Below are positions 1-64,000 of a stretch of DNA of 64,000 bases, piece after piece. A program made the translations under genes and the position numbers. The notes under the pieces are model-generated. The model saw only the letters and a program-made list of their open reading frames with translations, was not told the origin of the DNA and made no database searches. Origin of the DNA: Candidatus Latescibacterota bacterium (lineage in GTDB: Bacteria > Latescibacterota > UBA2968); assembly GCA_965208125.1 (NCBI GenBank), contig OZ242320.1, forward strand, positions 1,376,001 through 1,440,000, written 5' to 3'. The first letter of the stretch is position 1, and each line of letters begins with the position of its first letter.

Positions 1-699
1 GCCGCCGGTGTGACCCCTCCTCAGGACTACTACCCTCTCATTCGGGAAATCTGTGACCGGCACAATATCCTGATGATCGTCGATGAAGTCGTCACTGGCT
101 TTGGCAGGACAGGCCGCAACTTTGGCATCGAACACTGGGATGTGATCCCCGACATTATAGCGACCGGAAAAGGATTGAGCAGCGGCTATACGCCCATAGC
201 CGCAACCGTCGTCCACGAAAAGATCTACGACGCCATCTACAGGGAATCCGTCTCATTTGTACACGGACACACCTATGGCGGAAACCCCCTTTCCTGCGCC
301 ACGGCCCTGGCCGTGCAAAACTACATTCAGACCCATGATCTGGTATCGAACTGCGCCCGGATGGGCGACCTGATGCTGGAAAAACTCATGCCTCTGCAGG
401 ACCTGCCGATCGTCGGAGGCATACGCGGGAAGGGCCTGCTGATCGGCATCGAATTCGTGGCCGACAAATCCACGCGTGCCCCTTTCGACCTCTCAAAAGG
501 GGTGACCGCAAGGATCGTGGATTTGGCTCTCGAAAAAGGGGTACTGGTCATGCCCGGAGCTCCCGGCCTGGTCGATGGTATCGAAGGCGACCATATCGCC
601 ATCAGTCCTCCTTTCACCATCACCGAAACGGAAGTACAGCACGTTGTCGATGTGATAGGTGAAACCATTGAGGAGATCTCGGCACAGCTATGCGAGTAG
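1..699 (+). CDS. Class III PLP aminotransferase, 5' truncated by window edge
   Basis: DEVVTGFGRTG, GKGLSSGY and HGHTYGGNP motifs; frame open from base 1. Confidence 0.9.
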   Translation, partial: AAGVTPPQDYYPLIREICDRHNILMIVDEVVTGFGRTGRNFGIEHWDVIPDIIATGKGLSSGYTPIAATVVHEKIYDAIYRESVSFVHGHTYGGNPLSCATALAVQNYIQTHDLVSNCARMGDLMLEKLMPLQDLPIVGGIRGKGLLIGIEFVADKSTRAPFDLSKGVTARIVDLALEKGVLVMPGAPGLVDGIEGDHIAISPPFTITETEVQHVVDVIGETIEEISAQLCE

Positions 700-732
700 G
701 CACAAAAAAAATTCTCGGCCTGGAGAGGGAAT

Positions 733-2334
733 ATGACAGAAACAGCCCATCGGATCCTCTATGTGAGCGACCCATCCACGATCGCACGCACTGTATTGCC
801 CGACCCAGTAAGAGAAGCGGACCTGCGCAAATGGGTGGATATGGTCGCGGACAGCGGAATAGATATATTCAATCAGGAGATATTCTCTCAAGGATGGACG
901 GCCTACTGGCAATCCGCACACTATGAATACGACCAGCGCCCTCAGCACCAGCGGTTCAGACCGTTAATCGAAGCGGGCACACAGCCTTTGGACATCCTCA
1001 TCGACCAATCGCACCAACGCGGCATGCAATTTATCGCTGGCTTCCGCATGAATGACGGCCATGCCGCACACAACCGCAAACAGGGCGTTGGCATTGCCGA
1101 ATATATTGAATCCAACCCACATCTGCGGTTGCACGACCCGCGCCCCGGGCAGAACTACCAGGAACCAGAAGCACTCGACTTTACACATCGTGAAGTTCGA
1201 GAATTCACCTATGGCATCGTAGAAGAAGCCGCCTGCGGTTTTGACATCGACGGTGTAGAACTGTGTTTTCGAGACACGGCCTACTTCCCCCCGCACCATG
1301 CTGCCGAACGCGCACACCTCCTGACAGATCTCATACAAAATATCCGCACGCGACTGAATGAACACAGCAAAGAAACCGGCAAAAAACTCATATTTGGCGC
1401 GCGCATTTACGCAACGCCGGCAGAATGCGCGAGTCAGGGTCTGGACATTTGCAATTGGATACAGAATGGATTACTCGACTACATCAGCCCTCAAGACACG
1501 ATGTATGCCGACCACAATTTGCCCTATTCGGAATGGTCGGCACTAACCCGGGAAACAGAGTGCCTGCTCTACCCTGGCCTGCTTCCGTGGAACAGCTACC
1601 GCGCGCGCTACCGCCTCGGACGCATCCCCTTAAGCCCCGCCACCTGCCGCGCACTCGCACACACCATGTACGGCGCCGGTGCAAATGGCATATCGATCTA
1701 CAACCATTTTGTGCCTTCCGTATGGCAACCGCCTTTTTATCCCCAGGGCCTGCAAGTCTTCCACCAGCTCCGCGACCCCGAGCGCGTCGCGCGCGGCGAA
1801 CGGCACTACATCTTCGATCCCACCTGGGACGGATTCAGCGGTTTTGGAGCCAATGGCAGATGCAGCACTGGCGTAACCAACGCACAACAACTTCGACTAT
1901 CGCGCAGCGACCAGCGCCCCACGGGTGAATTTCGCTTTCAACTCTTCGAAAACCTGCAACACGCGCATTGCGCGACACTCCTCTTTCGGGGATTTGGCCT
2001 GACCGGGAGCGATGAACTGGGCGTGCGTCTCAACGGCCATGCCATCCCCGACGAAGCCATCGGACGCACCGCATCTTCTGATCGCGTCACAACCGTAGAT
2101 TCGACACGGGAAAAAGACGGCAGAAACATACCCTGTACCGCACAGGGCGGACGGATCGAATTTCGCGCACTCGCGGAAAAACCCGTCTTTTCCACGCGCT
2201 GGTTTGCGCTCTCAGACCCGCTCGTCGAACGCGGTGACAACTACCTGTTCATCACACTCACCAAAAGCGACCCCAAAGCCACATCTCCCACAATTGTAAT
2301 CGACGAAGTAGAGATATTCGTCGAACCGCAGTGA
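733..2334 (+). CDS. Glycoside hydrolase-like TIM-barrel protein (GHL10-like)
   Basis: FRMNDGH, LDFTHREVREF and FDIDGVELCF motifs; RBS GGAGAGGG upstream. Confidence 0.6.
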   Translation: MTETAHRILYVSDPSTIARTVLPDPVREADLRKWVDMVADSGIDIFNQEIFSQGWTAYWQSAHYEYDQRPQHQRFRPLIEAGTQPLDILIDQSHQRGMQFIAGFRMNDGHAAHNRKQGVGIAEYIESNPHLRLHDPRPGQNYQEPEALDFTHREVREFTYGIVEEAACGFDIDGVELCFRDTAYFPPHHAAERAHLLTDLIQNIRTRLNEHSKETGKKLIFGARIYATPAECASQGLDICNWIQNGLLDYISPQDTMYADHNLPYSEWSALTRETECLLYPGLLPWNSYRARYRLGRIPLSPATCRALAHTMYGAGANGISIYNHFVPSVWQPPFYPQGLQVFHQLRDPERVARGERHYIFDPTWDGFSGFGANGRCSTGVTNAQQLRLSRSDQRPTGEFRFQLFENLQHAHCATLLFRGFGLTGSDELGVRLNGHAIPDEAIGRTASSDRVTTVDSTREKDGRNIPCTAQGGRIEFRALAEKPVFSTRWFALSDPLVERGDNYLFITLTKSDPKATSPTIVIDEVEIFVEPQ

Positions 2335-2378
2335 AGACCCAAAGCTCTGCACTTCAGATTATAAGGAGGAATTGTGTG

Positions 2379-3194
2379 ATGAAAGTTCTGATCATGTGTG
2401 ACATGGAAGGCGTAAGCGGCATCGTCGTGTGGGAGCAGGTCAGCGGCGGGGCGGCCATGTACGAAGAGGGTCGCAAGCTGTATACCGAAGAGATCAACGC
2501 CGCTGTGCGCGGCGCCAAGGCCGCCGGGGCTACGCAGGTCGTCGTGGTTGACTGTCACGGCGCCGGAAAGGGGTGGACGTTCAACTCCCTGATCCCTGAC
2601 CGGCTCGACCCCGACTGTGAATGGGTCGCCCACCACGCATGGGGCCGCTATACCGAAATGTGGGAAAACGGATGCGACGCCTGCCTGCTCATCGGCATGC
2701 ACGCCCGCAACAACACGCCGGATGGGGTGCTGAGCCATACCATCTCGGGCGTGAAATACAGGAACCTCTGGTTCAACGACGATCTGGTCGGCGAAACCGG
2801 CGTCAACGCCGCTCTCAACGGGCACTACAACGTACCGGTTGTGCTCGTCACTGGCGATGAGGCAGTCTGCCGGGAGGCGCGGGAACTGCTCGGCGACCGC
2901 CTCCCGACCGTCGCTGTGAAAAAGGGACTTAGCCGATTCAGCGCCCGCCAGATCGCACCGGCCCGCGCCCGTCAGATGATCGAAGACGGCGTCCGAAACG
3001 CCCTGCAAGATCTCACCGTCACCCGCCCCTATGTGCCGGATAAACCGACGACGATCAAGATAGAAGTCGGTAGCGTAGAAAAACTCGCCGATTTCAAGGG
3101 CCGTCCGGGCATCGAAATCACCGGCCCCCTGACCGCCGAAAGCAGAGCGGCAGACTGGATGGCGGCCTGGAACCGGTTCTGGCCCTTTCCCTAA
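2379..3194 (+). CDS. M55 family D-aminopeptidase (DppA-like)
   Basis: DMEGVSG, VDCHG, GMHAR and SHTIS motifs; AAGGAGG RBS before ATG 2379. Confidence 0.9.
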   Translation: MKVLIMCDMEGVSGIVVWEQVSGGAAMYEEGRKLYTEEINAAVRGAKAAGATQVVVVDCHGAGKGWTFNSLIPDRLDPDCEWVAHHAWGRYTEMWENGCDACLLIGMHARNNTPDGVLSHTISGVKYRNLWFNDDLVGETGVNAALNGHYNVPVVLVTGDEAVCREARELLGDRLPTVAVKKGLSRFSARQIAPARARQMIEDGVRNALQDLTVTRPYVPDKPTTIKIEVGSVEKLADFKGRPGIEITGPLTAESRAADWMAAWNRFWPFP

Positions 3195-3340
3195 ACAGAA
3201 ATCGGTGTAGCCCCCGTCGCAAACTGGCATACGGTTAACCGAAAGCGGCACGAAGTTGCCCGATACCCACCTCAGAAAACGATTTCTATGCCCACCAATC
3301 CGTTCAATTCTAAGGGCTTTTCAAAGTGTACTTGCAGAAT

Positions 3341-3778
3341 CTACTGGCAATCAGGAATTTCAAATTCTCCAATATACATCTGGGCCAGTTTCTTGCGCAG
3401 TTTGGGAATCGCGCCTCCGACCGTCTTTCCACCGCGCGACTTACCAAACAGGTGTTGGCTCACGCTGGGAACTGAGATGCCGAGTTGTTGGGAAATTTCG
3501 TGTTCGGTCATTTTCCTGAAAAAGTAAAGGTGTACTATTTCCCTTTGTCTGGGGGTAAGAACCTCATCCATCAGCTTGAGAACTAGCGGTATTAATCGGG
3601 ATGTCCACTCACGCTGACGAAATCGTGCCTGGACATCTTCCTCTGTCTCGTAGTGCGGATTCTGTTCAAGAGAGAATTGTTCAAGGATGTTCTGGTCAAC
3701 CCGAACTTCCCAGAAATCAGGATTGAATTTCGTTCTGCGGGAAAGTCTGGTTTGGGATTTGTTGTAGGATTTGCTCAA
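3341..3778 (-). CDS. Sigma-70 region-4-type HTH protein with no recognisable region 2
   Basis: LTPRQREIVHLYFF..MTEHEISQQLGISVPSVSQHL; TTG start at 3778 chosen from the GGAGG RBS. Confidence 0.75.
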   Translation of the reverse strand: MSKSYNKSQTRLSRRTKFNPDFWEVRVDQNILEQFSLEQNPHYETEEDVQARFRQREWTSRLIPLVLKLMDEVLTPRQREIVHLYFFRKMTEHEISQQLGISVPSVSQHLFGKSRGGKTVGGAIPKLRKKLAQMYIGEFEIPDCQ

Positions 3779-3821
3779 ACCGACACCTCCTGTCACTTCA
3801 GCGGAGAGGGGGTGCCGGGCC

Positions 3822-3904
3822 AAAAAAACACGGTTGAACAGCCCCTTTCCATTAGAAAAGTGGAAAAGGCCCATCCAACCGTTATTAGCGGCTGGGCTGA
3901 CCAA
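3822..3904 (-). ncRNA. Putative structured RNA, copy 1 (three-way junction, CUAAUAA loop, U7 tail) in the leader of the sigma-4 gene
   Basis: CCAGCCG-CUAAUAA-CGGUUGG hairpin, CCUUUUCCA/UGGAAAGGG hairpin, closing stem, then a U run; G-U pairs only on the minus strand. Confidence 0.5.
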
Positions 3905-3938
3905 AGGCGTAATCTTTGGCCTTTATTTTATCAATTTC

Positions 3939-3967
3939 AATATATCTCAGATACTCTTTGGTGTCAA
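3939..3967 (-). promoter_or_regulatory. Sigma70-type promoter
   Basis: TTGACA-17bp-TATATT on the minus strand. Confidence 0.7.
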
Positions 3968-3977
3968 GACTTTAGGA

Positions 3978-4047
3978 AGAAAAAGTGCCCTGGCGGGCCC
4001 CTTTTCAGGGCGGCGACCGTTATTAGCGGCCACCTCCCACCAGGGCA
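3978..4047 (-). ncRNA. Putative structured RNA, copy 2 (three-way junction, CUAAUAA loop, GAAA tetraloop, U tail)
   Basis: 12-bp P1 UGCCCUGGUGGG/CCCGCCAGGGCA, 8-bp P2 GGUGGCCG-CUAAUAA-CGGUCGCC, P3 CCCU-GAAA-AGGG. Confidence 0.6.
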
Positions 4048-4460
4048 ATAAACCGTAAAGGTCTTCACCTATACACAAAATATAAGGCACTTTTCAAAGT
4101 CCTATAGTAAAAATTCGAAAAAAAATATAATCATAGGTGTGTTTCTCTACACAACGGATTTCGACCGACAAAAGGGCGCGTATATCCCGGATGTGTTACA
4201 GATTCAGGTACCGCAACCTGAAACGCGTTACCGCATTCAATATCGCGTGCGTCACCATCCCGGCAATCCAGTCGGTGTCAAAGGCAAGGGGTTTTATCAG
4301 AAATGCGCGTAAAACCCACTCGCAGAGAGCTTTAGCGTTGGGTCGCATGGCGAAGGGCTTAGAATTTGCGGGGTGGCTTTAGCTTGGGGATAGTCCTCAA
4401 GGGACTATCGGTGGCGGTGGAGCGGTGTACAAGTGCGCCAGCACTTCATCAACATTTTGC

Positions 4461-4489
4461 TTGACACAAACAGAGCATAAATATATATT
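4461..4489 (+). promoter_or_regulatory. Promoter for tnpB, probably a hybrid across the insertion junction; leaderless mRNA
   Basis: TTGACA-17bp-TATATT; the ATG lies 7 nt after the -10 box with no RBS. Confidence 0.6.
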
Positions 4490-5662
4490 TTTATTATGGT
4501 TAAGTCATTAAAATACAGATTGCGTCCAACCCAAAAGCAAGAACAAATCTTGCTGGCGCATATTGACGAATGTCGTATTCTCTACAACCAACTACTCTGT
4601 GCCAGAATACAAGCATGGAAAAATGAGAATAAGTCTCTCTCGCAATATGACCAGACCAAAACAATACCATTGTTAAAACAACAACACGCCGCATTCAAGC
4701 AAGTATATAGTCAAGTGTTGCAACAAGTATCACAGAGAGTAGATTGGGCATTCAAAGGATTCTTTCGTCGCATCAAACAGAAAGAAAAGACGGGCGAGAA
4801 ATCTGGCTTTCCCAGATACAAGGGTCAGAATCGCTATGATTCTATCACCTATCCCTCAGTTTGCCAATGGATGTCGATTGGACAACAAGGGTTTGCGATT
4901 GGGCAGTATTGGTTGCATTCGCATTGTCCAGCACAGGCCACTTGAGGGTATCCCTAAGTCTTGCACAATCACACGCACAGCAACAGGCAAATGGTTTGTA
5001 TCTATCTCTTGCGATATTGGCGAAAAAGATAAGAAACCAAACACTAACTCTGCTGTTGGCATTGACGTGGGTCTCAATTCCTTTGCGGTCACCAGTGACG
5101 GACAGAAAATAGAGAATCAGAGATTTTTTCGCAAAGAGGAAAAAACCCTTGCCAGAGCACAGCGCAAATGGGACGCGGTGAAAAAAAGACCCAAGACCGA
5201 CGCCACAAAAGAAAAACGTCGTAAAGTCATTGCCAGAGTGCATGAGCGTATCCGTAATAAGCGACATAACTTTGCTCATCAAGAATCAAGAAAAATGGTC
5301 AATCGTCACAATTTCATAGCCGTCGAGAAATTGGACGTTAAAGAGATGCAGAAGAACAAGCGATTGTCTAAATCAATAGCAGACGTAGCATGGTCCCTGT
5401 TTCGGCACTGTCTCAAATACAAAGCGGAAGAAGCTGGTATTGGATTCAAAGCCGTCAAGCCTGACTATACGTCACAAGATTGCTCTGCATGCGGACATAG
5501 AGAGAAGAAAGCACTTTCTGATCGTGTGCATCATTGCAAGGCGTGTGGCTATACGACGGACAGAGACCACAATGCTGCGATAAACATATTGACGTTGGGG
5601 CTACAACGTCAGGCGGATTGACCGCCAAGAAGCTCAACTGCTCTATCGTTGGGAGTAGTCAC
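4466..5662 (+). mobile_element. Non-autonomous IS200/IS605-family (IS1341-like, tnpB only) element
   Basis: tnpB with no tnpA; right end GAAGCTC...GGGAGTAGTCAC; left junction placed after a TAM-like TTGAC (+/-1 bp). Confidence 0.75.
4496..5621 (+). pseudogene. tnpB: RNA-guided endonuclease TnpB split by a +1 frameshift near 4853-4855
   Basis: N-terminal KYRLRPT..Q HTH, GIDVG, AVEKL, CSACG/CKACG zinc finger, DRDHNAAINI; removing one C gives SITYPQFANG in one frame. Confidence 0.9.
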
Positions 5663-7893
5663 CGATAATTGTCCTGGTAGGGATTTGCCCCATGGAACGC
5701 ACTGTAAAGCGGCTGCCAATCCCAGCTCGGGCCCACATCCCGTGTGGTTAGAGGACGATTCAGGTCTAACTTATCTCCCAGATCCCTGAGGTCCATGAGC
5801 TTGTAAAGAGGATGTCCTTTGTCGATAAGTTTATCTTTTTGCTTGTGGACAACTCCATAGAGATCAATGGGAAGCATGTCGTAGTTTGGAACGCGAAAGC
5901 CCGGAGGTATCGCAATAGGCGTAACGAGTAAGCCGTTGTGGTCTCGGCTGACGGCTCCTCGTGAGATAAAGGTAAGTCCTTTCAGGTTTTGAGTTATTTG
6001 TCTTGCGTTTTCTTCTTTGCCGTTGGAGGTATCGTGTTCATAAATTTCTGTCACGGGACTTGAGATGAGATTGGAGATGAACGCGTTTTGTTCCCAGACG
6101 CCATAGTGAACGAGTGAAAAGGTTTTTTGGGGTTTGGAGGTAGCAGCTTCGCGATGGTAAAAGAGATTGCCTATGAAGGTATTGTTGATGGGATGTGTGA
6201 ACTTGAATCGTTCTTCTGGGGGCGTGGTATGGGTATAAGTACCTTGTTGAACTGCCTGTTGTGTCTCGCTGAGTCGTCGTGCGACAAAGTCCCTTCGAGA
6301 ATATTTCCCCATAAAGTTTACAAAAGGCACATCGGCTGGTGCATCAAACGTGTTATAAGCAACACACCAATCGGTAGTGGCACTGTGCCCGCCCTGTGGA
6401 CCCGCTGCGCCTTCACCCATACGAAAGATAGCGATGGTGTTTCCATTGCCCCCAGGTGTATTTCTTCCGTTGACGCGAAAATAGTTGCCGACTATGATGT
6501 GGTTTGTATCCCACCCGATGATGGACATCGCCGCTCGTTGTAAAAAATAGCTGTGAACAATATAAGCATAGCCTCCCCCTCGCAAACTGAGGTATCTGTT
6601 ACAGTCTTCCACCGTGTTGTTGAGCCAGAGAAAACCTCCCATTTTGCCAACAAAGTGTTCTTCATCGCCTTCGCGATTGCCCGCGATTAAATTTGCATCA
6701 AAGATACTCTCGGAATCTCGATTACCAATGCGGCCGAGTCTCGAAAAGCTATTCTCTATATTTTGAAAAAAATTGTGATCAACCCGCACGCTGATGGGAT
6801 TGTTTGTGCCTTGCCCCTGTTCTAGTCCACCAGATCCGACATGGGTGTTATCGAGCAGGATATGAGCCCTGTTGATGAAGGCACAATGGTCAATTCGAGT
6901 AAACCGGGCTACTTTGTCGTTGGCTCTGAGGGAAGTGCCAAGGAGGCCTCCTGTCCACCTATCTGCCTGGCCGCGGGGATAAAAAACACACTCTGTGATG
7001 CGATTGTGATCCCCTCTAATGGTAATCGGCTTGGGATACTGGGTTCTGCCTATTTTAGTATTTGAACTGATATCTTGAAAGATAAACCCATGAAACACAT
7101 TGTGATCGCCTGAGATATCAAAAACAGTGTTTCCCGTAATAATAACCGCCCCAGGGGTGACAGCCCGCAGTTCAAACGTATCGTACCGACTGACGTCCGT
7201 TTTTGAAAACGCAATATGCCCTAAGTCTGTGTAAGTGCCATCTGCAAAAACGATGGTCGCGGGACCCGATACATCCTCTATGACGCTGGCGATATCGTCG
7301 GTGGTGGGAGAAACCGTAACGGTCTGCTTTTTGTAAATTGACACAGTCGTTGAGCCTATTTTATTCCTCGTTTGCGACAGCAACTCTACAACGAGAAAGT
7401 AAGTCTCGTTTTGCCACTCTGCAGGTTCGATTTTCAATCGCACTTCTCCTGTTTTTTCATCGATAGCGAAAGTGGCTGCTTTTTGTTGGTGATCTTCTTG
7501 TGTGGATTCCAAAACGTAATGGTGAACGGCTGCAAGATTCCCTTTGAGAAGAATGACGCCAATGGACTCGCCTGTTTTGGCAAGCGTCGAAACCCCAAAG
7601 AGCGATTCACCTTGAAGATCACTGACGGACCCGGTAGTTCTTTTGCCAAAGCTACTGACAAAAACCAGAAAATCGTCAAATCCAATCGCACCATCGCCAT
7701 TCAGGTCGTATCTTGCCTCATACATCTTTTGACCTTCCTGAGACCCAAACGCGCCTACAAACAACAAAAAGTCGGAAAAATCGACCACACCACTCTCGTC
7801 AAAGTCGGGCGAAGGCACCGCAGACAGCGATTGGATCAACAGCGCGATGAGCACAATTGTAAGCGTTTGTGCTAAACGCATGCGAAGTAGCAT
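5659..7893 (-). CDS. Secreted polysaccharide lyase, PL6/chondroitinase B-like beta-helix, with N-terminal dockerin-like double EF-hand and cadherin-like domain
   Basis: Signal peptide; DFDESGVVDFSDF and DLNGDGAIGFDDF; GPATIVFADGTY, RIDHCAF, LSLRGG, RPLTTRDVGPSW. Confidence 0.7.
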   Translation of the reverse strand: MLLRMRLAQTLTIVLIALLIQSLSAVPSPDFDESGVVDFSDFLLFVGAFGSQEGQKMYEARYDLNGDGAIGFDDFLVFVSSFGKRTTGSVSDLQGESLFGVSTLAKTGESIGVILLKGNLAAVHHYVLESTQEDHQQKAATFAIDEKTGEVRLKIEPAEWQNETYFLVVELLSQTRNKIGSTTVSIYKKQTVTVSPTTDDIASVIEDVSGPATIVFADGTYTDLGHIAFSKTDVSRYDTFELRAVTPGAVIITGNTVFDISGDHNVFHGFIFQDISSNTKIGRTQYPKPITIRGDHNRITECVFYPRGQADRWTGGLLGTSLRANDKVARFTRIDHCAFINRAHILLDNTHVGSGGLEQGQGTNNPISVRVDHNFFQNIENSFSRLGRIGNRDSESIFDANLIAGNREGDEEHFVGKMGGFLWLNNTVEDCNRYLSLRGGGYAYIVHSYFLQRAAMSIIGWDTNHIIVGNYFRVNGRNTPGGNGNTIAIFRMGEGAAGPQGGHSATTDWCVAYNTFDAPADVPFVNFMGKYSRRDFVARRLSETQQAVQQGTYTHTTPPEERFKFTHPINNTFIGNLFYHREAATSKPQKTFSLVHYGVWEQNAFISNLISSPVTEIYEHDTSNGKEENARQITQNLKGLTFISRGAVSRDHNGLLVTPIAIPPGFRVPNYDMLPIDLYGVVHKQKDKLIDKGHPLYKLMDLRDLGDKLDLNRPLTTRDVGPSWDWQPLYSAFHGANPYQDNYR

Positions 7894-7934
7894 ATTAAAT
7901 TCCTTCTACGGAGCCTGACCTCGTATAACCCGCC

Positions 7935-9257
7935 CTATGAAACAACCTCATCAAGGGCATTTCCAACCGACAGAATCAGACCATCGATGTGCTCATCCTG
8001 CGTCGGAAGACTAATCGCACACATAGTCAATCCCTGCCCGCAGAAATAGCCCTGATTGAGCAGAGACAGGAACACAGCGTGTGCCATCGCCTTGTCTGAC
8101 CGGATCGAATCGCGATAATCGTGCAACCGGTCAATGCCAAAGTGGATACCGAACACCGACCCCGTCACAACAACCTGCGCCATAACGTCCCGTTCGGTGA
8201 ACAAATCTTCCAGACCGATCTTCAGCCGATTCCCCAGACGATTCAGATGCGCGTAAGCCTCGTCCGTCATAGACTCGAGCGTCGCGATCCCCGCAGCCAT
8301 CGCAACGGCGTGACTGCTGTGGGTACCACTCTGAAAAACAGATGAAGACCCACTGGAATTATCCACCAGATCCATAATATCTGCTCGCCCGCCAAAAGCC
8401 CCAACGGGAAACCCGCCGCCGATCATCTTGCCAAAACACGTCAAATCGGGTCTGATCCCCACATGACTCTGCAGGCCACCCTTCGCCTGACGAAAACCGA
8501 CAATCTCATCGAGAATCAGCAAAATGCCGAGTTCCTCGGTAATCGCGCGCACCCGCTGGATAAAATCGTGCCGGATCGGGATAATACCTGCCTTGGGATC
8601 GAGAATCACACACGCCAGTTCATCCCGGTGGCGCGACAAAAGCCGCTCGACACTCTCCTCATCGTTATAGGGTAAAACAATCACATCCTCAAGCGCGTGC
8701 AACGCCATACCCCCCGCACTGGGAACCGCATTGGGCGCAGACGCTTCACCCGCGGATTCCAGCGGCGGGGCAGTGCTAATTTCCACAGCATCGTGACTCC
8801 CGTGGTAACCTCCCTCGAACTTCGCGATCTTCGGCCTGCCGCTGAAACATCTCGCCAGCCGGACCGCGTGCAGTGTGGCTTCGGTCCCGGAACTAACAAA
8901 CCGGATGCGCTCAACCGAAGATATGCGCTCGCACATCATCCGCGCCAACCGGGTCTCGACCCCCGTTGCAGCGCCAAGTGCAATACCATCGACTATCTGC
9001 CTCTCCACCGCTTCTACGATCGCAGGATGGTTATGCCCCAGAACCTGCGCAGTGTGGTGATTCGAGAAATCGACATAAGACCTGCCGTCAACATCTTCGA
9101 GCACACATCCCTCTCCCCGCCTCAGCGTAATCGGATACGGCGCAAAAAAATAGGCGCCCTTGGCGGCGCCGGCATTCACCGATCGACCATCCTCAAACAT
9201 CTGACGGGACATCGGCGTCAATTCGCGATATCTAACTTCAATAGTCTCTCGTGACAT
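7935..9257 (-). CDS. Class III aminotransferase, glutamate-1-semialdehyde aminomutase-like
   Basis: SGTEA, FEGGYHG, DEIVGFR and FGKMIGGGFPVG motifs. Confidence 0.85.
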   Translation of the reverse strand: MSRETIEVRYRELTPMSRQMFEDGRSVNAGAAKGAYFFAPYPITLRRGEGCVLEDVDGRSYVDFSNHHTAQVLGHNHPAIVEAVERQIVDGIALGAATGVETRLARMMCERISSVERIRFVSSGTEATLHAVRLARCFSGRPKIAKFEGGYHGSHDAVEISTAPPLESAGEASAPNAVPSAGGMALHALEDVIVLPYNDEESVERLLSRHRDELACVILDPKAGIIPIRHDFIQRVRAITEELGILLILDEIVGFRQAKGGLQSHVGIRPDLTCFGKMIGGGFPVGAFGGRADIMDLVDNSSGSSSVFQSGTHSSHAVAMAAGIATLESMTDEAYAHLNRLGNRLKIGLEDLFTERDVMAQVVVTGSVFGIHFGIDRLHDYRDSIRSDKAMAHAVFLSLLNQGYFCGQGLTMCAISLPTQDEHIDGLILSVGNALDEVVS

Positions 9258-9270
9258 AGCACAATCTCCA

Positions 9271-10020
9271 TCACAGTTTCAACAGACGTCTCGCATTTTC
9301 TCCAAGCACCAGGCGCTTCTCACAATCGCTGATCCTTGCGGTAATAATCTTCCCCAGTTGCGTTCGCGGATCCATAAGCGGAACATCCGAACCGAAAAGT
9401 ACGCGATCGGCACCCGCTTCAGCCACCAGTCTTTCGATCACACCAAGCTCGCGGAAAGTGGAACACGTCTCGACATAAACATTCGAAAATCGCTGTGCCG
9501 CCCGGATCGCCTGACTTCTGTACGGCTCGGAATTGCCCGCATGCGCGATCACAAAATTCGCATTCGGATAGCGCCCGGCAATATCCTCAACATAAACGGG
9601 CCAACACGTCTCTTCCCCACCCGTGTGCGAAATAATCGCCAGACCGCGATCATCCGCGAACTGATAGACCGGATCCCACACCGGATCGTTCAACAGCCAG
9701 CGGGAATAGGGCGGGTAGATCTTAATCGCCAAAAATCCGAGCGCGTCAATCGCCCGTTCCAACTCCGGCACCATAAATTCGGGCATCAGGGGAGAAACAT
9801 AGGCAAAGCCGATAAACCTATCCGGATAGCGACTCACAAAAGCCGCAGTCTGATCATTACCCGTCGCGCCATCTGGATGAAAAATATTGAACATACAACA
9901 GCGATCAATGCCCACGGCATCCATCGCGTGGAGAATCTCGTCGGCATCATCGCTCATCTCAAAAATATCCCATCGACCGACGTGACCGTGAAAATCGATA
10001 ATTTCCCAACCATCAATCAT
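9271..10020 (-). CDS. Amidohydrolase_2 family metalloenzyme
   Basis: DFHGH, SHTG, AHAG and FGSDVP motifs; overlaps the upstream gene's stop. Confidence 0.85.
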   Translation of the reverse strand: MIDGWEIIDFHGHVGRWDIFEMSDDADEILHAMDAVGIDRCCMFNIFHPDGATGNDQTAAFVSRYPDRFIGFAYVSPLMPEFMVPELERAIDALGFLAIKIYPPYSRWLLNDPVWDPVYQFADDRGLAIISHTGGEETCWPVYVEDIAGRYPNANFVIAHAGNSEPYRSQAIRAAQRFSNVYVETCSTFRELGVIERLVAEAGADRVLFGSDVPLMDPRTQLGKIITARISDCEKRLVLGENARRLLKL

Positions 10021-10759
10021 AGAGAATCCGCTCCAGATTCGCCGCACAAATCAACCTGAGATCATCATCCGATATCTCCAAATGATGGAGCGCGAACAGC
10101 ATCGGACCCATCGCATACCGCGGGAAAAACGACCCGTACAGTAGTCGCCCTGCACCAAGCTCCCGAACGAGCTTCTCAATCCCGCAAATATTCTCATAAC
10201 GGCTGAGTTCGAGAAACGCATTGGGCAACACCCGCATCATCGGACGGATCATCATCGAATGCGTATAATGCGCGCCGACCAACACAACAGTCAGATCCGG
10301 ATACCCACCCAGCGTATCGACAATCTCAGCCGGCGGCGTATCCGCCAGCGAGACCCAGAGGGGAATACCCTCAGCACTCAGCCATGTGAGCAAATCACCG
10401 TAAAGCCACGAAACAAATGGCAGCCTGCATTCCTCGGTATTGTGCAGTCGAACGCTCGAAACGACGCCATCCCCCTGGAAATCGCACAACTGCCTCAGCG
10501 AACCGGAATCGCACCCGGCGACGAACTGGGGAACCAGCGCGTCATTTTGCCCCGTCAACGCGGCGAGCGAATCGTTTCCCCGCATCGGACTAATCCATTC
10601 GCCTTGAACGGAATAGACAAGCGCGCGACCAACCCCGTGGCGCCCCATCTCCTCGAGCAACTGATCGGGTGAATCAACTGGAGATCGCCGGTCGTGGCGA
10701 TGGCCAATCCCGACATTGGCGTCAAATACGGGAACGCGAGATCTAAAAGACAAAGACAT
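10013..10759 (-). CDS. Amidohydrolase-fold protein lacking metal ligands (DANVG; YGSFFP)
   Basis: Amidohydrolase_2 layout but the HxH and catalytic Asp are replaced. Confidence 0.7.
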   Translation of the reverse strand: MSLSFRSRVPVFDANVGIGHRHDRRSPVDSPDQLLEEMGRHGVGRALVYSVQGEWISPMRGNDSLAALTGQNDALVPQFVAGCDSGSLRQLCDFQGDGVVSSVRLHNTEECRLPFVSWLYGDLLTWLSAEGIPLWVSLADTPPAEIVDTLGGYPDLTVVLVGAHYTHSMMIRPMMRVLPNAFLELSRYENICGIEKLVRELGAGRLLYGSFFPRYAMGPMLFALHHLEISDDDLRLICAANLERILYD

Positions 10760-10793
10760 TGCGTATAACCAAAATTTAGATGTGGAAATACAA

Positions 10794-12290
10794 TCACCCA
10801 TCGCCCCGCGCAACGACCTCCGACCAGGGAACGCCATGATGGATGTCCTGGTGCGCCTGAGACCACGTCTCCGTATCATAACCCGGAACATCCGCTGGAT
10901 TCAATCCCTCTGGGAGCGGACCGTGCATAAGCGGCGGACAGGAACGGAAGCGCAGCAAATCGATCAGCAACTTCTCCCGGACCTCGCGATAATCGGGACC
11001 ATCCCACCGGTTGATGAGTTCCCCCGGATCAATGCGATGGTCGTAGAGTTCGCTCTCATCTCCCGTAATATCCAGCGTAATCCGAAATTCCTCCGTACGC
11101 ATCGACATATGGTGATACGTCTTGACGTGTTCGCACAGCACAGCCTGCTTATTCCAGGAATCCCTGCCCTGAAGAGCGGGAACCAGGCTTCTGCCCTGAA
11201 CCGTATTGGGCGCATCAATACCCAGAATATCCATCAGCGTGGGATAGAGATCCACGGACTCCACAAACCCATCGAAAACCTCCCCCTTCGGCAACGCCGC
11301 GGGATAGCGCAGAATAAATGGCACCCGATGGATACACTCGTAAAATCCGAGATTTTTCCAGATCAGGCCGTGTTCGCCAGCAAAATCGCCGTGATCTGCC
11401 GAATAAATGACAATGGTCTCCTCCAGAATACCCTGGGATTCCAACTCTCCGAGAATGCGCCCGATCTGCTCATCAATCAGAGAGACCAGCCCGTAATAAT
11501 GGGCAATACACTTTTGCAGATGTGCCCTATCTCTGGGCCTGAACGGATAGGGAAGCTCCCCCCTTTTGGCCTGTTGCTGGCGTTCGGACTTGCCCTCAAA
11601 CGCATCCGCTGCATTATCCGGCACCGCGACCTCCTCGGGATCGTACATGCGATCAAAAGGCGCGGGCACAGTAAGCGGATCGTGTGGTCTTGCAAAAGAG
11701 ATACACGCGAAGAAAGATTTGCCCTTATCGCGCTCCCGAAGATATTTGACAGACTCATTCCCACACCAGACCTCGACCGAATGTTCCAGTGGTAGCGGCG
11801 AGGTTACCGCACATTCGGGGTGCTGTATCCACTTTCTGTTCAGGTCAAAATCATCCGCCACCCCGGCTTCGACCAGACTGCGAAAATAATCGCAACTCAG
11901 CGGGTCATCGGGCAAGGCGTCGGTCATGTGGTCAAACCGGTGATAATCGAACTCGCGGCGGGGCCAGTGGACTCCGATATGCCCCTTGCCGATGATAGCT
12001 GTTTGATACCCCACCCGCTTCAATGTAGATGTGATCGGATTCAGGTGATCGGGCGGTTCGTCCGTATTATTGTGCCGCCGGTGAAAATGCTCGTACATCC
12101 CCGTCATATAGGAAATCCGGGACGGACCACAGTGCGCGCTATTGCCATACGCCCGCGAAAACCGCACCCCCTCTCGCGCCAGACGATCCATATTCGGCGT
12201 CCGAAGCAGGGGCTCCCCAGCACAGGACATCGTGCGCGCATTGTGTTGATCGGTCAAAATCCAGAGAATATTCGGTTGTCCAGATGCCAT
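10794..12290 (-). CDS. Sulfatase (formylglycine type)
   Basis: PNILWILTDQ, CGPSR, GKGH, PHDP and SADHG motifs. Confidence 0.9.
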   Translation of the reverse strand: MASGQPNILWILTDQHNARTMSCAGEPLLRTPNMDRLAREGVRFSRAYGNSAHCGPSRISYMTGMYEHFHRRHNNTDEPPDHLNPITSTLKRVGYQTAIIGKGHIGVHWPRREFDYHRFDHMTDALPDDPLSCDYFRSLVEAGVADDFDLNRKWIQHPECAVTSPLPLEHSVEVWCGNESVKYLRERDKGKSFFACISFARPHDPLTVPAPFDRMYDPEEVAVPDNAADAFEGKSERQQQAKRGELPYPFRPRDRAHLQKCIAHYYGLVSLIDEQIGRILGELESQGILEETIVIYSADHGDFAGEHGLIWKNLGFYECIHRVPFILRYPAALPKGEVFDGFVESVDLYPTLMDILGIDAPNTVQGRSLVPALQGRDSWNKQAVLCEHVKTYHHMSMRTEEFRITLDITGDESELYDHRIDPGELINRWDGPDYREVREKLLIDLLRFRSCPPLMHGPLPEGLNPADVPGYDTETWSQAHQDIHHGVPWSEVVARGDG

Positions 12291-12298
12291 TTATCTCC

Positions 12299-12715
12299 TC
12301 ACTTTCGCGTCACCCGCAGCACACCTTCATCGGCATCCACCACCACGTGGTCGCCCGTAGCGATCAACTCAAAAGGATCCCGTTCCAATTCTGTCATCAT
12401 CGGAATCTCATTGACAATACATCCGAGCGCAGCCAATCCATCCACCTCCACATTGACAAAAGCCGCTGGCGCATTGCCCTCCAACTGTGCCAGATTTAAA
12501 ACCATAGGCGTACCCGAAGAACCTTTGGTCGAGCGAATAACCAGCACGCGCCCGCCCAGAGAAATTCCCTCCAGAGGATGTCCCACGCCGATCACCTTGC
12601 CCGTAACTGCATCCACCTCGCCCCAGAACGACAGCGTCGTATCAGCCACCAGCGCCTCGCCCTCCGCGTATCCCTTAACCACACCGTGCCCTCTAATATC
12701 AACGGTATCAGCCAT
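12299..12715 (-). CDS. Aconitase X swivel (small) subunit, DUF126
   Basis: GEALVAD..LSFWGEVD..TG, HPLEG and KGSSG motifs. Confidence 0.85.
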   Translation of the reverse strand: MADTVDIRGHGVVKGYAEGEALVADTTLSFWGEVDAVTGKVIGVGHPLEGISLGGRVLVIRSTKGSSGTPMVLNLAQLEGNAPAAFVNVEVDGLAALGCIVNEIPMMTELERDPFELIATGDHVVVDADEGVLRVTRK

Positions 12716-13958
12716 CTCCAGGCCACCTCCCGGCAACTGCCGCGCGTATGCAATCATCCGTCTTGGCAATAATCACTTCCGCCCCCACCATCCCTCGCGC
12801 ATAGTGCGCCTGCTTAAAACCGTGGGTCACAATGCGCTTCGCCGGAATCCGCATATTAGTCGGACAGGTATCGCAAAGAATGCGCCCGCCCGCCGCCTCG
12901 ATAATCTCCGTATAGCCCATCCTATCCGCATTCCCCTTCGTACCCCGCGCCGTATCGATCCACAGACGCACGCCTTCCGCCACCTTTTTCCCCTTCAAAA
13001 GAGCAGCAATCTTCGACAATTCATTAATAGACGCATGCGGACAGCCCAGAATTACCGAATCGATTTCATCCCCCGTGCGCACCCGTAAAGACTCATAAGT
13101 CTCCCTCAACGTCTCCGCATCAAACGTCAGATAATCCTCGGGAACATCCCCCTGAAACGCCGCATCTATCGTGGGCGCTTCTGGCGTAACACCCGCGATA
13201 TGACACATCGTCACCCCGCCCGAAGTCGCCAGCGCCGCACACAGTTGCTTGGCCTCGTCCTGAGAGGGCCGTCGCACACCATTGAACACCGGAATGCCCA
13301 AACCCGCGGCTTTCCCTGCAAAATAGCCCAGAGCACCCCAATCGGGTGGATCCTCCAACTCCGCCGTCACCTCTATCCGAAGCGTACCCTTGCGATTTTC
13401 ATCCAGCAACACGCCAAACTCCGGAACCAGACCCAGAAGCGAAGCTGCAATCGCACTCTCCGTACCGTGTCGCGTAGTCCGCGCACCCAGGATAGAATTC
13501 GCATAAACCACCGCAGACGACTCCGTCCACGCCAAAATCTCGTCCTTGAGCGGCACATTGCCCACCAGATACGGGGCACAGGTAAAAGTGGGAATAAACC
13601 CCGCATCCGCAGCCAGAACCGCCAGATCCTTCTGCATCTGCACCTGTTCGGGATCATTCTCGGGCACATCCACATCATCCAGAGTCACAAACGCCGCATG
13701 CACCGTACAGGTACATCCGGGATGCGTCCCGTGGGAACACGCCTCCACGAGATCGGCCATATATCGGTCCATTGTCTCTTTGGACGCCCCCTGAGCCATC
13801 AAATTGGGCACCGGCAGCAAAGCGTGTGTATTATCCACCTTAACCAGCCGTTTTGCCCCCATCACCTTGCCCCAATCAACCAGCCAGCGCATACACTTTG
13901 CCAGATAGTCTCCCCGTGACCCATCCAGAACTGCCTGCTGTTCTCCTGTCAGTTCCAT
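12708..13958 (-). CDS. Aconitase X catalytic (large) subunit, DUF521
   Basis: TCAPY, WTESSAVVYANSILGART, LGCPHAS and DTC motifs. Confidence 0.9.
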   Translation of the reverse strand: MELTGEQQAVLDGSRGDYLAKCMRWLVDWGKVMGAKRLVKVDNTHALLPVPNLMAQGASKETMDRYMADLVEACSHGTHPGCTCTVHAAFVTLDDVDVPENDPEQVQMQKDLAVLAADAGFIPTFTCAPYLVGNVPLKDEILAWTESSAVVYANSILGARTTRHGTESAIAASLLGLVPEFGVLLDENRKGTLRIEVTAELEDPPDWGALGYFAGKAAGLGIPVFNGVRRPSQDEAKQLCAALATSGGVTMCHIAGVTPEAPTIDAAFQGDVPEDYLTFDAETLRETYESLRVRTGDEIDSVILGCPHASINELSKIAALLKGKKVAEGVRLWIDTARGTKGNADRMGYTEIIEAAGGRILCDTCPTNMRIPAKRIVTHGFKQAHYARGMVGAEVIIAKTDDCIRAAVAGRWPGDG

Positions 13959-13971
13959 AAAACACGCCTCC

Positions 13972-14847
13972 TCAATTGCCGAACGGATCGATACCCGCCA
14001 TCTCGTAATTCCTGATCCAGTCGTGATGGGACCGCGCCACGCTCTCCGGATTGACCCGACTTCGAGCGATAAAACCCGGCACATTCTCACGACCCGTCGG
14101 AAGCCCAATACGGCTATAGCGAACATCCAGACTCCACCTGACCGAATTTATCGTATGCGGAGTTGATCGATGCAAAACGCGCTCCATCGTCAACAATACA
14201 TCCCCCACATCGACCTCGCAGGTCACAACCTCAAAATCCGGAAGATCGCTTTCAAAGACCCCTTTAAAGTGGGGCGTTCGATAATCATGCGGCAAGAGAC
14301 CGACCTGATGAGAGCCGCGAAGCACCTGCAAACAGCCGTTATCAGCCGTCGCCTTAACCAGTGGAATCCAGAAATTGACGAACAACGTCTCTCCCGCATC
14401 CTCCGGTATGAGATACGCCAGATCCTGATGCCACGGCACCACGGTCGCTTCCAGATCTGGCAATTTGGCGCGCAGATTGGACTGCGGATGCGCGAAAATT
14501 TCAGGACCAATCAGAGATTCCGTCGCATCCAGTATAGCGGGATGCGTCCTGAGCGCGAACATCCCGGGCGTCTTAAACCTCTTCCCCTGAAAATTCTTCC
14601 AGATCCGCTCTGGCTCCGAACAAGCATTCGACACCATAGCCAATCGGGTCTCAAAAGACGCGTCGGGAAAAGTATCCCCCGGATCGAGCAATCCCTCATC
14701 CACCGCCGCGCCCACCACCTCGTCAATTTTAGCCAAAATTTCATCGACAAACGGTTGGTACGCTTCTTTGGGAAGCTGATCGCGGACGATCAAAAAACCA
14801 TCGTCGTGGAACTGCGCCACCTGTTCCACGCTCAGTCCATATTCCAT
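13972..14847 (-). CDS. Phytanoyl-CoA dioxygenase (PhyH) family Fe/2OG enzyme
   Basis: PWHQD, NGCLQVLRGSH and LHRS..N..RWSLDVRY motifs. Confidence 0.85.
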   Translation of the reverse strand: MEYGLSVEQVAQFHDDGFLIVRDQLPKEAYQPFVDEILAKIDEVVGAAVDEGLLDPGDTFPDASFETRLAMVSNACSEPERIWKNFQGKRFKTPGMFALRTHPAILDATESLIGPEIFAHPQSNLRAKLPDLEATVVPWHQDLAYLIPEDAGETLFVNFWIPLVKATADNGCLQVLRGSHQVGLLPHDYRTPHFKGVFESDLPDFEVVTCEVDVGDVLLTMERVLHRSTPHTINSVRWSLDVRYSRIGLPTGRENVPGFIARSRVNPESVARSHHDWIRNYEMAGIDPFGN

Positions 14848-14880
14848 GGGAAACCCTCCAATCAAATGAAAAATCACCCT

Positions 14881-16329
14881 TCACAACACCGCCAATATCT
14901 TCCTCACCTCATCCTCAAAAATCATCTGCCACTCAGGCGCCAGCATACAATCGCTATCTTCTTGCGCACCACCTCGATTTTCGAGTTGCTCTGCCGTTGG
15001 CGTATAATAGATATAACCATTTGTAACACCCGCGACAAAAGTGAACTTATGCGGAGACCTTTTCTTAATATTGAGACCGATCTCCACCGACAACTCTCCC
15101 GGAAACGTCACCAGAACAAATTCCCCAACCCTCAAACCCATCATCTCAACTTCAATTGTACTCGCTCCAGCGGCGACATTCCGCGCCTGATGTTTTTTAA
15201 GCAAATCCAGATTTATCTGGATCCTCGTCAATTGCTCCATCGCGTAAATATTCTCAATATATCGATTCATATTCTCTCTATTCTCGGCATCCAGCTTCTT
15301 CAAATCATCTCTCCCCATCATCTCCTCATGCAAATAACGATGAGAATAATAAGAAGGAAAATCGCGGGAAAGATTGTATTTCACATACAGAGGAATAAAC
15401 GTCTTCAAATTGAGACTCGTCCCCTTCAGCACCCCAAGCAATTGTATCTGTTCGGCCTGTAGAGATTCGATACGCTCTGCGAGATCGGCCCTCGGCAGTT
15501 TAATGGTCTCACGGATAACCTTCAATTCTCCCCCCTCACTGCTACGGATCTTCTTCAACCCCTGCAAAGTACTGAGACCCAGCATATTTCCCAGAATCTC
15601 GGCATCCCGCGGATTATTGACATCCTTGTACAAAATCGGATTGACATCACCCCCGCATCCCTGCAAAAACAGAGCAATCGTATCCTCGCTCAAATTATCC
15701 TCAATCACCCTTGACGCAAATCCGGAAATATCCGCCGTATTTTCTCTACTCGGCACCTCCAGAATCGGATGACACGCGAAATTGAAAACAACCGCCAGCG
15801 TCTCTCCATCCTCCCGGTCCAGCCGAAGAATGCCAATCTCCGGATCAACTGGCCTAACCGAAGCGACCGCCTCATCGGGCGGAAGCGAATACGCGTGGCG
15901 GACATCGGCTTCCCCTCCATTCTTCAGCACAAGCCTGCGGTTCTCCATAATCCTGTCCTCGCAGCCGGTGCCAACACCCATACGTACAGGGACCATATTT
16001 TGCCACGCCTCCACGACTGCCCGGACCGTTCGCTGTTCCACATCTGCGCAGACCTTACCGTGACAATGGCTGGCATTAATCAGAATACGCGCAGGATCGA
16101 GATTTAACTCCCTATTCAATTGCGAACGCACATTGGCGAGAAAATCATTTCTGATAGAACCGATCTCAGCTATAGCTACCGCATCTACAGTCACAATAAC
16201 AGCTATCTCATCACCAAACCTCAGAACCAGAGCTTTGACATAAAGTGGGTCATTAGCCGGTCCCGCCTCTGGATCGGTTATTACTACCTTTGCAACACCC
16301 GCCAGGAGATTTCTCGAAATCGCATCCAT
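14881..16329 (-). CDS. Neutral ceramidase N-terminal-like metal hydrolase
   Basis: DPLYVKALVL, NASHCH, NFACHP, QGCGGDV and FPGEL motifs. Confidence 0.7.
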   Translation of the reverse strand: MDAISRNLLAGVAKVVITDPEAGPANDPLYVKALVLRFGDEIAVIVTVDAVAIAEIGSIRNDFLANVRSQLNRELNLDPARILINASHCHGKVCADVEQRTVRAVVEAWQNMVPVRMGVGTGCEDRIMENRRLVLKNGGEADVRHAYSLPPDEAVASVRPVDPEIGILRLDREDGETLAVVFNFACHPILEVPSRENTADISGFASRVIEDNLSEDTIALFLQGCGGDVNPILYKDVNNPRDAEILGNMLGLSTLQGLKKIRSSEGGELKVIRETIKLPRADLAERIESLQAEQIQLLGVLKGTSLNLKTFIPLYVKYNLSRDFPSYYSHRYLHEEMMGRDDLKKLDAENRENMNRYIENIYAMEQLTRIQINLDLLKKHQARNVAAGASTIEVEMMGLRVGEFVLVTFPGELSVEIGLNIKKRSPHKFTFVAGVTNGYIYYTPTAEQLENRGGAQEDSDCMLAPEWQMIFEDEVRKILAVL

Positions 16330-16336
16330 ACCTTAC

Positions 16337-17479
16337 TCAAAGCCCCAGATCTCTCAGATTGTAATTTTTCAAAATACTCTCCCGCGTATCTTCATTCCAG
16401 AGATTGGCATCCTCTTCCCCAATCAGAGGCTGATAAACATAGCGAGGCTCATCTGGAAATCGCTGCTGCCGCGCATCGATTCCCAACGCGATCAAACGAG
16501 AACGCTCGTAGATACGCGCCTCGTCGTAAATCACCTCCTCATCCCCACGCCTCACCCGCGCATTCAGAACAGAAGATCGGCGGTGAAAACCAAAATTGAT
16601 CGTCATCCGTTTATCCGGCGACGTATTGGCAAAAGAAGCATGCAGAGCCTGGCGATTGGACATAACCACATCGCCTGGCTCACACACCATGGGAACCGCC
16701 CCCGGCAAACGGTCAGAACCACCGTTATCCGCAATCATCGCTTTAATATCCAGCTTGCCCTGCTTGTGCGACCCGGGAACCACCCACACCCCGTTGGCCG
16801 CAGTACTACCAAAAAGCTGAGCCATAAAATTAAACCCGTGCGTACCCTCATCCCAATCGGGCCTATCCCACTGCGTGGTACCATCCTGATGCCAGGCTAC
16901 CGATGCCCCCAGCCCCGGCTGCTTGACAATAATAGACTCCGTAAACGGCGTAAAATCCGGTCCATTGATCTGCTCTGCAACAGACAGCAGTTCGGGATGA
17001 CCATAAAGCCGCAAACAAGAATCCATAATTTGCAGTGGCGCAGCAATATTGGAAATCACATAATCCGGCGCATCAGCCGGAGGCTCTGGCTCCGTCATCC
17101 TGGCCGGATGCCGCCCATTATTGCTCGACGTACCCCCCACGGGATCGCTCAGCGGTTTGACAAAGCGAAAAGGCTGTCGCGCCAAATCCGATCCAAGTGC
17201 TTTGCGGCCCATTGAATCGACCAGCGCATCTTTAGTATGCGGCGCCCGCTCAAACGCATGCGCCAGATCCGCCTGCAAATCTTCGAGTTCCTCATCGCCC
17301 AGCGCACCCTCAAACACATAGAACCCCACGCGCCAATACGCCTCTACAATACCCTCATCCAGCGTACCGTCCGCATTAAACTTGACAGCACCGCGATTCC
17401 CAAGCGCGAACGCCATCTCCTCGCCCTCGCGGACATAAGCATCTTCTGTAGAGGTCTTCATTTTATTTTCCTCTCCCAA
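16337..17479 (-). CDS. PhyH family Fe/2OG dioxygenase
   Basis: AWHQDG, NGVWVVPGSH and LHASFAN motifs; start could be 17461. Confidence 0.85.
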   Translation of the reverse strand: MGEENKMKTSTEDAYVREGEEMAFALGNRGAVKFNADGTLDEGIVEAYWRVGFYVFEGALGDEELEDLQADLAHAFERAPHTKDALVDSMGRKALGSDLARQPFRFVKPLSDPVGGTSSNNGRHPARMTEPEPPADAPDYVISNIAAPLQIMDSCLRLYGHPELLSVAEQINGPDFTPFTESIIVKQPGLGASVAWHQDGTTQWDRPDWDEGTHGFNFMAQLFGSTAANGVWVVPGSHKQGKLDIKAMIADNGGSDRLPGAVPMVCEPGDVVMSNRQALHASFANTSPDKRMTINFGFHRRSSVLNARVRRGDEEVIYDEARIYERSRLIALGIDARQQRFPDEPRYVYQPLIGEEDANLWNEDTRESILKNYNLRDLGL

Positions 17480-17492
17480 TAGTCCTGTGCGC

Positions 17493-17519
17493 GGGCGACC
17501 ACAGGGGGTCGCCCCTACA
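17493..17519. repeat. REP-like palindrome family A (GGGCGACCACAGGGGGTCGCCCCTACA)
   Basis: Identical to 59693-59719; GTAG-type REP hairpin. Confidence 0.85.
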
Positions 17520-17537
17520 TCTATATCATCTTTTTTA

Positions 17538-17570
17538 TTTCACACTTCACACTTCTAACTTCACACTTCT
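17538..17570. repeat. Heptamer tandem repeat (CTTCACA-type)
   Basis: TTTCACA CTTCACA CTTCTAA CTTCACA. Confidence 0.75.
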
Positions 17571-19563
17571 ACCATCCATGCGTCCAGTGCGGCGTTGACG
17601 GAAACCAGATATAATCCACAAGCGAAGAAAGCGCGCACCCCGTAACATATCCAACAACGAGACCAAAGAAAAACGGACGCACGCGATTGTAAAGCGGAAT
17701 ACCGCCAAACCGCAGAATCATATGCTTGGCCGACCACGTCAGGAACATACTAAAAGCATAAGTCCTCGACCCCGCGCTAATCTGAAAAGCCAGCCCCATC
17801 GGATGCAACGGCCACCAGGGCACGCGATTTCGCAAAAGCGTAAGCAAACCGGCAAAAAGCACGCCCAGAACCCACACAGTCGCCTTGGCCGGATCGAACA
17901 CAGTCTTATCTGCCTGCACAATAATTGAAACCATGCGATTGTAGAGATTCCGATTGCCACCTTGAAATCCACCCAACCCCAAATTCTGCGCCGCATTGTC
18001 ATAACCCAGATAAATCGTATAGAGCATAGACGCGAAAAAACACGTCGAAAAAGCCAGAAAAATCGTCCAAATAACCCGCTTCTGTCTCCCTTCGGACGAA
18101 AAAAATTTGAGATGGTGGGGCAGCGAGGGCCAGACCGGAATGCGGTGATTCCCAAAAAACATATTGGAATTGACGAGACCCAGGCCAACGACTTCCCTGC
18201 GCGTGAACGTCGAATAGCCAATCAAACTCTCAATAATTCGCCCGCCCCGAACCGCCACCGGAAACAAATAGGAGAACCCACTCGCCGCCGTGTATTTCGC
18301 AATGGTAAAATAGGCAATATAGAGAAGCACCACCTGAAGAATCGCAAGGGGCAGCGAAAGCCCCATATACGTGACAAACCCCACGACAAAAACCGTAGAA
18401 AGCACCAACCCCACAAGCGCGAACCGATAGGGAATAAGACCATCGTCTTTGGGAGATCGACAGCCTTCCATCGCCGCCTGAAACACCCTACGCAAATGCC
18501 CCCGGGCAATCCAGACCGACCACAGCGCGAGAAAAACAAAAGCCCCGTGGGATTCCAGAAGCAAAATCTCATACGCTTCTGCCTGCTGACCCGTATAGCC
18601 CACCGTATATCCAACGCGATTGATAAATCCTTCTTTAAAAATAGCAAAAAGTCGAAATGCCCAAAAAGAAAGAAGAATATCGAGATTGCACAAATAGGTC
18701 AGCCCAATAACGGGCGGCATAATACGCAGCCTCAAAGGCGGAAAATGTTCTGCAATAATAACATCCTTATTCGCGATACGAACCGAATCGTAAATCCCCA
18801 TATGGGGCAAATTGGGCGCAAAATACGTGATGATATTATAGACATAAACCAGCAGCACAACCAGAACGCCCGCCCAGAAGATACCGCCTTTAAACATCGC
18901 GGGAATGCGCTCTTTACCGTCAAAACCCTCGGTCAGCGCAACGGGAAAAGTCACCAGAGGAAAAGTCAGCTTTTCGGCATCTTCCCACTGCCTCTGAAAA
19001 ATAACCGAAACACAAAGCGCGGCCACCACAAGTGCTATAGACAGGCTGAACCACCAGCAAAGCGTGCCTATCCAACTGCCCCACGGAATGCTCTCTCCCG
19101 GCGGCAGACCCTCGTAAAAGGTCGTTATGGACCCCTGCGACACCTGGGGCAATACCCACCAGGGCATAACATCAAAAAGAAACTCCTCCCATCGGTTTTC
19201 AGGCGAAGCATAATAAGTCGGAGAACTGACAATACCGCCCCAGTACGTGGCCCATCCCGCAACGGGAATCGTCCCCACGATCCACGACATACTGTAAATC
19301 AAGACGAGTTCAGAACTGGAAAGCGCAATGCGGGGCCAAAAAAATCTGAGAACGAGATTGACGCCAATCCATCCCACAAAAGGCAGCAACATAGACATCG
19401 GGAGTTGCGACTTAACCAGCGCGCTATTGACGAGCACCATCCCCGTGTAATTGGTATAAGTATTGAGCAAAACACCCGTAGCCACGCCCAATACGACCGC
19501 CCGTACGGTGATAAGGGGCCGTTTTTGTTCTGATACATCCTCTGAAGGTTGAGCGTGTGCCAT
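17569..19563 (-). CDS. Multi-pass membrane protein, DUF6785/DUF6784-like putative transporter
   Basis: Many hydrophobic helices; RQWEDAEKLTFPL, WWPLHPMG and RPFFFGLVVG motifs. Confidence 0.7.
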   Translation of the reverse strand: MAHAQPSEDVSEQKRPLITVRAVVLGVATGVLLNTYTNYTGMVLVNSALVKSQLPMSMLLPFVGWIGVNLVLRFFWPRIALSSSELVLIYSMSWIVGTIPVAGWATYWGGIVSSPTYYASPENRWEEFLFDVMPWWVLPQVSQGSITTFYEGLPPGESIPWGSWIGTLCWWFSLSIALVVAALCVSVIFQRQWEDAEKLTFPLVTFPVALTEGFDGKERIPAMFKGGIFWAGVLVVLLVYVYNIITYFAPNLPHMGIYDSVRIANKDVIIAEHFPPLRLRIMPPVIGLTYLCNLDILLSFWAFRLFAIFKEGFINRVGYTVGYTGQQAEAYEILLLESHGAFVFLALWSVWIARGHLRRVFQAAMEGCRSPKDDGLIPYRFALVGLVLSTVFVVGFVTYMGLSLPLAILQVVLLYIAYFTIAKYTAASGFSYLFPVAVRGGRIIESLIGYSTFTRREVVGLGLVNSNMFFGNHRIPVWPSLPHHLKFFSSEGRQKRVIWTIFLAFSTCFFASMLYTIYLGYDNAAQNLGLGGFQGGNRNLYNRMVSIIVQADKTVFDPAKATVWVLGVLFAGLLTLLRNRVPWWPLHPMGLAFQISAGSRTYAFSMFLTWSAKHMILRFGGIPLYNRVRPFFFGLVVGYVTGCALSSLVDYIWFPSTPHWTHGW

Positions 19564-19570
19564 AACGACC

Positions 19571-19948
19571 TTAGTCTTCATAAGTAACGACAACATCATC
19601 GCCGTCAATTTCTACCGCATAGGTCTTGACATACACCTCCGGATCCACCAGGCAGCGTCCTGTTGAGATTTCAAAAGACCACTGATGCCACGGACAGTGC
19701 AAAATTTCTCCATCGCCATCAATGAAAATCTCGCCCTCCCCCGTGGAAGGCGGCGCCTGAGTCGTCACCCGACCACCGAGAGTACCCGTACACAACGGAC
19801 CATTCTTGTGCGGACAAATATTGCGAACCGCGTAAAACGAACCCCCCACATTAAAAATGCCAATACCGGCGCGCCCGCGAAATGGCACCACAATTTTGCG
19901 CTGTCCAGGCGGTATCTCCGAAACCCTGGCAACTACAATACGCGCCAT
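19571..19948 (-). CDS. Rieske [2Fe-2S] ferredoxin
   Basis: CPH..GPL and CPWH motifs. Confidence 0.92.
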   Translation of the reverse strand: MARIVVARVSEIPPGQRKIVVPFRGRAGIGIFNVGGSFYAVRNICPHKNGPLCTGTLGGRVTTQAPPSTGEGEIFIDGDGEILHCPWHQWSFEISTGRCLVDPEVYVKTYAVEIDGDDVVVTYED

Positions 19949-21094
19949 TTACACAACCTCCATACGCAGCATCTCCAGGGCATTATCGGCAAAAATGCGC
20001 TGGTGCAAATCCTCTGCCAACCTGGGAAATGTCGTCACGGGATCATTCCAGTCAAAATGGGGAAAATCCGAACAATAAATAAGGGTCTCATCCGCGTGTA
20101 ACATATCCAGCATCTGGTGTATTTGCTCGGGGCGCTCAGGCTCGTGCAAAGGCTGTGAGCCAACCCGAATATGGTCGCGAAAATACTCGCTCGGCAAACG
20201 CTTGAGCCACGGCGTCTGGTCGCGCAATGCCTTCCAGTCCGAATCCATGTGCCACATCAGCGGAACAGCCCAAAACTGCTGTGCTTCAATAAGCGCAAAC
20301 TTCAAATTCGGGAACTTCTCAAAAACACCTTCGCAGATCAACGACGCCGCGTGGGAACTCGCCATATACGGTCGGCTCATCCTGGACTCCATATAATACG
20401 TGGGAAAACCCACCGGAGTCGGCACAGTCCGCGTTGCCCCACCGCCGCCACCCACATGAGAAACCACCGGCAACCCGTGATCCTCACACGCCTCCCATAT
20501 CGGATGGTAAAAACGATTGCCGAAAGGCATCATCGTGCCCATCGGCACCATCACCGCAACCGTATCTTTGCGATGCGCCAGCCTGTTGATTTCATCGACC
20601 GCCTGAGACGGATCAGTAGGCGAAATGAGAATCGCATTGACGAGACGGTCATCGCGACTGAGCCAGTGCTCAATCGTCCAATCGTTAAAAGCGCGACACA
20701 GCGCAGCCGCCCAATCCGGATCTGGCAAACCCGAATACCCGTAAAAAGGCGGTGGTCCCGTCAAAAGCGCGTAATCGATATGCCAGCGGTCGAGATGCTC
20801 CTTCTGCAAAAACGCAACGGAAAAATTGAAATCCCGCTCCTTGAGATCCGGATCTTTCAAATCCGGCCGATTGGCGCGAAAAGGCATATTGGGATATCCA
20901 CCGCCGGGCAAATGCAACCCCTGATCGTAGAGATGCTCCTGATAAAATTTGGAAAGATGTGGCAACAAATCTTCCGGGCGGCGAAAATTTTGGTGTACAT
21001 CGCAATCGACAATCGCAACACCTTCTCTGGACCTCCCGGTCCAGCCCGGTGCCGTAATGGGGGCAGCACCTATTTTTCCACCTATATCGCTCAT
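19949..21094 (-). CDS. Amidohydrolase_2 fold protein, probable amidohydrolase-related dinuclear oxygenase
   Basis: DCDVH, HVGG, IEA and SDFPHFD motifs; directly abuts the Rieske gene; GGAGG RBS. Confidence 0.75.
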   Translation of the reverse strand: MSDIGGKIGAAPITAPGWTGRSREGVAIVDCDVHQNFRRPEDLLPHLSKFYQEHLYDQGLHLPGGGYPNMPFRANRPDLKDPDLKERDFNFSVAFLQKEHLDRWHIDYALLTGPPPFYGYSGLPDPDWAAALCRAFNDWTIEHWLSRDDRLVNAILISPTDPSQAVDEINRLAHRKDTVAVMVPMGTMMPFGNRFYHPIWEACEDHGLPVVSHVGGGGGATRTVPTPVGFPTYYMESRMSRPYMASSHAASLICEGVFEKFPNLKFALIEAQQFWAVPLMWHMDSDWKALRDQTPWLKRLPSEYFRDHIRVGSQPLHEPERPEQIHQMLDMLHADETLIYCSDFPHFDWNDPVTTFPRLAEDLHQRIFADNALEMLRMEVV

Positions 21095-21142
21095 TGAATC
21101 CTCCGTATCCACTTTATGGATGTTTCAACACCTGTTAAACCA

Positions 21143-21172
21143 AAAGTACTGACACCTTTGAGCACTTGTCAA
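21143..21172 (-). promoter_or_regulatory. Putative promoter of the minus-strand catabolic operon
   Basis: TTGACA-18bp-TACTTT in the divergent intergenic region. Confidence 0.45.
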
Positions 21173-21263
21173 GACAGAACGGGCTATTTTTGTTGACGTA
21201 TTGAGAGATTGGTCGTTATTTCTTATCCCTAAAATCATACTTCACGGATGAAAGGAGCGTATT

Positions 21264-22265
21264 ATGTCAAACAAAATTCGCGTAGCGGTCATTGGCACAG
21301 GACAGCGCGGACCGTCGCATGCGCGCGAGCTATTGGGATGCGATGAAGCCGAACTCGCACTCGTGTGCGACCTGGATGAAGAACGCGCCAAAAATGCTGC
21401 TGAAAATTTCAACGTAAAATACGAACTCGACCATCGGGAAGTCATCGCACGGGACGACATCGACGCCCTGGCAATTGCGACGCACACGCGACACCACGCA
21501 GGCGTCATGCGCGATGCAGCCGCGGCAGGCAAACCATTTCTGGTCGAAAAGCCATACTGCGACAGCATTGAATCGGGCGTAGAAATTTGTGAACTTGCAG
21601 AAAAAAATAACGTCGTAGCAATGGTGGGCTATCAATCTCGCTTCACGGCTTTTGCCCAGGAAATGAAAGCCCTTGCCTCACAGATCGACCTGATACAAAC
21701 CAATGTAACACTTCAGCGCGGATTTTTTAACCCGCAGTATTTCTTCCCCGAACACTACAGCGGCATCCTCGACGCGCTCTCACACACCATGGACCTGGCT
21801 TTGTGGTGGACCGGCTCTTTGCCCGTGGAAGTCATGGGACACGAGCGTTGCGGCCTGTTCAAACCCGACAAAGACGCCGTAGAATTTGTCAACATCACAA
21901 CCCGATGCGAAAACGGGCAAATCGTGTGCATGACGGGCAGCATGGCGGGCATCCAGATGCAGAACATCTATCAGATGGCGGGCTTGCGGGGAAATATCTC
22001 GGCGACAGAACGCAATCGAATCCGATACGTCACACACCTCGGATTTAACGAAGACAAAACACCGATTGATCTAAAAGCGGGAGAATGGAAAGGCTCGGGA
22101 CAGCCGCCAACAGACATGTGGACGCATTTCGCGCAATGCGTGAAAGAAGGGCGAACGGATGTATCGCCCGGAGCGAGCTTGCGAGACGGACTCGCACAAG
22201 TAGCGGTAAGCGAAGGCGCATATTTCTCTTCCCGCGAAGGAAAAGCCATCACAGTCGAGCTTTAG
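21264..22265 (+). CDS. Gfo/Idh/MocA oxidoreductase
   Basis: VAVIGTG Rossmann motif, VEKP, GYQSRF. Confidence 0.9.
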   Translation: MSNKIRVAVIGTGQRGPSHARELLGCDEAELALVCDLDEERAKNAAENFNVKYELDHREVIARDDIDALAIATHTRHHAGVMRDAAAAGKPFLVEKPYCDSIESGVEICELAEKNNVVAMVGYQSRFTAFAQEMKALASQIDLIQTNVTLQRGFFNPQYFFPEHYSGILDALSHTMDLALWWTGSLPVEVMGHERCGLFKPDKDAVEFVNITTRCENGQIVCMTGSMAGIQMQNIYQMAGLRGNISATERNRIRYVTHLGFNEDKTPIDLKAGEWKGSGQPPTDMWTHFAQCVKEGRTDVSPGASLRDGLAQVAVSEGAYFSSREGKAITVEL

Positions 22266-22280
22266 CCAGAGGAAGACAAA

Positions 22281-23063
22281 ATGAAACTCGGATGCCAGGC
22301 GAGATCGTTTGGCAAAGGGATATACCCCAGCGAAGCGGACTTCCTCTCAGTGGTTCGCCAGATCGGAAATCTGTGTTTCAAGGGACTGGAAGCAAATTGG
22401 AAAAATCTGGAGCGCTATTTTCAAGACCCCGAAGCATTCAAACGCATCCTATCCGAAACCAATCTCGAACTAATTGGCGCGCATTACGGAGCCGCGCACT
22501 GGGATGAATCCTCGCGCAAACAAATCAGAATTGAAGGCAACCAAATTGCCGACTTTGTATCCGCCGTTGGCGGACAGTACATCGTTTGCAGCGGACGGCG
22601 TCCAACACAGGGAACCGTATCAGACGAAATGTGGGAAAAAACCGCAGAAGGTCTGAACCTCCTGGGCGAACACTGCGCGCCCAAAGGCATTCAACTCGCC
22701 TATCACAACCACTGGTGGGAATCTGAACAAGAGGGACTGGTCAAACTCGCGTCATATACCGAACCGTTATACGTCGGATTTGCCTTTGACACCGGGCACC
22801 ACATACGGGCGGGCAAAGACGCAATCGCATTGGTCAGAGAACTCTCAGACAGGTTACACATCATCCACCTCGCAGACCATTCGGAAGACGCCCAGGGCAA
22901 TGCCCTTCGACCACAATTGGGCACCGGCGTATTAGACCTATCAGCCTTGCGAAACGCACTACAAGGATTTACTGGCTGGCTTGTTTTAGAAGAAGAAAAC
23001 AACGCCCCATCCCCAGAGGTACAGGTGGCCGAATGCATCGAGGTAATGAGGACAATGACTTAA
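22281..23063 (+). CDS. Sugar phosphate isomerase/epimerase (IolE-like TIM barrel)
   Basis: YHNH, FDTGH, IHLAD and WLVLE motifs. Confidence 0.85.
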   Translation: MKLGCQARSFGKGIYPSEADFLSVVRQIGNLCFKGLEANWKNLERYFQDPEAFKRILSETNLELIGAHYGAAHWDESSRKQIRIEGNQIADFVSAVGGQYIVCSGRRPTQGTVSDEMWEKTAEGLNLLGEHCAPKGIQLAYHNHWWESEQEGLVKLASYTEPLYVGFAFDTGHHIRAGKDAIALVRELSDRLHIIHLADHSEDAQGNALRPQLGTGVLDLSALRNALQGFTGWLVLEEENNAPSPEVQVAECIEVMRTMT

Positions 23064-23093
23064 AATCTCCTGAATCCATGCGAAAGGAAAATT

Positions 23094-23618
23094 ATGGAAT
23101 TCGTTCAAAAAGATGCGCAAATAATACCGCACTATTTTCGAGATGACGGTGTGGTTCCAAACAGCTCCTTCCCACTTATCGTCTATCAAAACGCTCTATC
23201 ACTACCCGAAAACGACCCGGCGAGGGCATTTGAGCAGATATTTGCAGCCAATCGCTGGTCGCGTTCGTGGCGCAACGGCATTTATTCCTTTCACCACTAC
23301 CACGCCACAGCGCACGAAGTACTGGGCATAGCGCAGGGAAGTGCCAGAGTGTGCATGGGGGGTGAACAGGGCGTGCGCTTGACAATTGAACCTGGCGATG
23401 TCATGATAATTCCCGCGGGCGTGGGACACAAAAATCTGGGCGCGAGTTCAGATCTATTAGTCGTAGGCGCGTATCCCGATGGACAGCACCCGGACCTGTG
23501 TCGAGAAAGTGCCCGTGAACACAAACACGCGCTGGAAAATATCCCCAAAGTACCAATGCCCGCTTCCGATCCCGTCTTTGGAATAAATGGTGCCGTAATG
23601 AATTTATGGAAAAAATGA
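23094..23618 (+). CDS. Cupin domain protein (YjlB-like)
   Basis: FHHYHATAHEVLG, IIPAGVGH and DPVFG motifs. Confidence 0.85.
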   Translation: MEFVQKDAQIIPHYFRDDGVVPNSSFPLIVYQNALSLPENDPARAFEQIFAANRWSRSWRNGIYSFHHYHATAHEVLGIAQGSARVCMGGEQGVRLTIEPGDVMIIPAGVGHKNLGASSDLLVVGAYPDGQHPDLCRESAREHKHALENIPKVPMPASDPVFGINGAVMNLWKK

Positions 23619-23625
23619 GGTCTTT

Positions 23626-25083
23626 ATGCAATCGACAAACATGCTCTACATCATATCCGATCAACACAACCGTAATCTACTCGGATGTTATGGTCACCCG
23701 ACAGTACAAACGCCCAACCTGGATCGGCTATCCGAACAGGGCACGCGATTTACCAATGCCTACACCAACTGTCCAATTTGCGTACCGGCGCGCGCATCTC
23801 TGGCTACAGGACGCTACGTGCATCAAATTGGCAACTGGGATAATGGACATCCATACACCGGAAACGCGCCGAGCTGGCACCACCGCTTGCGCGAGCAGGG
23901 TTTTAACGCCACATCAATAGGCAAATTGCACTTTAAGGGCCAGGGCACGGATCACGGATTCACCGAAGAAATCGAACCATTAAACGTCGTAGATGGCATA
24001 GGCGATGTACTGGGTAGTATCCGGGAACAGCCGCCCTTTCGCAACAAACGGCCGGGTATTCGGGAAGCGGGACCGGGCGACTCGACGTATTTGCAATACG
24101 ACCAGCGCAATGCAGACCACGCCATAAAGTGGTTACAAGAGCACCGGGAAGACCAGACCCCCTGGTGCCTGTTCCTGTCATTTGTGTGCCCACACCCGCC
24201 GTATATCTCGCCGCCAGACGCATACGACATCTACAACCCGGACGAACTGCCCCTGCCGCCGCAATGGCGAACACAGGACTGGCCCGACCATCCCACAATG
24301 GACTACTTCAGGCGATTCTTCACATTTGACCCCCAGTTTCCCGAAGCCATCGTACGGCAACTAAATGCGGCGTATTACGGTGTATGCACATATCTGGACA
24401 GCCAAATCGGTCGGGTGCTAAACACATTGGACGAACTGGAACTAACCGATACAACCCGCATCATCTACACAACAGACCACGGTGAACACCTGGGCGGACG
24501 CGGCATATACGGTAAATTTACCATGTATGAAGAATCGGCCGCCGTACCATTTCTGATGGCAGGTCCCGATGTCCCCGCGGGCAAAGTCGTGGAAACACCT
24601 GTCTCACTCATCGATAGCTTCCCGACAATTTTGGAAGCCGTGGGCGCGCAACAAACCGAAGCGGACGCAGACTTACCCGGCGAATCGCTGTGGACCATTG
24701 CACGGGAAGAAAACCGTGACCGCACGGTATTTAGCGAATACCATGCCATAGGCGCACAGCACGGAACGTATATGTTGCGCAATCGACAATACAAATACAT
24801 ATATCACGTCAATAATCCGCCGCAATTATTCGATACAAGGGATGACCCCGAAGAGTGCCGCGACTTCGCGCAGTGGTCCGATCACCGGGAAATCCTGGAA
24901 AATTTCGAACGCGAATTGCGCGACCTCATCGATCCCGAAACTGTGGATGCTCAAGCCAAAGCCTCACAACGAGAAATGATTGATTCTCTGGGTGGTGAAG
25001 AGGCCGTAATCCATCGAGGCGCATTTGACAACTCGCCCGTACCCGGTGAAGCACCAAAATTTCGACAGCACGGATCGGAGTGA
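23626..25083 (+). CDS. Sulfatase (choline-sulfatase-like)
   Basis: SDQH, CVPAR, GKLH, PHPP and TDHG motifs. Confidence 0.9.
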   Translation: MQSTNMLYIISDQHNRNLLGCYGHPTVQTPNLDRLSEQGTRFTNAYTNCPICVPARASLATGRYVHQIGNWDNGHPYTGNAPSWHHRLREQGFNATSIGKLHFKGQGTDHGFTEEIEPLNVVDGIGDVLGSIREQPPFRNKRPGIREAGPGDSTYLQYDQRNADHAIKWLQEHREDQTPWCLFLSFVCPHPPYISPPDAYDIYNPDELPLPPQWRTQDWPDHPTMDYFRRFFTFDPQFPEAIVRQLNAAYYGVCTYLDSQIGRVLNTLDELELTDTTRIIYTTDHGEHLGGRGIYGKFTMYEESAAVPFLMAGPDVPAGKVVETPVSLIDSFPTILEAVGAQQTEADADLPGESLWTIAREENRDRTVFSEYHAIGAQHGTYMLRNRQYKYIYHVNNPPQLFDTRDDPEECRDFAQWSDHREILENFERELRDLIDPETVDAQAKASQREMIDSLGGEEAVIHRGAFDNSPVPGEAPKFRQHGSE

Positions 25084-25098
25084 GCACAGGAGATAATC

Positions 25099-26574
25099 AT
25101 GGCCGAGACAGTCAAATTATTCCTCAATGGCGAATGGGTGGCATCTGAAGCAACGGAAACAGTACCGGTTTACAATCCATCTGATGGAACAGAAATTGCC
25201 GCAACACCCTTATGCGATGCATCGGAAATAGATCGCGTAGTACAATCAGCATCAGATGCATTTCCCGAATGGGCGAATACACCCGCCGTTGATCGCGCCC
25301 GCGTGATGTTCCGGCTCGTCGCACTCATGGAAACCCATTTCGAAGAACTGGCCCAACTCGTAACCCGCGAAAACGGCAAAACCATAGAAGATGCGCGAGG
25401 CGAAATTCGACGCGGGATCGAAGTCGCGGAATTTGCCTGTGGTGCGCCTGCGCTCTTGATGGGCGACTCGCTGGAAAATATCGCACAGGGAATTGATTGC
25501 GACACCATCCGACAACCTATAGGCGTATCCGTGGGCATCACGCCATTCAACTTCCCATCTATGGTACCTATGTGGACATTGCCCATTGCCCTGGTATGTG
25601 GCAACACCTACGTATTAAAACCATCGGAGCGCGTGCCCTTGAGTGCGATTCGAATTGGCGAATTATTGGCCGAATCTGGATTACCGCCCGGCGTATTCAA
25701 CATCGCACACGGCGGAAAAGACGCGGTAGATGCCCTGCTCGCCCATCCCGAAGTCAAAACCGTTTCATTTGTCGGATCAACACCCGTGGCGCGCTATGTC
25801 TATGAAACAGCCACCCGCAATGGCAAACGCGTACAATCAGCCGGTGGCGCAAAAAATTACTTAATCGTATTGCCCGACGCCGACCTGGACTCAACTGTAG
25901 CAGCCGTAATGGGCTCCGCTTATGGCTGCGCGGGCGAACGGTGCATGGCCGGCAGTGTCCTCGTCTGTGCCGAAGGTGCAGGCGACCGTTTCCTGGAACC
26001 GCTCAGTGAAACCGCACGCGAATTTCGGGTGGGACCAACCGACCGCGACCCCGGTGTAGATATGGGACCAGTCGTGACCAAAACGCACCTGGACCGCATC
26101 CATCAACATATTGAAAACGGACTGAGAGAAGGCGCAGAACTGATCGTAGATGGACGCGATATACAGGTCGAAGAAACACCGCATGGCTTCTACCTCGGTG
26201 CCACAATCTTTGATCAGGTAAAACCCCAGATGTCCATTGCGCAGGAAGAAATCTTCGGACCAGTATTATCGACCATGCACACGGACAACTTAGAGGAGGC
26301 TATTGCCCGGTGCAATGCCAGCGGATACGGCAACGCAGCCGTACTATTCACATCCAGTGGCGGAGCCGCGCGCAAATTTCGCCACGAAGTAAATGCCGGC
26401 ATGGTCGGCATCAACATCGGCGTCCCCGCGCCCATGGCATTCTTCCCCTTCTCCGGGTGGAACAATTCCTTCTTCGGCGATTTACATGTACAGGGCGCCG
26501 AAGGCATATCGTTCTTCACCCGACAAAAAGTAACAATTAGCCGATGGATTGACACAAAGCGACAATTCTTTTAG
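25099..26574 (+). CDS. mmsA: CoA-acylating methylmalonate-semialdehyde dehydrogenase
   Basis: [31 protein letters not shown] and GINIGVPAP motifs. Confidence 0.9.
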
Positions 26575-26588
26575 CATAGGGAAAAAGC

Positions 26589-27047
26589 ATGGCAAGCCGG
26601 CACGCAGATTGGTTTAGACAAGGTGAACGCGACCTGGATCACGCTCGCAGAGCAACAGAGCATGGCGATTATGAATGGGCCTGCTTTGCCGCGCAGCAAG
26701 GTGCTGAAAAAGCCGTTAAGGCAGTCTTTCAAAAAGTCGGTGCCGTCGCCTGGGGACATTCCGTTGCGGCACTATTGGAGACTTTGCCCGATATTTCTCC
26801 ACTCGACGACGCCCTATTAGATGCGGCAAAAGAGTTGGACAAACATTATATCCCGGCGCGGTATCCCAATTCGCATCCTCAGGGCGCACCATTTGAATAC
26901 TATACACAAGGAGAGGCGGATCGTGCTGTATCAAACGCCAAAAAAATCATCACCTTCTGTTCGGGTTTTCTATTTGAACCGCCCAAAGACGATCCAACGG
27001 ATTCGGAAAGCGATGAAAATACTGAAGACCCGGCATCCCGAGATTGA
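26589..27047 (+). CDS. HEPN domain protein (HEPN-MNT TA pair)
   Basis: WACFAAQQGAEKAVKA, WGHSV and LDKHYIPARYP motifs. Confidence 0.88.
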   Translation: MASRHADWFRQGERDLDHARRATEHGDYEWACFAAQQGAEKAVKAVFQKVGAVAWGHSVAALLETLPDISPLDDALLDAAKELDKHYIPARYPNSHPQGAPFEYYTQGEADRAVSNAKKIITFCSGFLFEPPKDDPTDSESDENTEDPASRD

Positions 27048-27291
27048 GCGCGCAGTCCTATTCGGTTCTTTGTCCCGCGGTGATGCTGTTCCCGGAAGCG
27101 ATGCCGATGTATTGCTCGTGCTACGAGAAAGTGCGCTGTCTTTTCGAGAACGCAGTGCCTATTATGTTCCCAAAGATGTCGGGATCGGCGTAGATATTTT
27201 TGCGTACACGCAGTCTGAATTGGACGCGATGCGAATATCTAAAAATGCTTTTGTTCTTCAAGCACTAAAGGAAGGAATGGATCTGGTTTGA
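26923..27291 (+). CDS. Minimal nucleotidyltransferase (MNT)
   Basis: LFGSLSRGD..PGSDAD; GTG start with AGGAGAGG RBS inside the HEPN gene. Confidence 0.85.
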   Translation: MLYQTPKKSSPSVRVFYLNRPKTIQRIRKAMKILKTRHPEIERAVLFGSLSRGDAVPGSDADVLLVLRESALSFRERSAYYVPKDVGIGVDIFAYTQSELDAMRISKNAFVLQALKEGMDLV

Positions 27292-27351
27292 AAGCCTATT
27301 CGTTTGCGATAAAATTTTTTTGTTCAAAGCGAGAACCAATCAGGAGGAAAC

Positions 27352-28689
27352 ATGGCAGATGATATCAAAACTGCGGCGAGGACCGCGCGGCAGGCTGCAC
27401 TCGCATTGAGTCAGGCAACGGAAAAACAGCGCAATGCCGCGCTCGAGGCCATAGCACAGGCATTGCATGCAAATCGCGATCGCATTTTAGACGCCAACAA
27501 ACGCGATCAGGCAGCAGCAGAAAAAATGCTGGCACAGGGAGAAATCACCCTCCCCCTGATCAAGCGTCTGAAAGTAGATGCTGAAAAGCTGGACAGCGAA
27601 ATAATAGTTGGCGTTCACAGTGTCGTAGCCCAGGAAGACCCCATTGGCAAAACGCAGGCCGCGACCGAATTGGACGAAGGCTTGAACCTCTATCGCGTAA
27701 CCGTGCCCATAGGCGTAATCGGCGTGGTCTTTGAATCGCGCCCTGACGCGCTGGTGCAAATCGCGACCCTGTGTCTAAAATCGGGCAACGGCGTCATGCT
27801 CAAAGGCGGCAGCGAAGCATTTCACACCAACCGCGCACTGGCCGAAATTATGATCGCTGCAACGGCTGGCCTGGACGGCATCCCCGAAGGATGGATGCAC
27901 CTTCTGGAATCGCGAGAAGAAGTCGCGGGCATTCTCGAACTACACGACCTCATCGACCTGATCATCCCGCGCGGCAGCAATGAATTCGTACAGCACATCA
28001 TGAACAACACCAAAATTCCCGTAATGGGGCACGCCGACGGCATCTGCCATGTGTACGTAGATAAGGACGCCGACCTAAAAAAAGCCGTGCGCATCGCCAT
28101 CGACTCCAAGACACAGTACGTGGCTGTCTGCAACGCTGTCGAGACCCTGCTGGTACACGCCGAAATTGCCAGAAACTTTTTCGCCACCGCAATTCAACAA
28201 CTCACCGACGAGGGCGTCTTAATCCGCGGCGACGCCCGCACCCTGGACATTGCCGCCAGCGCAGATGCCCTGACCCCGGCCACTGACACAGACTGGTCAA
28301 CCGAATACCTCGACTATGTCCTATCCGTCAAAGTCGTCGATTCGGTCGAAGAAGCAATCGCCCACATCAACGAATACAGCAGCCACCACACCGACTCAAT
28401 CGTAACCGAAGACCAGCAAGCCGCGAAGAGATTTTTGCAAGCCGTAGATTCGGCATCCGTCATACACAATGCCTCCACGCGATTTGCCGACGGATTTCGC
28501 TACGGCCTCGGCGCCGAAGTAGGCATCAGCACCAACCGCCTGCACAGCCGCGGACCTGTCGGCCTTGAAGGCCTCGTCATCTACAAATACGTGGTAACAG
28601 GTGACGGACATATTGCGGACGATTACATCGGCGAAAATGCCAGAACATTTACACATCGCAAACTGGATGCGGTCTGGCGTCCGGAATAA
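27352..28689 (+). CDS. proA: Gamma-glutamyl phosphate reductase
   Basis: FESRP, KGGSEA, IPRGS, CNAVETLLVH, NASTRFADG and GISTNRLHSRGPVG motifs. Confidence 0.95.
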   Translation: MADDIKTAARTARQAALALSQATEKQRNAALEAIAQALHANRDRILDANKRDQAAAEKMLAQGEITLPLIKRLKVDAEKLDSEIIVGVHSVVAQEDPIGKTQAATELDEGLNLYRVTVPIGVIGVVFESRPDALVQIATLCLKSGNGVMLKGGSEAFHTNRALAEIMIAATAGLDGIPEGWMHLLESREEVAGILELHDLIDLIIPRGSNEFVQHIMNNTKIPVMGHADGICHVYVDKDADLKKAVRIAIDSKTQYVAVCNAVETLLVHAEIARNFFATAIQQLTDEGVLIRGDARTLDIAASADALTPATDTDWSTEYLDYVLSVKVVDSVEEAIAHINEYSSHHTDSIVTEDQQAAKRFLQAVDSASVIHNASTRFADGFRYGLGAEVGISTNRLHSRGPVGLEGLVIYKYVVTGDGHIADDYIGENARTFTHRKLDAVWRPE

Positions 28690-28712
28690 TAACTCAAATA
28701 AAAGGGAACATC

Positions 28713-31565
28713 ATGATCAGGAACTACTTCATTCTACTTTGCTGCGCGGGTATCATAACTTCGTGTGCAACAACGCAGACAGAAGTTGAAACACCTCAAC
28801 CACCAGTTCCCCAACCACCATCACCCACCCTGCCCATCGATCCTGCTGTGCGAACGGGAAAACTGGCAAATGGGCTTCGCTATGTAATCCGGGAAAACAA
28901 ACGACCAGAGAACCGCGCCGAATTGCGCCTCGTAGTCAATGCGGGATCCATTCTGGAAGACAAAGACCAGCAGGGGCTGGCGCACTTTGCCGAACACATG
29001 GCATTTAATGGCACGGCCAATTTTCCCAAACAGGAAATTATCGATTTTCTCGAAAGCATAGGCATGCGCTTTGGCGCGCACTTAAATGCCTACACGAGTT
29101 TTGACGAGACCGTCTATATGCTTCGCGTGCCCACAGACAGCACCGAAGTAATGGAAAAGGCATTTCGCATTCTGGGCGACTGGGCGCATCGGGTAAAATT
29201 TGATCCCGAAGAAATTGAAAAAGAAAGAGGCGTGGTCATAGAAGAATGGCGTTCGGGGCGCGGAGCCGGAGCGCGCATGCGCGACAAACAATTGCCGGTC
29301 TTGCTCAAAGACTCGCGCTATGCCGAGCGTTTGCCCATCGGCCAAAAAGCATTGCTCGACACATTTAAGCACGAATCCCTCACGCGCTTTTATCGCGACT
29401 GGTATCGCCCCGACCTCATGGCAGTCATTGCAGTGGGAGACTTTGAAACAGACGCGATTGAAATCCTGATTAAAAAAACCTTTGAACCAATTCCAAAAGC
29501 AGAGAACCCGCGTGCCCGAACCGCCTATACGGTTCCCGACCACGGTGAAACCCTATTTGCAATTGCAACCGATCCGGAAAATTCCCGGTCTTCCATCTCT
29601 ATCTATTTCATGCAAGATGTCGCGCCCGAAGGAACAGTAGAAGATTATCGCAGCATGCTCATTCGCAACATGTTTAACAGCATGCTCAATCAGCGATTTA
29701 GCGAAATGACCAAAAAGCCCAATCCACCATTTTTGGGCGCGGGATCCAGCCGTGGCAACCTCGTCAGAACCAAAGCGGCGTACATCCTGGGTGCAGGCGT
29801 CAAAGAAGGGGGAATTGAACGCGGTTTGGAAGCCGTCTTAACAGAAGCCATTCGCGTCCAACGCCATGGATTTACGCAACCCGAAGTAGATCGCTTAAAA
29901 ACCAACATGTTGCGCAGCATCGAACAATCTTATCGCGAACGCGACAGACGCCGTTCGCGCGGTTTTGCATCGGAATACATCCGTCACATCTTGACGGGTG
30001 AACCCATTCCGGGCATTGAAATCGAACGCGATTTATTTCGTGAATTACTCCCCGGCATTCAAGTCGAAGAAATCAACCGCCTCGTCAGCGAATGGATCAC
30101 CGATAAAAACCGCGTCATCGTAGTCACCGCACCCGAAAAAGATGGCCTATCTGTACCTTCTGAAACTGACCTGCTGAACATAATCAACGCGGTACAACAA
30201 AAAGAGGTCGAACCCTATGTGGAAGATGTATCCGACGACCCCCTCATCTCACATATCCCAACGCCGGGCAAAGTCGTGCGCGAAACCACCATCGACACCT
30301 TTGGCGTCACTGAGTGGACATTGAGCAACGGGGTAAAAGTCGTCATGAAACCCACGGACTTCAAAAACGACGAAATCCTGTTCACATCCTTCAGTCCGGG
30401 CGGTCATTCTCTCTCAAGCGATGAAAACTACATGGCGGCATCCACAGCGACATCAGCTGTAATGGAAAGTGGCCTGGGCAAATTCAATCAAATTGAACTC
30501 AATAAAAAACTCGCCGGCAAGGTTGTGCGCGTGTCGCCCCGCATCAGCAGCCTCAGCGAAGGCGTATCGGGCAGCGCGTCTCCCGAAGACACAGAAACCA
30601 TGTTCCAACTCATCTATCTCATCTTTACAGAACCGCGTGCAGACTCTCTGGCATTTCAAGCACTTCTGGACCGCTATCGAGGCATATTGCAAAATCGGGA
30701 TATGAGACCAACGACAGCTTATTCCGATACGATTCAAGTTACCATGTCTCAATACCACGTCAGATCGCGCCCGCTATCAAACGAAATACTGGGGGAAATG
30801 GACCTGCAAAAATCGCTGGCATTTTACAAAGACCGATTTGCCGATGCCAGTGACTTCACATTCGTATTTGTCGGCAACTTTGAGCCAGAAAAAATAAAAC
30901 CGCTAATAGAAACCTATCTCGGCGGCTTGCCCGCACTCAACCGCGGAGAAACCTGGCGCGATACGGGCGTCAGAGCGCCAAAAGGCGTCATTGAAAAAAC
31001 CGTGAAACGGGGACAAGAACCCAAAAGTCAGACGCGTTTGATCTTCACCGGACCTTTTGATTACAACGATCGATTTAAGCGATATGTCATTGGCTCAATG
31101 GGCGATGTCTTGCAGATAAAACTTCGGGAAGTACTCCGAGAAGACGAGGGCGGCACGTACGGCGTTGGCGTGCGCACATCTCGCTCGCGTTGGCCCGAAG
31201 GCAGGTACAGCATATCAATCAGCTTTGGATGCGATCCCGAGCGGTTGGAAGAATTGACGCAACTCGTCTTTGCCCAAATTGACAGCATGAAACAAAAACC
31301 CGTCGATCAATCCTACATCGACAAAGTGACCGAAATGGATTTGCGGGGCAGGGAAACCAACAAAAAAGAAAACGGATACTGGCGCAATACGCTGAGTACG
31401 TATTACCAGAATGAGATCGACTTGATGGCGTGGCTGACATACGAAGACGAAGTCATCAAAAAACTCACAGCAGAACACGTACAAAAAGCGACGCAGCAAT
31501 ATTTCAACATGGAAAACTACGCGCGATTCGTCCTGTTACCCGAAGAAGGGATGGCGGAAAAATGA
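28713..31565 (+). CDS. M16 zinc protease (PqqL-like), lipoprotein
   Basis: HFAEH inverted zincin motif, NAYTSFDET; lipobox ITSC. Confidence 0.9.
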   Translation: MIRNYFILLCCAGIITSCATTQTEVETPQPPVPQPPSPTLPIDPAVRTGKLANGLRYVIRENKRPENRAELRLVVNAGSILEDKDQQGLAHFAEHMAFNGTANFPKQEIIDFLESIGMRFGAHLNAYTSFDETVYMLRVPTDSTEVMEKAFRILGDWAHRVKFDPEEIEKERGVVIEEWRSGRGAGARMRDKQLPVLLKDSRYAERLPIGQKALLDTFKHESLTRFYRDWYRPDLMAVIAVGDFETDAIEILIKKTFEPIPKAENPRARTAYTVPDHGETLFAIATDPENSRSSISIYFMQDVAPEGTVEDYRSMLIRNMFNSMLNQRFSEMTKKPNPPFLGAGSSRGNLVRTKAAYILGAGVKEGGIERGLEAVLTEAIRVQRHGFTQPEVDRLKTNMLRSIEQSYRERDRRRSRGFASEYIRHILTGEPIPGIEIERDLFRELLPGIQVEEINRLVSEWITDKNRVIVVTAPEKDGLSVPSETDLLNIINAVQQKEVEPYVEDVSDDPLISHIPTPGKVVRETTIDTFGVTEWTLSNGVKVVMKPTDFKNDEILFTSFSPGGHSLSSDENYMAASTATSAVMESGLGKFNQIELNKKLAGKVVRVSPRISSLSEGVSGSASPEDTETMFQLIYLIFTEPRADSLAFQALLDRYRGILQNRDMRPTTAYSDTIQVTMSQYHVRSRPLSNEILGEMDLQKSLAFYKDRFADASDFTFVFVGNFEPEKIKPLIETYLGGLPALNRGETWRDTGVRAPKGVIEKTVKRGQEPKSQTRLIFTGPFDYNDRFKRYVIGSMGDVLQIKLREVLREDEGGTYGVGVRTSRSRWPEGRYSISISFGCDPERLEELTQLVFAQIDSMKQKPVDQSYIDKVTEMDLRGRETNKKENGYWRNTLSTYYQNEIDLMAWLTYEDEVIKKLTAEHVQKATQQYFNMENYARFVLLPEEGMAEK

Positions 31566-32269
31566 CCATAGATGCTGAGATGAACCGCTTAAAAAACGCC
31601 ACCTATCCCGGTCGTGGCATTGTAATAGGACAAACTCCTGATACCTCTTGTATGGTTCAGATCTACTGGATCATGGGCCGCAGTCCCAGCAGCCGCAACC
31701 GCGTATTTGTGCGAGAAAGCGACGCGATAAAAACCGACACCGTGGATAAATCCCAGGATGTTGATCCACTAACCTTGTACTATCCCATCAAAGTATTGGG
31801 CGACGCGCATATCGTCACAAATGGCGACCAGACCGACACAATCGTCCATACCCTGCAAAACGGCGGCTCCTTTGAATCAGCCCTCAAAACCCGCACTTAT
31901 GAACCCGACGCCCCCAATTTTACACCGCGCATCTCAGGCCTTACCGACCTGGGTGATTCCCAGGCCTATCGACTATCAGTCTTAAAAACCGTTGGCGGCG
32001 ACGCGCGCTATTGTTCGCGCCAATTCTTCAATTATGAAACCGCAATCCCGGGCACAGGGCACTGTATCACAACATATACAGACGACGGCAACCCCCTGCC
32101 CTCATTCCAGGGAGAACCGTATCCCGTCGAATTATTCGACGACATACAGCAAACCGCCGATATATTCTGGAACCTGTTAGACGAAGACAATCGCGTCTCA
32201 CTACTCGTAAAATTCATCCACCCCGAGACCTCTGATCTGGTAATCGTGAACAAATACGGATCGAGATAA
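31562..32269 (+). CDS. IMP cyclohydrolase-like protein (PurO-like Ntn fold)
   Basis: YPGRGI, IMGRS..SRNR, TNGDQTD and EPDAPNFTPRISG motifs. Confidence 0.8.
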   Translation: MTIDAEMNRLKNATYPGRGIVIGQTPDTSCMVQIYWIMGRSPSSRNRVFVRESDAIKTDTVDKSQDVDPLTLYYPIKVLGDAHIVTNGDQTDTIVHTLQNGGSFESALKTRTYEPDAPNFTPRISGLTDLGDSQAYRLSVLKTVGGDARYCSRQFFNYETAIPGTGHCITTYTDDGNPLPSFQGEPYPVELFDDIQQTADIFWNLLDEDNRVSLLVKFIHPETSDLVIVNKYGSR

Positions 32270-32322
32270 AAGCAGGATGAAAGGATTTTCAGGATAAAAA
32301 ACCCGCAGGAAGGAGCACCTCC

Positions 32323-33423
32323 ATGGAACCAATCAAATACGGTATGTTCATCATGCCCTTTCACGCCCCGGACAAGCCATTGAGTCAGGGATTTGACGAG
32401 GATTTGGAACTCGTTGTCAAAGCAGAGGAACTGGGCTTTGATGAATTTTGGATCGGCGAACACCACACCATGAAATACGAAACCATTGTCACGCCCGAAA
32501 TTTTCATCGGACGCGCCCTGGGTGAGACCCAGCGAATCCGCCTGGGACCGGCACCGGTCTGTTTGAACCTGCACCACCCCGCCTATGTCGCCAGCCGTCT
32601 ATCTTTTTTGGATCACCTATCCAAAGGCCGACTCAATCTGTGCTTTGGCCCGGGCAGTGTCACCTCAGATCAGGAACTGTACGGCCTGGATCCCAAATCG
32701 GGCGGCGCAATGACCGGGGAAGCCATTGACGCCATCCTCAACTTGTGGGCATCGGATCCACCCTATGAGCACCGGGGGAAATACTGGCAGTTCCAACTCA
32801 AAGACAATATTGACGAAGAAACCCAGATCGGCTTCATCCACAAACCCTTTCAGCAACCCCACCCGCCCATTTCTATGCCGGGAATGAGCCGCAACTCACA
32901 CAGCATGCAAACAGCTGGCGAGCGCGGCTTCCAGCCCTTTTCCGCCTGCCTGATATCGGGCAACGTAGTAGCCGACAACTGGCAGATCTACGAACAGAGC
33001 GCCCTGCAAGCGGGACGGCAGCCGCAGCGGACCGACTGGAAAATCGCCCGCTCAATCTTTCTCGCCGACACCACGGCCGAAGCTGTGAAAAAGGCGCGGC
33101 ACAATTCCCTGGCAAAAAATTACGAATACATCGGGCGCCTATTCGACAGAGGCCTGGGGCGCCAGGTGTACAAACGCGATCTGGACATGCCCGACTCCGA
33201 GTGCAATCTGGACTATTTGATGACCGAACAGATCATCGCTGGCGATGTCGATGAAGCACTGCGCCGCTTGCTGGCTCTGTTCGAGGAAACCGGTCCCTTT
33301 GGCACGCTCGTACTAATGGGCTACGACTGGGACGACAAAGATAGTTGGATATACAGCATGGAATTGTTCGCCCGTGAACTAATGCCAGCTTTGAACAAAG
33401 CAGTGGGCGCAGTACCGGGCTAA
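32323..33423 (+). CDS. LLM class flavin-dependent oxidoreductase
   Basis: GFDEFWIGEHH, LDHLSKGR and PFQQPHPP motifs. Confidence 0.9.
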   Translation: MEPIKYGMFIMPFHAPDKPLSQGFDEDLELVVKAEELGFDEFWIGEHHTMKYETIVTPEIFIGRALGETQRIRLGPAPVCLNLHHPAYVASRLSFLDHLSKGRLNLCFGPGSVTSDQELYGLDPKSGGAMTGEAIDAILNLWASDPPYEHRGKYWQFQLKDNIDEETQIGFIHKPFQQPHPPISMPGMSRNSHSMQTAGERGFQPFSACLISGNVVADNWQIYEQSALQAGRQPQRTDWKIARSIFLADTTAEAVKKARHNSLAKNYEYIGRLFDRGLGRQVYKRDLDMPDSECNLDYLMTEQIIAGDVDEALRRLLALFEETGPFGTLVLMGYDWDDKDSWIYSMELFARELMPALNKAVGAVPG

Positions 33424-33509
33424 GAAGGCTGATAAAAATTTTCAGGATTAGAAACCCGTAGGATTGCCCGTGTACATTCAAGTCATACTTTCACACCAAA
33501 GGACAAAGC

Positions 33510-34523
33510 ATGCCTGAACCTAAACTCGGTCAACTTGAGTCTGTAGATATACGTAAAGTATGGCAGGACGAAGCACAAGACTTCACCCCTTGGCTCGCCA
33601 AAGAAGATAATCTCGCTCTCCTCTCCGAAACTCTTGATATGGAACTCGAGCTAGAAGCACAGGAAAAGTCTGTTGGTCCATTTCGAGCTGACATCTTGTG
33701 CAAAGACACTGCCAACGATTCTTGGGTGCTGATCGAGAATCAATTAGATAGAACAAATCATCGACATGTAGGACAGCTCATCACATACTCCGCCGGGTTG
33801 CAGGCGGTAACTATCATCTGGATCGCAGGTGCTTTCACTGATGAGCATCGTGCCGCACTCGATTGGCTAAACGAAATCACAAAAGACGACTTCAGGTTCT
33901 TCGGGCTGGAGATTGAGCTATGGAAAATTACCGATTCACCTGTGGCACCTAAATTTAATATCGTTTCGAAACCAAACGACTGGAGCCAATCCGTTAGACA
34001 AACTACACACGGTGGCGATCTATCTGAACGTGACATACTGTTGCAAAGTTACTGGTCAGCTCTCCGTGACCATCTGATCGCTAAGAACAGTCCCGTAAAG
34101 TCGCAGACTCCGAAAGCACAGCAGTGGGCTAATTTCGCTATCGGCACGAGTTCTTTTAATCTGCGTGCTTCCATAAGTACTCAAAAAGAGCAATTGCAAG
34201 TGGCATTGCTAATAGGAGGACCGGACTCAGAAGCCCACTTCAATCTGTTAGAGCAGGATCAACAAATAATCGAACAAGAGATCAAAGAAAGCCTTGATTG
34301 GCGATCTCGACCAGCCGGAAAAAAAAACGTAATATCCGTCTTCAAAACAAATGTAGACCCGTCCAATGAAGATGACAGGGACAATCAAATAAAGTGGATA
34401 GTTGACATGCTTGAACGCTTTAACTCAACATTTCGTCCGCTCGTCAAAGGTCTTGATGCATCAGAGTGGGTACCAGATAAAGACGAGTACGATGACGATC
34501 TGGAAGAAGAAAATGACAATTAA
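33510..34523 (+). CDS. DUF4268 protein with N-terminal PD-(D/E)XK-like (NucS-like) domain
   Basis: EAQDFTPWL, RADILC..VLIENQ and HVGQLITY motifs. Confidence 0.8.
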   Translation: MPEPKLGQLESVDIRKVWQDEAQDFTPWLAKEDNLALLSETLDMELELEAQEKSVGPFRADILCKDTANDSWVLIENQLDRTNHRHVGQLITYSAGLQAVTIIWIAGAFTDEHRAALDWLNEITKDDFRFFGLEIELWKITDSPVAPKFNIVSKPNDWSQSVRQTTHGGDLSERDILLQSYWSALRDHLIAKNSPVKSQTPKAQQWANFAIGTSSFNLRASISTQKEQLQVALLIGGPDSEAHFNLLEQDQQIIEQEIKESLDWRSRPAGKKNVISVFKTNVDPSNEDDRDNQIKWIVDMLERFNSTFRPLVKGLDASEWVPDKDEYDDDLEEENDN

Positions 34524-35220
34524 AGCATTGACATTTGACGTATTTGGCACAGTAGTTGATTGGCGCAGTTCGGTCATCCGCGACGGTGAGCGATTGGGCA
34601 AACGATTGGAATTGGACGTAGATTGGGCCGCATTTGCCGATGCGTGGCGCGGAGGCTATGGCCCATCCATGAACCGCGTGCGCACGGGCGAATTACCCTG
34701 GACAAAAATCGACGACCTGCACCGCATGATCCTGGACGAACTCCTGAAAAAATTCGGCATCTCGGGATTATCCGAAGAAGAAATCGCGGACTTCAATCGC
34801 GTCTGGCATCGCCTCGACCCCTGGCCCGATGCCGCAGGCGGCTTGTGGCGGTTAAAATCGCGGTACCTCATCGCCACACTATCCAACGGCAATGTATCGC
34901 TACTCGCCAACATGGCGAAATACGGCGGATTGCCCTGGGATTGCATCTTATCCGCTGAATTAGCCGGACATTACAAACCCGACGCCGAGACCTATTTGAA
35001 AGCCATCGAACTGCTCAGTTGTGAACCCCGGGAAGTCATGATGGTCGCCGCCCATCAGGGCGACCTGCACCACGCAGCGCGCGTCGGCATGAAAACGGCT
35101 TATGTATTCCGACCCTTTGAGCGGGGTCCCAACGCAAAAAAAGACTTACCTCCCGATTTAGACTTCGACATCATAGCACATGATTTTCACGACCTCGCCG
35201 ATCAACTGGGGTGTTATTGA
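34513..35220 (+). CDS. Haloacid dehalogenase type II
   Basis: FDVFGTVVDW, LSNGN, YKP and MVAAH motifs. Confidence 0.9.
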   Translation: MTIKALTFDVFGTVVDWRSSVIRDGERLGKRLELDVDWAAFADAWRGGYGPSMNRVRTGELPWTKIDDLHRMILDELLKKFGISGLSEEEIADFNRVWHRLDPWPDAAGGLWRLKSRYLIATLSNGNVSLLANMAKYGGLPWDCILSAELAGHYKPDAETYLKAIELLSCEPREVMMVAAHQGDLHHAARVGMKTAYVFRPFERGPNAKKDLPPDLDFDIIAHDFHDLADQLGCY

Positions 35221-35225
35221 CAAAC

Positions 35226-35954
35226 ATGAAACTCACCGATTTCAAAGTCCTGACATTTGATTGCTATGGCACGCTTATAGACTGGGAAACCGGGATGATC
35301 AAAGGACTGGAGCCGCTTCTATCAAAAATCGAACGAAAATTGTCGCGCAATGAAATCCTTCAAGCGCACGCGCGACACGAATCAACGCAACAAACCTGGA
35401 CACCGGGCATGCGCTATTCCGAACTCCTCGCCATCGTATATAAACGCCTCGCCGAAGAATGGGGCGTCGCCGTCACGCCCGATGAGTGCGCCGCTTATGG
35501 TCAATCGATAAAACAATGGCCGGCGTTCTCCGATTCTCCCGACGCGCTGCAATATCTGAAAAAGCACTACAAGCTCGTGATCCTATCCAACGTCGATAAC
35601 CACAGCTTCAAATACAGCAACGACCGTCTCGGTGTCGAGTTTGACGCCATATACACGGCTGAAGACATAGGATCGTATAAACCCGCGGACCGAAACTTCA
35701 AATACATGCTGGAACACCTGAAATCGCTCGGCATTGCAAAATCGGAAATACTACACACCGCAGAAAGCCTATTCCACGATCACATCCCAGCGAACAAAAA
35801 CGGACTCGCCTCCTGCTGGATCTACAGGCGCGTCAACGACGAAGGCTTCGGCGCAACCATAGACCCGGGCGCAATGCCAAACTACAATTTTCAATTCAAT
35901 AGTATGGCAGATCTCGTAAAAGCTCACCAAAAGGCTTTTTCAACGCTTTTTTAA
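35226..35954 (+). CDS. Haloacid dehalogenase type II-like HAD hydrolase
   Basis: FDCYGTLIDW, LSNVD, SYKP and HTAESLFHD motifs. Confidence 0.9.
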   Translation: MKLTDFKVLTFDCYGTLIDWETGMIKGLEPLLSKIERKLSRNEILQAHARHESTQQTWTPGMRYSELLAIVYKRLAEEWGVAVTPDECAAYGQSIKQWPAFSDSPDALQYLKKHYKLVILSNVDNHSFKYSNDRLGVEFDAIYTAEDIGSYKPADRNFKYMLEHLKSLGIAKSEILHTAESLFHDHIPANKNGLASCWIYRRVNDEGFGATIDPGAMPNYNFQFNSMADLVKAHQKAFSTLF

Positions 35955-35979
35955 CTCCCAATAATTTTAATAAGTGATC

Positions 35980-36267
35980 TCAAATAGGTGTCGCGTGCAA
36001 CCGAAAGCCCAATGCGTGTATAACCTTGAGCACCGTAGCAAAACCCGGATTGCCTTCAGGTGACAATGCTTTGTAAAGGCTTGTGCGTCCAAGACCTGTT
36101 TCACGGGCAATTTGGGTCATACCTTTGGCACAGGCGATATCGCCTAAGGCAGCAGTAATTAAATTGGGATCGCCATCCTCGAGTACGGCTTCGAGATATG
36201 CAGCGATATCTTCTTTAGTTTTCAGATGGGTCGCAGCATTCCAGGGATGTGTTTTCGTTTTTGCCAT
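35980..36267 (-). CDS. Addiction module antidote (HTH antitoxin)
   Basis: ALGDIA.AKGMTQIARETGL.R.SLYKALS..GNP motif. Confidence 0.9.
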   Translation of the reverse strand: MAKTKTHPWNAATHLKTKEDIAAYLEAVLEDGDPNLITAALGDIACAKGMTQIARETGLGRTSLYKALSPEGNPGFATVLKVIHALGFRLHATPI

Positions 36268-36280
36268 GATTATCTCCTCA

Positions 36281-36571
36281 TCATAAATTGCGCGCCAAAC
36301 TCTGTGCTGTTTTAATATCTTGATCTTGTGTTCTTTTGTCACCACCTGCAAGTAGAATTACCAGTGTTTGTTCCCGCTGCTTAAAATACACGCGATAGCC
36401 CGGACCATAGTTAATTCGCAACTCTGAGACACCTTGTCCAACAGGTTTTACATCACCAAAGTTCCCCAGCGAGAGACGCCGAATTCGGGTATTGATACGT
36501 GCTCGTGCATGCCGATCACGTAGCTTGTCGAACCATTGGATGTAAACATTTGTCTGACGAATTTCTATCAT
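36281..36571 (-). CDS. Addiction module killer protein (RelE/HigB-like toxin)
   Basis: GNFGDVKPVG.GVSELRI.YGPGYRVY and LLAGGDK motifs. Confidence 0.92.
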   Translation of the reverse strand: MIEIRQTNVYIQWFDKLRDRHARARINTRIRRLSLGNFGDVKPVGQGVSELRINYGPGYRVYFKQREQTLVILLAGGDKRTQDQDIKTAQSLARNL

Positions 36572-36632
36572 CTATTAAATGTATCTTATAGGATACAAAA
36601 AAACAAGGGATTTGAAAGACAAGGAGGATACG

Positions 36633-38051
36633 TTGGCACACCCACACTTCGACGAAGCAGACTGGATCGCACGCCTGGCTACCGCTTTGGAAACCGTCGC
36701 GGCAAATGCCCGCCCCTTAAACTTTCCACTTCCACCTGAGATAATGCGATCCGGCCCAATCCCAACCCACGAGTTTTATTCAGCTCTACATCGTGAATAC
36801 CGAGATCTCGCGGCACGGGCGAAATATGATCCGGAGGCCTTGCGCCAGTTTAATAAATCGTATCTCCATGTTAAAACGGACCCTACCGAAGCGAGAGCTA
36901 TCCTGCGGGAACACCCTCTGATAAAGTCGGGACTAAATGGCTCAGGCAAGGATGAAGGGATCCAATTCAGTATTCTCAACAACAGCTTCGGCTTAAGTCT
37001 GACATCGCTCGTGTCGTGGCTCGCAAAACTCTCCTTGAAGGAAGGCGGTGCAGAGGCTGCTCAACGCCTGCATCGCTTCCTGAGTGCTGGAGCAAATGCG
37101 AGCGCGCCAGCGCACGAGATCACAGTCTTCCACGGACTGGTTGTGAAGAGACGTATCGATCTTGGCAATGGAGCTTACATCGCCCCGTACGAGTACGCCA
37201 GGAGCGAGTTCGACCTTCCCGAAGAACCTGAGCCGTGGCCAAAGTCGAGTCATCCAAATGCGACTGTGATTGTACGCAGCCTCCGCTATGGGCCCTGTGT
37301 TGCGCCGTCAGACGATGGTCCCGGCCTTCCCCAAGGGCAAATCTTTTACCGTTTTCCGACCAACTACCAGATCAATCTTGAGCGTTGGTTCAACGACAGC
37401 AAACTACTCGTCGATCTGCTTTCAATCGCCGCGCGGGTCCCATTGCTTTCCCGCACTCTTTATGTCCGCCTACCCAAATGGACAAAAGAAATCACTCCTT
37501 ACTATGACGCCTTTGGCACTCGGGTCTCCGAGGGCTTCATGTCCGACGTGTGGCCGAAAGGCCGCGACCTGTCAAAGGATGACGTAGATACATTCGTAGC
37601 ACTATCCCGCGGCTGGGGCGCATATGCGGGCAAATTGGACGCCATGAACCTTGCGATTCGTCGGTTAGCCGGTTCCTTCTCTCGTCCAGGTGGACAGTTC
37701 GGTGAGGAAGACCGCATTATAGACGTTGCCATCGCGCTGGAAGTATTTTATGGAGGTACGGGCCGCAAGCTCGCGCTACGCGCTGCGGGATTAATTGGAG
37801 AAAATGCCGAGGAACAAAAGCGGATATACGATCAGGCGAAGCACTTCTATAAAGTACGATCAAATATCGTACACTCGAAGAAGTCAACGCCTGCGCGGGA
37901 TTTGCTCTATCGGGATTTACTCTATAAAGAGCTTGAGGATGGACGCGACCTGGCCTGCCGTACTCTCGCGAGCCTGCTCAAGCGCGACACGCCAGTTCAG
38001 TGGGCAGACGTGATGCGTTGTCTGCAACCTGAAACGCGAACTTATATATAG
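36633..38051 (+). CDS. Large HEPN (Apea-like) domain protein, putative RNase effector
   Basis: C-terminal IALE...YKVRSNIVH (RxxxxH); TTG start after AAGGAGG. Confidence 0.7.
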   Translation: MAHPHFDEADWIARLATALETVAANARPLNFPLPPEIMRSGPIPTHEFYSALHREYRDLAARAKYDPEALRQFNKSYLHVKTDPTEARAILREHPLIKSGLNGSGKDEGIQFSILNNSFGLSLTSLVSWLAKLSLKEGGAEAAQRLHRFLSAGANASAPAHEITVFHGLVVKRRIDLGNGAYIAPYEYARSEFDLPEEPEPWPKSSHPNATVIVRSLRYGPCVAPSDDGPGLPQGQIFYRFPTNYQINLERWFNDSKLLVDLLSIAARVPLLSRTLYVRLPKWTKEITPYYDAFGTRVSEGFMSDVWPKGRDLSKDDVDTFVALSRGWGAYAGKLDAMNLAIRRLAGSFSRPGGQFGEEDRIIDVAIALEVFYGGTGRKLALRAAGLIGENAEEQKRIYDQAKHFYKVRSNIVHSKKSTPARDLLYRDLLYKELEDGRDLACRTLASLLKRDTPVQWADVMRCLQPETRTYI

Positions 38052-38334
38052 GCTAAGTACCAGCAGGACAAGTGATGCTCCAGCGTCCGGACAGCGTCAA
38101 TGAAGAACTTACGTGCAATAAATGCTGGTTCAACACCATCCAACCCTACGAACCCTACATTACTGACACACCCAAATCATAAGCGACATAATTAGTTGTC
38201 AATGCCATCACAGAACTCCAGTTGAAGAGAGTCATTCTAAACTTGATTTTTAATTGTGTTCACACAGTTCAGTAGCTATTATGAAACGCGGTTGGAAAGT
38301 GTCGAGTATTTCATTTGTCAGAGAGGAAATAAAA

Positions 38335-39492
38335 ATGTATTTGAGAGGGATCCATTTGGTGACAGACAATTTAGAAGACTCGGTCAACTTCTACGCCCAG
38401 ACCCTGGGACTGAAGGAAATAGAGCGCGAATCTGACAGGGTGGCTTTACAGGGGAAAGATATAGGTAGCTGTTTATTTCTCCATCAAAAGACCGCGGACA
38501 TGGATGAAGGATTAGATCACATATCCTTCACACTGGAAAACTTAGACAGCATTGTCCAGAAACTCAAGAACGCGGGCGTAGATGTCGAACTCAAAAACTA
38601 CGATGACGGGACGCGGACAGCCTATTTTTTTGGTCCTGAGGATGTAATAATAGGATTGACAACAACAGACCTGCCTGATATGTCAGGCAGCGAGGAAACA
38701 GAAATTCGGATTGATGGATTCGCCCTGAAAACGGATGATGTAGAGGACTCAGTACAATTCTATACCCAGATCCTGGGATTAAAGGAAATAGAGGGCCTAC
38801 GCTACGAGAACAATGAGGACTACGTTGGTTTGCAAGCGGGGAATATAGTCATAGAACTCTTATCGACTGGATGGTTTGGGTCTGGAGGCTTTGAACACAT
38901 AGACTTGACTGTGGACAACCTGGACAACACTGCCCAGAAACTCAAGAACGCGGATGTGGATGTCGAGTTTTACCAAGACGAGAAGACGGGTGAGACATTA
39001 GCTTCATTATATGACCCCGATGAGGAGGTGCAGATAATATTATCGTCGTTAGCCGAGAATGCAGAAACACAGATACCCCTGTCAGCCGAGGAAACAGAAA
39101 GCATAGATGGAAATACGGAAAGACCGAGTATCGGAGAAAAAGTGCGTTTCTGGGAGGAACAGGACCGAATCAACCAGGAGCTAATTCCTCGAGTCATTCG
39201 TCAGAACGAACTGCTAACCCAGCACATCGCTGAGCACGACAACTTACAGCAAATACTCAGCGACACTATCCAAAAGGCTCTATCTGAACAGGCCCAACAG
39301 TATGAATCAGCCCTGGATATCGCTCAAAAACAGCTAAACGAAATCCATGAACAAATCACTCAAAAGGCCCTGTCTGAGCAAGTGGAAATTCTACGCCAAG
39401 AGGCACGTCAGACCCGAAACAGACTTACCGCCATAGCTGCTGGCAGTGCTATCATCGCAATAACCGCGCTAATCGTCTCGGTGCTCTCTTAG
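38335..39492 (+). CDS. Tandem VOC/glyoxalase-fold protein with coiled coil and C-terminal TM anchor
   Basis: Two copies of S..FY...LGL / HI.F....L....QKLKNA; Q/E-rich helix; hydrophobic C-terminus. Confidence 0.75.
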   Translation: MYLRGIHLVTDNLEDSVNFYAQTLGLKEIERESDRVALQGKDIGSCLFLHQKTADMDEGLDHISFTLENLDSIVQKLKNAGVDVELKNYDDGTRTAYFFGPEDVIIGLTTTDLPDMSGSEETEIRIDGFALKTDDVEDSVQFYTQILGLKEIEGLRYENNEDYVGLQAGNIVIELLSTGWFGSGGFEHIDLTVDNLDNTAQKLKNADVDVEFYQDEKTGETLASLYDPDEEVQIILSSLAENAETQIPLSAEETESIDGNTERPSIGEKVRFWEEQDRINQELIPRVIRQNELLTQHIAEHDNLQQILSDTIQKALSEQAQQYESALDIAQKQLNEIHEQITQKALSEQVEILRQEARQTRNRLTAIAAGSAIIAITALIVSVLS

Positions 39493-39504
39493 GAGATAGA
39501 TAAC

Positions 39505-41202
39505 ATGGCCATGAAGTCTCTGAACCTATTACCAGAACTACAGAAACTCCCCAGTTCGGAATCTGACCAGCGTAAATCCTTTCAGGATACGGTCACCGAT
39601 CTAAGGAGTATGGATCGAGAGCTTTATGCGGCAGAGGCGGCAGCCGCTGTCTCCTTCGCAATGTGGGGCATTTTTGATACCATCAATGTAGATGATACGT
39701 TAGCCGAAGCCCATGCCGCAGTTTTCCCCAACTACGAGGGCTCGCTTCACGAACACTGGCAGGAACTACTACAGCAAGGTGAGGAATCCTCTGACGAATT
39801 CATAAATACCTTCAAAGGCAAAGTAGCTGAACTCGACTTCGCAGAAGAACTTGAGGCACAAGGGTACACCAATATAGAAATCCCCCCTGATCCCACTCAA
39901 CACATCAGGGCCATTTCTCCCGCAGGACAGGAGGAACTTTTTCAAGTAGAAACTGGATTGGCAGATCATGCTGGCGATATCGATATAATCGTCGAACTAC
40001 CGGTAAGATATGCCGTTAGCACCGAAATTCGTAATAGAATCGCTGAACGAAACCCAGAACTCATTGACAGAATGATTGACATAGGACTAGATCGCGCACG
40101 GGAAGAAAAAATTAAAGCAACTCTCAGCACTATTGGCACTGAGGGTGCCGAGCAAAATCCGGAATTCATCAAACTGAACCAAGCCTACCAAATGCAATAC
40201 CCCGGAGAATATGCACAGTATTCACTTGCGGAGAAGTGGCAACAGATATCAGAAGGCGGCAACGAATCCATGACAGGATTCATCAGCGGACTGAAAGGCA
40301 AATATGCCGAAATCAACACTAAAGATATGCTGGAGGAGGTGCATGGCTTCACGAACGTGAATATCGCCCCGAACCCAACCCAAGGTGTATTTGACATCAC
40401 CGCCAATGCTCCCGATGGCGAATTTCTCCGCATCCAAGTCAAAACGGGTAGTGCCAGTTACGCCCCCGCTGTAACTCAAAAAATGCAGGACGGACAGGAG
40501 GTACTGTTCCAAGTCAAAACGGGTGATGCCAGTTACGACAGCGATGTAATTCAAACAATGCAGAATACTCCTGACCTTCCCATTTACATGTCGGACACCA
40601 ATATCTACGAATTAAACACTGAAATTTACGACAAAATTGCTGAGCAAAGTCCCGAACTCATTGACCAAACACCTGACATCGGTGCCAACTACGAACTGGT
40701 GAACGGGATAAATGATGGTCTCGAAACTCTCAGTGCCAATCAGGGCTTTGATCTGCCCGACAGTGTCGGAGAGATAGTCCCTTACGCTGCCGCAATTATT
40801 ATGGGTGCTCGTCTGATATACAACGTCATCAAAACTGAAAAGGAATTCAGTACCGTTGATCGCACCACTAAAAACAAGATGCAAGTGGTGCAAGCTCTCA
40901 CTACAATGTCCCGATTTGGCATCTCAACTGTCCTGTCAACTGCCGGTGGTTTTGGTGGGGCTGCCGCAGGCTCATTTGTACCGGGAATTGGCAATCTGGC
41001 TGGCGGTGTTGGCGGCTCGCTAATCGGAGCAGGAATAGGAATGTATCTGAACAAACACCTTCAACCCGATATGCTGAACTTGGCTCTGGACATCACCGGA
41101 CTCACCCGCGATGATTTGTTCTACTACAAGAACAAGCCGCATATTGACAGCGTGGCCCTATCCTTCCGGCAAAATGCTGACATGCTGATTGCTGCATCCT
41201 GA
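39505..41202 (+). CDS. Protein with duplicated PD-(D/E)XK-like domain and glycine-zipper membrane segment
   Basis: KGK.AE repeats, FDIT...IQVKTG; GGFGGAAAGSFVPGIGNLAGGVGGSLIGAGIG. Confidence 0.65.
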   Translation: MAMKSLNLLPELQKLPSSESDQRKSFQDTVTDLRSMDRELYAAEAAAAVSFAMWGIFDTINVDDTLAEAHAAVFPNYEGSLHEHWQELLQQGEESSDEFINTFKGKVAELDFAEELEAQGYTNIEIPPDPTQHIRAISPAGQEELFQVETGLADHAGDIDIIVELPVRYAVSTEIRNRIAERNPELIDRMIDIGLDRAREEKIKATLSTIGTEGAEQNPEFIKLNQAYQMQYPGEYAQYSLAEKWQQISEGGNESMTGFISGLKGKYAEINTKDMLEEVHGFTNVNIAPNPTQGVFDITANAPDGEFLRIQVKTGSASYAPAVTQKMQDGQEVLFQVKTGDASYDSDVIQTMQNTPDLPIYMSDTNIYELNTEIYDKIAEQSPELIDQTPDIGANYELVNGINDGLETLSANQGFDLPDSVGEIVPYAAAIIMGARLIYNVIKTEKEFSTVDRTTKNKMQVVQALTTMSRFGISTVLSTAGGFGGAAAGSFVPGIGNLAGGVGGSLIGAGIGMYLNKHLQPDMLNLALDITGLTRDDLFYYKNKPHIDSVALSFRQNADMLIAAS

Positions 41203-41352
41203 TTCTGTCCTATAAGTGGACAGATATGGATTACTGGTGTTGTGCTTGCGCGTGGCGGCTCAAAAGCCTGCCGCAATGACGGCCTGGTTGATAGAGTTGA
41301 TTGATTCGTAAGATTGATTTCTTGATTCCGCTTCATGATCTCAGAAAGTGCG

Positions 41353-41814
41353 TCACACATCATCTAACATACGTTCGAATGCTTCGAGACTGGTGGCCTG
41401 AATTGCCGCACGAAGCAACTGCTTGAGGCGTTGTAAATCGTCAATATCGGCAATGCGATCAGATATGGGATGCGCCTTGCCCAGACCAAAGCGAATCTTC
41501 AACACCTCGAGGATATCTGCGAGCGTGCTTCGTTTTTCCCCTTGCTCAATGCCCTGCTTGAGCCATTGTTCTTTGTTTTCTTTAATCTCTTGCTCAAGCA
41601 GGTATTGGGCAAAAGATGATTCGCGAATCAGATCCATCACCCCCTCCTTTGAAATAAGGTTCGCAATCATTTCCCGATCATGCACCAACCCACCCAAAAC
41701 CGACAGACAAGTTAGAAAATCACCTCTGACAGATTCATCCAGCGGCAGGTCTATCGCCGTGTCAACGCACGCACCAAACCACGCCTCAGAACCCATCCCT
41801 TCAGGCGGCTTCAT
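41353..41814 (-). pseudogene. C-terminal fragment of an Rpn/YhgA-like (DUF4351-type) protein
   Basis: IRESSFAQY...QGIEQGE...L..RFG...I.DL.RL..L tail; no N-terminal nuclease domain. Confidence 0.55.
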
Positions 41815-41928
41815 CTACCAATTTAAGAGTTGAAATCATTGTCCCCTACAAAGAAGATTGCGCGAAAGGCGATTCTGAGATACATTTGAAAAATTAAATT
41901 CCGAAAGCACAAATTCAGGAGACCCACC

Positions 41929-43188
41929 ATGATCCGAAGCGGTGTTGCAAGCGGAGACATCACGCCAGAACCCGGTCCAGTGCTTCAGGGGCATTGGAAC
42001 ACCAACCCATCGCATTCCGTACTCTACCCTCTGGAAGTACGGGCAGTAGTCTTTGCCGACGGAGACGCACAAATAGCCATTGCCACACTCGACGTCATCG
42101 GCATAACAAAAGCCACCACTGACCGAATCCGGGCGAAAGTGGCAAATATCATTCCGGGAGACAGCGTAATGGTAGCGTGTAGCCACACGCACTGCGCCCT
42201 CCCCACATTGCCGTGTTTGGGCATGACCCCCGACCCCGAATATATGGATCGCATAGTCGAAACCACCGCCGCGTGCATAGCCGAAGCAGCCGCAAATCTC
42301 CAGCCCGTAACCCTCGGCCTGGGATGTGGGTCCGCGCATTTCAACATCAACCGCCGTCCGCTCCCCGGAGCCTCGAGCATGACCTTGAACTACGGCGGAA
42401 TCGTCGATCGCCGCGTAAGAGTCTTACAGGTAACAGGAGAAAACAACACCCCCCTCGCCACATTATTCCACTACTCCTGTCACCCAACCACATTGAGCGG
42501 CGCCAACGGCATCATCTCGCCCGACTATCCCGGCATTGCCCGCAATCGAATTGAACAAACCCTCGGTAGCAAAGCACTCTTCTTACCCGGATGCTTTGGC
42601 AACATCCGCCCCGCCATCCTGAGCGAAACCGGAGGATTCGCCTCCGCCACCAGAGAACAATTAGACGCGTGTGGTCACGAACTCGGCGATGAGGTCTGTC
42701 GCGTGGCTACAGGACTGAACACCAGAAGTGCAGAAGGCATATCTGCCCGCCGTACCGACATCGCAATACCATTCGGCGACCTGATGCCCGAAGAAGAACT
42801 CAAAAAAATGGCCGCAGACGAAAGCGGGCAATTATTAACGGGTCCCTGGGCAAAAAAAGTACTGGACATGGTGGCGTCAGACACCGTCCCATCTGAAAAA
42901 CCCACCGAAATGCAACTGATGCAGATAGGACCAATAGCACTGATCACCATACCGGGCGAACCCGTGCAGGAAATTGGGCATGCAATGGAAAAAAGACTGC
43001 GGAACATCAGTGAGGACCTGTGGCCCGTGGGATATGCCAATGACGAAGTGGGATATTTGTGTACAGAGCGGCAATACGAAGAAGGCGGGTACGAACCCAA
43101 TGCCTATCCGTATTACGGGGAACCCGCGCCATATCAGGGCGAAGAAAAGATCATCCTGCAAACAGCAGACGCTTTAGCACGGGATTAA
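41929..43188 (+). CDS. Neutral ceramidase N-terminal-like metal hydrolase
   Basis: CSHTH, NINRR, YSCHPT, SPDYPG, PGEP and GYAND motifs. Confidence 0.75.
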   Translation: MIRSGVASGDITPEPGPVLQGHWNTNPSHSVLYPLEVRAVVFADGDAQIAIATLDVIGITKATTDRIRAKVANIIPGDSVMVACSHTHCALPTLPCLGMTPDPEYMDRIVETTAACIAEAAANLQPVTLGLGCGSAHFNINRRPLPGASSMTLNYGGIVDRRVRVLQVTGENNTPLATLFHYSCHPTTLSGANGIISPDYPGIARNRIEQTLGSKALFLPGCFGNIRPAILSETGGFASATREQLDACGHELGDEVCRVATGLNTRSAEGISARRTDIAIPFGDLMPEEELKKMAADESGQLLTGPWAKKVLDMVASDTVPSEKPTEMQLMQIGPIALITIPGEPVQEIGHAMEKRLRNISEDLWPVGYANDEVGYLCTERQYEEGGYEPNAYPYYGEPAPYQGEEKIILQTADALARD

Positions 43189-43190
43189 AA

Positions 43191-44453
43191 ATGAAACAAA
43201 TCGATATACCTTATGGCCGGGGAGCCGTATCTGTTCAAACAGACCCCAAACTCGCGCACTGGGATGTAATCCGCCCCTCATTTGAACCTGCACTCAAAGA
43301 CCCCAAACGGCTCTTTCAAGAAGCCGTGCGCCACCCTCTCGGCACAAAACCGCTCAGAGAAATAGTCAAACCTTCAGACCGGGTCGTAATCGCAACATCC
43401 GACGGCACCCGTCCCGTCCCCAACAAACAACTGATCCCCTATCTACTCGAAGAACTGCCCGTATCCCCCGACCAGGTAACCGTATTGATCGGCACGGGCA
43501 CGCACAGGCCAAATACAAAACGCGAAATTGTCGAAATGTTTGGCGAAGAGATGGTTCGCCGCGTACGCATCGTCAATCACGATGCATTTAGCGAAACGCA
43601 AAACGAACAGGTGGGCAAAACCGCGGATGGAACAACCGTATTTTTGAACAAAGAATACCTCAACGCAGATGTGCGCATTGCCCTCGGATTTATCGAACCG
43701 CACTTCTTTGCAGGTTTTTCAGGCGGACCAAAAGCCGTCGCGCCCGGTGTGGCGAGTATTGAAACCATTTTTCGACTGCATCGCGCCGAACTAATCGCCG
43801 ACCCAAACAGCACATGGGGCGTACTCCACGAAAACCCACTACACCGGGAAATTCGAGAATGCGTCGCACTATGTCCCCCGGATTTTTTGCTCAATGTGAC
43901 ACTCAACGCAGAAAAGAAAATCTCGGGATATTACGCAGGCGACCTCTCTCTGGCCCATGCAAAAGGATGTGCCGATGTAAAAGCCTCGGCAATGGTACCT
44001 GTCGAAACACCCTTCCCGCTGGTGGTCACATCCAACAGCGGCTTTCCCCTGGATCAAAACTTGTATCAAACCGTAAAAGGCATCTCAGCCGCAGCGCGTA
44101 TTGTAAATGACGGCGGCACCATCCTGGTAGCCAGTGCGTGCAGCGATGGCGTACCCGATCACGGCAATTTTGCGGCATTGATGCGCGGAGGCCATTCACC
44201 TGCAGACGTGATAGAATCGGTCTATGCACGCGAACCAATTCTCGACCAGTGGCAGGCGCAAATTCTATCGGGCATCTTAGACCGCGTAAACGTAAAAGTC
44301 TATACCGAGATGGACAGCGACGAGGTCCGCGCCTGCAAACTACAGGTCATTCCTAACCTCAACAAAGCGATACACGATCACCTGAAATCCCGAGATACTC
44401 GCGTAGCCGTATTGCCCGATGGTCCACTTGCTATTCCCTACCTGAAGAACTGA
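43191..44453 (+). CDS. larA: LarA-family nickel-pincer racemase/epimerase
   Basis: SDGTRP, GTHR, EPHFFAGFSGGPK, PLDQNLYQTVKG and DQWQ motifs. Confidence 0.85.
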   Translation: MKQIDIPYGRGAVSVQTDPKLAHWDVIRPSFEPALKDPKRLFQEAVRHPLGTKPLREIVKPSDRVVIATSDGTRPVPNKQLIPYLLEELPVSPDQVTVLIGTGTHRPNTKREIVEMFGEEMVRRVRIVNHDAFSETQNEQVGKTADGTTVFLNKEYLNADVRIALGFIEPHFFAGFSGGPKAVAPGVASIETIFRLHRAELIADPNSTWGVLHENPLHREIRECVALCPPDFLLNVTLNAEKKISGYYAGDLSLAHAKGCADVKASAMVPVETPFPLVVTSNSGFPLDQNLYQTVKGISAAARIVNDGGTILVASACSDGVPDHGNFAALMRGGHSPADVIESVYAREPILDQWQAQILSGILDRVNVKVYTEMDSDEVRACKLQVIPNLNKAIHDHLKSRDTRVAVLPDGPLAIPYLKN

Positions 44454-44471
44454 TCCCTGCGGCGGAGAATC

Positions 44472-44533
44472 GGGCAACCACGGGCGGTGTACAACTGGTC
44501 GCAGTCCAGACCAGTTCACGGATTGCCCCTACA
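44472..44533. repeat. REP family A copy interrupted by a 35-bp hairpin insert
   Basis: GGGCAACCACGGG [44485-44519] GGATTGCCCCTACA. Confidence 0.65.
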
Positions 44534-44560
44534 ATCTGCGTCCATCTGCGGATACGCTCC

Positions 44561-46141
44561 TCAAACAGGACCCGCCTTCAGAATCTCATCGCTGACCCCA
44601 TCTTCAAATTGCCTGAAATTCTCCTTAAACAACCGCGCCAGATGCGTGGCCCTCGCATCGTATTCAGATGGATTGGACCACGTCGCACGCGGCGACAAAA
44701 TACTGCCCGTAACATCTGGACAGGTTTTGGGAACTTCAAAACCAAAGCGCGGATCTGTCTCGCACGCAACATCTGTCAAAGCGCCATTGTGTATCGCCCG
44801 AATAATTGAACGGGTATTGGTCAGTGTAATGCGCTTGCCAACGCCGTAACCACCACCCGACCAGCCCGTATTGACCAGCCACACATTCGACTTGTGTTGC
44901 TGGATTTTTTCTGCCAATTGCTCGGCGTATTTCCCCGGATGCCACACGAGAAAAGGCGCGCCAAAACAGGCCGAAAAAGAAGCCTGTGGTTCGGTAACTC
45001 CCATTTCTGTACCTGCGACCTTGGCCGTATAACCACTGATAAAATGGTACATCGCCTGTGCGGGCGTGAGCTTGCTCACCGGAGGCAAAACACCAAATGC
45101 ATCGCAAGTCAAAAAAATCACATTTTTGGGATGACCGCCCACACATGGAATTTGTGCATTGGGAATATACTCGATGGGATATGCCGCGCGCGTATTTTCC
45201 GTAATAGAATCGTCATCGTAACTAATCACGCGCGTATGCTCGTCAAAAACGACATTTTCGAGCACCGTCCCAAAACGGATCGCATTGTAAATCTCCGGCT
45301 CGCGCGCTTGCGAAAGACCAATACACTTGGCGTAACAACCGCCCTCAAAATTAAAAATACCGCGATCGCTCCACCCGTGTTCATCATCGCCGATCAAACG
45401 ACGCTGAGGCTCGGCTGAAAGCGTAGTCTTTCCCGTACCAGACAGACCAAAAAAGAGTGCCGTATCACCCGCTGCACCCACATTGGCCGAACAATGCATC
45501 GACAAAATATCCTGCCTGGGCAAAACATAGTTCAGAACCGTGAAAACACCTTTTTTCATCTCACCCGCATATTCCGTCCCCAAAATAACCATCTCTCGCA
45601 ATTCAAAACTCACATCCACGCTCGTAGTCGAAGTCATCTCAGCCGTATATCGATTCGCGGGAAATCTGCCAGCATTAAAAATAACATAATCCGGCTCGCC
45701 AAAATTTTCGAGTTCCGTACGCGAGGGACGCATAAGCATATTGTGCATAAACAGAGCATGGTACGCGCGGGCGCAAACAACCCGCACCTTAATGCGATAC
45801 TTGGGATCCCAGCCCGCGTACCCATCAACCACATAGATGCGGTCGCAGACATTGAGATAATCGATAGCCCGCTCTCTATTAATCAGAAACGTGCGCTCAT
45901 CGAGCTTGATATTGACCTCACCCCACCAGATATCGTCCGCACTATCGGGATGATTCACAATGCGTTTATCCTCTGGACTGCGCCCGGTCTTTTCTCCCGA
46001 ACGCACAATAAGCGCCCCAGTACTCGTAATAGTCGATCCGGTCTCGTGGGTCAGCGCCTCTTCGTAAAGCACCGCAGGCGAAGCATTGCGCAAAATAAGC
46101 GGCCTGGTGATATTGTATCGCTCCAAATTTATTCCGGTCAT
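44561..46141 (-). CDS. pckA: Phosphoenolpyruvate carboxykinase (ATP)
   Basis: [32 protein letters not shown] and FEGGCYAK motifs. Confidence 0.97.
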
Positions 46142-46293
46142 AAACAAATCCTTTCTATTATCAGTTATCAATTCCAACACCAAATATATCACACAAAACA
46201 TCCCAAACCAAATATTACTCCGCGCCCAAAAATTCCTTCATTTTTAAAAAATAGTCATTATATTTCGCGCCTGACCATCGATCGGAGGAAAAC

Positions 46294-47145
46294 ATGTCCA
46301 AAAAATGGTTGCGCGTTGCCACATGTCAGATGCATGCCAATGAGAACATCGAAAAAAACACATGTGAGATTATCGACCGTCTGAACACCTGTGCGCGTGA
46401 AAAAGTGGAAATAGCCGCATTTCACGAAGGGGTTTTATACGGCTATACCAACTGCCCCGACTTCTGGTCAAGCCTGGATCAAACGCGCATTGAAAAAGCC
46501 GAACGGCAAATCATACACGTATGCCGTGAAAAAGGCATTGCCGCAATCGTAGGCTCAACCCATCTCGAAAACGGGCAACGCTACAACAGCCTGCTCGTCA
46601 TAGACCGAGACGGCACCGTAAAGGGACGCTATGGCAAAATACATCTGGCGGGAGAAAAATGGTGTGAACCCGCGCAACACCTGCCTATTTATCACCTGTG
46701 CGGCGTACCCTGTTGTTTTTTAATTTGCCACGACATTCGATATCCCGAACTCGTGAGATTGCCCGCCGCAGCCGGTGCAAAAATCTGCTTCTTCGCCAGT
46801 TGTGAAAGCTCTGTCACCTCAGAACACAAATTGTCGGCCTATCGCGCCATGCCCATCAGCCGCGCAACCGAAAATGACATCTACGTCGTCATGGCAAACG
46901 CCCCCGCCGACCCCCTGGACATCAACCGCGCGGGATCTTCCCACGGCGAATCAAAAATCATCCACCCAAATGGCAACGTCATAGCCGAAGCCGGCATATT
47001 CACAGACGAAATCATAATCCGCAAATTAGACCTCCATCAGGCATCGAGAAACATCGCATTGCGAGCCGTGAATGACACAACGCGCCTGCGCGAATGGATG
47101 AAAAAAGGCGTAAAATTAGTAGATTGTTCGTCTCATAAAGAGTAG
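46294..47145 (+). CDS. Carbon-nitrogen hydrolase (nitrilase superfamily)
   Basis: E-K-C triad: FHE, YGKIHL, ICHDIRYPE. Confidence 0.88.
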   Translation: MSKKWLRVATCQMHANENIEKNTCEIIDRLNTCAREKVEIAAFHEGVLYGYTNCPDFWSSLDQTRIEKAERQIIHVCREKGIAAIVGSTHLENGQRYNSLLVIDRDGTVKGRYGKIHLAGEKWCEPAQHLPIYHLCGVPCCFLICHDIRYPELVRLPAAAGAKICFFASCESSVTSEHKLSAYRAMPISRATENDIYVVMANAPADPLDINRAGSSHGESKIIHPNGNVIAEAGIFTDEIIIRKLDLHQASRNIALRAVNDTTRLREWMKKGVKLVDCSSHKE

Positions 47146-47168
47146 GGGCGGTGCCCCTGTGCCCGCCC
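47142..47168. repeat. REP family A (GTAGGGGCGGTGCCCCTGTGCCCGCCC)
   Basis: Identical to 62357-62383; contains the nitrilase TAG stop. Confidence 0.85.
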
Positions 47169-47187
47169 GTTGATTCAAGGAGCATTC

Positions 47188-48645
47188 ATGAAAGGAACAA
47201 AACCAAACATCTTGTGGATCTGTACAGACCAGCAGCGATATGACACCATTGGCGCATTGGGCAACCCCCATGTAGATACCCCCAATATCGACCGTCTAAT
47301 CGCCGAAGGATTTGCATTTACCCATGCGTATTGCCAGAGTCCGATTTGCACACCGAGTCGGGCGAGTTTTTTGACCGGACAATACGCCAGCGCCGTACAC
47401 GTAAATGGCAATGGCAACTCGCATTTCCCAGACGCGCCCCCCCTGGTCACCAAAATACTCGCAGATAATGGATACGACTGCGGACTAATCGGCAAATTGC
47501 ACTTATCAAGCGCGCATGGGCGCATAGAAAAAAGAACAGATGACGGATACCGCTACTGGCAATACAGCCACGCGCCCCGGGACGACTGGGAAACCGGACA
47601 CAATTATGCCGACTGGGTGCGATCAAAAGGCGAAATCCTGGGCGAACTCATCAAAAGTCCCGATGGCGTACCCGCAGAACTGCACCAGACCACCTGGTGT
47701 GCGGAAAAAACCATCGAATTTTTGAGCGAACAGCGCGATGGTCCCTGGTTGGCCTCTGTGAACATCTACGACCCACATCCGCCATTTAATCCACCCAAAA
47801 CGTACCGCGAAATGTTCGACCCCGAACAGGTAAACGGTCCCCTATTCCGAGAAAGCGACCTCGCGCAGCAAGAAAAATTGGAAGCCATCGACTTCCAGTC
47901 TAAAGGACGGCATCCCGATGAATTGGATATACGAAGCCCCGTGATCCCCAGAACACCGACGCGCGGATTGCGCGAATCTGAATCAGCCGGAAAACGCGAC
48001 GCAAAAACCCTGATCGCTGCCTATTACGCCATGATCAAACTAATCGACGATCAACTCGGGCGCATAATTACCGCATTGGAAGAAACTGGACAGCGCGACA
48101 ACACATTGATTATCTTCACCAGCGACCACGGCGAAACCCTGGGAGACCATGGACTGATTCAAAAGGGATGCCGTTTTTACGAAGGACTGGTGCGCGTACC
48201 ACTCATTTTCTCATGGCCGGGTCACGTAAAATCGGAACAAAAAAGCGACGCACTCGTCGAACTGCGCGACATAGCCCCCCTCTTGCTGGAACTCGCTGGC
48301 ATAGAAGTGCCCGAACGAATGCAACCGCATCCTCTATTGCCCCTGCTCAGCGGTGATCACCCCCCCGACGAACACCGCGACTTTGTGCGCTGCGAATATT
48401 ACGATGCACTCGATCAAGCCGACGGAACATTTGCCACAATGTATCGCAACCGTCGGTACAAACTCGTAGTTTATCACGGACACGGCCTGGGCGAACTCTA
48501 CGACTTACAGGAGGATCCAGACGAATTTGACAATCTGTGGGACAGTCCCGATCATGCGGACATAAAACTCGACTTAATGCAACGCAGCTTTGATGCGTCA
48601 ATGCTCGCAATGGACAGAGGGCCAGAACGCATAGGACCGATGTAA
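47188..48645 (+). CDS. Sulfatase
   Basis: PNILWICTDQ, CTPSR, GKLH, PHPP and SDHG motifs. Confidence 0.9.
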   Translation: MKGTKPNILWICTDQQRYDTIGALGNPHVDTPNIDRLIAEGFAFTHAYCQSPICTPSRASFLTGQYASAVHVNGNGNSHFPDAPPLVTKILADNGYDCGLIGKLHLSSAHGRIEKRTDDGYRYWQYSHAPRDDWETGHNYADWVRSKGEILGELIKSPDGVPAELHQTTWCAEKTIEFLSEQRDGPWLASVNIYDPHPPFNPPKTYREMFDPEQVNGPLFRESDLAQQEKLEAIDFQSKGRHPDELDIRSPVIPRTPTRGLRESESAGKRDAKTLIAAYYAMIKLIDDQLGRIITALEETGQRDNTLIIFTSDHGETLGDHGLIQKGCRFYEGLVRVPLIFSWPGHVKSEQKSDALVELRDIAPLLLELAGIEVPERMQPHPLLPLLSGDHPPDEHRDFVRCEYYDALDQADGTFATMYRNRRYKLVVYHGHGLGELYDLQEDPDEFDNLWDSPDHADIKLDLMQRSFDASMLAMDRGPERIGPM

Positions 48646-48686
48646 ACATCTGGAGATATACACAACCATCGTCGCGGAGGTGTTAT

Positions 48687-49553
48687 ATGGCAAAAAAACC
48701 CGTTCAAAAACCAAAAATTAAAATCATGGCCGCAGACTGGTCATTGAGAGATTACCCTTCTGCAAGAAATCCCTGGACTATTCAGACCAAAGTGCGAAAA
48801 GTCAAAGAAGCGGGATTTCACGGCATGTCGTCTGGAGCCGACGCCGAGTTAGCCGCAGAACTGCACAAACAGGGATTGGAAATGGTAGGCGGGGTAGATG
48901 TAGGCAGCAAAAAAGAAGCCGACGCAAAAATGAAAGCATTTGCCGACATAGGCGTGGTTCACATCAACGTGCAATTGTGCGATCACGACACAAAAACAAA
49001 AGACGCGGTAAAAGTCGCGCGCGCAGTCGTGAAAGCAGGAAAAAAGCACAACGTCAAACCCGCAATCGAGATCCATCGCGACACATGCACAGAAACACCG
49101 GAAAAAGCCTTTGCACTCGCCGATGCGTACCGAAAAAAACACAAAAAGAAATTGCGAATGAACTTCGACCACTCGCACCCGGCAATCATCAAACAACTCC
49201 GCCCGCACGAATACTGGGAACGGCTATCGGAACGCACCGACCTCTTGCAAATGCACGAACTCATCCACTTTCGCCCCTTCACCGGCAGCCATTGTCAGAC
49301 CCCGGTAACAAATGGCAAAGGGCGATTGGATCGCGATTTCAAAATCTGGCTGACAAATTACCTGGAACCCGCCCTCGAAGCGTGGTTACAGGGCGCAAAA
49401 CCGGGCAAAATACTCCATATCGTACCCGAACTGGGACCACAAGGCTCTGGATACGCGCTTGCCTGTTTCCCCGACATCTGGGAGGATGCCATTAGAGAAA
49501 AGAACGAGATAATAAAGGTCTGGCGCAAGCTGATGAGAAATTGGAGTCCGTAA
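48687..49553 (+). CDS. Xylose isomerase-like TIM-barrel protein
   Basis: EIHRDT.TE, FDHSH and PELGP..Y motifs. Confidence 0.7.
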   Translation: MAKKPVQKPKIKIMAADWSLRDYPSARNPWTIQTKVRKVKEAGFHGMSSGADAELAAELHKQGLEMVGGVDVGSKKEADAKMKAFADIGVVHINVQLCDHDTKTKDAVKVARAVVKAGKKHNVKPAIEIHRDTCTETPEKAFALADAYRKKHKKKLRMNFDHSHPAIIKQLRPHEYWERLSERTDLLQMHELIHFRPFTGSHCQTPVTNGKGRLDRDFKIWLTNYLEPALEAWLQGAKPGKILHIVPELGPQGSGYALACFPDIWEDAIREKNEIIKVWRKLMRNWSP

Positions 49554-49658
49554 ATAGGCAGGGAAATCTACGAATAGACGAATAGACGAACCCCGCTCAA
49601 CCACCCAAAGTTGCTACAAACTACGTCGTTGATTCGTTGATTCGCGCCTTTTATTTTA

Positions 49659-50450
49659 ATGGAAATAATTATGTCAAATCGCAATGGAAAAATCTTGATC
49701 GGCTCCATACTCCTGGACCTCAACCGCTGGGGCGATCCCAAAACACCGACCTACGAAGTAAGCGATTGGACTGACCGCTTTCGGAAAGCCGGATTTGACG
49801 GAATGGAACTCTGGGAATATCACGCCACACTGTGTTCAGACGCCGAACGCGAAAAACTGCTATCCTCTAATTTCCCCGCAACCATCTACAACACGTATTG
49901 CGACTTTGACGACAACTCTGCCGATGCGCGACAAAACGCGGCAGAAATGATCGGCCTATTCGGCTCAGCCGGTGTAAAATTCAACGTAGGCAAAGACCCT
50001 GCCCTGCGCCAAACCTATTTGAACAACCTGCGCGCCTGGCGTGAACAAGTCCCGCAAACCTGTACACTACTCTGCGAATGCCACCCGGGCACAATCGTTG
50101 AACACCCCGATGACGCCAGAGCATTCTTCGACGACCTGGGTATCGAAGGCTGGGAAATCATCGTACACTGCTTCATCCCCGAAATGGATATCCTGAAGCG
50201 ATGGTTTGATCTCTTTGGTCCCAAAGTCACCCACGCACACACCCAGCTACGCGACGAAAACACCAATGTCCAGTTGCTCCACGACCATCCCGAACGCGCC
50301 CAGACAGCACTGGACCTGATGGCTGAATACAAATTCGCTGGCTCCATCACCGTCGAATTTTCCAAAGGAACCCGCGAACCCGGCGAAAACATGGACGACC
50401 TCTGGACAGCGGCGAAAGCCGACCTATCGTTCTTGCGTGTGCATATTTAA
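49659..50450 (+). CDS. Sugar phosphate isomerase/epimerase-like TIM barrel
   Basis: GFDGMELW, CECHPGT, HAH.Q and TVEF motifs; start may be 49671. Confidence 0.7.
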   Translation: MEIIMSNRNGKILIGSILLDLNRWGDPKTPTYEVSDWTDRFRKAGFDGMELWEYHATLCSDAEREKLLSSNFPATIYNTYCDFDDNSADARQNAAEMIGLFGSAGVKFNVGKDPALRQTYLNNLRAWREQVPQTCTLLCECHPGTIVEHPDDARAFFDDLGIEGWEIIVHCFIPEMDILKRWFDLFGPKVTHAHTQLRDENTNVQLLHDHPERAQTALDLMAEYKFAGSITVEFSKGTREPGENMDDLWTAAKADLSFLRVHI

Positions 50451-50455
50451 AAAAC

Positions 50456-50485
50456 AAAAAAGGCTACTGATAACCTCGTAGCCTT
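50456..50485 (-). terminator. Probable intrinsic terminator between convergent genes
   Basis: AAGGCTAC/GTAGCCTT stem followed by a U run on the minus strand. Confidence 0.5.
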
Positions 50486-50519
50486 CAAAGAAACAATATG
50501 TTATAATCCTTTAGATTCG

Positions 50520-51005
50520 CTATTCTCCAGCTTTACTCAAAATTAGAGTCCTCACATTATCGCTGAGATGAAAATGTATCTCTTGCAACTGATCAAGTAA
50601 AGGTTTTACCGCCGAGATATAACCCTCTTGTTTAGCTTTGAGTAATACACCTGCTGTACCTGTTACACGCAAACCTCGCAGGCGAGCTATTTTTCTTGCG
50701 AGTTTTTCATCAATAATAACCAGACTATCCGATTCTTCTAATGCTAAAGCCAACACCTCCGCTTCACCTGAGCCAAAGTCTGTACTCAACCCCAGAATTT
50801 GAGATGACCGAATGGCTCGGGTTTCAATCCACTTATAATTGTCTATCTCTGGCACATCTTCGCCTTGTCTGCGTCCTATCTCCAATTCTGCTACAACTGC
50901 TTTTGGAATAATAATCTTCTGATAGAGTTCTTGAAGCAGATCGAGAAGACGAAGTCGATGGAGGTAAAAGATCGGCGATGTATTGCCGATCACGACCTCA
51001 GGCAT
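50520..51005 (-). CDS. DUF3368 PIN-domain protein (putative toxin)
   Basis: NTSP, IP.AV..E, GEAE, IIDE..AR and GT.GVL motifs. Confidence 0.85.
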   Translation of the reverse strand: MPEVVIGNTSPIFYLHRLRLLDLLQELYQKIIIPKAVVAELEIGRRQGEDVPEIDNYKWIETRAIRSSQILGLSTDFGSGEAEVLALALEESDSLVIIDEKLARKIARLRGLRVTGTAGVLLKAKQEGYISAVKPLLDQLQEIHFHLSDNVRTLILSKAGE

Positions 51006-51249
51006 TTTGGAGATCCTGTTCTAATTCTTCATCTGTCATATCAAATACAGACACGCCGTAGTGACCCATATTTTGGAGAAAATGAATGCGCGACATGCCA
51101 GCGAATTCAGCCGCATGCCCGGAAGACATCTTACCCATTTCATAGAGCTTGGCCGCGGCGGCCATGCGGACCTCCTGGGTAAATTCTTCAGGTGTCTCTT
51201 TTAAGGACAGAAAAATTTCTTCGGGCACTTCAATCTGAATCATCTGCAT
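50998..51249 (-). CDS. UPF0175 family protein (putative antitoxin)
   Basis: AAKLYE.GKMSSG.AAE.AGMSR..F motif; overlaps the DUF3368 start. Confidence 0.85.
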   Translation of the reverse strand: MQMIQIEVPEEIFLSLKETPEEFTQEVRMAAAAKLYEMGKMSSGHAAEFAGMSRIHFLQNMGHYGVSVFDMTDEELEQDLQNA

Positions 51250-51488
51250 TTTTGTTCCTTTAGTTTCATTATGGTCATTTAATAAATTTTAACCAGAATG
51301 CTCTTCTTGATAATTCTTACAAGATACTCAATATTACACAAATCTCAAACCCGTATCACAACCTTGCATTTTTGTAAACTGCTATTGCCGTTGTACATCT
51401 TTCTATTGAATTTTATCAATCTCTTTGTAAATTAGCGACCCGTAAATCCTGTAGAATGGTGCACACCTGATCCCGAATGGAGTAATAA

Positions 51489-52772
51489 ATGGCAAAAAAA
51501 GTAACAATAGCATTGATTGGTGCCGGGATGTTTGGCGGCGATGTTCACGCCCGGGCCTTTGCGGATCTGCAGCGCAACGGCATCAGTGGCCTGATGGGAC
51601 GAGTCGGACTCGACGCCTGGGCGCGCGACCTTGCAGACATCGAATTTGATCTCGTTGCAGTAGCCACGCGCAGCGAAGCATCCGCACAACGCGCAAAAAC
51701 CAACTTTGAGCAATGGACCGGACACGCGCCCGCACCCTATTGGGGCGAAACCCCTTGGGAAGATGTCTTGCGCGACTTTCCGGACCTCGACGTCATGGCC
51801 GTCGCTACACCCGACAACCTGCATACACCTGTGGTACTCGCAGCATTGAACAACGGCACCCATGTCATCACCGAAAAACCGATGTGTTTATCGGTCCACG
51901 AAGCCGACGAAATGATCGAACTCGCCAATGAAAAAGGACTGGTATGCGCGGTAGATATGCACAAACGCTACGACCCGGATCACATGCGCATCGAGCACGA
52001 CATCGCCAATCGCATCGGCGATCCCATTTACGGGCTCGCCATGTTGGAAGAACCCCTCGAAGTATCCACCACCACATTTAAGTGGGCAGAAGAAAGCGAC
52101 CCCTTCTCCTACGTGGGACCCCACTGGGTCGATCTATTTTACAACTACTACCGCAGCAAACCCGTATCCCTCACAGCCGTAGGGCAAAAAAAACGCCTCA
52201 TACGCGATGGAATTGACGCTTATGACGCCGTCCAGGTTCGCGTAGATTTCGACAACGGCATGAGCATTTACTTCCACAACAACTGGATCACACCCGATGA
52301 TTTTGAAGGTCCCGTCAATCAGGGACACGAAATAGTCGGCACCGACGGCAAAGTGGAATCCGACCAGCAATATCGCGGATTTCGCTTTTGGTACGCAGAC
52401 GGCGGCAGCCAGAGCTCAAACAACCACTTCACCCGCAACGTCAAACGCCCCGACGGCTCAGAAGTCTATGTGGGCTATGGCACAGACAGCATCATCGTGG
52501 CACTGGTTGCAATATGTCGCATCGAATTTTTGGGCGAAACCCTATCAGACGTAAAAGAAATCTATCCCACCGCTGAAGACGGGCGGATCACCACGGCAAT
52601 CGTAGATGCCGCGCGCATCGTCCGCGACCGCAATTTTGAATACATGCGCGAAGGCAAAGGCGCCACAGTCACAGCGCAATTCGGCGCAGACGGCATCACC
52701 ATCGTCGATCCCAACCGCGCATCTGACGGACCCGACGCAGTATTTGAAAAAATATACGATAGGCCAGTGTGA
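51489..52772 (+). CDS. Gfo/Idh/MocA oxidoreductase
   Basis: IGAGMFG, VATPD.LH, TEKP and HKRYDP motifs. Confidence 0.88.
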   Translation: MAKKVTIALIGAGMFGGDVHARAFADLQRNGISGLMGRVGLDAWARDLADIEFDLVAVATRSEASAQRAKTNFEQWTGHAPAPYWGETPWEDVLRDFPDLDVMAVATPDNLHTPVVLAALNNGTHVITEKPMCLSVHEADEMIELANEKGLVCAVDMHKRYDPDHMRIEHDIANRIGDPIYGLAMLEEPLEVSTTTFKWAEESDPFSYVGPHWVDLFYNYYRSKPVSLTAVGQKKRLIRDGIDAYDAVQVRVDFDNGMSIYFHNNWITPDDFEGPVNQGHEIVGTDGKVESDQQYRGFRFWYADGGSQSSNNHFTRNVKRPDGSEVYVGYGTDSIIVALVAICRIEFLGETLSDVKEIYPTAEDGRITTAIVDAARIVRDRNFEYMREGKGATVTAQFGADGITIVDPNRASDGPDAVFEKIYDRPV

Positions 52773-52814
52773 AGTAGGAAGTAGGAAGTAGGAAGTAGGA
52801 AGTGTGAAGTGTGA
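52766..52814. repeat. Heptamer tandem array AGTRKGA x7
   Basis: AGTGTGA (AGTAGGA)4 (AGTGTGA)2; the first unit contains the gene's stop codon. Confidence 0.9.
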
Positions 52815-52873
52815 AGTGGAGTGGTGGAAGGGTGGCATCCTGTAAATCCTTTAATCCGGGACATCCTGATCCA

Positions 52874-54250
52874 ATGGGAAAAGAATTTGACATCACCCCT
52901 GTTAACGTACCAAAAATCGACACAAAATATCGCCGCATCGTGACCCCTGTCCCCCATCCAGACTCGGTGGCAACTTTGGAAACCCTGCACAGGATAGAAC
53001 CCATCTCCATGCGCGGACAACCGCCCATAGTATGGGATCGCGCAGAAGATTGTCAGGTCTATGACAAATACGGCAACATGTGGCTCGACTGGAGCTCGGG
53101 CGTACTCGTCACCAATGCCGGACACGGCATGCCCGAAGTCAGGCGTGCAATCGTAGATCAGGTAGGCACCGGACTATTGCACAACTACGTATTCCCGAGT
53201 GAAGAACGGGCGCAACTCGTCGAATTTCTGGCGGACCTGGCACCAGAAGGATTGGACAAAGTTTTTCTTTTAACAACCGGATCTGAAAGCACAGAAAACG
53301 CCTTAAAACTCGCGCGAACTTATGGCATTACAACCGGGGGAAAAAAGAAAATCGGCTTTGTGGGATTTGAACGCGGATTTCACGGACGCACAATGGGCGC
53401 CCAGCAAGTCGGCGGCATGCCCGGGCAAAAAGACTGGATCGGCAATGAAGACCCCGCCATTGTACAGGTCCCCTTTCCCGACGGATATTGGACGGAAAAC
53501 GTGGACTTCGATTTCTTCTGCTCTACACTCAAACACAAAGGACTAAATGCAGACAATGTATGCGGCGTCATGCTCGAAACATATCAGGGCGTGGGACCTG
53601 ATTTCGCGCCCGTAGCGTACGTACAGGCACTATCTGAATGGTGCAAAGCACACGGCGCCCTGTTGATCTTTGATGAAGTACAGGCGGGATTTGGTCGCAC
53701 AGGTAAAATGTGGGGATTTGAGCACTACGGCGTAATTCCCGACCTGATATGCTTTGGCAAAGGCGTAAGCAGCTCCCTGCCTCTATCGGGCGTAATCGGC
53801 AGAACCGAAGTCATGGACTTATACCCCCCCGGATCAATGACAAGCACCCACACGGGCAACCCCGTCTGTTGTGCAGCGGCACTCGCCAGCCTGAAAAAAA
53901 TCGTAAATGACGACTTAACCGGCAATGCAGCGCGACTCGAACCCGTATTAGCGAACGGAATCAAAAAAATCCAGACCGCGCATCCCGACGTGGTCGGGCA
54001 CGTAACCTGCAAAGGACTCGTAGGCGGCGTGCAAATGGTAAAAGCCGGTCAAAAAGAACCCGACCCGGATCTGGCGCACGAAATTGTACTGCGATGTTTT
54101 CACAAAGGACTGCTATTCTTTGCCCCTGTGGGCGCGTGGGGACAAACCGTAAAAATCTCTCCGCCCTTAACCATTGAACAAGACGCGCTCGAAGATGGCT
54201 TACAGGTACTTGGTGAAGTCGTAGATGAGGCGGTAAGAGGTAAGAAGTAA
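52874..54250 (+). CDS. Class III aminotransferase (GABA/ornithine type)
   Basis: TGSE..ENA.K, FHGRT, DEVQAGFGRTG and FGKG motifs. Confidence 0.9.
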   Translation: MGKEFDITPVNVPKIDTKYRRIVTPVPHPDSVATLETLHRIEPISMRGQPPIVWDRAEDCQVYDKYGNMWLDWSSGVLVTNAGHGMPEVRRAIVDQVGTGLLHNYVFPSEERAQLVEFLADLAPEGLDKVFLLTTGSESTENALKLARTYGITTGGKKKIGFVGFERGFHGRTMGAQQVGGMPGQKDWIGNEDPAIVQVPFPDGYWTENVDFDFFCSTLKHKGLNADNVCGVMLETYQGVGPDFAPVAYVQALSEWCKAHGALLIFDEVQAGFGRTGKMWGFEHYGVIPDLICFGKGVSSSLPLSGVIGRTEVMDLYPPGSMTSTHTGNPVCCAAALASLKKIVNDDLTGNAARLEPVLANGIKKIQTAHPDVVGHVTCKGLVGGVQMVKAGQKEPDPDLAHEIVLRCFHKGLLFFAPVGAWGQTVKISPPLTIEQDALEDGLQVLGEVVDEAVRGKK

Positions 54251-54280
54251 AAAGTAAGACGACCACCCAACACCACCCCA

Positions 54281-54313
54281 CTGGATCGCGGCTCAACACC
54301 ATGCCGCGATGAC
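54281..54313. repeat. Palindromic repeat family B (CTGGATCGCGGC-n-CATGCCGCGATGAC)
   Basis: Three copies, at 54281, 56444 and 57259. Confidence 0.85.
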
Positions 54314-54370
54314 GTGCCTTTCACGTCTCACCTTTCACATCTCACGTTTAACGCTTTTCGAGGATTTTAT

Positions 54371-55540
54371 ATGTCAAACGAAAAACCCGGACGACTGCGC
54401 GAAGTAGCGGCATTATTCTTCAAACTCGGTGTCATAGGCTTTGGTGGACCCGCAGCGCACATCGCCCTGATGGAAGACGAAGTAGTTGAAAAACGCGCGT
54501 GGCTATCGCGCGAGCGATTCTTAGACCTCGTCGGCGTAACCAGCATTATCCCCGGACCAAACTCGACTGAAATGGCGATACACCTGGGATTCTTGCGCGG
54601 CGGTTGGCCCGGCCTATTGCTCGCTGGCCTGTGTTTTATATTTCCCGCCGTTACATTGACAACAATCCTCGCCTGGGCTTACATGACTTATGGCGCCATC
54701 CCACAGGTTGCCGACTTGCTCTATGGCATCAAACCAGCGGTACTCGCCGTCATCTTGGGCGCACTCTGGCGACTGGGTCAAAAAGCCGTAAAGGGCTGGC
54801 GATTGAGCTTTCTGGGCCTGGCTGTAATGCTCGTAGCCCTCACCCAATTTAGCGGCGTCCTCGCACTGATCGGCGGCGGAATCATTGGAATGTTCTGGCT
54901 TAGAATGACGCGATCAAGAGACCGCGAACACATGGCCGTAATAGCACCTGTGGCCGGCACGGGATTGACCATGCTCGCAAGCCAGGGCGCCGTATCCGCA
55001 GCAGGTCCAACCCTGTGGGCACTGGGCCTATTCTTTCTAAAAATTGGCGCAATCCTCTACGGCAGCGGATACTTGCTCATTGCATTTCTCGAAGAAGAAC
55101 TCGTACTCGGATATGCCTGGCTAACCCAGGAACAATTGCTGGAAGCCATTGCCATCGGCCAGTTCACGCCCGGACCCGTATTATCGACCGCGGCCTTCAT
55201 CGGCTATCTCGTCACCGGCGGCAAATTATCCGGCGCACTCGTCGCTGCTGGCGCGATCTTCTTGCCCTCCTTTGTATTTGTCGCTGCCCTGAACCCCCTC
55301 TTGCCCCGCCTGCGAGAATCTGAATGGGTGGCGTCATTCCTCGACGCCGTAAACGTCTGTGCCGTGGGATTGATGGCCGCTGTAACAATAGAACTGGGCT
55401 ATCTAACCCTGGATTCAATACCCAAAATGGCAATCGCAGGCATCGCATCCATTCTGATATTGTGGCGCGGAATCGGCGCAGTGTGGCTGGTCGTTGGCGG
55501 AGCCGTTGTGGGTTGGATCATCCTCGCCGCGGGCTTTTAG
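54371..55540 (+). CDS. chrA: Chromate efflux transporter (long-chain CHR)
   Basis: GFGGPAAHIA, PGPNS, YGSGY and GQFTPGP motifs. Confidence 0.9.
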   Translation: MSNEKPGRLREVAALFFKLGVIGFGGPAAHIALMEDEVVEKRAWLSRERFLDLVGVTSIIPGPNSTEMAIHLGFLRGGWPGLLLAGLCFIFPAVTLTTILAWAYMTYGAIPQVADLLYGIKPAVLAVILGALWRLGQKAVKGWRLSFLGLAVMLVALTQFSGVLALIGGGIIGMFWLRMTRSRDREHMAVIAPVAGTGLTMLASQGAVSAAGPTLWALGLFFLKIGAILYGSGYLLIAFLEEELVLGYAWLTQEQLLEAIAIGQFTPGPVLSTAAFIGYLVTGGKLSGALVAAGAIFLPSFVFVAALNPLLPRLRESEWVASFLDAVNVCAVGLMAAVTIELGYLTLDSIPKMAIAGIASILILWRGIGAVWLVVGGAVVGWIILAAGF

Positions 55541-55542
55541 GG

Positions 55543-56433
55543 ATGAATCAGGAATATCTCAAACCCGAAGTCGTCTCCCGGCTCGCGCGCCTGGACCTGA
55601 TCGCCCGCATGGTCGTCGAAGGATTTATCACCGGCCTTCATCAAAGCCCCTACCACGGATTCTCCGTCGAATTTTCCGAATACCGTCAATACATGCCGGG
55701 TGACTCACTGCGCGACCTGGACTGGAAAGTATTTGGCAAAACCGACCGCCTCTACGTCAAACAATACGAAGAAGAAACCAACCTCAAATCCCATCTCCTC
55801 ATAGACGCCAGTGCCTCAATGGCCTATGCCTCGGACGCCACCACCAAATACCAATACGCATCTTATACCGCAGCCGCCCTATCCCATCTCATGTTGCGCC
55901 AGCGCGACGCAGTCGGATTAATCTCCTTCGATGATCGCATCCGCACGTATCTGCCGCCCCGCTCAGTCACCAGTCATTTGCACACCCTGCTGACCACGCT
56001 TCAAAACACCAGCCCCGAAGGCGCCGACACCGATCTGGCCGCCACCTTTCACGAACTGGCCGAACGCATCGTGCGCCGCGGCCTCGTCATCGTCATCTCC
56101 GACCTCTTCGACGACCCGGACCGCCTGCTCAACGGCCTCAAACACTTTCGCCATCGCAACCACGAAGTCATCGTCTTCCACATCCTGGATCCCAGAGAAC
56201 GCGACCTCAACTTCAACCGCGAAATGCGCTTTGTCGATCTCGAATCAGGCACGCAAATCGCCACAGAACCCTGGCATCTCGCACCTGCGTACCGCGAACA
56301 CATGGAAACCCTCATCAACCGCTACCGCCGCGAATGCCGCGAAGCCATGATTGACTACGTCCTCCTCGAAACCTCAGAACCCTTTGACACCGCCCTCTTC
56401 AACTACCTCGCCAAACGCAAAAAATTGATGTGA
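55543..56433 (+). CDS. DUF58 domain protein (vWA-like, MoxR-associated family)
   Basis: GFSVEFSEYRQYMPGD..R.LDWK, DASASM and ISD motifs. Confidence 0.9.
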   Translation: MNQEYLKPEVVSRLARLDLIARMVVEGFITGLHQSPYHGFSVEFSEYRQYMPGDSLRDLDWKVFGKTDRLYVKQYEEETNLKSHLLIDASASMAYASDATTKYQYASYTAAALSHLMLRQRDAVGLISFDDRIRTYLPPRSVTSHLHTLLTTLQNTSPEGADTDLAATFHELAERIVRRGLVIVISDLFDDPDRLLNGLKHFRHRNHEVIVFHILDPRERDLNFNREMRFVDLESGTQIATEPWHLAPAYREHMETLINRYRRECREAMIDYVLLETSEPFDTALFNYLAKRKKLM

Positions 56434-56443
56434 GAGAATTAAG

Positions 56444-56475
56444 CTGGATCGCGGCTAAAACCATGCCGCGATGAC
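56444..56475. repeat. Palindromic repeat family B
   Basis: CTGGATCGCGGCTAAAACCATGCCGCGATGAC. Confidence 0.85.
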
Positions 56476-56526
56476 ACTGCTCTCTTCTTGTATCTTTGTG
56501 TCTCCGTGTCTTCGTGTGAGGCCCTC

Positions 56527-57195
56527 TCACTTCTCACTTCTCATCGTCGAACCAAAAAAATTTGTCTTCAAATCGATCTTCTTCCCAACCCGGTTACCCA
56601 CCAGCCCGCGCGCGCCTGCAATATCAAAATCCTTCAACGCAATCTCAAACTCGCCCTTCACTACAAAAAAATCCCCTGGCGCGCGCTTCTTTGTCTGCTC
56701 TGACGCCAGCAAATACGTCGCCTCAAAAGGAATCTCCATCGCCTTATCCACGCCGTGCAGTGAAAAAGTCCCTATTGCCAACCCCTTAATCACAGCCCTA
56801 TCTTCTCCTCTCTCCACAGACACATCCTTCAACCCTGCAATCTCAAACACAATCACCGGAAACTGTTTTTCATCCAACCAATCCTCGCTATGCAAATGCT
56901 CATCGCGCTTCTCAATACCCGTTTCCATACTCGCAACCTGCACCTCTATCTTCCCCGTCATACCCTCCAAATTTGCCGGATCCAGTATCAACTCGCCCGA
57001 AATCTCCGACGCTGTACCGTGGATCTCCTCCAGCGGTGCCGAACTCACAAACTGAATCTGATTCTTACCCACCTCATTGCGCAAAACAATCGTCTGCACA
57101 CCCTCAACCGGCAACCCCAATGATGTCTCCGCCCAGACCTGTTGCACTGCAACACACCCGACAAAAAACAAACCAATGATCCACCGCATACTCAT
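56527..57195 (-). CDS. YceI family periplasmic protein
   Basis: Signal peptide; TG...RDEHL.S.DWLD..QFP and LHGV motifs. Confidence 0.85.
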   Translation of the reverse strand: MSMRWIIGLFFVGCVAVQQVWAETSLGLPVEGVQTIVLRNEVGKNQIQFVSSAPLEEIHGTASEISGELILDPANLEGMTGKIEVQVASMETGIEKRDEHLHSEDWLDEKQFPVIVFEIAGLKDVSVERGEDRAVIKGLAIGTFSLHGVDKAMEIPFEATYLLASEQTKKRAPGDFFVVKGEFEIALKDFDIAGARGLVGNRVGKKIDLKTNFFGSTMRSEK

Positions 57196-57258
57196 ATTTT
57201 GTCTCCTTCTCTTGTGGTAACACCCAAACAATATAATCAGCAGTCAGCGAAGAACTTC

Positions 57259-57363
57259 CTGGATCGCGGCTTTAAACATGCCGCGATGACGGTTGCCTTT
57301 AACGTCTCGCTTGTTTCCCTCTTCACATTTCACACTTCCTACTTCAACCTTCACACTTCCTAC
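57259..57363. repeat. Family B palindrome followed by a heptamer CTTCACA/CTTCCTA tract
   Basis: 57259-57290 palindrome; 57321-57363 heptamers. Confidence 0.8.
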
Positions 57364-57391
57364 CCGTTCCCGAAATCCTGCAAATATCTCC

Positions 57392-57421
57392 TTGACTTTG
57401 GCCTTCGCATACTCGTATAAT
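57392..57421 (+). promoter_or_regulatory. icd promoter
   Basis: TTGACT-18bp-TATAAT. Confidence 0.6.
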
Positions 57422-57463
57422 ACGCACTTCAAAATCCGCCACAACAAAAACTCAGGAAATATC

Positions 57464-59680
57464 ATGACATCAATCGTCTATACAAAAACCGATGAAGCAC
57501 CTGCATTGGCAACGTGCTCTCTGCTCCCAATCATCAAAACATTCGCAGAACCCGCCGGCATTGAAATAACAATAAAAGATATCTCTCTTGCCGGCAGAAT
57601 AATCGCGAATTTCTCGGAAAACTTAACCGAAAATCAGAAACAATCCGATGCGTTGATGGAACTGGGAGAACTGGCAAAAACACCCGAAGCCAACATCATC
57701 AAACTGCCCAACATCAGCGCCTCCATACCCCAGTTGACCGCAGCAATCCGCGAATTACAAGAAAAAGGATATGATATCCCGGACTATCCCGAAGAACCGC
57801 AAACCGAAGCAGAGCGAGAAATTAAAGACCGATATGCAAAAATTCTCGGAAGTGCCGTAAACCCCGTCTTGCGAGAGGGCAACTCGGATCGCAGGGTGGC
57901 ATCCGCCGTAAAAGAATACGCCAAAAACAACCCACACCCCATGGGCGAATGGACCTCGGAATCCCAATCGGATGTGGCATACATGCGCGATGAAGACTTC
58001 TACGGCAGTGAACAATCCGTCGTAGCAACAGCAGATAGCACGCTCAAAATCGAGTTTGTAGATACCGACGGAAACACAACGATTCTCAAAGACGACATAT
58101 CCGTCCAGGCCAGCGAAGTCGTCGATGCAATGGTCCTGAACTGTCGCGCATTGCGCGCATTTTACGAAACCCAACTCGAAAAAGCAAAAAACAAAGGTAT
58201 TTTATTCTCACTCCACCTCAAAGCCACCATGATGAAAGTATCAGACCCGATCCTCTTTGGTCATGCGGTCTCTGTCTATTACAAAGACGTATTTGAAAAA
58301 CACGCCACTGTATTTAATGAACTCGGCATCGACCCAAACAACGGCATAGGAGAAGTATATACAAAAATAGCGCGCCTGCCAGAAACGCAACGCGCAGAAA
58401 TCGAAGCCGATATTGAAGCCTGTTATACCCATCGCCCGGACCTCGCCATGGTCAACTCAGACCGCGGCATCACAAATCTACACGTACCCAGCGACGTAAT
58501 CATCGACGCATCCATGCCCGCTGCAATCCGCGAATCCGGACAAATGTGGGGACCCGACGGCGAACTCCGCGACACCATTTTCACCATCCCCGACCGCTCT
58601 TATGCGCGCATCTATCGCGAAATCATCGACTTTCACAAAGAACACGGAACATTCGATGTTACCAAAATGGGCAATGTATCCAACGTCGGCTTAATGGCAC
58701 AAAAAGCAGAAGAATACGGATCGCACGACAAAACTTATGAAATACCCGCAAATGGCCGCGTTCGCGTCGTCGATGCTTCGGGGCAGGTCTTGCTCAATCA
58801 CGAAGTAGAAAAAGGGGACATCTGGCGCGCGTGTCAGACCAGGGACCTTCCAATACGGGACTGGGTCAACCTCGCCGTCAACCGCGCGCGCATAACCGGA
58901 TCCGCTGCTATATTCTGGCTGGACGAAAACAGAGCGCACGACAGAAACTTAATCGACAAAGTCGATACCTATTTGAAAGACTGCGACACAAGCGGTTTAG
59001 ACATCCAAATTCTATCCCCAACAAAAGCCATGCGCGCAACCCTGCAACGCGCAAAAGATGGCAAAAACACCATCTCCGTCACCGGCAATGTCTTGCGCGA
59101 CTACCTCACAGACCTGTTTCCAATACTCGAACTGGGAACCAGTGCAAAAATGCTTTCAATTGTACCCCTTCTGGCAGGCGGAAGCCTTTTCGAAACCGGC
59201 GCGGGAGGCTCTGCTCCCAAGCACGTACAACAATTTGTAGAAGAAGGGCATTTGAGGTGGGATTCACTGGGAGAAATATTGGCCCTCGCCGCATCCCTCG
59301 AAGACCTGGGGCATAAAACCAACAACAAAACAGCCAACATCCTATCCGAAACACTAAACGAAGCAACCCGCGTATTTTTAAACAACAAAAAATCGCCCTC
59401 GCGCGTAGTCCACGAATTGGACAACCGCGGAAGCCATTTTTACCTCGCACTGTACTGGGCACAGGCACTGGCTCAACAAAGCGAAAACGCGGCACTTCAA
59501 ACGCGATTTGCAAAATTGGCGCAGCAACTTGAAGCAAATGAAACAACCATCATCGACGAACTCAATGCAGCACAGGGTCCACCCGTTGACATGGGCGGCT
59601 ATTACCTCCCAGACACCGAAAAAATAACAGCGGCCATGCGCCCGAGCGCAACATTCAACGCCATATTGGACAAGGCGTAA
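57464..59680 (+). CDS. icd: Monomeric NADP-dependent isocitrate dehydrogenase
   Basis: [38 protein letters not shown] and [12 protein letters not shown] motifs. Confidence 0.97.
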
Positions 59681-59692
59681 ATGACCACCTGT

Positions 59693-59719
59693 GGGCGACC
59701 ACAGGGGGTCGCCCCTACA
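59693..59719. repeat. REP family A
   Basis: Identical to 17493-17519; lies between convergent genes. Confidence 0.85.
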
Positions 59720-59720
59720 A

Positions 59721-60641
59721 TCACCTCTCCCCCTCCAGCACACGCAACAACACCTCTGTCGTCGTCAGCAGATCCAGCGCATTGTGATGCAAAATATCGC
59801 GCATTTGCACGGCATTTCCCGACTTAACAAACCGGTGATACGCATTGGGAATCTCCGCACCTGGAATATCGCCTTGCCGGGTGCGGCGGCAAATATATTG
59901 TTCCAGAGTCTGCAACTTACAATTGGGCAACTGCCTGCCCCATATACGACGCCCCACATGCAACATATCGATATGCGCTTGTCGCAGCCGAAACGGCACA
60001 CCCATAAACAAACACCGGTCGCGGATATAGGGCAAATCATACGACTTGCCATTAAAGCTCACAATCACCTTCGAAGCATCTAACATGGTGACGAAGTGCG
60101 ACAACGACGCAGCCTCTTCCGTATAATCTCGCGCCAGCAACTGCACAATGCGCAACTCACCATTAAAATGCCCCAACACACCAATCAAAAACAGCGGCGT
60201 ACCAGCCGTCAACCCCGTCGTCTCAATATCGACGTAAATCACATCTTCGGCGCGTACATCAATCAAAGAATGAAACGTATCATACGGATCAGGCGGCACA
60301 TTGCCCGCATGTAACGCGCTTATTGCGCGTTCGTATCGCGCATCAAACGCACGCGCGCCACCGCGCAGAACCTCTTGAACAGTCTGATCAATCAGCAGAA
60401 ATGTACCTGCCGGCGTATGAATCTCCTCGCCCTGCGTCACCTCATCCAGCGCCAGATGCAATCGCGCATCGGACGCAGTAGCCATCACGCGCAAATCGTG
60501 CGGATCAGGCGTACGTCTCTCTCCACGGTCAGACCGAACTTCAGGCTCTACTTGCCCCTCGGCTTCAGAAACCTCATCTGCGTGTTTCAAATCGCGGCGA
60601 TTGAGCGCGGCAATGCGTCTTCTCATCTCATCAGAAATCAT
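59721..60641 (-). CDS. RNase H-like DEDD exonuclease (YprB/MrfB-like)
   Basis: DIETTGL, FNGKSYDLP, HIDML and HN..DL motifs. Confidence 0.85.
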   Translation of the reverse strand: MISDEMRRRIAALNRRDLKHADEVSEAEGQVEPEVRSDRGERRTPDPHDLRVMATASDARLHLALDEVTQGEEIHTPAGTFLLIDQTVQEVLRGGARAFDARYERAISALHAGNVPPDPYDTFHSLIDVRAEDVIYVDIETTGLTAGTPLFLIGVLGHFNGELRIVQLLARDYTEEAASLSHFVTMLDASKVIVSFNGKSYDLPYIRDRCLFMGVPFRLRQAHIDMLHVGRRIWGRQLPNCKLQTLEQYICRRTRQGDIPGAEIPNAYHRFVKSGNAVQMRDILHHNALDLLTTTEVLLRVLEGER

Positions 60642-60757
60642 AAAAACAATATACTCGCACGACAGCCGCTCCGTCAAGGTTATAGAAAAAACCTCGCATA
60701 AACAAAACAGTTAGGTTAAGTTAAAACACATATTTTGAGTGGAGAAGACAGGTCGTT

Positions 60758-61183
60758 ATGAAACGGATCGCAATTATATTTTTCGGATTACTCTTGAGTA
60801 CCTGTGGCACAGAATCGCCCACATCGCCACAGGCAGTGACGGGAATTTACACATTGCAGGCGGTTAAAATTGATTCGGGTCGCGGACGCGCTCTGGTCTA
60901 TCGGAATCGCGAAGCAGAAGAAAATCCGCCCACTGGATTTATCGAATTAAACCCGGACAGAACCTATCGCTTATTCGCGAGCTTTGGCAGTCCGGATCGG
61001 AGTGTTTGGGAGATAGATGGGAATTACGCTGTAAATTCAAAATTTGAAATCACATTTTCCACTCCAGGAAGAAATTTTTCGGGTTTCTTCTACGACAACC
61101 AGAGTCGGATTGCCGTAACAGAATCGCTATCTGGTTCTATTGTACTCCTGGTATTTGAAAGAGATCTGGGGACGTTATCTTAA
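60758..61183 (+). CDS. Small lipoprotein, lipocalin-like beta barrel
   Basis: Lipobox LSTC-G, VTG.Y.L motif. Confidence 0.55.
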   Translation: MKRIAIIFFGLLLSTCGTESPTSPQAVTGIYTLQAVKIDSGRGRALVYRNREAEENPPTGFIELNPDRTYRLFASFGSPDRSVWEIDGNYAVNSKFEITFSTPGRNFSGFFYDNQSRIAVTESLSGSIVLLVFERDLGTLS

Positions 61184-61192
61184 ACCTCTCTA

Positions 61193-62119
61193 TTACACGC
61201 CCAGCACCATCTGCAACAGTGCCATCCGAATAAAAACACCATTGTGTGCCTGGCGAAAATACGCAGCGCGGGGATCTGTATCAACAGCCGGATCAATCTC
61301 ATCAACCCGGGGAAGAGGATGCATCACAATCGCATTCTCCGAAAGTGCCGACATCGTCTCCACATCGATAATATACTTTCCCCGTGCTCTTTCATAATCT
61401 TGTATCCGATCGCCAAACCGCTCCCGCTGAATCCGCGTCTGATACACCACATCCACCTTCGACATCACACTCATCAAATCTTCTTCTTCCTCAAACACCA
61501 CCCCGTGTTGTGTCAGATACGCCTTGATATCATCTCTCATACGCACAACAGCTGGCGCGACAAAATACAACTTCACTCCTTCGTACTTCGTCAACAAATA
61601 AGCCAGTGATCGTGCCGTACGACCATTTGCCAGATCGCCGACCAATGCCACGTGAATACCATCTAACCTGCCGATCTCCTTCTGAATCGTGTACACATCC
61701 AAAAGTGCCTGCGTGGGATGTTGCCCAGGCCCGTCACCCGCATTGATAATAGGAATCGACGCCGCATCTGCTGCTCGCCGCGCAGAGCCGCTCTCGTAGT
61801 GCCGCAACACAATCACATCGGAATACCCCTCTACAATCCGGATCGTATCCTCCAGCGTCTCACCCTTTGCCGCCGAAGAAAACTCCTGCGCGCTCTCCGT
61901 AGTAATCACCTCGCCGCCCAGACGATACATCGCCGCTTCAAAAGACAACCGCGTGCGCGTACTCGGTTCGTAAAACAAAGTCGCCATAATCCGCCGATTC
62001 AAAATATTCGAACCATAACGGCTGACCACATGCTCCATCTCACGCGTCACATTAAAAATCTCATTCATGACATCTCGACTAAATTGCTGCGCCTCAAGCA
62101 CGTGAAACAGACTATCCAT
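61193..62119 (-). CDS. pyrB: Aspartate carbamoyltransferase
   Basis: FYEPSTRTRLSF, HPTQALLD and HPLPR motifs. Confidence 0.97.
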   Translation of the reverse strand: MDSLFHVLEAQQFSRDVMNEIFNVTREMEHVVSRYGSNILNRRIMATLFYEPSTRTRLSFEAAMYRLGGEVITTESAQEFSSAAKGETLEDTIRIVEGYSDVIVLRHYESGSARRAADAASIPIINAGDGPGQHPTQALLDVYTIQKEIGRLDGIHVALVGDLANGRTARSLAYLLTKYEGVKLYFVAPAVVRMRDDIKAYLTQHGVVFEEEEDLMSVMSKVDVVYQTRIQRERFGDRIQDYERARGKYIIDVETMSALSENAIVMHPLPRVDEIDPAVDTDPRAAYFRQAHNGVFIRMALLQMVLGV

Positions 62120-62122
62120 TTC

Positions 62123-62200
62123 CTACCCCCTTGAGTAAAAAAAAACGCCCCCTTGTGAGGGAGCGTTTGTATTCAACCTATTTATTTTGCCAGTCGTCAT
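62123..62200 (-). CDS. Putative pyrB leader peptide (25 aa, PyrL-like placement)
   Basis: ORF MTTGKINRLNTNAPSQGGVFFYSRG runs through the terminator and stops at the pyrB RBS. Confidence 0.4.
   Translation of the reverse strand: MTTGKINRLNTNAPSQGGVFFYSRG
62137..62168 (-). terminator. Attenuator terminator in the pyrB leader
   Basis: CGCTCCCT-CACA-AGGGGGCG hairpin plus U9, 18 nt upstream of the pyrB ATG. Confidence 0.8.
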
Positions 62201-62208
62201 CTGCCCAA

Positions 62209-62237
62209 AATATAGGCGAGAACATTGGCTTTTGCAA
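62209..62237 (-). promoter_or_regulatory. pyrB promoter
   Basis: TTGCAA-17bp-TATATT. Confidence 0.6.
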
Positions 62238-62268
62238 GAGGAAAAAACGCGTGAAAATTGACCACAAG

Positions 62269-62297
62269 TTGACACAAACCCAAAATCAGGGTATCAT
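62269..62297 (+). promoter_or_regulatory. glyQS promoter
   Basis: TTGACA-17bp-TATCAT. Confidence 0.7.
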
Positions 62298-62311
62298 TTG
62301 ACCTCTGATTC

Positions 62312-62383
62312 GGGACGGCACGGGGGCCGTCCCCTACACGGACACGATCATTGCATGTAGGGGCGGTGCCCCTGTGCCCGCCC
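62312..62383. repeat. Pair of inverted REP family A elements in the glyQS leader
   Basis: GGGACGGCACGGGGGCCGTCCCCTACA (62312-62338) and GTAGGGGCGGTGCCCCTGTGCCCGCCC (62357-62383). Confidence 0.8.
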
Positions 62384-62430
62384 GCTACCCTTTGACCGCT
62401 GACCACGATCCACCAACCGAGGAACCAACC

Positions 62431-64000
62431 GTGAGCAACCACCTGCACTTTCAAGACCTGATCATGCGCCTCGAGCGCTTCTGGGCCGACAACGGCTGTA
62501 TAATCTGGCAACCCTACAGCGAAAAAGTAGGCGCAGGCACCATGAACGCGGCCACTGTATTGCGCGTCCTTGGACCCGAACCGTGGAACGTTGCCTATGT
62601 TGAACCCTCCTATCGCCCCGACGATGGGCGCTTTGGTGAAAACCCCAATCGCATGCAAATGCACACCCAGTATCAGGTCATCCTCAAACCCGACCCCGGC
62701 AACCCGCAGGAACTGTATCTCAAAAGCCTCGGAGCACTGGGACTCGATTGCAAAGCACACGACATCCGCTTTGTCGAAGACAATTGGGAATCCCCCGCTC
62801 TGGGTGCCTGGGGTCTCGGCTGGGAAGTGTGGTTAGACGGCATGGAAATCACGCAATTTACCTATTTCCAGCAGGCAGGCGGCATGCAACTCGACCCCGT
62901 TGCCGTCGAAATCACCTACGGTCTTGAACGCATTGCCATGTACCTTCAAGGCGTGGATGAAGTCTGGCAATTGCAGTGGAATGACACGGTAACTTATGGC
63001 GACATCCTCAAAAAACAAGAAATAGAATACTGCAACTACGAATTCTACTGGGCCGACGTCAACCGCCTCAAATCCATGTACGACATCTTTATAGCCGAAG
63101 CACAGGCAGCCCTCGACTGCGACCTCGTCATTCCCGCACACGACTACGTCATTCGCTGCTCGCACACCTTTAATCTGCTCGACACGCGCGGTGCCATTGG
63201 CGTAACTGAACGCGCCCGTTTTTTTGCTCAAATGCGCGACCTCTCGCGCCAAATAGCCGAAGCCTATGTCAAACAGCGCGAAGACCAGGGACATCCCCTC
63301 ATCAAACCATTAAAGGACGAATCCCCACTGGTATCCAAACCCGAAGATCCGCCCGAATTAAACGCCGCCGATCTCCTGCTCGAAATCGGCTCTGAAGAAC
63401 TGCCACCTGCCGATGTCGTCAGCGCCATAGCACAACTCGAAAAACTGCTACCCGAACACCTCGACGAAGCAAATCTCACGTACGACAGCATCGAAGTCAG
63501 CGGCACGCCGCGCAGACAATATGCCATCGTCAAAAATCTGCTGGGACGGCAACCCGATGAAATCAAACAAGCGCGCGGACCAGCCATCCGCATCGCCTAC
63601 GACAATGACGGCAACCCCACCCGAGCACTTCAGGGATTCGCCCGCGGACAGGGCATTGATCCATCAGCAGTGGAACAGCGCGACGACTACGTCTGGGCGG
63701 GTATCACCATTTACGGGCGCAAAACCCAGGAAATCCTCTCTGAACTGCTGCCCGAACTCATCGCCAAACTCAGCTTTGGCAAAACCATGCGCTGGGATTC
63801 CAATGGAATCGCATATCCGCGTCCCCTCCGCTGGATTGTCGCCCTCTTTGGTGACCAAATCATCCCATTCACTTATGCGCGCGCAACAGCAGGACGCACG
63901 AGCCGCGGACTGCGCCCCAATGCCTCGCCAGAAATCGAAATCGCTTCTGCTTCTGACTATCGCGCGCAAATGCAAAAACACGGCATCGTAATCAACCGCG
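62431..64000 (+). CDS. glyQS: Glycine-tRNA ligase, fused alpha+beta chains, 3' truncated; missing from the ORF track
   Basis: GTG start; alpha motifs GAGT, GENPNR and [10 protein letters not shown] run in frame into beta motifs [14 protein letters not shown] and KTMRW. Confidence 0.93.

Follow-up and report, generated by a model that had tools for sequence, protein, structure and literature searches.

A conserved attenuator-type RNA leader with a repeated hairpin upstream of a sigma-4-only gene in Candidatus Latescibacterota

In this study we analyzed the region upstream of a small gene that lies on the minus strand of a 64,000-nucleotide stretch of a Candidatus Latescibacterota genome (hereafter the window). 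The gene encodes a helix-turn-helix (HTH) protein and is preceded by the following elements, all of which are located on the same strand.

3341..3778, minus: gene of a 145-aa sigma-70-region-4-only HTH protein, start codon TTG at 3778
3780..3818, minus: hairpin pairing the Shine-Dalgarno (SD) sequence AGGAGG (3791-3786) with an upstream CCUC-type anti-SD (minimum free energy structure, MFE)
3822..3828, minus: U7 tract of the leader terminator (read from the sequence)
3830..3882, minus: long terminator hairpin T, 12 bp, internal loop, 9 bp (MFE structure)
3875..3895, minus: copy 1, hairpin H, CCAGCCG / CUAAUAA / CGGUUGG, whose 3' arm (3881-3875) doubles as base of T
3899..3921, minus: 5' hairpin at the start of the sigma-70 promoter transcript (predicted fold)
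3939..3967, minus: sigma-70-type promoter TTGACA-17-TATATT (promoter scan, 11/12 match)
3975..3985, minus: U-rich tract CUUUUUCUUCC behind copy 2 (read from the sequence)
3986..4047, minus: element E2 (copy 2), three-way junction (MFE and centroid agree, z -3.83)
4047-4036 with 3997-3986, minus: E2 closing stem, 12 bp (predicted fold)
4034-4012, minus: E2 hairpin GGUGGCCG / CUAAUAA / CGGUCGCC (predicted fold)
4010-3999, minus: E2 hairpin CCCU / GAAA / AGGG (predicted fold)
4065..4094, minus: element E1, AAAAGTGCC, N10, GTGTATAGGTGA, a family-wide signature that is promoter-like or operator-like

The encoded protein comprises a basic N-terminal peptide, a conserved FNPDFWEV motif, a long helix and the sigma-70 region 4 HTH. 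Pfam matched Sigma70_r4 at residues 73-110 (E 3.2e-10) and no region 2, and TIGR02937 scored 42.1, below its cut-off of 42.9, with its C-terminal part only in the alignment. Of the two regions that define a sigma-70 family sigma factor, region 2 and region 4, the protein has a match to the latter only. Its AF2 model reached a mean pLDDT of 78 with residues 1-14 disordered; a fold search with this model returned only sigma-region-4 matches, none at E <= 0.001, a protein atlas returned generic region-4 clusters only, and NCBIfam held nothing specific for the protein. The TTG start agrees with the starts of relatives. An extended ORF of 187 aa running across copy 1 was rejected as coding because 1-2-nt indels occur in the U-run and elsewhere among six orthologues; moreover, the relatives use the start of the short form. 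A search with the 145-aa protein yielded 100 homologues. In this family, type-B proteins carry a basic N-terminal extension and have hairpin leaders, and type-A proteins begin with M-YNPDFWEV and have leader-ORF leaders. The basic peptide of about 17 residues is restricted to the type-B subfamily. This link between peptide and hairpin leader may go back to one shared ancestry event rather than to a functional tie.

The initial annotation of this DNA reported a core sequence that occurs twice upstream of the gene, and exact counts bear this out. The 13-mer CCGCTAATAACGG is found exactly two times in the window, both on the minus strand (3879-3891 and 4017-4029), with a chance expectation of 0.10 and two or more copies in 0/100 shuffles. 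These are also the only two sites in the entire metagenome-assembled genome of 5,747,750 bases (5.75 Mb), where the reversed-pattern control gave 0. The relaxed pattern GGCCG-N5-8-CGGTT had 45 sites across the genome vs 65 for its reversed control, and the E1 pattern, which is too strict to cover the E1 copy of the paralogue (that copy was read directly), was found at the locus in the window plus one unrelated site. A regulon of this hairpin motif was therefore rejected. Besides, a neighbouring tnpB was rejected as owner of the RNAs, since its insertion sequence is a 1.5-kb insertion (4138-5660) that is missing in relatives.

Copy 2 and copy 1 had both been described as three-stem folds, and this holds for one of them. 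The segment around copy 2 (3975-4062, minus) folds with an MFE of -45.2 kcal/mol (z -3.83; 1/200 shuffles as good) into the proposed three-way junction with its GAAA-capped hairpin, followed by the U run CUUUUUCUU; on the plus strand the z-score is only -1.61. For copy 1 the predicted ground state is not a three-way junction. The MFE structure of its region (3822-3932; -43.1 kcal/mol, z -4.77, 0/200 shuffles as good) consists of T (3882-3830) and U7, and the 3' arm of the CUAAUAA hairpin is paired within T. A simple terminator scan lists neither U-run structure, as both are branched or have loops beyond the limits of the scan. The promoter proposed between the copies was also recovered, at 3967-3939 (minus) with 11/12 positions, and places the probable transcription start near 3932. 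Equivalent sites lie 190-200 nt ahead of the start codon in three relatives (L007, L117 and L037), and L113 and L115 have no site meeting the promoter criteria at this place.

H and T thus compete within the leader. In the 114-nt leader (3932-3819) the best fold with H forced has -40.1 vs -45.9 kcal/mol for the unconstrained fold. When the leader was folded as a growing prefix, H formed first and persisted until the 3' arm of T was complete to its last bases. T with U7 is a G+C-rich hairpin with a U-tract upstream of a gene, and H is a conserved alternative structure that has bases in common with this terminator; both are features expected of an attenuator. These results support the proposal that copy 1 belongs to a terminator-ended leader of the HTH gene. 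A leader ORF was rejected after the reading frames had been checked by hand, since none of those running into UAAUAA begins with a start codon behind a ribosome-binding site; the stop codons in the loop are not conserved, with none in L113 and L115. The gene is covered by contigs assembled from RNA libraries (4 runs, 3 studies). One of them, 476 nt long, spans the whole leader: it starts 70 nt ahead of E1, crosses both copies without a break and reaches into the gene. As such contigs may derive from DNA and carry neither ends nor strand, it neither shows nor excludes termination.

The leader is conserved together with the gene. Leader DNA was present in exactly 6/31 family genomes, namely those with the orthologous gene, and in each it is single-copy and adjoins the gene. 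The same order of elements was found upstream of more distant relatives with 61, 57, 54 and 51% protein identity (L113, L115, L117 and L037, respectively): E1, E2, the sigma-70 promoter, the 5' hairpin, H, T with U7 and the hairpin that hides the ribosome-binding site (RBS). An analogous 5' hairpin occupies the same position in the other B1 lineages (partly read by eye). The U7 tract also occurs in L113, L115 and L117, and L037 has UCUUCUUC instead. The SD region was paired in the MFE structure of the post-terminator segment in 9/9 B1 sequences (5 lineages), and T was the MFE structure in 9/9. On the alignment A4, which has 8 rows, 4 of them from one genus, and covers only 5 deep lineages, 86.7% of the cells of T were paired vs at most 59% with the partner slid, and 6 pairs had changed on both sides. 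The covariation score of T was 0.339 vs 0.258 in shuffled alignments and was reached by 0/500 shuffles. For H, 82.8% of the cells were paired with 2 pairs changed on both sides; one pair is G-U in 8/8 rows, and the outer pairs covary (C-G, U-G, A-U, U-A). H and T both use the alignment columns 17-24, the 5' base of T, and are therefore mutually exclusive. The prefix folds of other leaders were less clear: H was not a predicted intermediate in L117 and L037, and the B2 and B3 leaders showed no clear common antiterminator.

The strand of the structures could be assigned from their G-U pairs. A bias towards such pairs on the minus strand had been noticed in the window and was confirmed in a set of 12 hairpins from 6 loci, in which 7-8/8 positions pair on the gene's strand and 3-7/8 on the opposite one; position 4 is G-U in 12/12. 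These data support the initial proposal that the region regulates at the RNA level and on the gene's strand; its conservation ahead of homologues and the covariation of its stems agree with this. The role given to the loop did not survive the comparison. CUAAUAA is identical between both copies in 6/6 genus orthologues, and judged from the sequences this identity is confined to one genus and not kept beyond it. At 51-61% protein identity the loops read GCACG, ACAAAA, UAUAAGCG and UUAGCG, and further homologous loops are AUCAAA, GUUAA and GACCAGC. Neither the sequence nor the length of the loop (4-8 nt) is constant among lineages, and often not even between the copies of one locus, which argues against a mimic of a tRNA anticodon loop as well as against a DNA operator. 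The suggestion that the 7-nt loop is the functional core and imitates the pattern CU-NNN-AA was therefore rejected. Loop-loop kissing was rejected as well, since CUAAUAA is not self-complementary (judged by eye).

To the upstream side, E2 is a multibranch RNA element with 1-4 GGCCG-loop-CGGUU hairpins depending on the lineage. Its homologues in 7 other loci have differing closing stems and z-scores from -2.9 to -7.5. E2 accompanies the gene whatever lies upstream, as L009, L115, L117 and L037 have other neighbours. Its U-rich tract is variable inside the genus. E1 appears, from its sequence, to be a DNA signature common to all subfamilies: sense AAGTGC was present within 460 nt upstream in 80/123 unique loci vs 16 antisense and 8 downstream. 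The letters conserved before copy 2 also disagree with a weaker promoter, TTGAAA-18-TATAGG, that had been placed there. This site is absent from the promoter scan listing, and the conserved letters in relatives are AAAGTGC and TGTGTAWRG, not two hexamers. Moreover, the E2 closing stems of relatives start within the conserved GGTGA that ends E1; therefore, TATAGG cannot serve as a -10 element there. The 3' end of E2 also contains AAAAGTGCC in inverted form, which was treated as chance because it occurs in the window only and is absent from the other five orthologues.

In Rfam release 15, cmscan of positions 3000-4700 gave 9 matches at E up to 10, all far below gathering (best score 21.3 bits vs a gathering score of 79), and the 15 related loci had 0 matches at gathering. 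The weak GEBRO, Atu_C8 and mir matches were considered chance. The region is thus unknown to Rfam, as had been suspected. The part of the literature accessible to our search held nothing on the family or on the leader. Taken together, this is a new, conserved and uncatalogued attenuator-type RNA leader.

Most likely, the leader turns the gene of the sigma-like regulator on and off through competition with a transcription terminator. Copy 1 is best read as an antiterminator rather than as a stable three-way junction, because H and T exclude each other and both have covariation support. The transcript from the sigma-70 promoter would carry, in this order, the 5' hairpin, H, T with seven bases common with H, and the RBS-sequestering hairpin. 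As H would be made first, the base of T could not form as long as H is closed; the remaining upper hairpin would then end about ten bases before the U-tract and RNA polymerase should read through. Displacement of H would allow T to be completed, and transcription would stop ahead of the gene. Since H is weaker than the competing part of T, antitermination would need help. We therefore lean, with slightly better than even confidence, towards a composite 5' regulatory region of about 330 nt (3779-4112, minus) in which the H/T switch is factor-dependent and the gene product is the candidate factor. We infer a trans-acting factor that would recognise the inner pairs of the stem (G-C, C-G, C-G, G-U) and decide whether H persists. 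The most economical candidate would be the gene's own product, which would result in autoregulation; as the genome contains the 13-mer and E1 only at this locus, no other target is visible for any factor. It would act on the hairpins via its basic N-terminal peptide, and its invariant HTH would read the invariant E1. E2, which holds the same hairpin module between E1 and the sigma-70 promoter, would recruit or titrate this factor. The hairpin adjoining the terminator in the B3 lineages is unlike their E2 hairpins (GCACUG/CAGUGC), which makes it less likely that one factor generally serves both E2 and H.

A switch without any dedicated partner is an unlikely explanation of the same data. E2 would then be a terminator or insulator for upstream transcription, the repeat a local duplication, and the choice between H and T leaky or kinetically tuned by the speed of RNA polymerase, the temperature or the NTP level. 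The upstream 744-aa gene indeed ends about 25 nt before the conserved block in L005-L008. The three-way pairing constraint between the 5' arm of H, the common segment and the 3' arm of T could by itself fix CGGUU/GCCG, and we found no candidate RNA-binding antiterminator. However, the E2 hairpins are free of this terminator constraint and yet keep the stem letters of H across lineages, in up to three copies per locus. E2 also stays with the gene irrespective of its upstream neighbours, and it is not a general terminator because its U-run is missing in most lineages. The U-run bears likewise on a decoy RNA, to which we give little probability. As initially annotated, copy 2 would be an independent RNA of about 80 nt that titrates the ligand or protein of copy 1 with CUAAUAA as recognition element. 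In favour of it, arrays of hairpins are reminiscent of protein-sponge RNAs, both copies have the same loop throughout the genus, and a U-rich tract follows E2 in the window, L005, L006 and L008. This tract is deleted, however, in L007 and L009, that is in 2/6 genus orthologues, and absent in the three distant B1 lineages with E2 (L115, L117 and L037), so that copy 2 does not hold as a conserved stand-alone sRNA. The loop variation described above and the lack of a possible -10 element in relatives stand against it as well.

We consider it still less probable that the conserved sequences act as DNA. The repeats could be read as CCG-N7-CGG near-palindromes, that is, duplex sites that flank the sigma-70 promoter with centres about 138 bp apart and through which a dimeric HTH protein, perhaps the gene product, represses it by roadblock or looping. 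The position of the sites on either side of a strong promoter, the DNA-binding HTH of the encoded protein, the identity of the 13-mers, the inner stem letters that are unvarying in every lineage and the perfect palindromes GCACTG-N-CAGTGC of B3 lineages are consistent with this. Nevertheless, the half-site spacing ranges from 5 to 8 nt over the 12 hairpins and from 3 to 6 in B3, and it varies even within one locus (5/6 in L115, 6/7 in L037). The halves are asymmetric, with 5' GG and 3' TT in 10/12, which gives G-U in RNA and a mismatch in a DNA palindrome. The outer stem positions covary, the 3' half is always also the terminator base, and the arrays are enclosed by covarying closing stems. 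Finally, the subfamilies have different hairpin sequences although the recognition helix of the protein does not vary.

Several known systems resemble the factor-dependent H/T switch in part. The CAT-domain antiterminators BglG, SacY and LicT act on a modest RAT hairpin that precedes an intrinsic terminator in the transcript and shares its 3' side with the terminator's 5' arm; polymerase reads through when this hairpin is held closed. H likewise emerges before T and has its 3' side in common with the 5' arm of T. The locus in the window differs in that it has no sugar genes, an unrelated hairpin sequence and extra copies upstream of the promoter, and CAT_RBD (PF03123) had 0 matches in its 96%-complete genome (controls matched in 4/14 genomes). 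The targets of the ANTAR proteins EutV, NasR and AmiR are paired hexaloop hairpins with a conserved loop pattern, one of which overlaps a terminator. Here, too, several small hairpins have conserved stems and one overlaps a terminator, but the loops, of 7 nt in the window and between 4 and 8 nt in the other loci, have no letters in common, and instead of lying side by side, the two copies in the window are separated by 138 nt that include a promoter. ANTAR (PF03861) had 0 matches in this genome, and the control genomes also gave 0. Attenuators of the trp type, which act through a leader peptide, share the mutually exclusive antiterminator and terminator stems upstream of a gene. Such leaders precede the type-A genes of the paralogous subfamily, where attenuation involves a leader ORF overlapping the antiterminator stem; the leader in the window, in contrast, contains no leader ORF with a ribosome-binding site. 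The DUF2800 RNA of Rfam (RF02960) likewise combines a structured leader and an SD-hiding hairpin before a small sigma-like HTH gene, but cmscan gave no match to it for the leader in the window even at E up to 10.

The N protein of phage lambda acts with boxB/nut sites. The likeness lies in identical hairpins downstream of two promoters with terminators further downstream, and in a candidate reader, a small protein whose N-terminal peptide is rich in arginine. The differences are that our protein has no relation to N in sequence or fold, that the hairpin here overlaps the terminator itself and that no boxA was seen. A more far-reaching version, which we regard as a long shot, is that the type-B sigma-4-only protein is a new tethered antiterminator, an N-like or Q-like device made from a sigma fragment. 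The region-4 domain would sit at the beta-flap beside the RNA exit channel, the usual docking place of sigma region 4, the basic peptide would grip nascent GGCCG/CGGUU hairpins and block completion of the terminator, and E1, an invariant DNA block, would be the site at which the protein is loaded through its likewise invariant HTH. If true, such a device would be present in at least seven phyla.

Every subfamily of this uncharacterised sigma-4-only family guards its gene with an elaborate attenuator. The multi-layer control by a terminator, a hidden RBS and possibly autoregulation suggests a dose-sensitive regulator of RNA polymerase, and the leaders offer a direct experimental handle on the signal of the protein. 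If the protein indeed reads its own hairpins, the evolution of sigma domains would be linked to RNA-guided antitermination. Members of the family occur in at least eight named groups, namely Latescibacterota, Gemmatimonadota, Poribacteria, Planctomycetota, Zixibacteria, Eisenbacteria, Handelsmanbacteria and Nitrospirales. Many of the host groups are uncultured, and sequence of the organism studied here is present in sponge and marine metagenome runs.

The leader of the sigma-4-only gene (3341-3778, minus strand) is probably in kind a terminator/antiterminator leader. In type B1, a group within the window gene's subfamily (type B), it is built from the elements listed below, and their order is common to four more lineages as far as it is readable, namely the loci L113, L115, L117 and L037 (61%, 57%, 54% and 51% protein identity, respectively).

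Elements of the type-B1 leader, with window coordinates on the minus strand
E1, 4065-4094: conserved block AAAGTGCC ... TGTGTAWRGGTGA
E2, 3986-4047: multibranch RNA element with one to four GGCCG-loop-CGGUU hairpins and closing-stem letters that differ by lineage; read in L115, L117 and L037
Promoter, 3967-3939: sigma-70-type, 190-200 nt upstream of the start codon; detected by scan in the window, the genus relative L007, L117 and L037
5' hairpin: located at the 5' end of the RNA transcribed from this promoter
H, 3875-3895, and T, 3882-3830 plus U7: one GGCCG-loop-CGGUU hairpin (H), whose 3' arm doubles as the base of the ~25-bp terminator hairpin T, followed by a U-tract
SD hairpin: Shine-Dalgarno sequence paired in 9/9 sequences

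The E1 block was not seen in L113, and the promoter scan returned none in L113 and L115. Pair counts were taken from an 8-row MAFFT alignment in which four rows belong to one genus and L113 is one column out of register in one arm. For T, 86.7% of the cells were paired compared to at most 59% when the partner was slid, and six pairs had changed on both sides; its covariation score of 0.339 (shuffled mean 0.258) was reached by none of 500 shuffles. For H the corresponding values were 82.8% and at most 50%, with two pairs changed on both sides and a score of 0.290 (shuffled mean 0.149), likewise reached by 0/500 shuffles. One G-U pair of H was retained in all eight rows. Columns 17-24 are common to both hairpins, and therefore H and T are mutually exclusive. 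T was the minimum free energy structure in 9/9 sequences. In prefix folding of the window leader H persisted until the last bases of the T 3' arm were added, and the 114-nt leader (3932-3819) reached -40.1 in its best fold with the CUAAUAA hairpin forced compared to -45.9 unconstrained.

The 13-mer CCGCTAATAACGG at the core of the hairpin motif lies on the minus strand at 3879-3891 (copy 1) and 4017-4029 (copy 2). Two copies in the window compare with 0.10 expected, two copies were found in 0/100 shuffles, and the whole 5.75-Mb genome holds the 13-mer twice. Copy 2 (3975-4062), which lies in E2, folded as the initial annotation had described: the closing stem has 12 bp and encloses the CUAAUAA hairpin and a second hairpin capped by GAAA, and a U-rich tract comes after it (MFE -45.2, z -3.83, compared to only -1.61 for the opposite strand). 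Moreover, E2 homologues in seven loci of groups B1, B2 and B3 had z values of -2.9 to -7.5. Copy 1 (3822-3932) is also well folded (z -4.77). The three-way junction proposed for it did not hold, as its 3' arm is taken up by the long hairpin 3882-3830 abutting U7. Within the genus the closing stem of this junction is paired and tolerates G-U in place of A-U; it was not found by eye in distant lineages. The promoter TTGACA-17-TATATT postulated between the copies was recovered with an 11/12 match, and a second, weaker one proposed ahead of copy 2 was absent from the list of the same scan.

An Rfam search of the copy-1/copy-2 region left every family far from threshold. The loop CUAAUAA, in which a likeness to a tRNA anticodon loop had been seen, is present in both copies of 6/6 genus orthologues. 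Outside the genus the loops read GCACG, ACAAAA, AUCAAA, GUUAA, UAUAAGCG, UUAGCG and GACCAGC, and with this variation the anticodon idea falls. The two copies might instead form an operator read as duplex DNA; against this, the loop is not conserved, the spacing is variable and the G-U pattern is confined to one strand. In 12 hairpins of the GGCCG-loop-CGGUU type, 7-8 of the 8 stem positions can pair in RNA of the gene's strand, compared to 3-7 on the other, with position 4 being G-U in 12/12. Copy 2 had further been taken for a stand-alone sRNA. The U-run after E2 is deleted in L007 and L009, both of the genus, and absent in L115, L117 and L037; therefore E2 is not generally such an sRNA. Nor are the RNAs part of an insertion sequence, since the frameshifted tnpB (4496-5621) lies within a 1.5-kb insertion (4138-5660) missing from the closest relatives, where the end of a 744-aa gene lies ~25 nt before the conserved block.

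Retention of H would lead to read-through, and a factor reading the invariant inner stem might set the fate of H. The most economical candidate for this factor may be the gene's own product, because the motif is not repeated elsewhere in the genome and the basic peptide of the subfamily tracks hairpin-type leaders. A more interesting possibility would be a sigma fragment that recognises the hairpins of its own nascent RNA. In B3 lineages the E2 hairpin differs from the hairpin beside the terminator, which counts against a single factor for both as a general rule. The gene is covered by contigs of four RNA libraries, which belong to three studies and are labelled as sponge and marine metagenomes. 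A 476-nt contig of an L009-like strain spans the stretch between a point 70 nt ahead of E1 and position 3701; ends and strand are not visible in these contigs and they may derive from DNA.

Known hairpin-binding antiterminators fit the window leader poorly. CAT_RBD was absent in a genome profile search whose controls worked, and window-type hairpins do not follow the ANTAR loop pattern; a search for ANTAR proteins gave no match here, nor in any control genome. The window leader is in none of the known families that were testable. By analogy its mode of action may resemble that of RAT-type or ANTAR-type antiterminator switches, and that of the paralogue leader may resemble leader-peptide attenuation. 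Literature listings and the opening lines of abstracts yielded nothing on the protein family or the leader.

The E1 block also opens the leaders of type A, the widespread paralogous subfamily, including that of the same-genome paralogue (about 276,700-277,000). As read by eye and from single-sequence folds, E1 is followed there by a strong ribosome-binding site, behind which comes a leader ORF 20-45 codons long. The last codons of this ORF (e.g. ..YPPPER, ..SPPVR, ..FPSPEC) coincide in part with the 5' arm of a long-range stem predicted to compete with a CGCGG...CCGCGG terminator and U-run. The leader of this 46%-identity paralogue (L004, about 276,338-277,000, outside the window) has E1, a sigma-70 promoter, a strong RBS, a ~20-codon ORF ending ..IPGSPPVR, the long-range stem versus the terminator and a U-run, a design found again across several phyla. 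Sense-strand AAGTGC occurred within 460 nt upstream in 80/123 unique loci (controls: 16 on the antisense strand, 8 downstream). E1 in the window (4065-4094, minus strand) reads AAAAGTGC(A/C)-N-TGTGTAWRG, is kept across phyla upstream of the gene family and has letters unlike a sigma-70 or sigma-54 promoter; some Gemmatimonadota-type loci (e.g. L052, L058) hold two tandem copies. In two metagenome contigs (L123, L124) an upstream element carries four GCACUG-loop(3-6 nt)-CAGUGC(C) hairpins; their 3' half-site, CAGTGCC, is similar to AAGTGCC, the core of E1. Poribacteria MAGs (L091, L097, L098, L105, L110) have a variant with a leader ORF (e.g. MLYLNHTTLNLNVLRTRRWCLCPF..), a stem GGUGCCUCUGCC / GGCAUAGGUACC and an SD-hiding hairpin, without a U-run; control here looks translational rather than by termination.

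The sigma-4-only family is large, with 100 matches in a protein search; the genome collection yielded 201 loci (80 retained) and the metagenome collection 50. A member was present in 27/31 genomes of the window's taxonomic family. The 46%-identical paralogue occurred in 21/21 genus genomes and 6/10 others of the family, the window-gene orthologue (94-98% identity) in only 6/21 of the genus. Exactly these six genomes hold the 334-nt leader, one copy each beside the gene. Type-B proteins carry a basic ~17-residue extension ahead of FNPDFWEV, and type-A proteins start M-YNPDFWEV. The recognition helix SVSQHLFGK is invariant wherever E1 is present; four operonic Planctomycetota-type loci without E1 have SVSEHLYGK or a close variant, and one more locus with such a helix has an E1-like block 692 nt upstream. 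In MAGs of Planctomycetota, Phycisphaerae and Eisenbacteria (L038, L041, L057, L065) a member without leader follows, directly or at a distance of up to ~80 nt, a gene encoding a product that by eye seems repeat-rich; the member's helix is SVSEHLYGK or a near variant (VVCEHLYGK in L041), not SVSQHLFGK.

The window gene encodes 145 aa, with sigma-70 region 4 (residues 73-110) as the sole domain match; nothing beyond region 4 came from NCBIfam, from a sequence search of the PDB, or from Foldseek and an AF2 model (mean pLDDT 78). A longer 187-aa frame across copy 1 was rejected as coding, given 1-2-nt indels there among orthologues and distant relatives that start at the short form. The tnpB (IS200/IS605 family, plus strand) is split by its frameshift into two overlapping ORFs (4496-4945 and 4836-5621) with HTH_OrfB_IS605, and OrfB_IS605 plus a Cas12f1-like TNB domain; the relatives L005 and L006 are without the insertion. 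A promoter TTGACA-17-TATATT lies just ahead of tnpB at 4461-4489. The 744-aa ORF (5659-7893, minus strand), directly upstream in relatives, has by eye from the ORF list a signal-like N-terminus and calcium-binding-like repeats.
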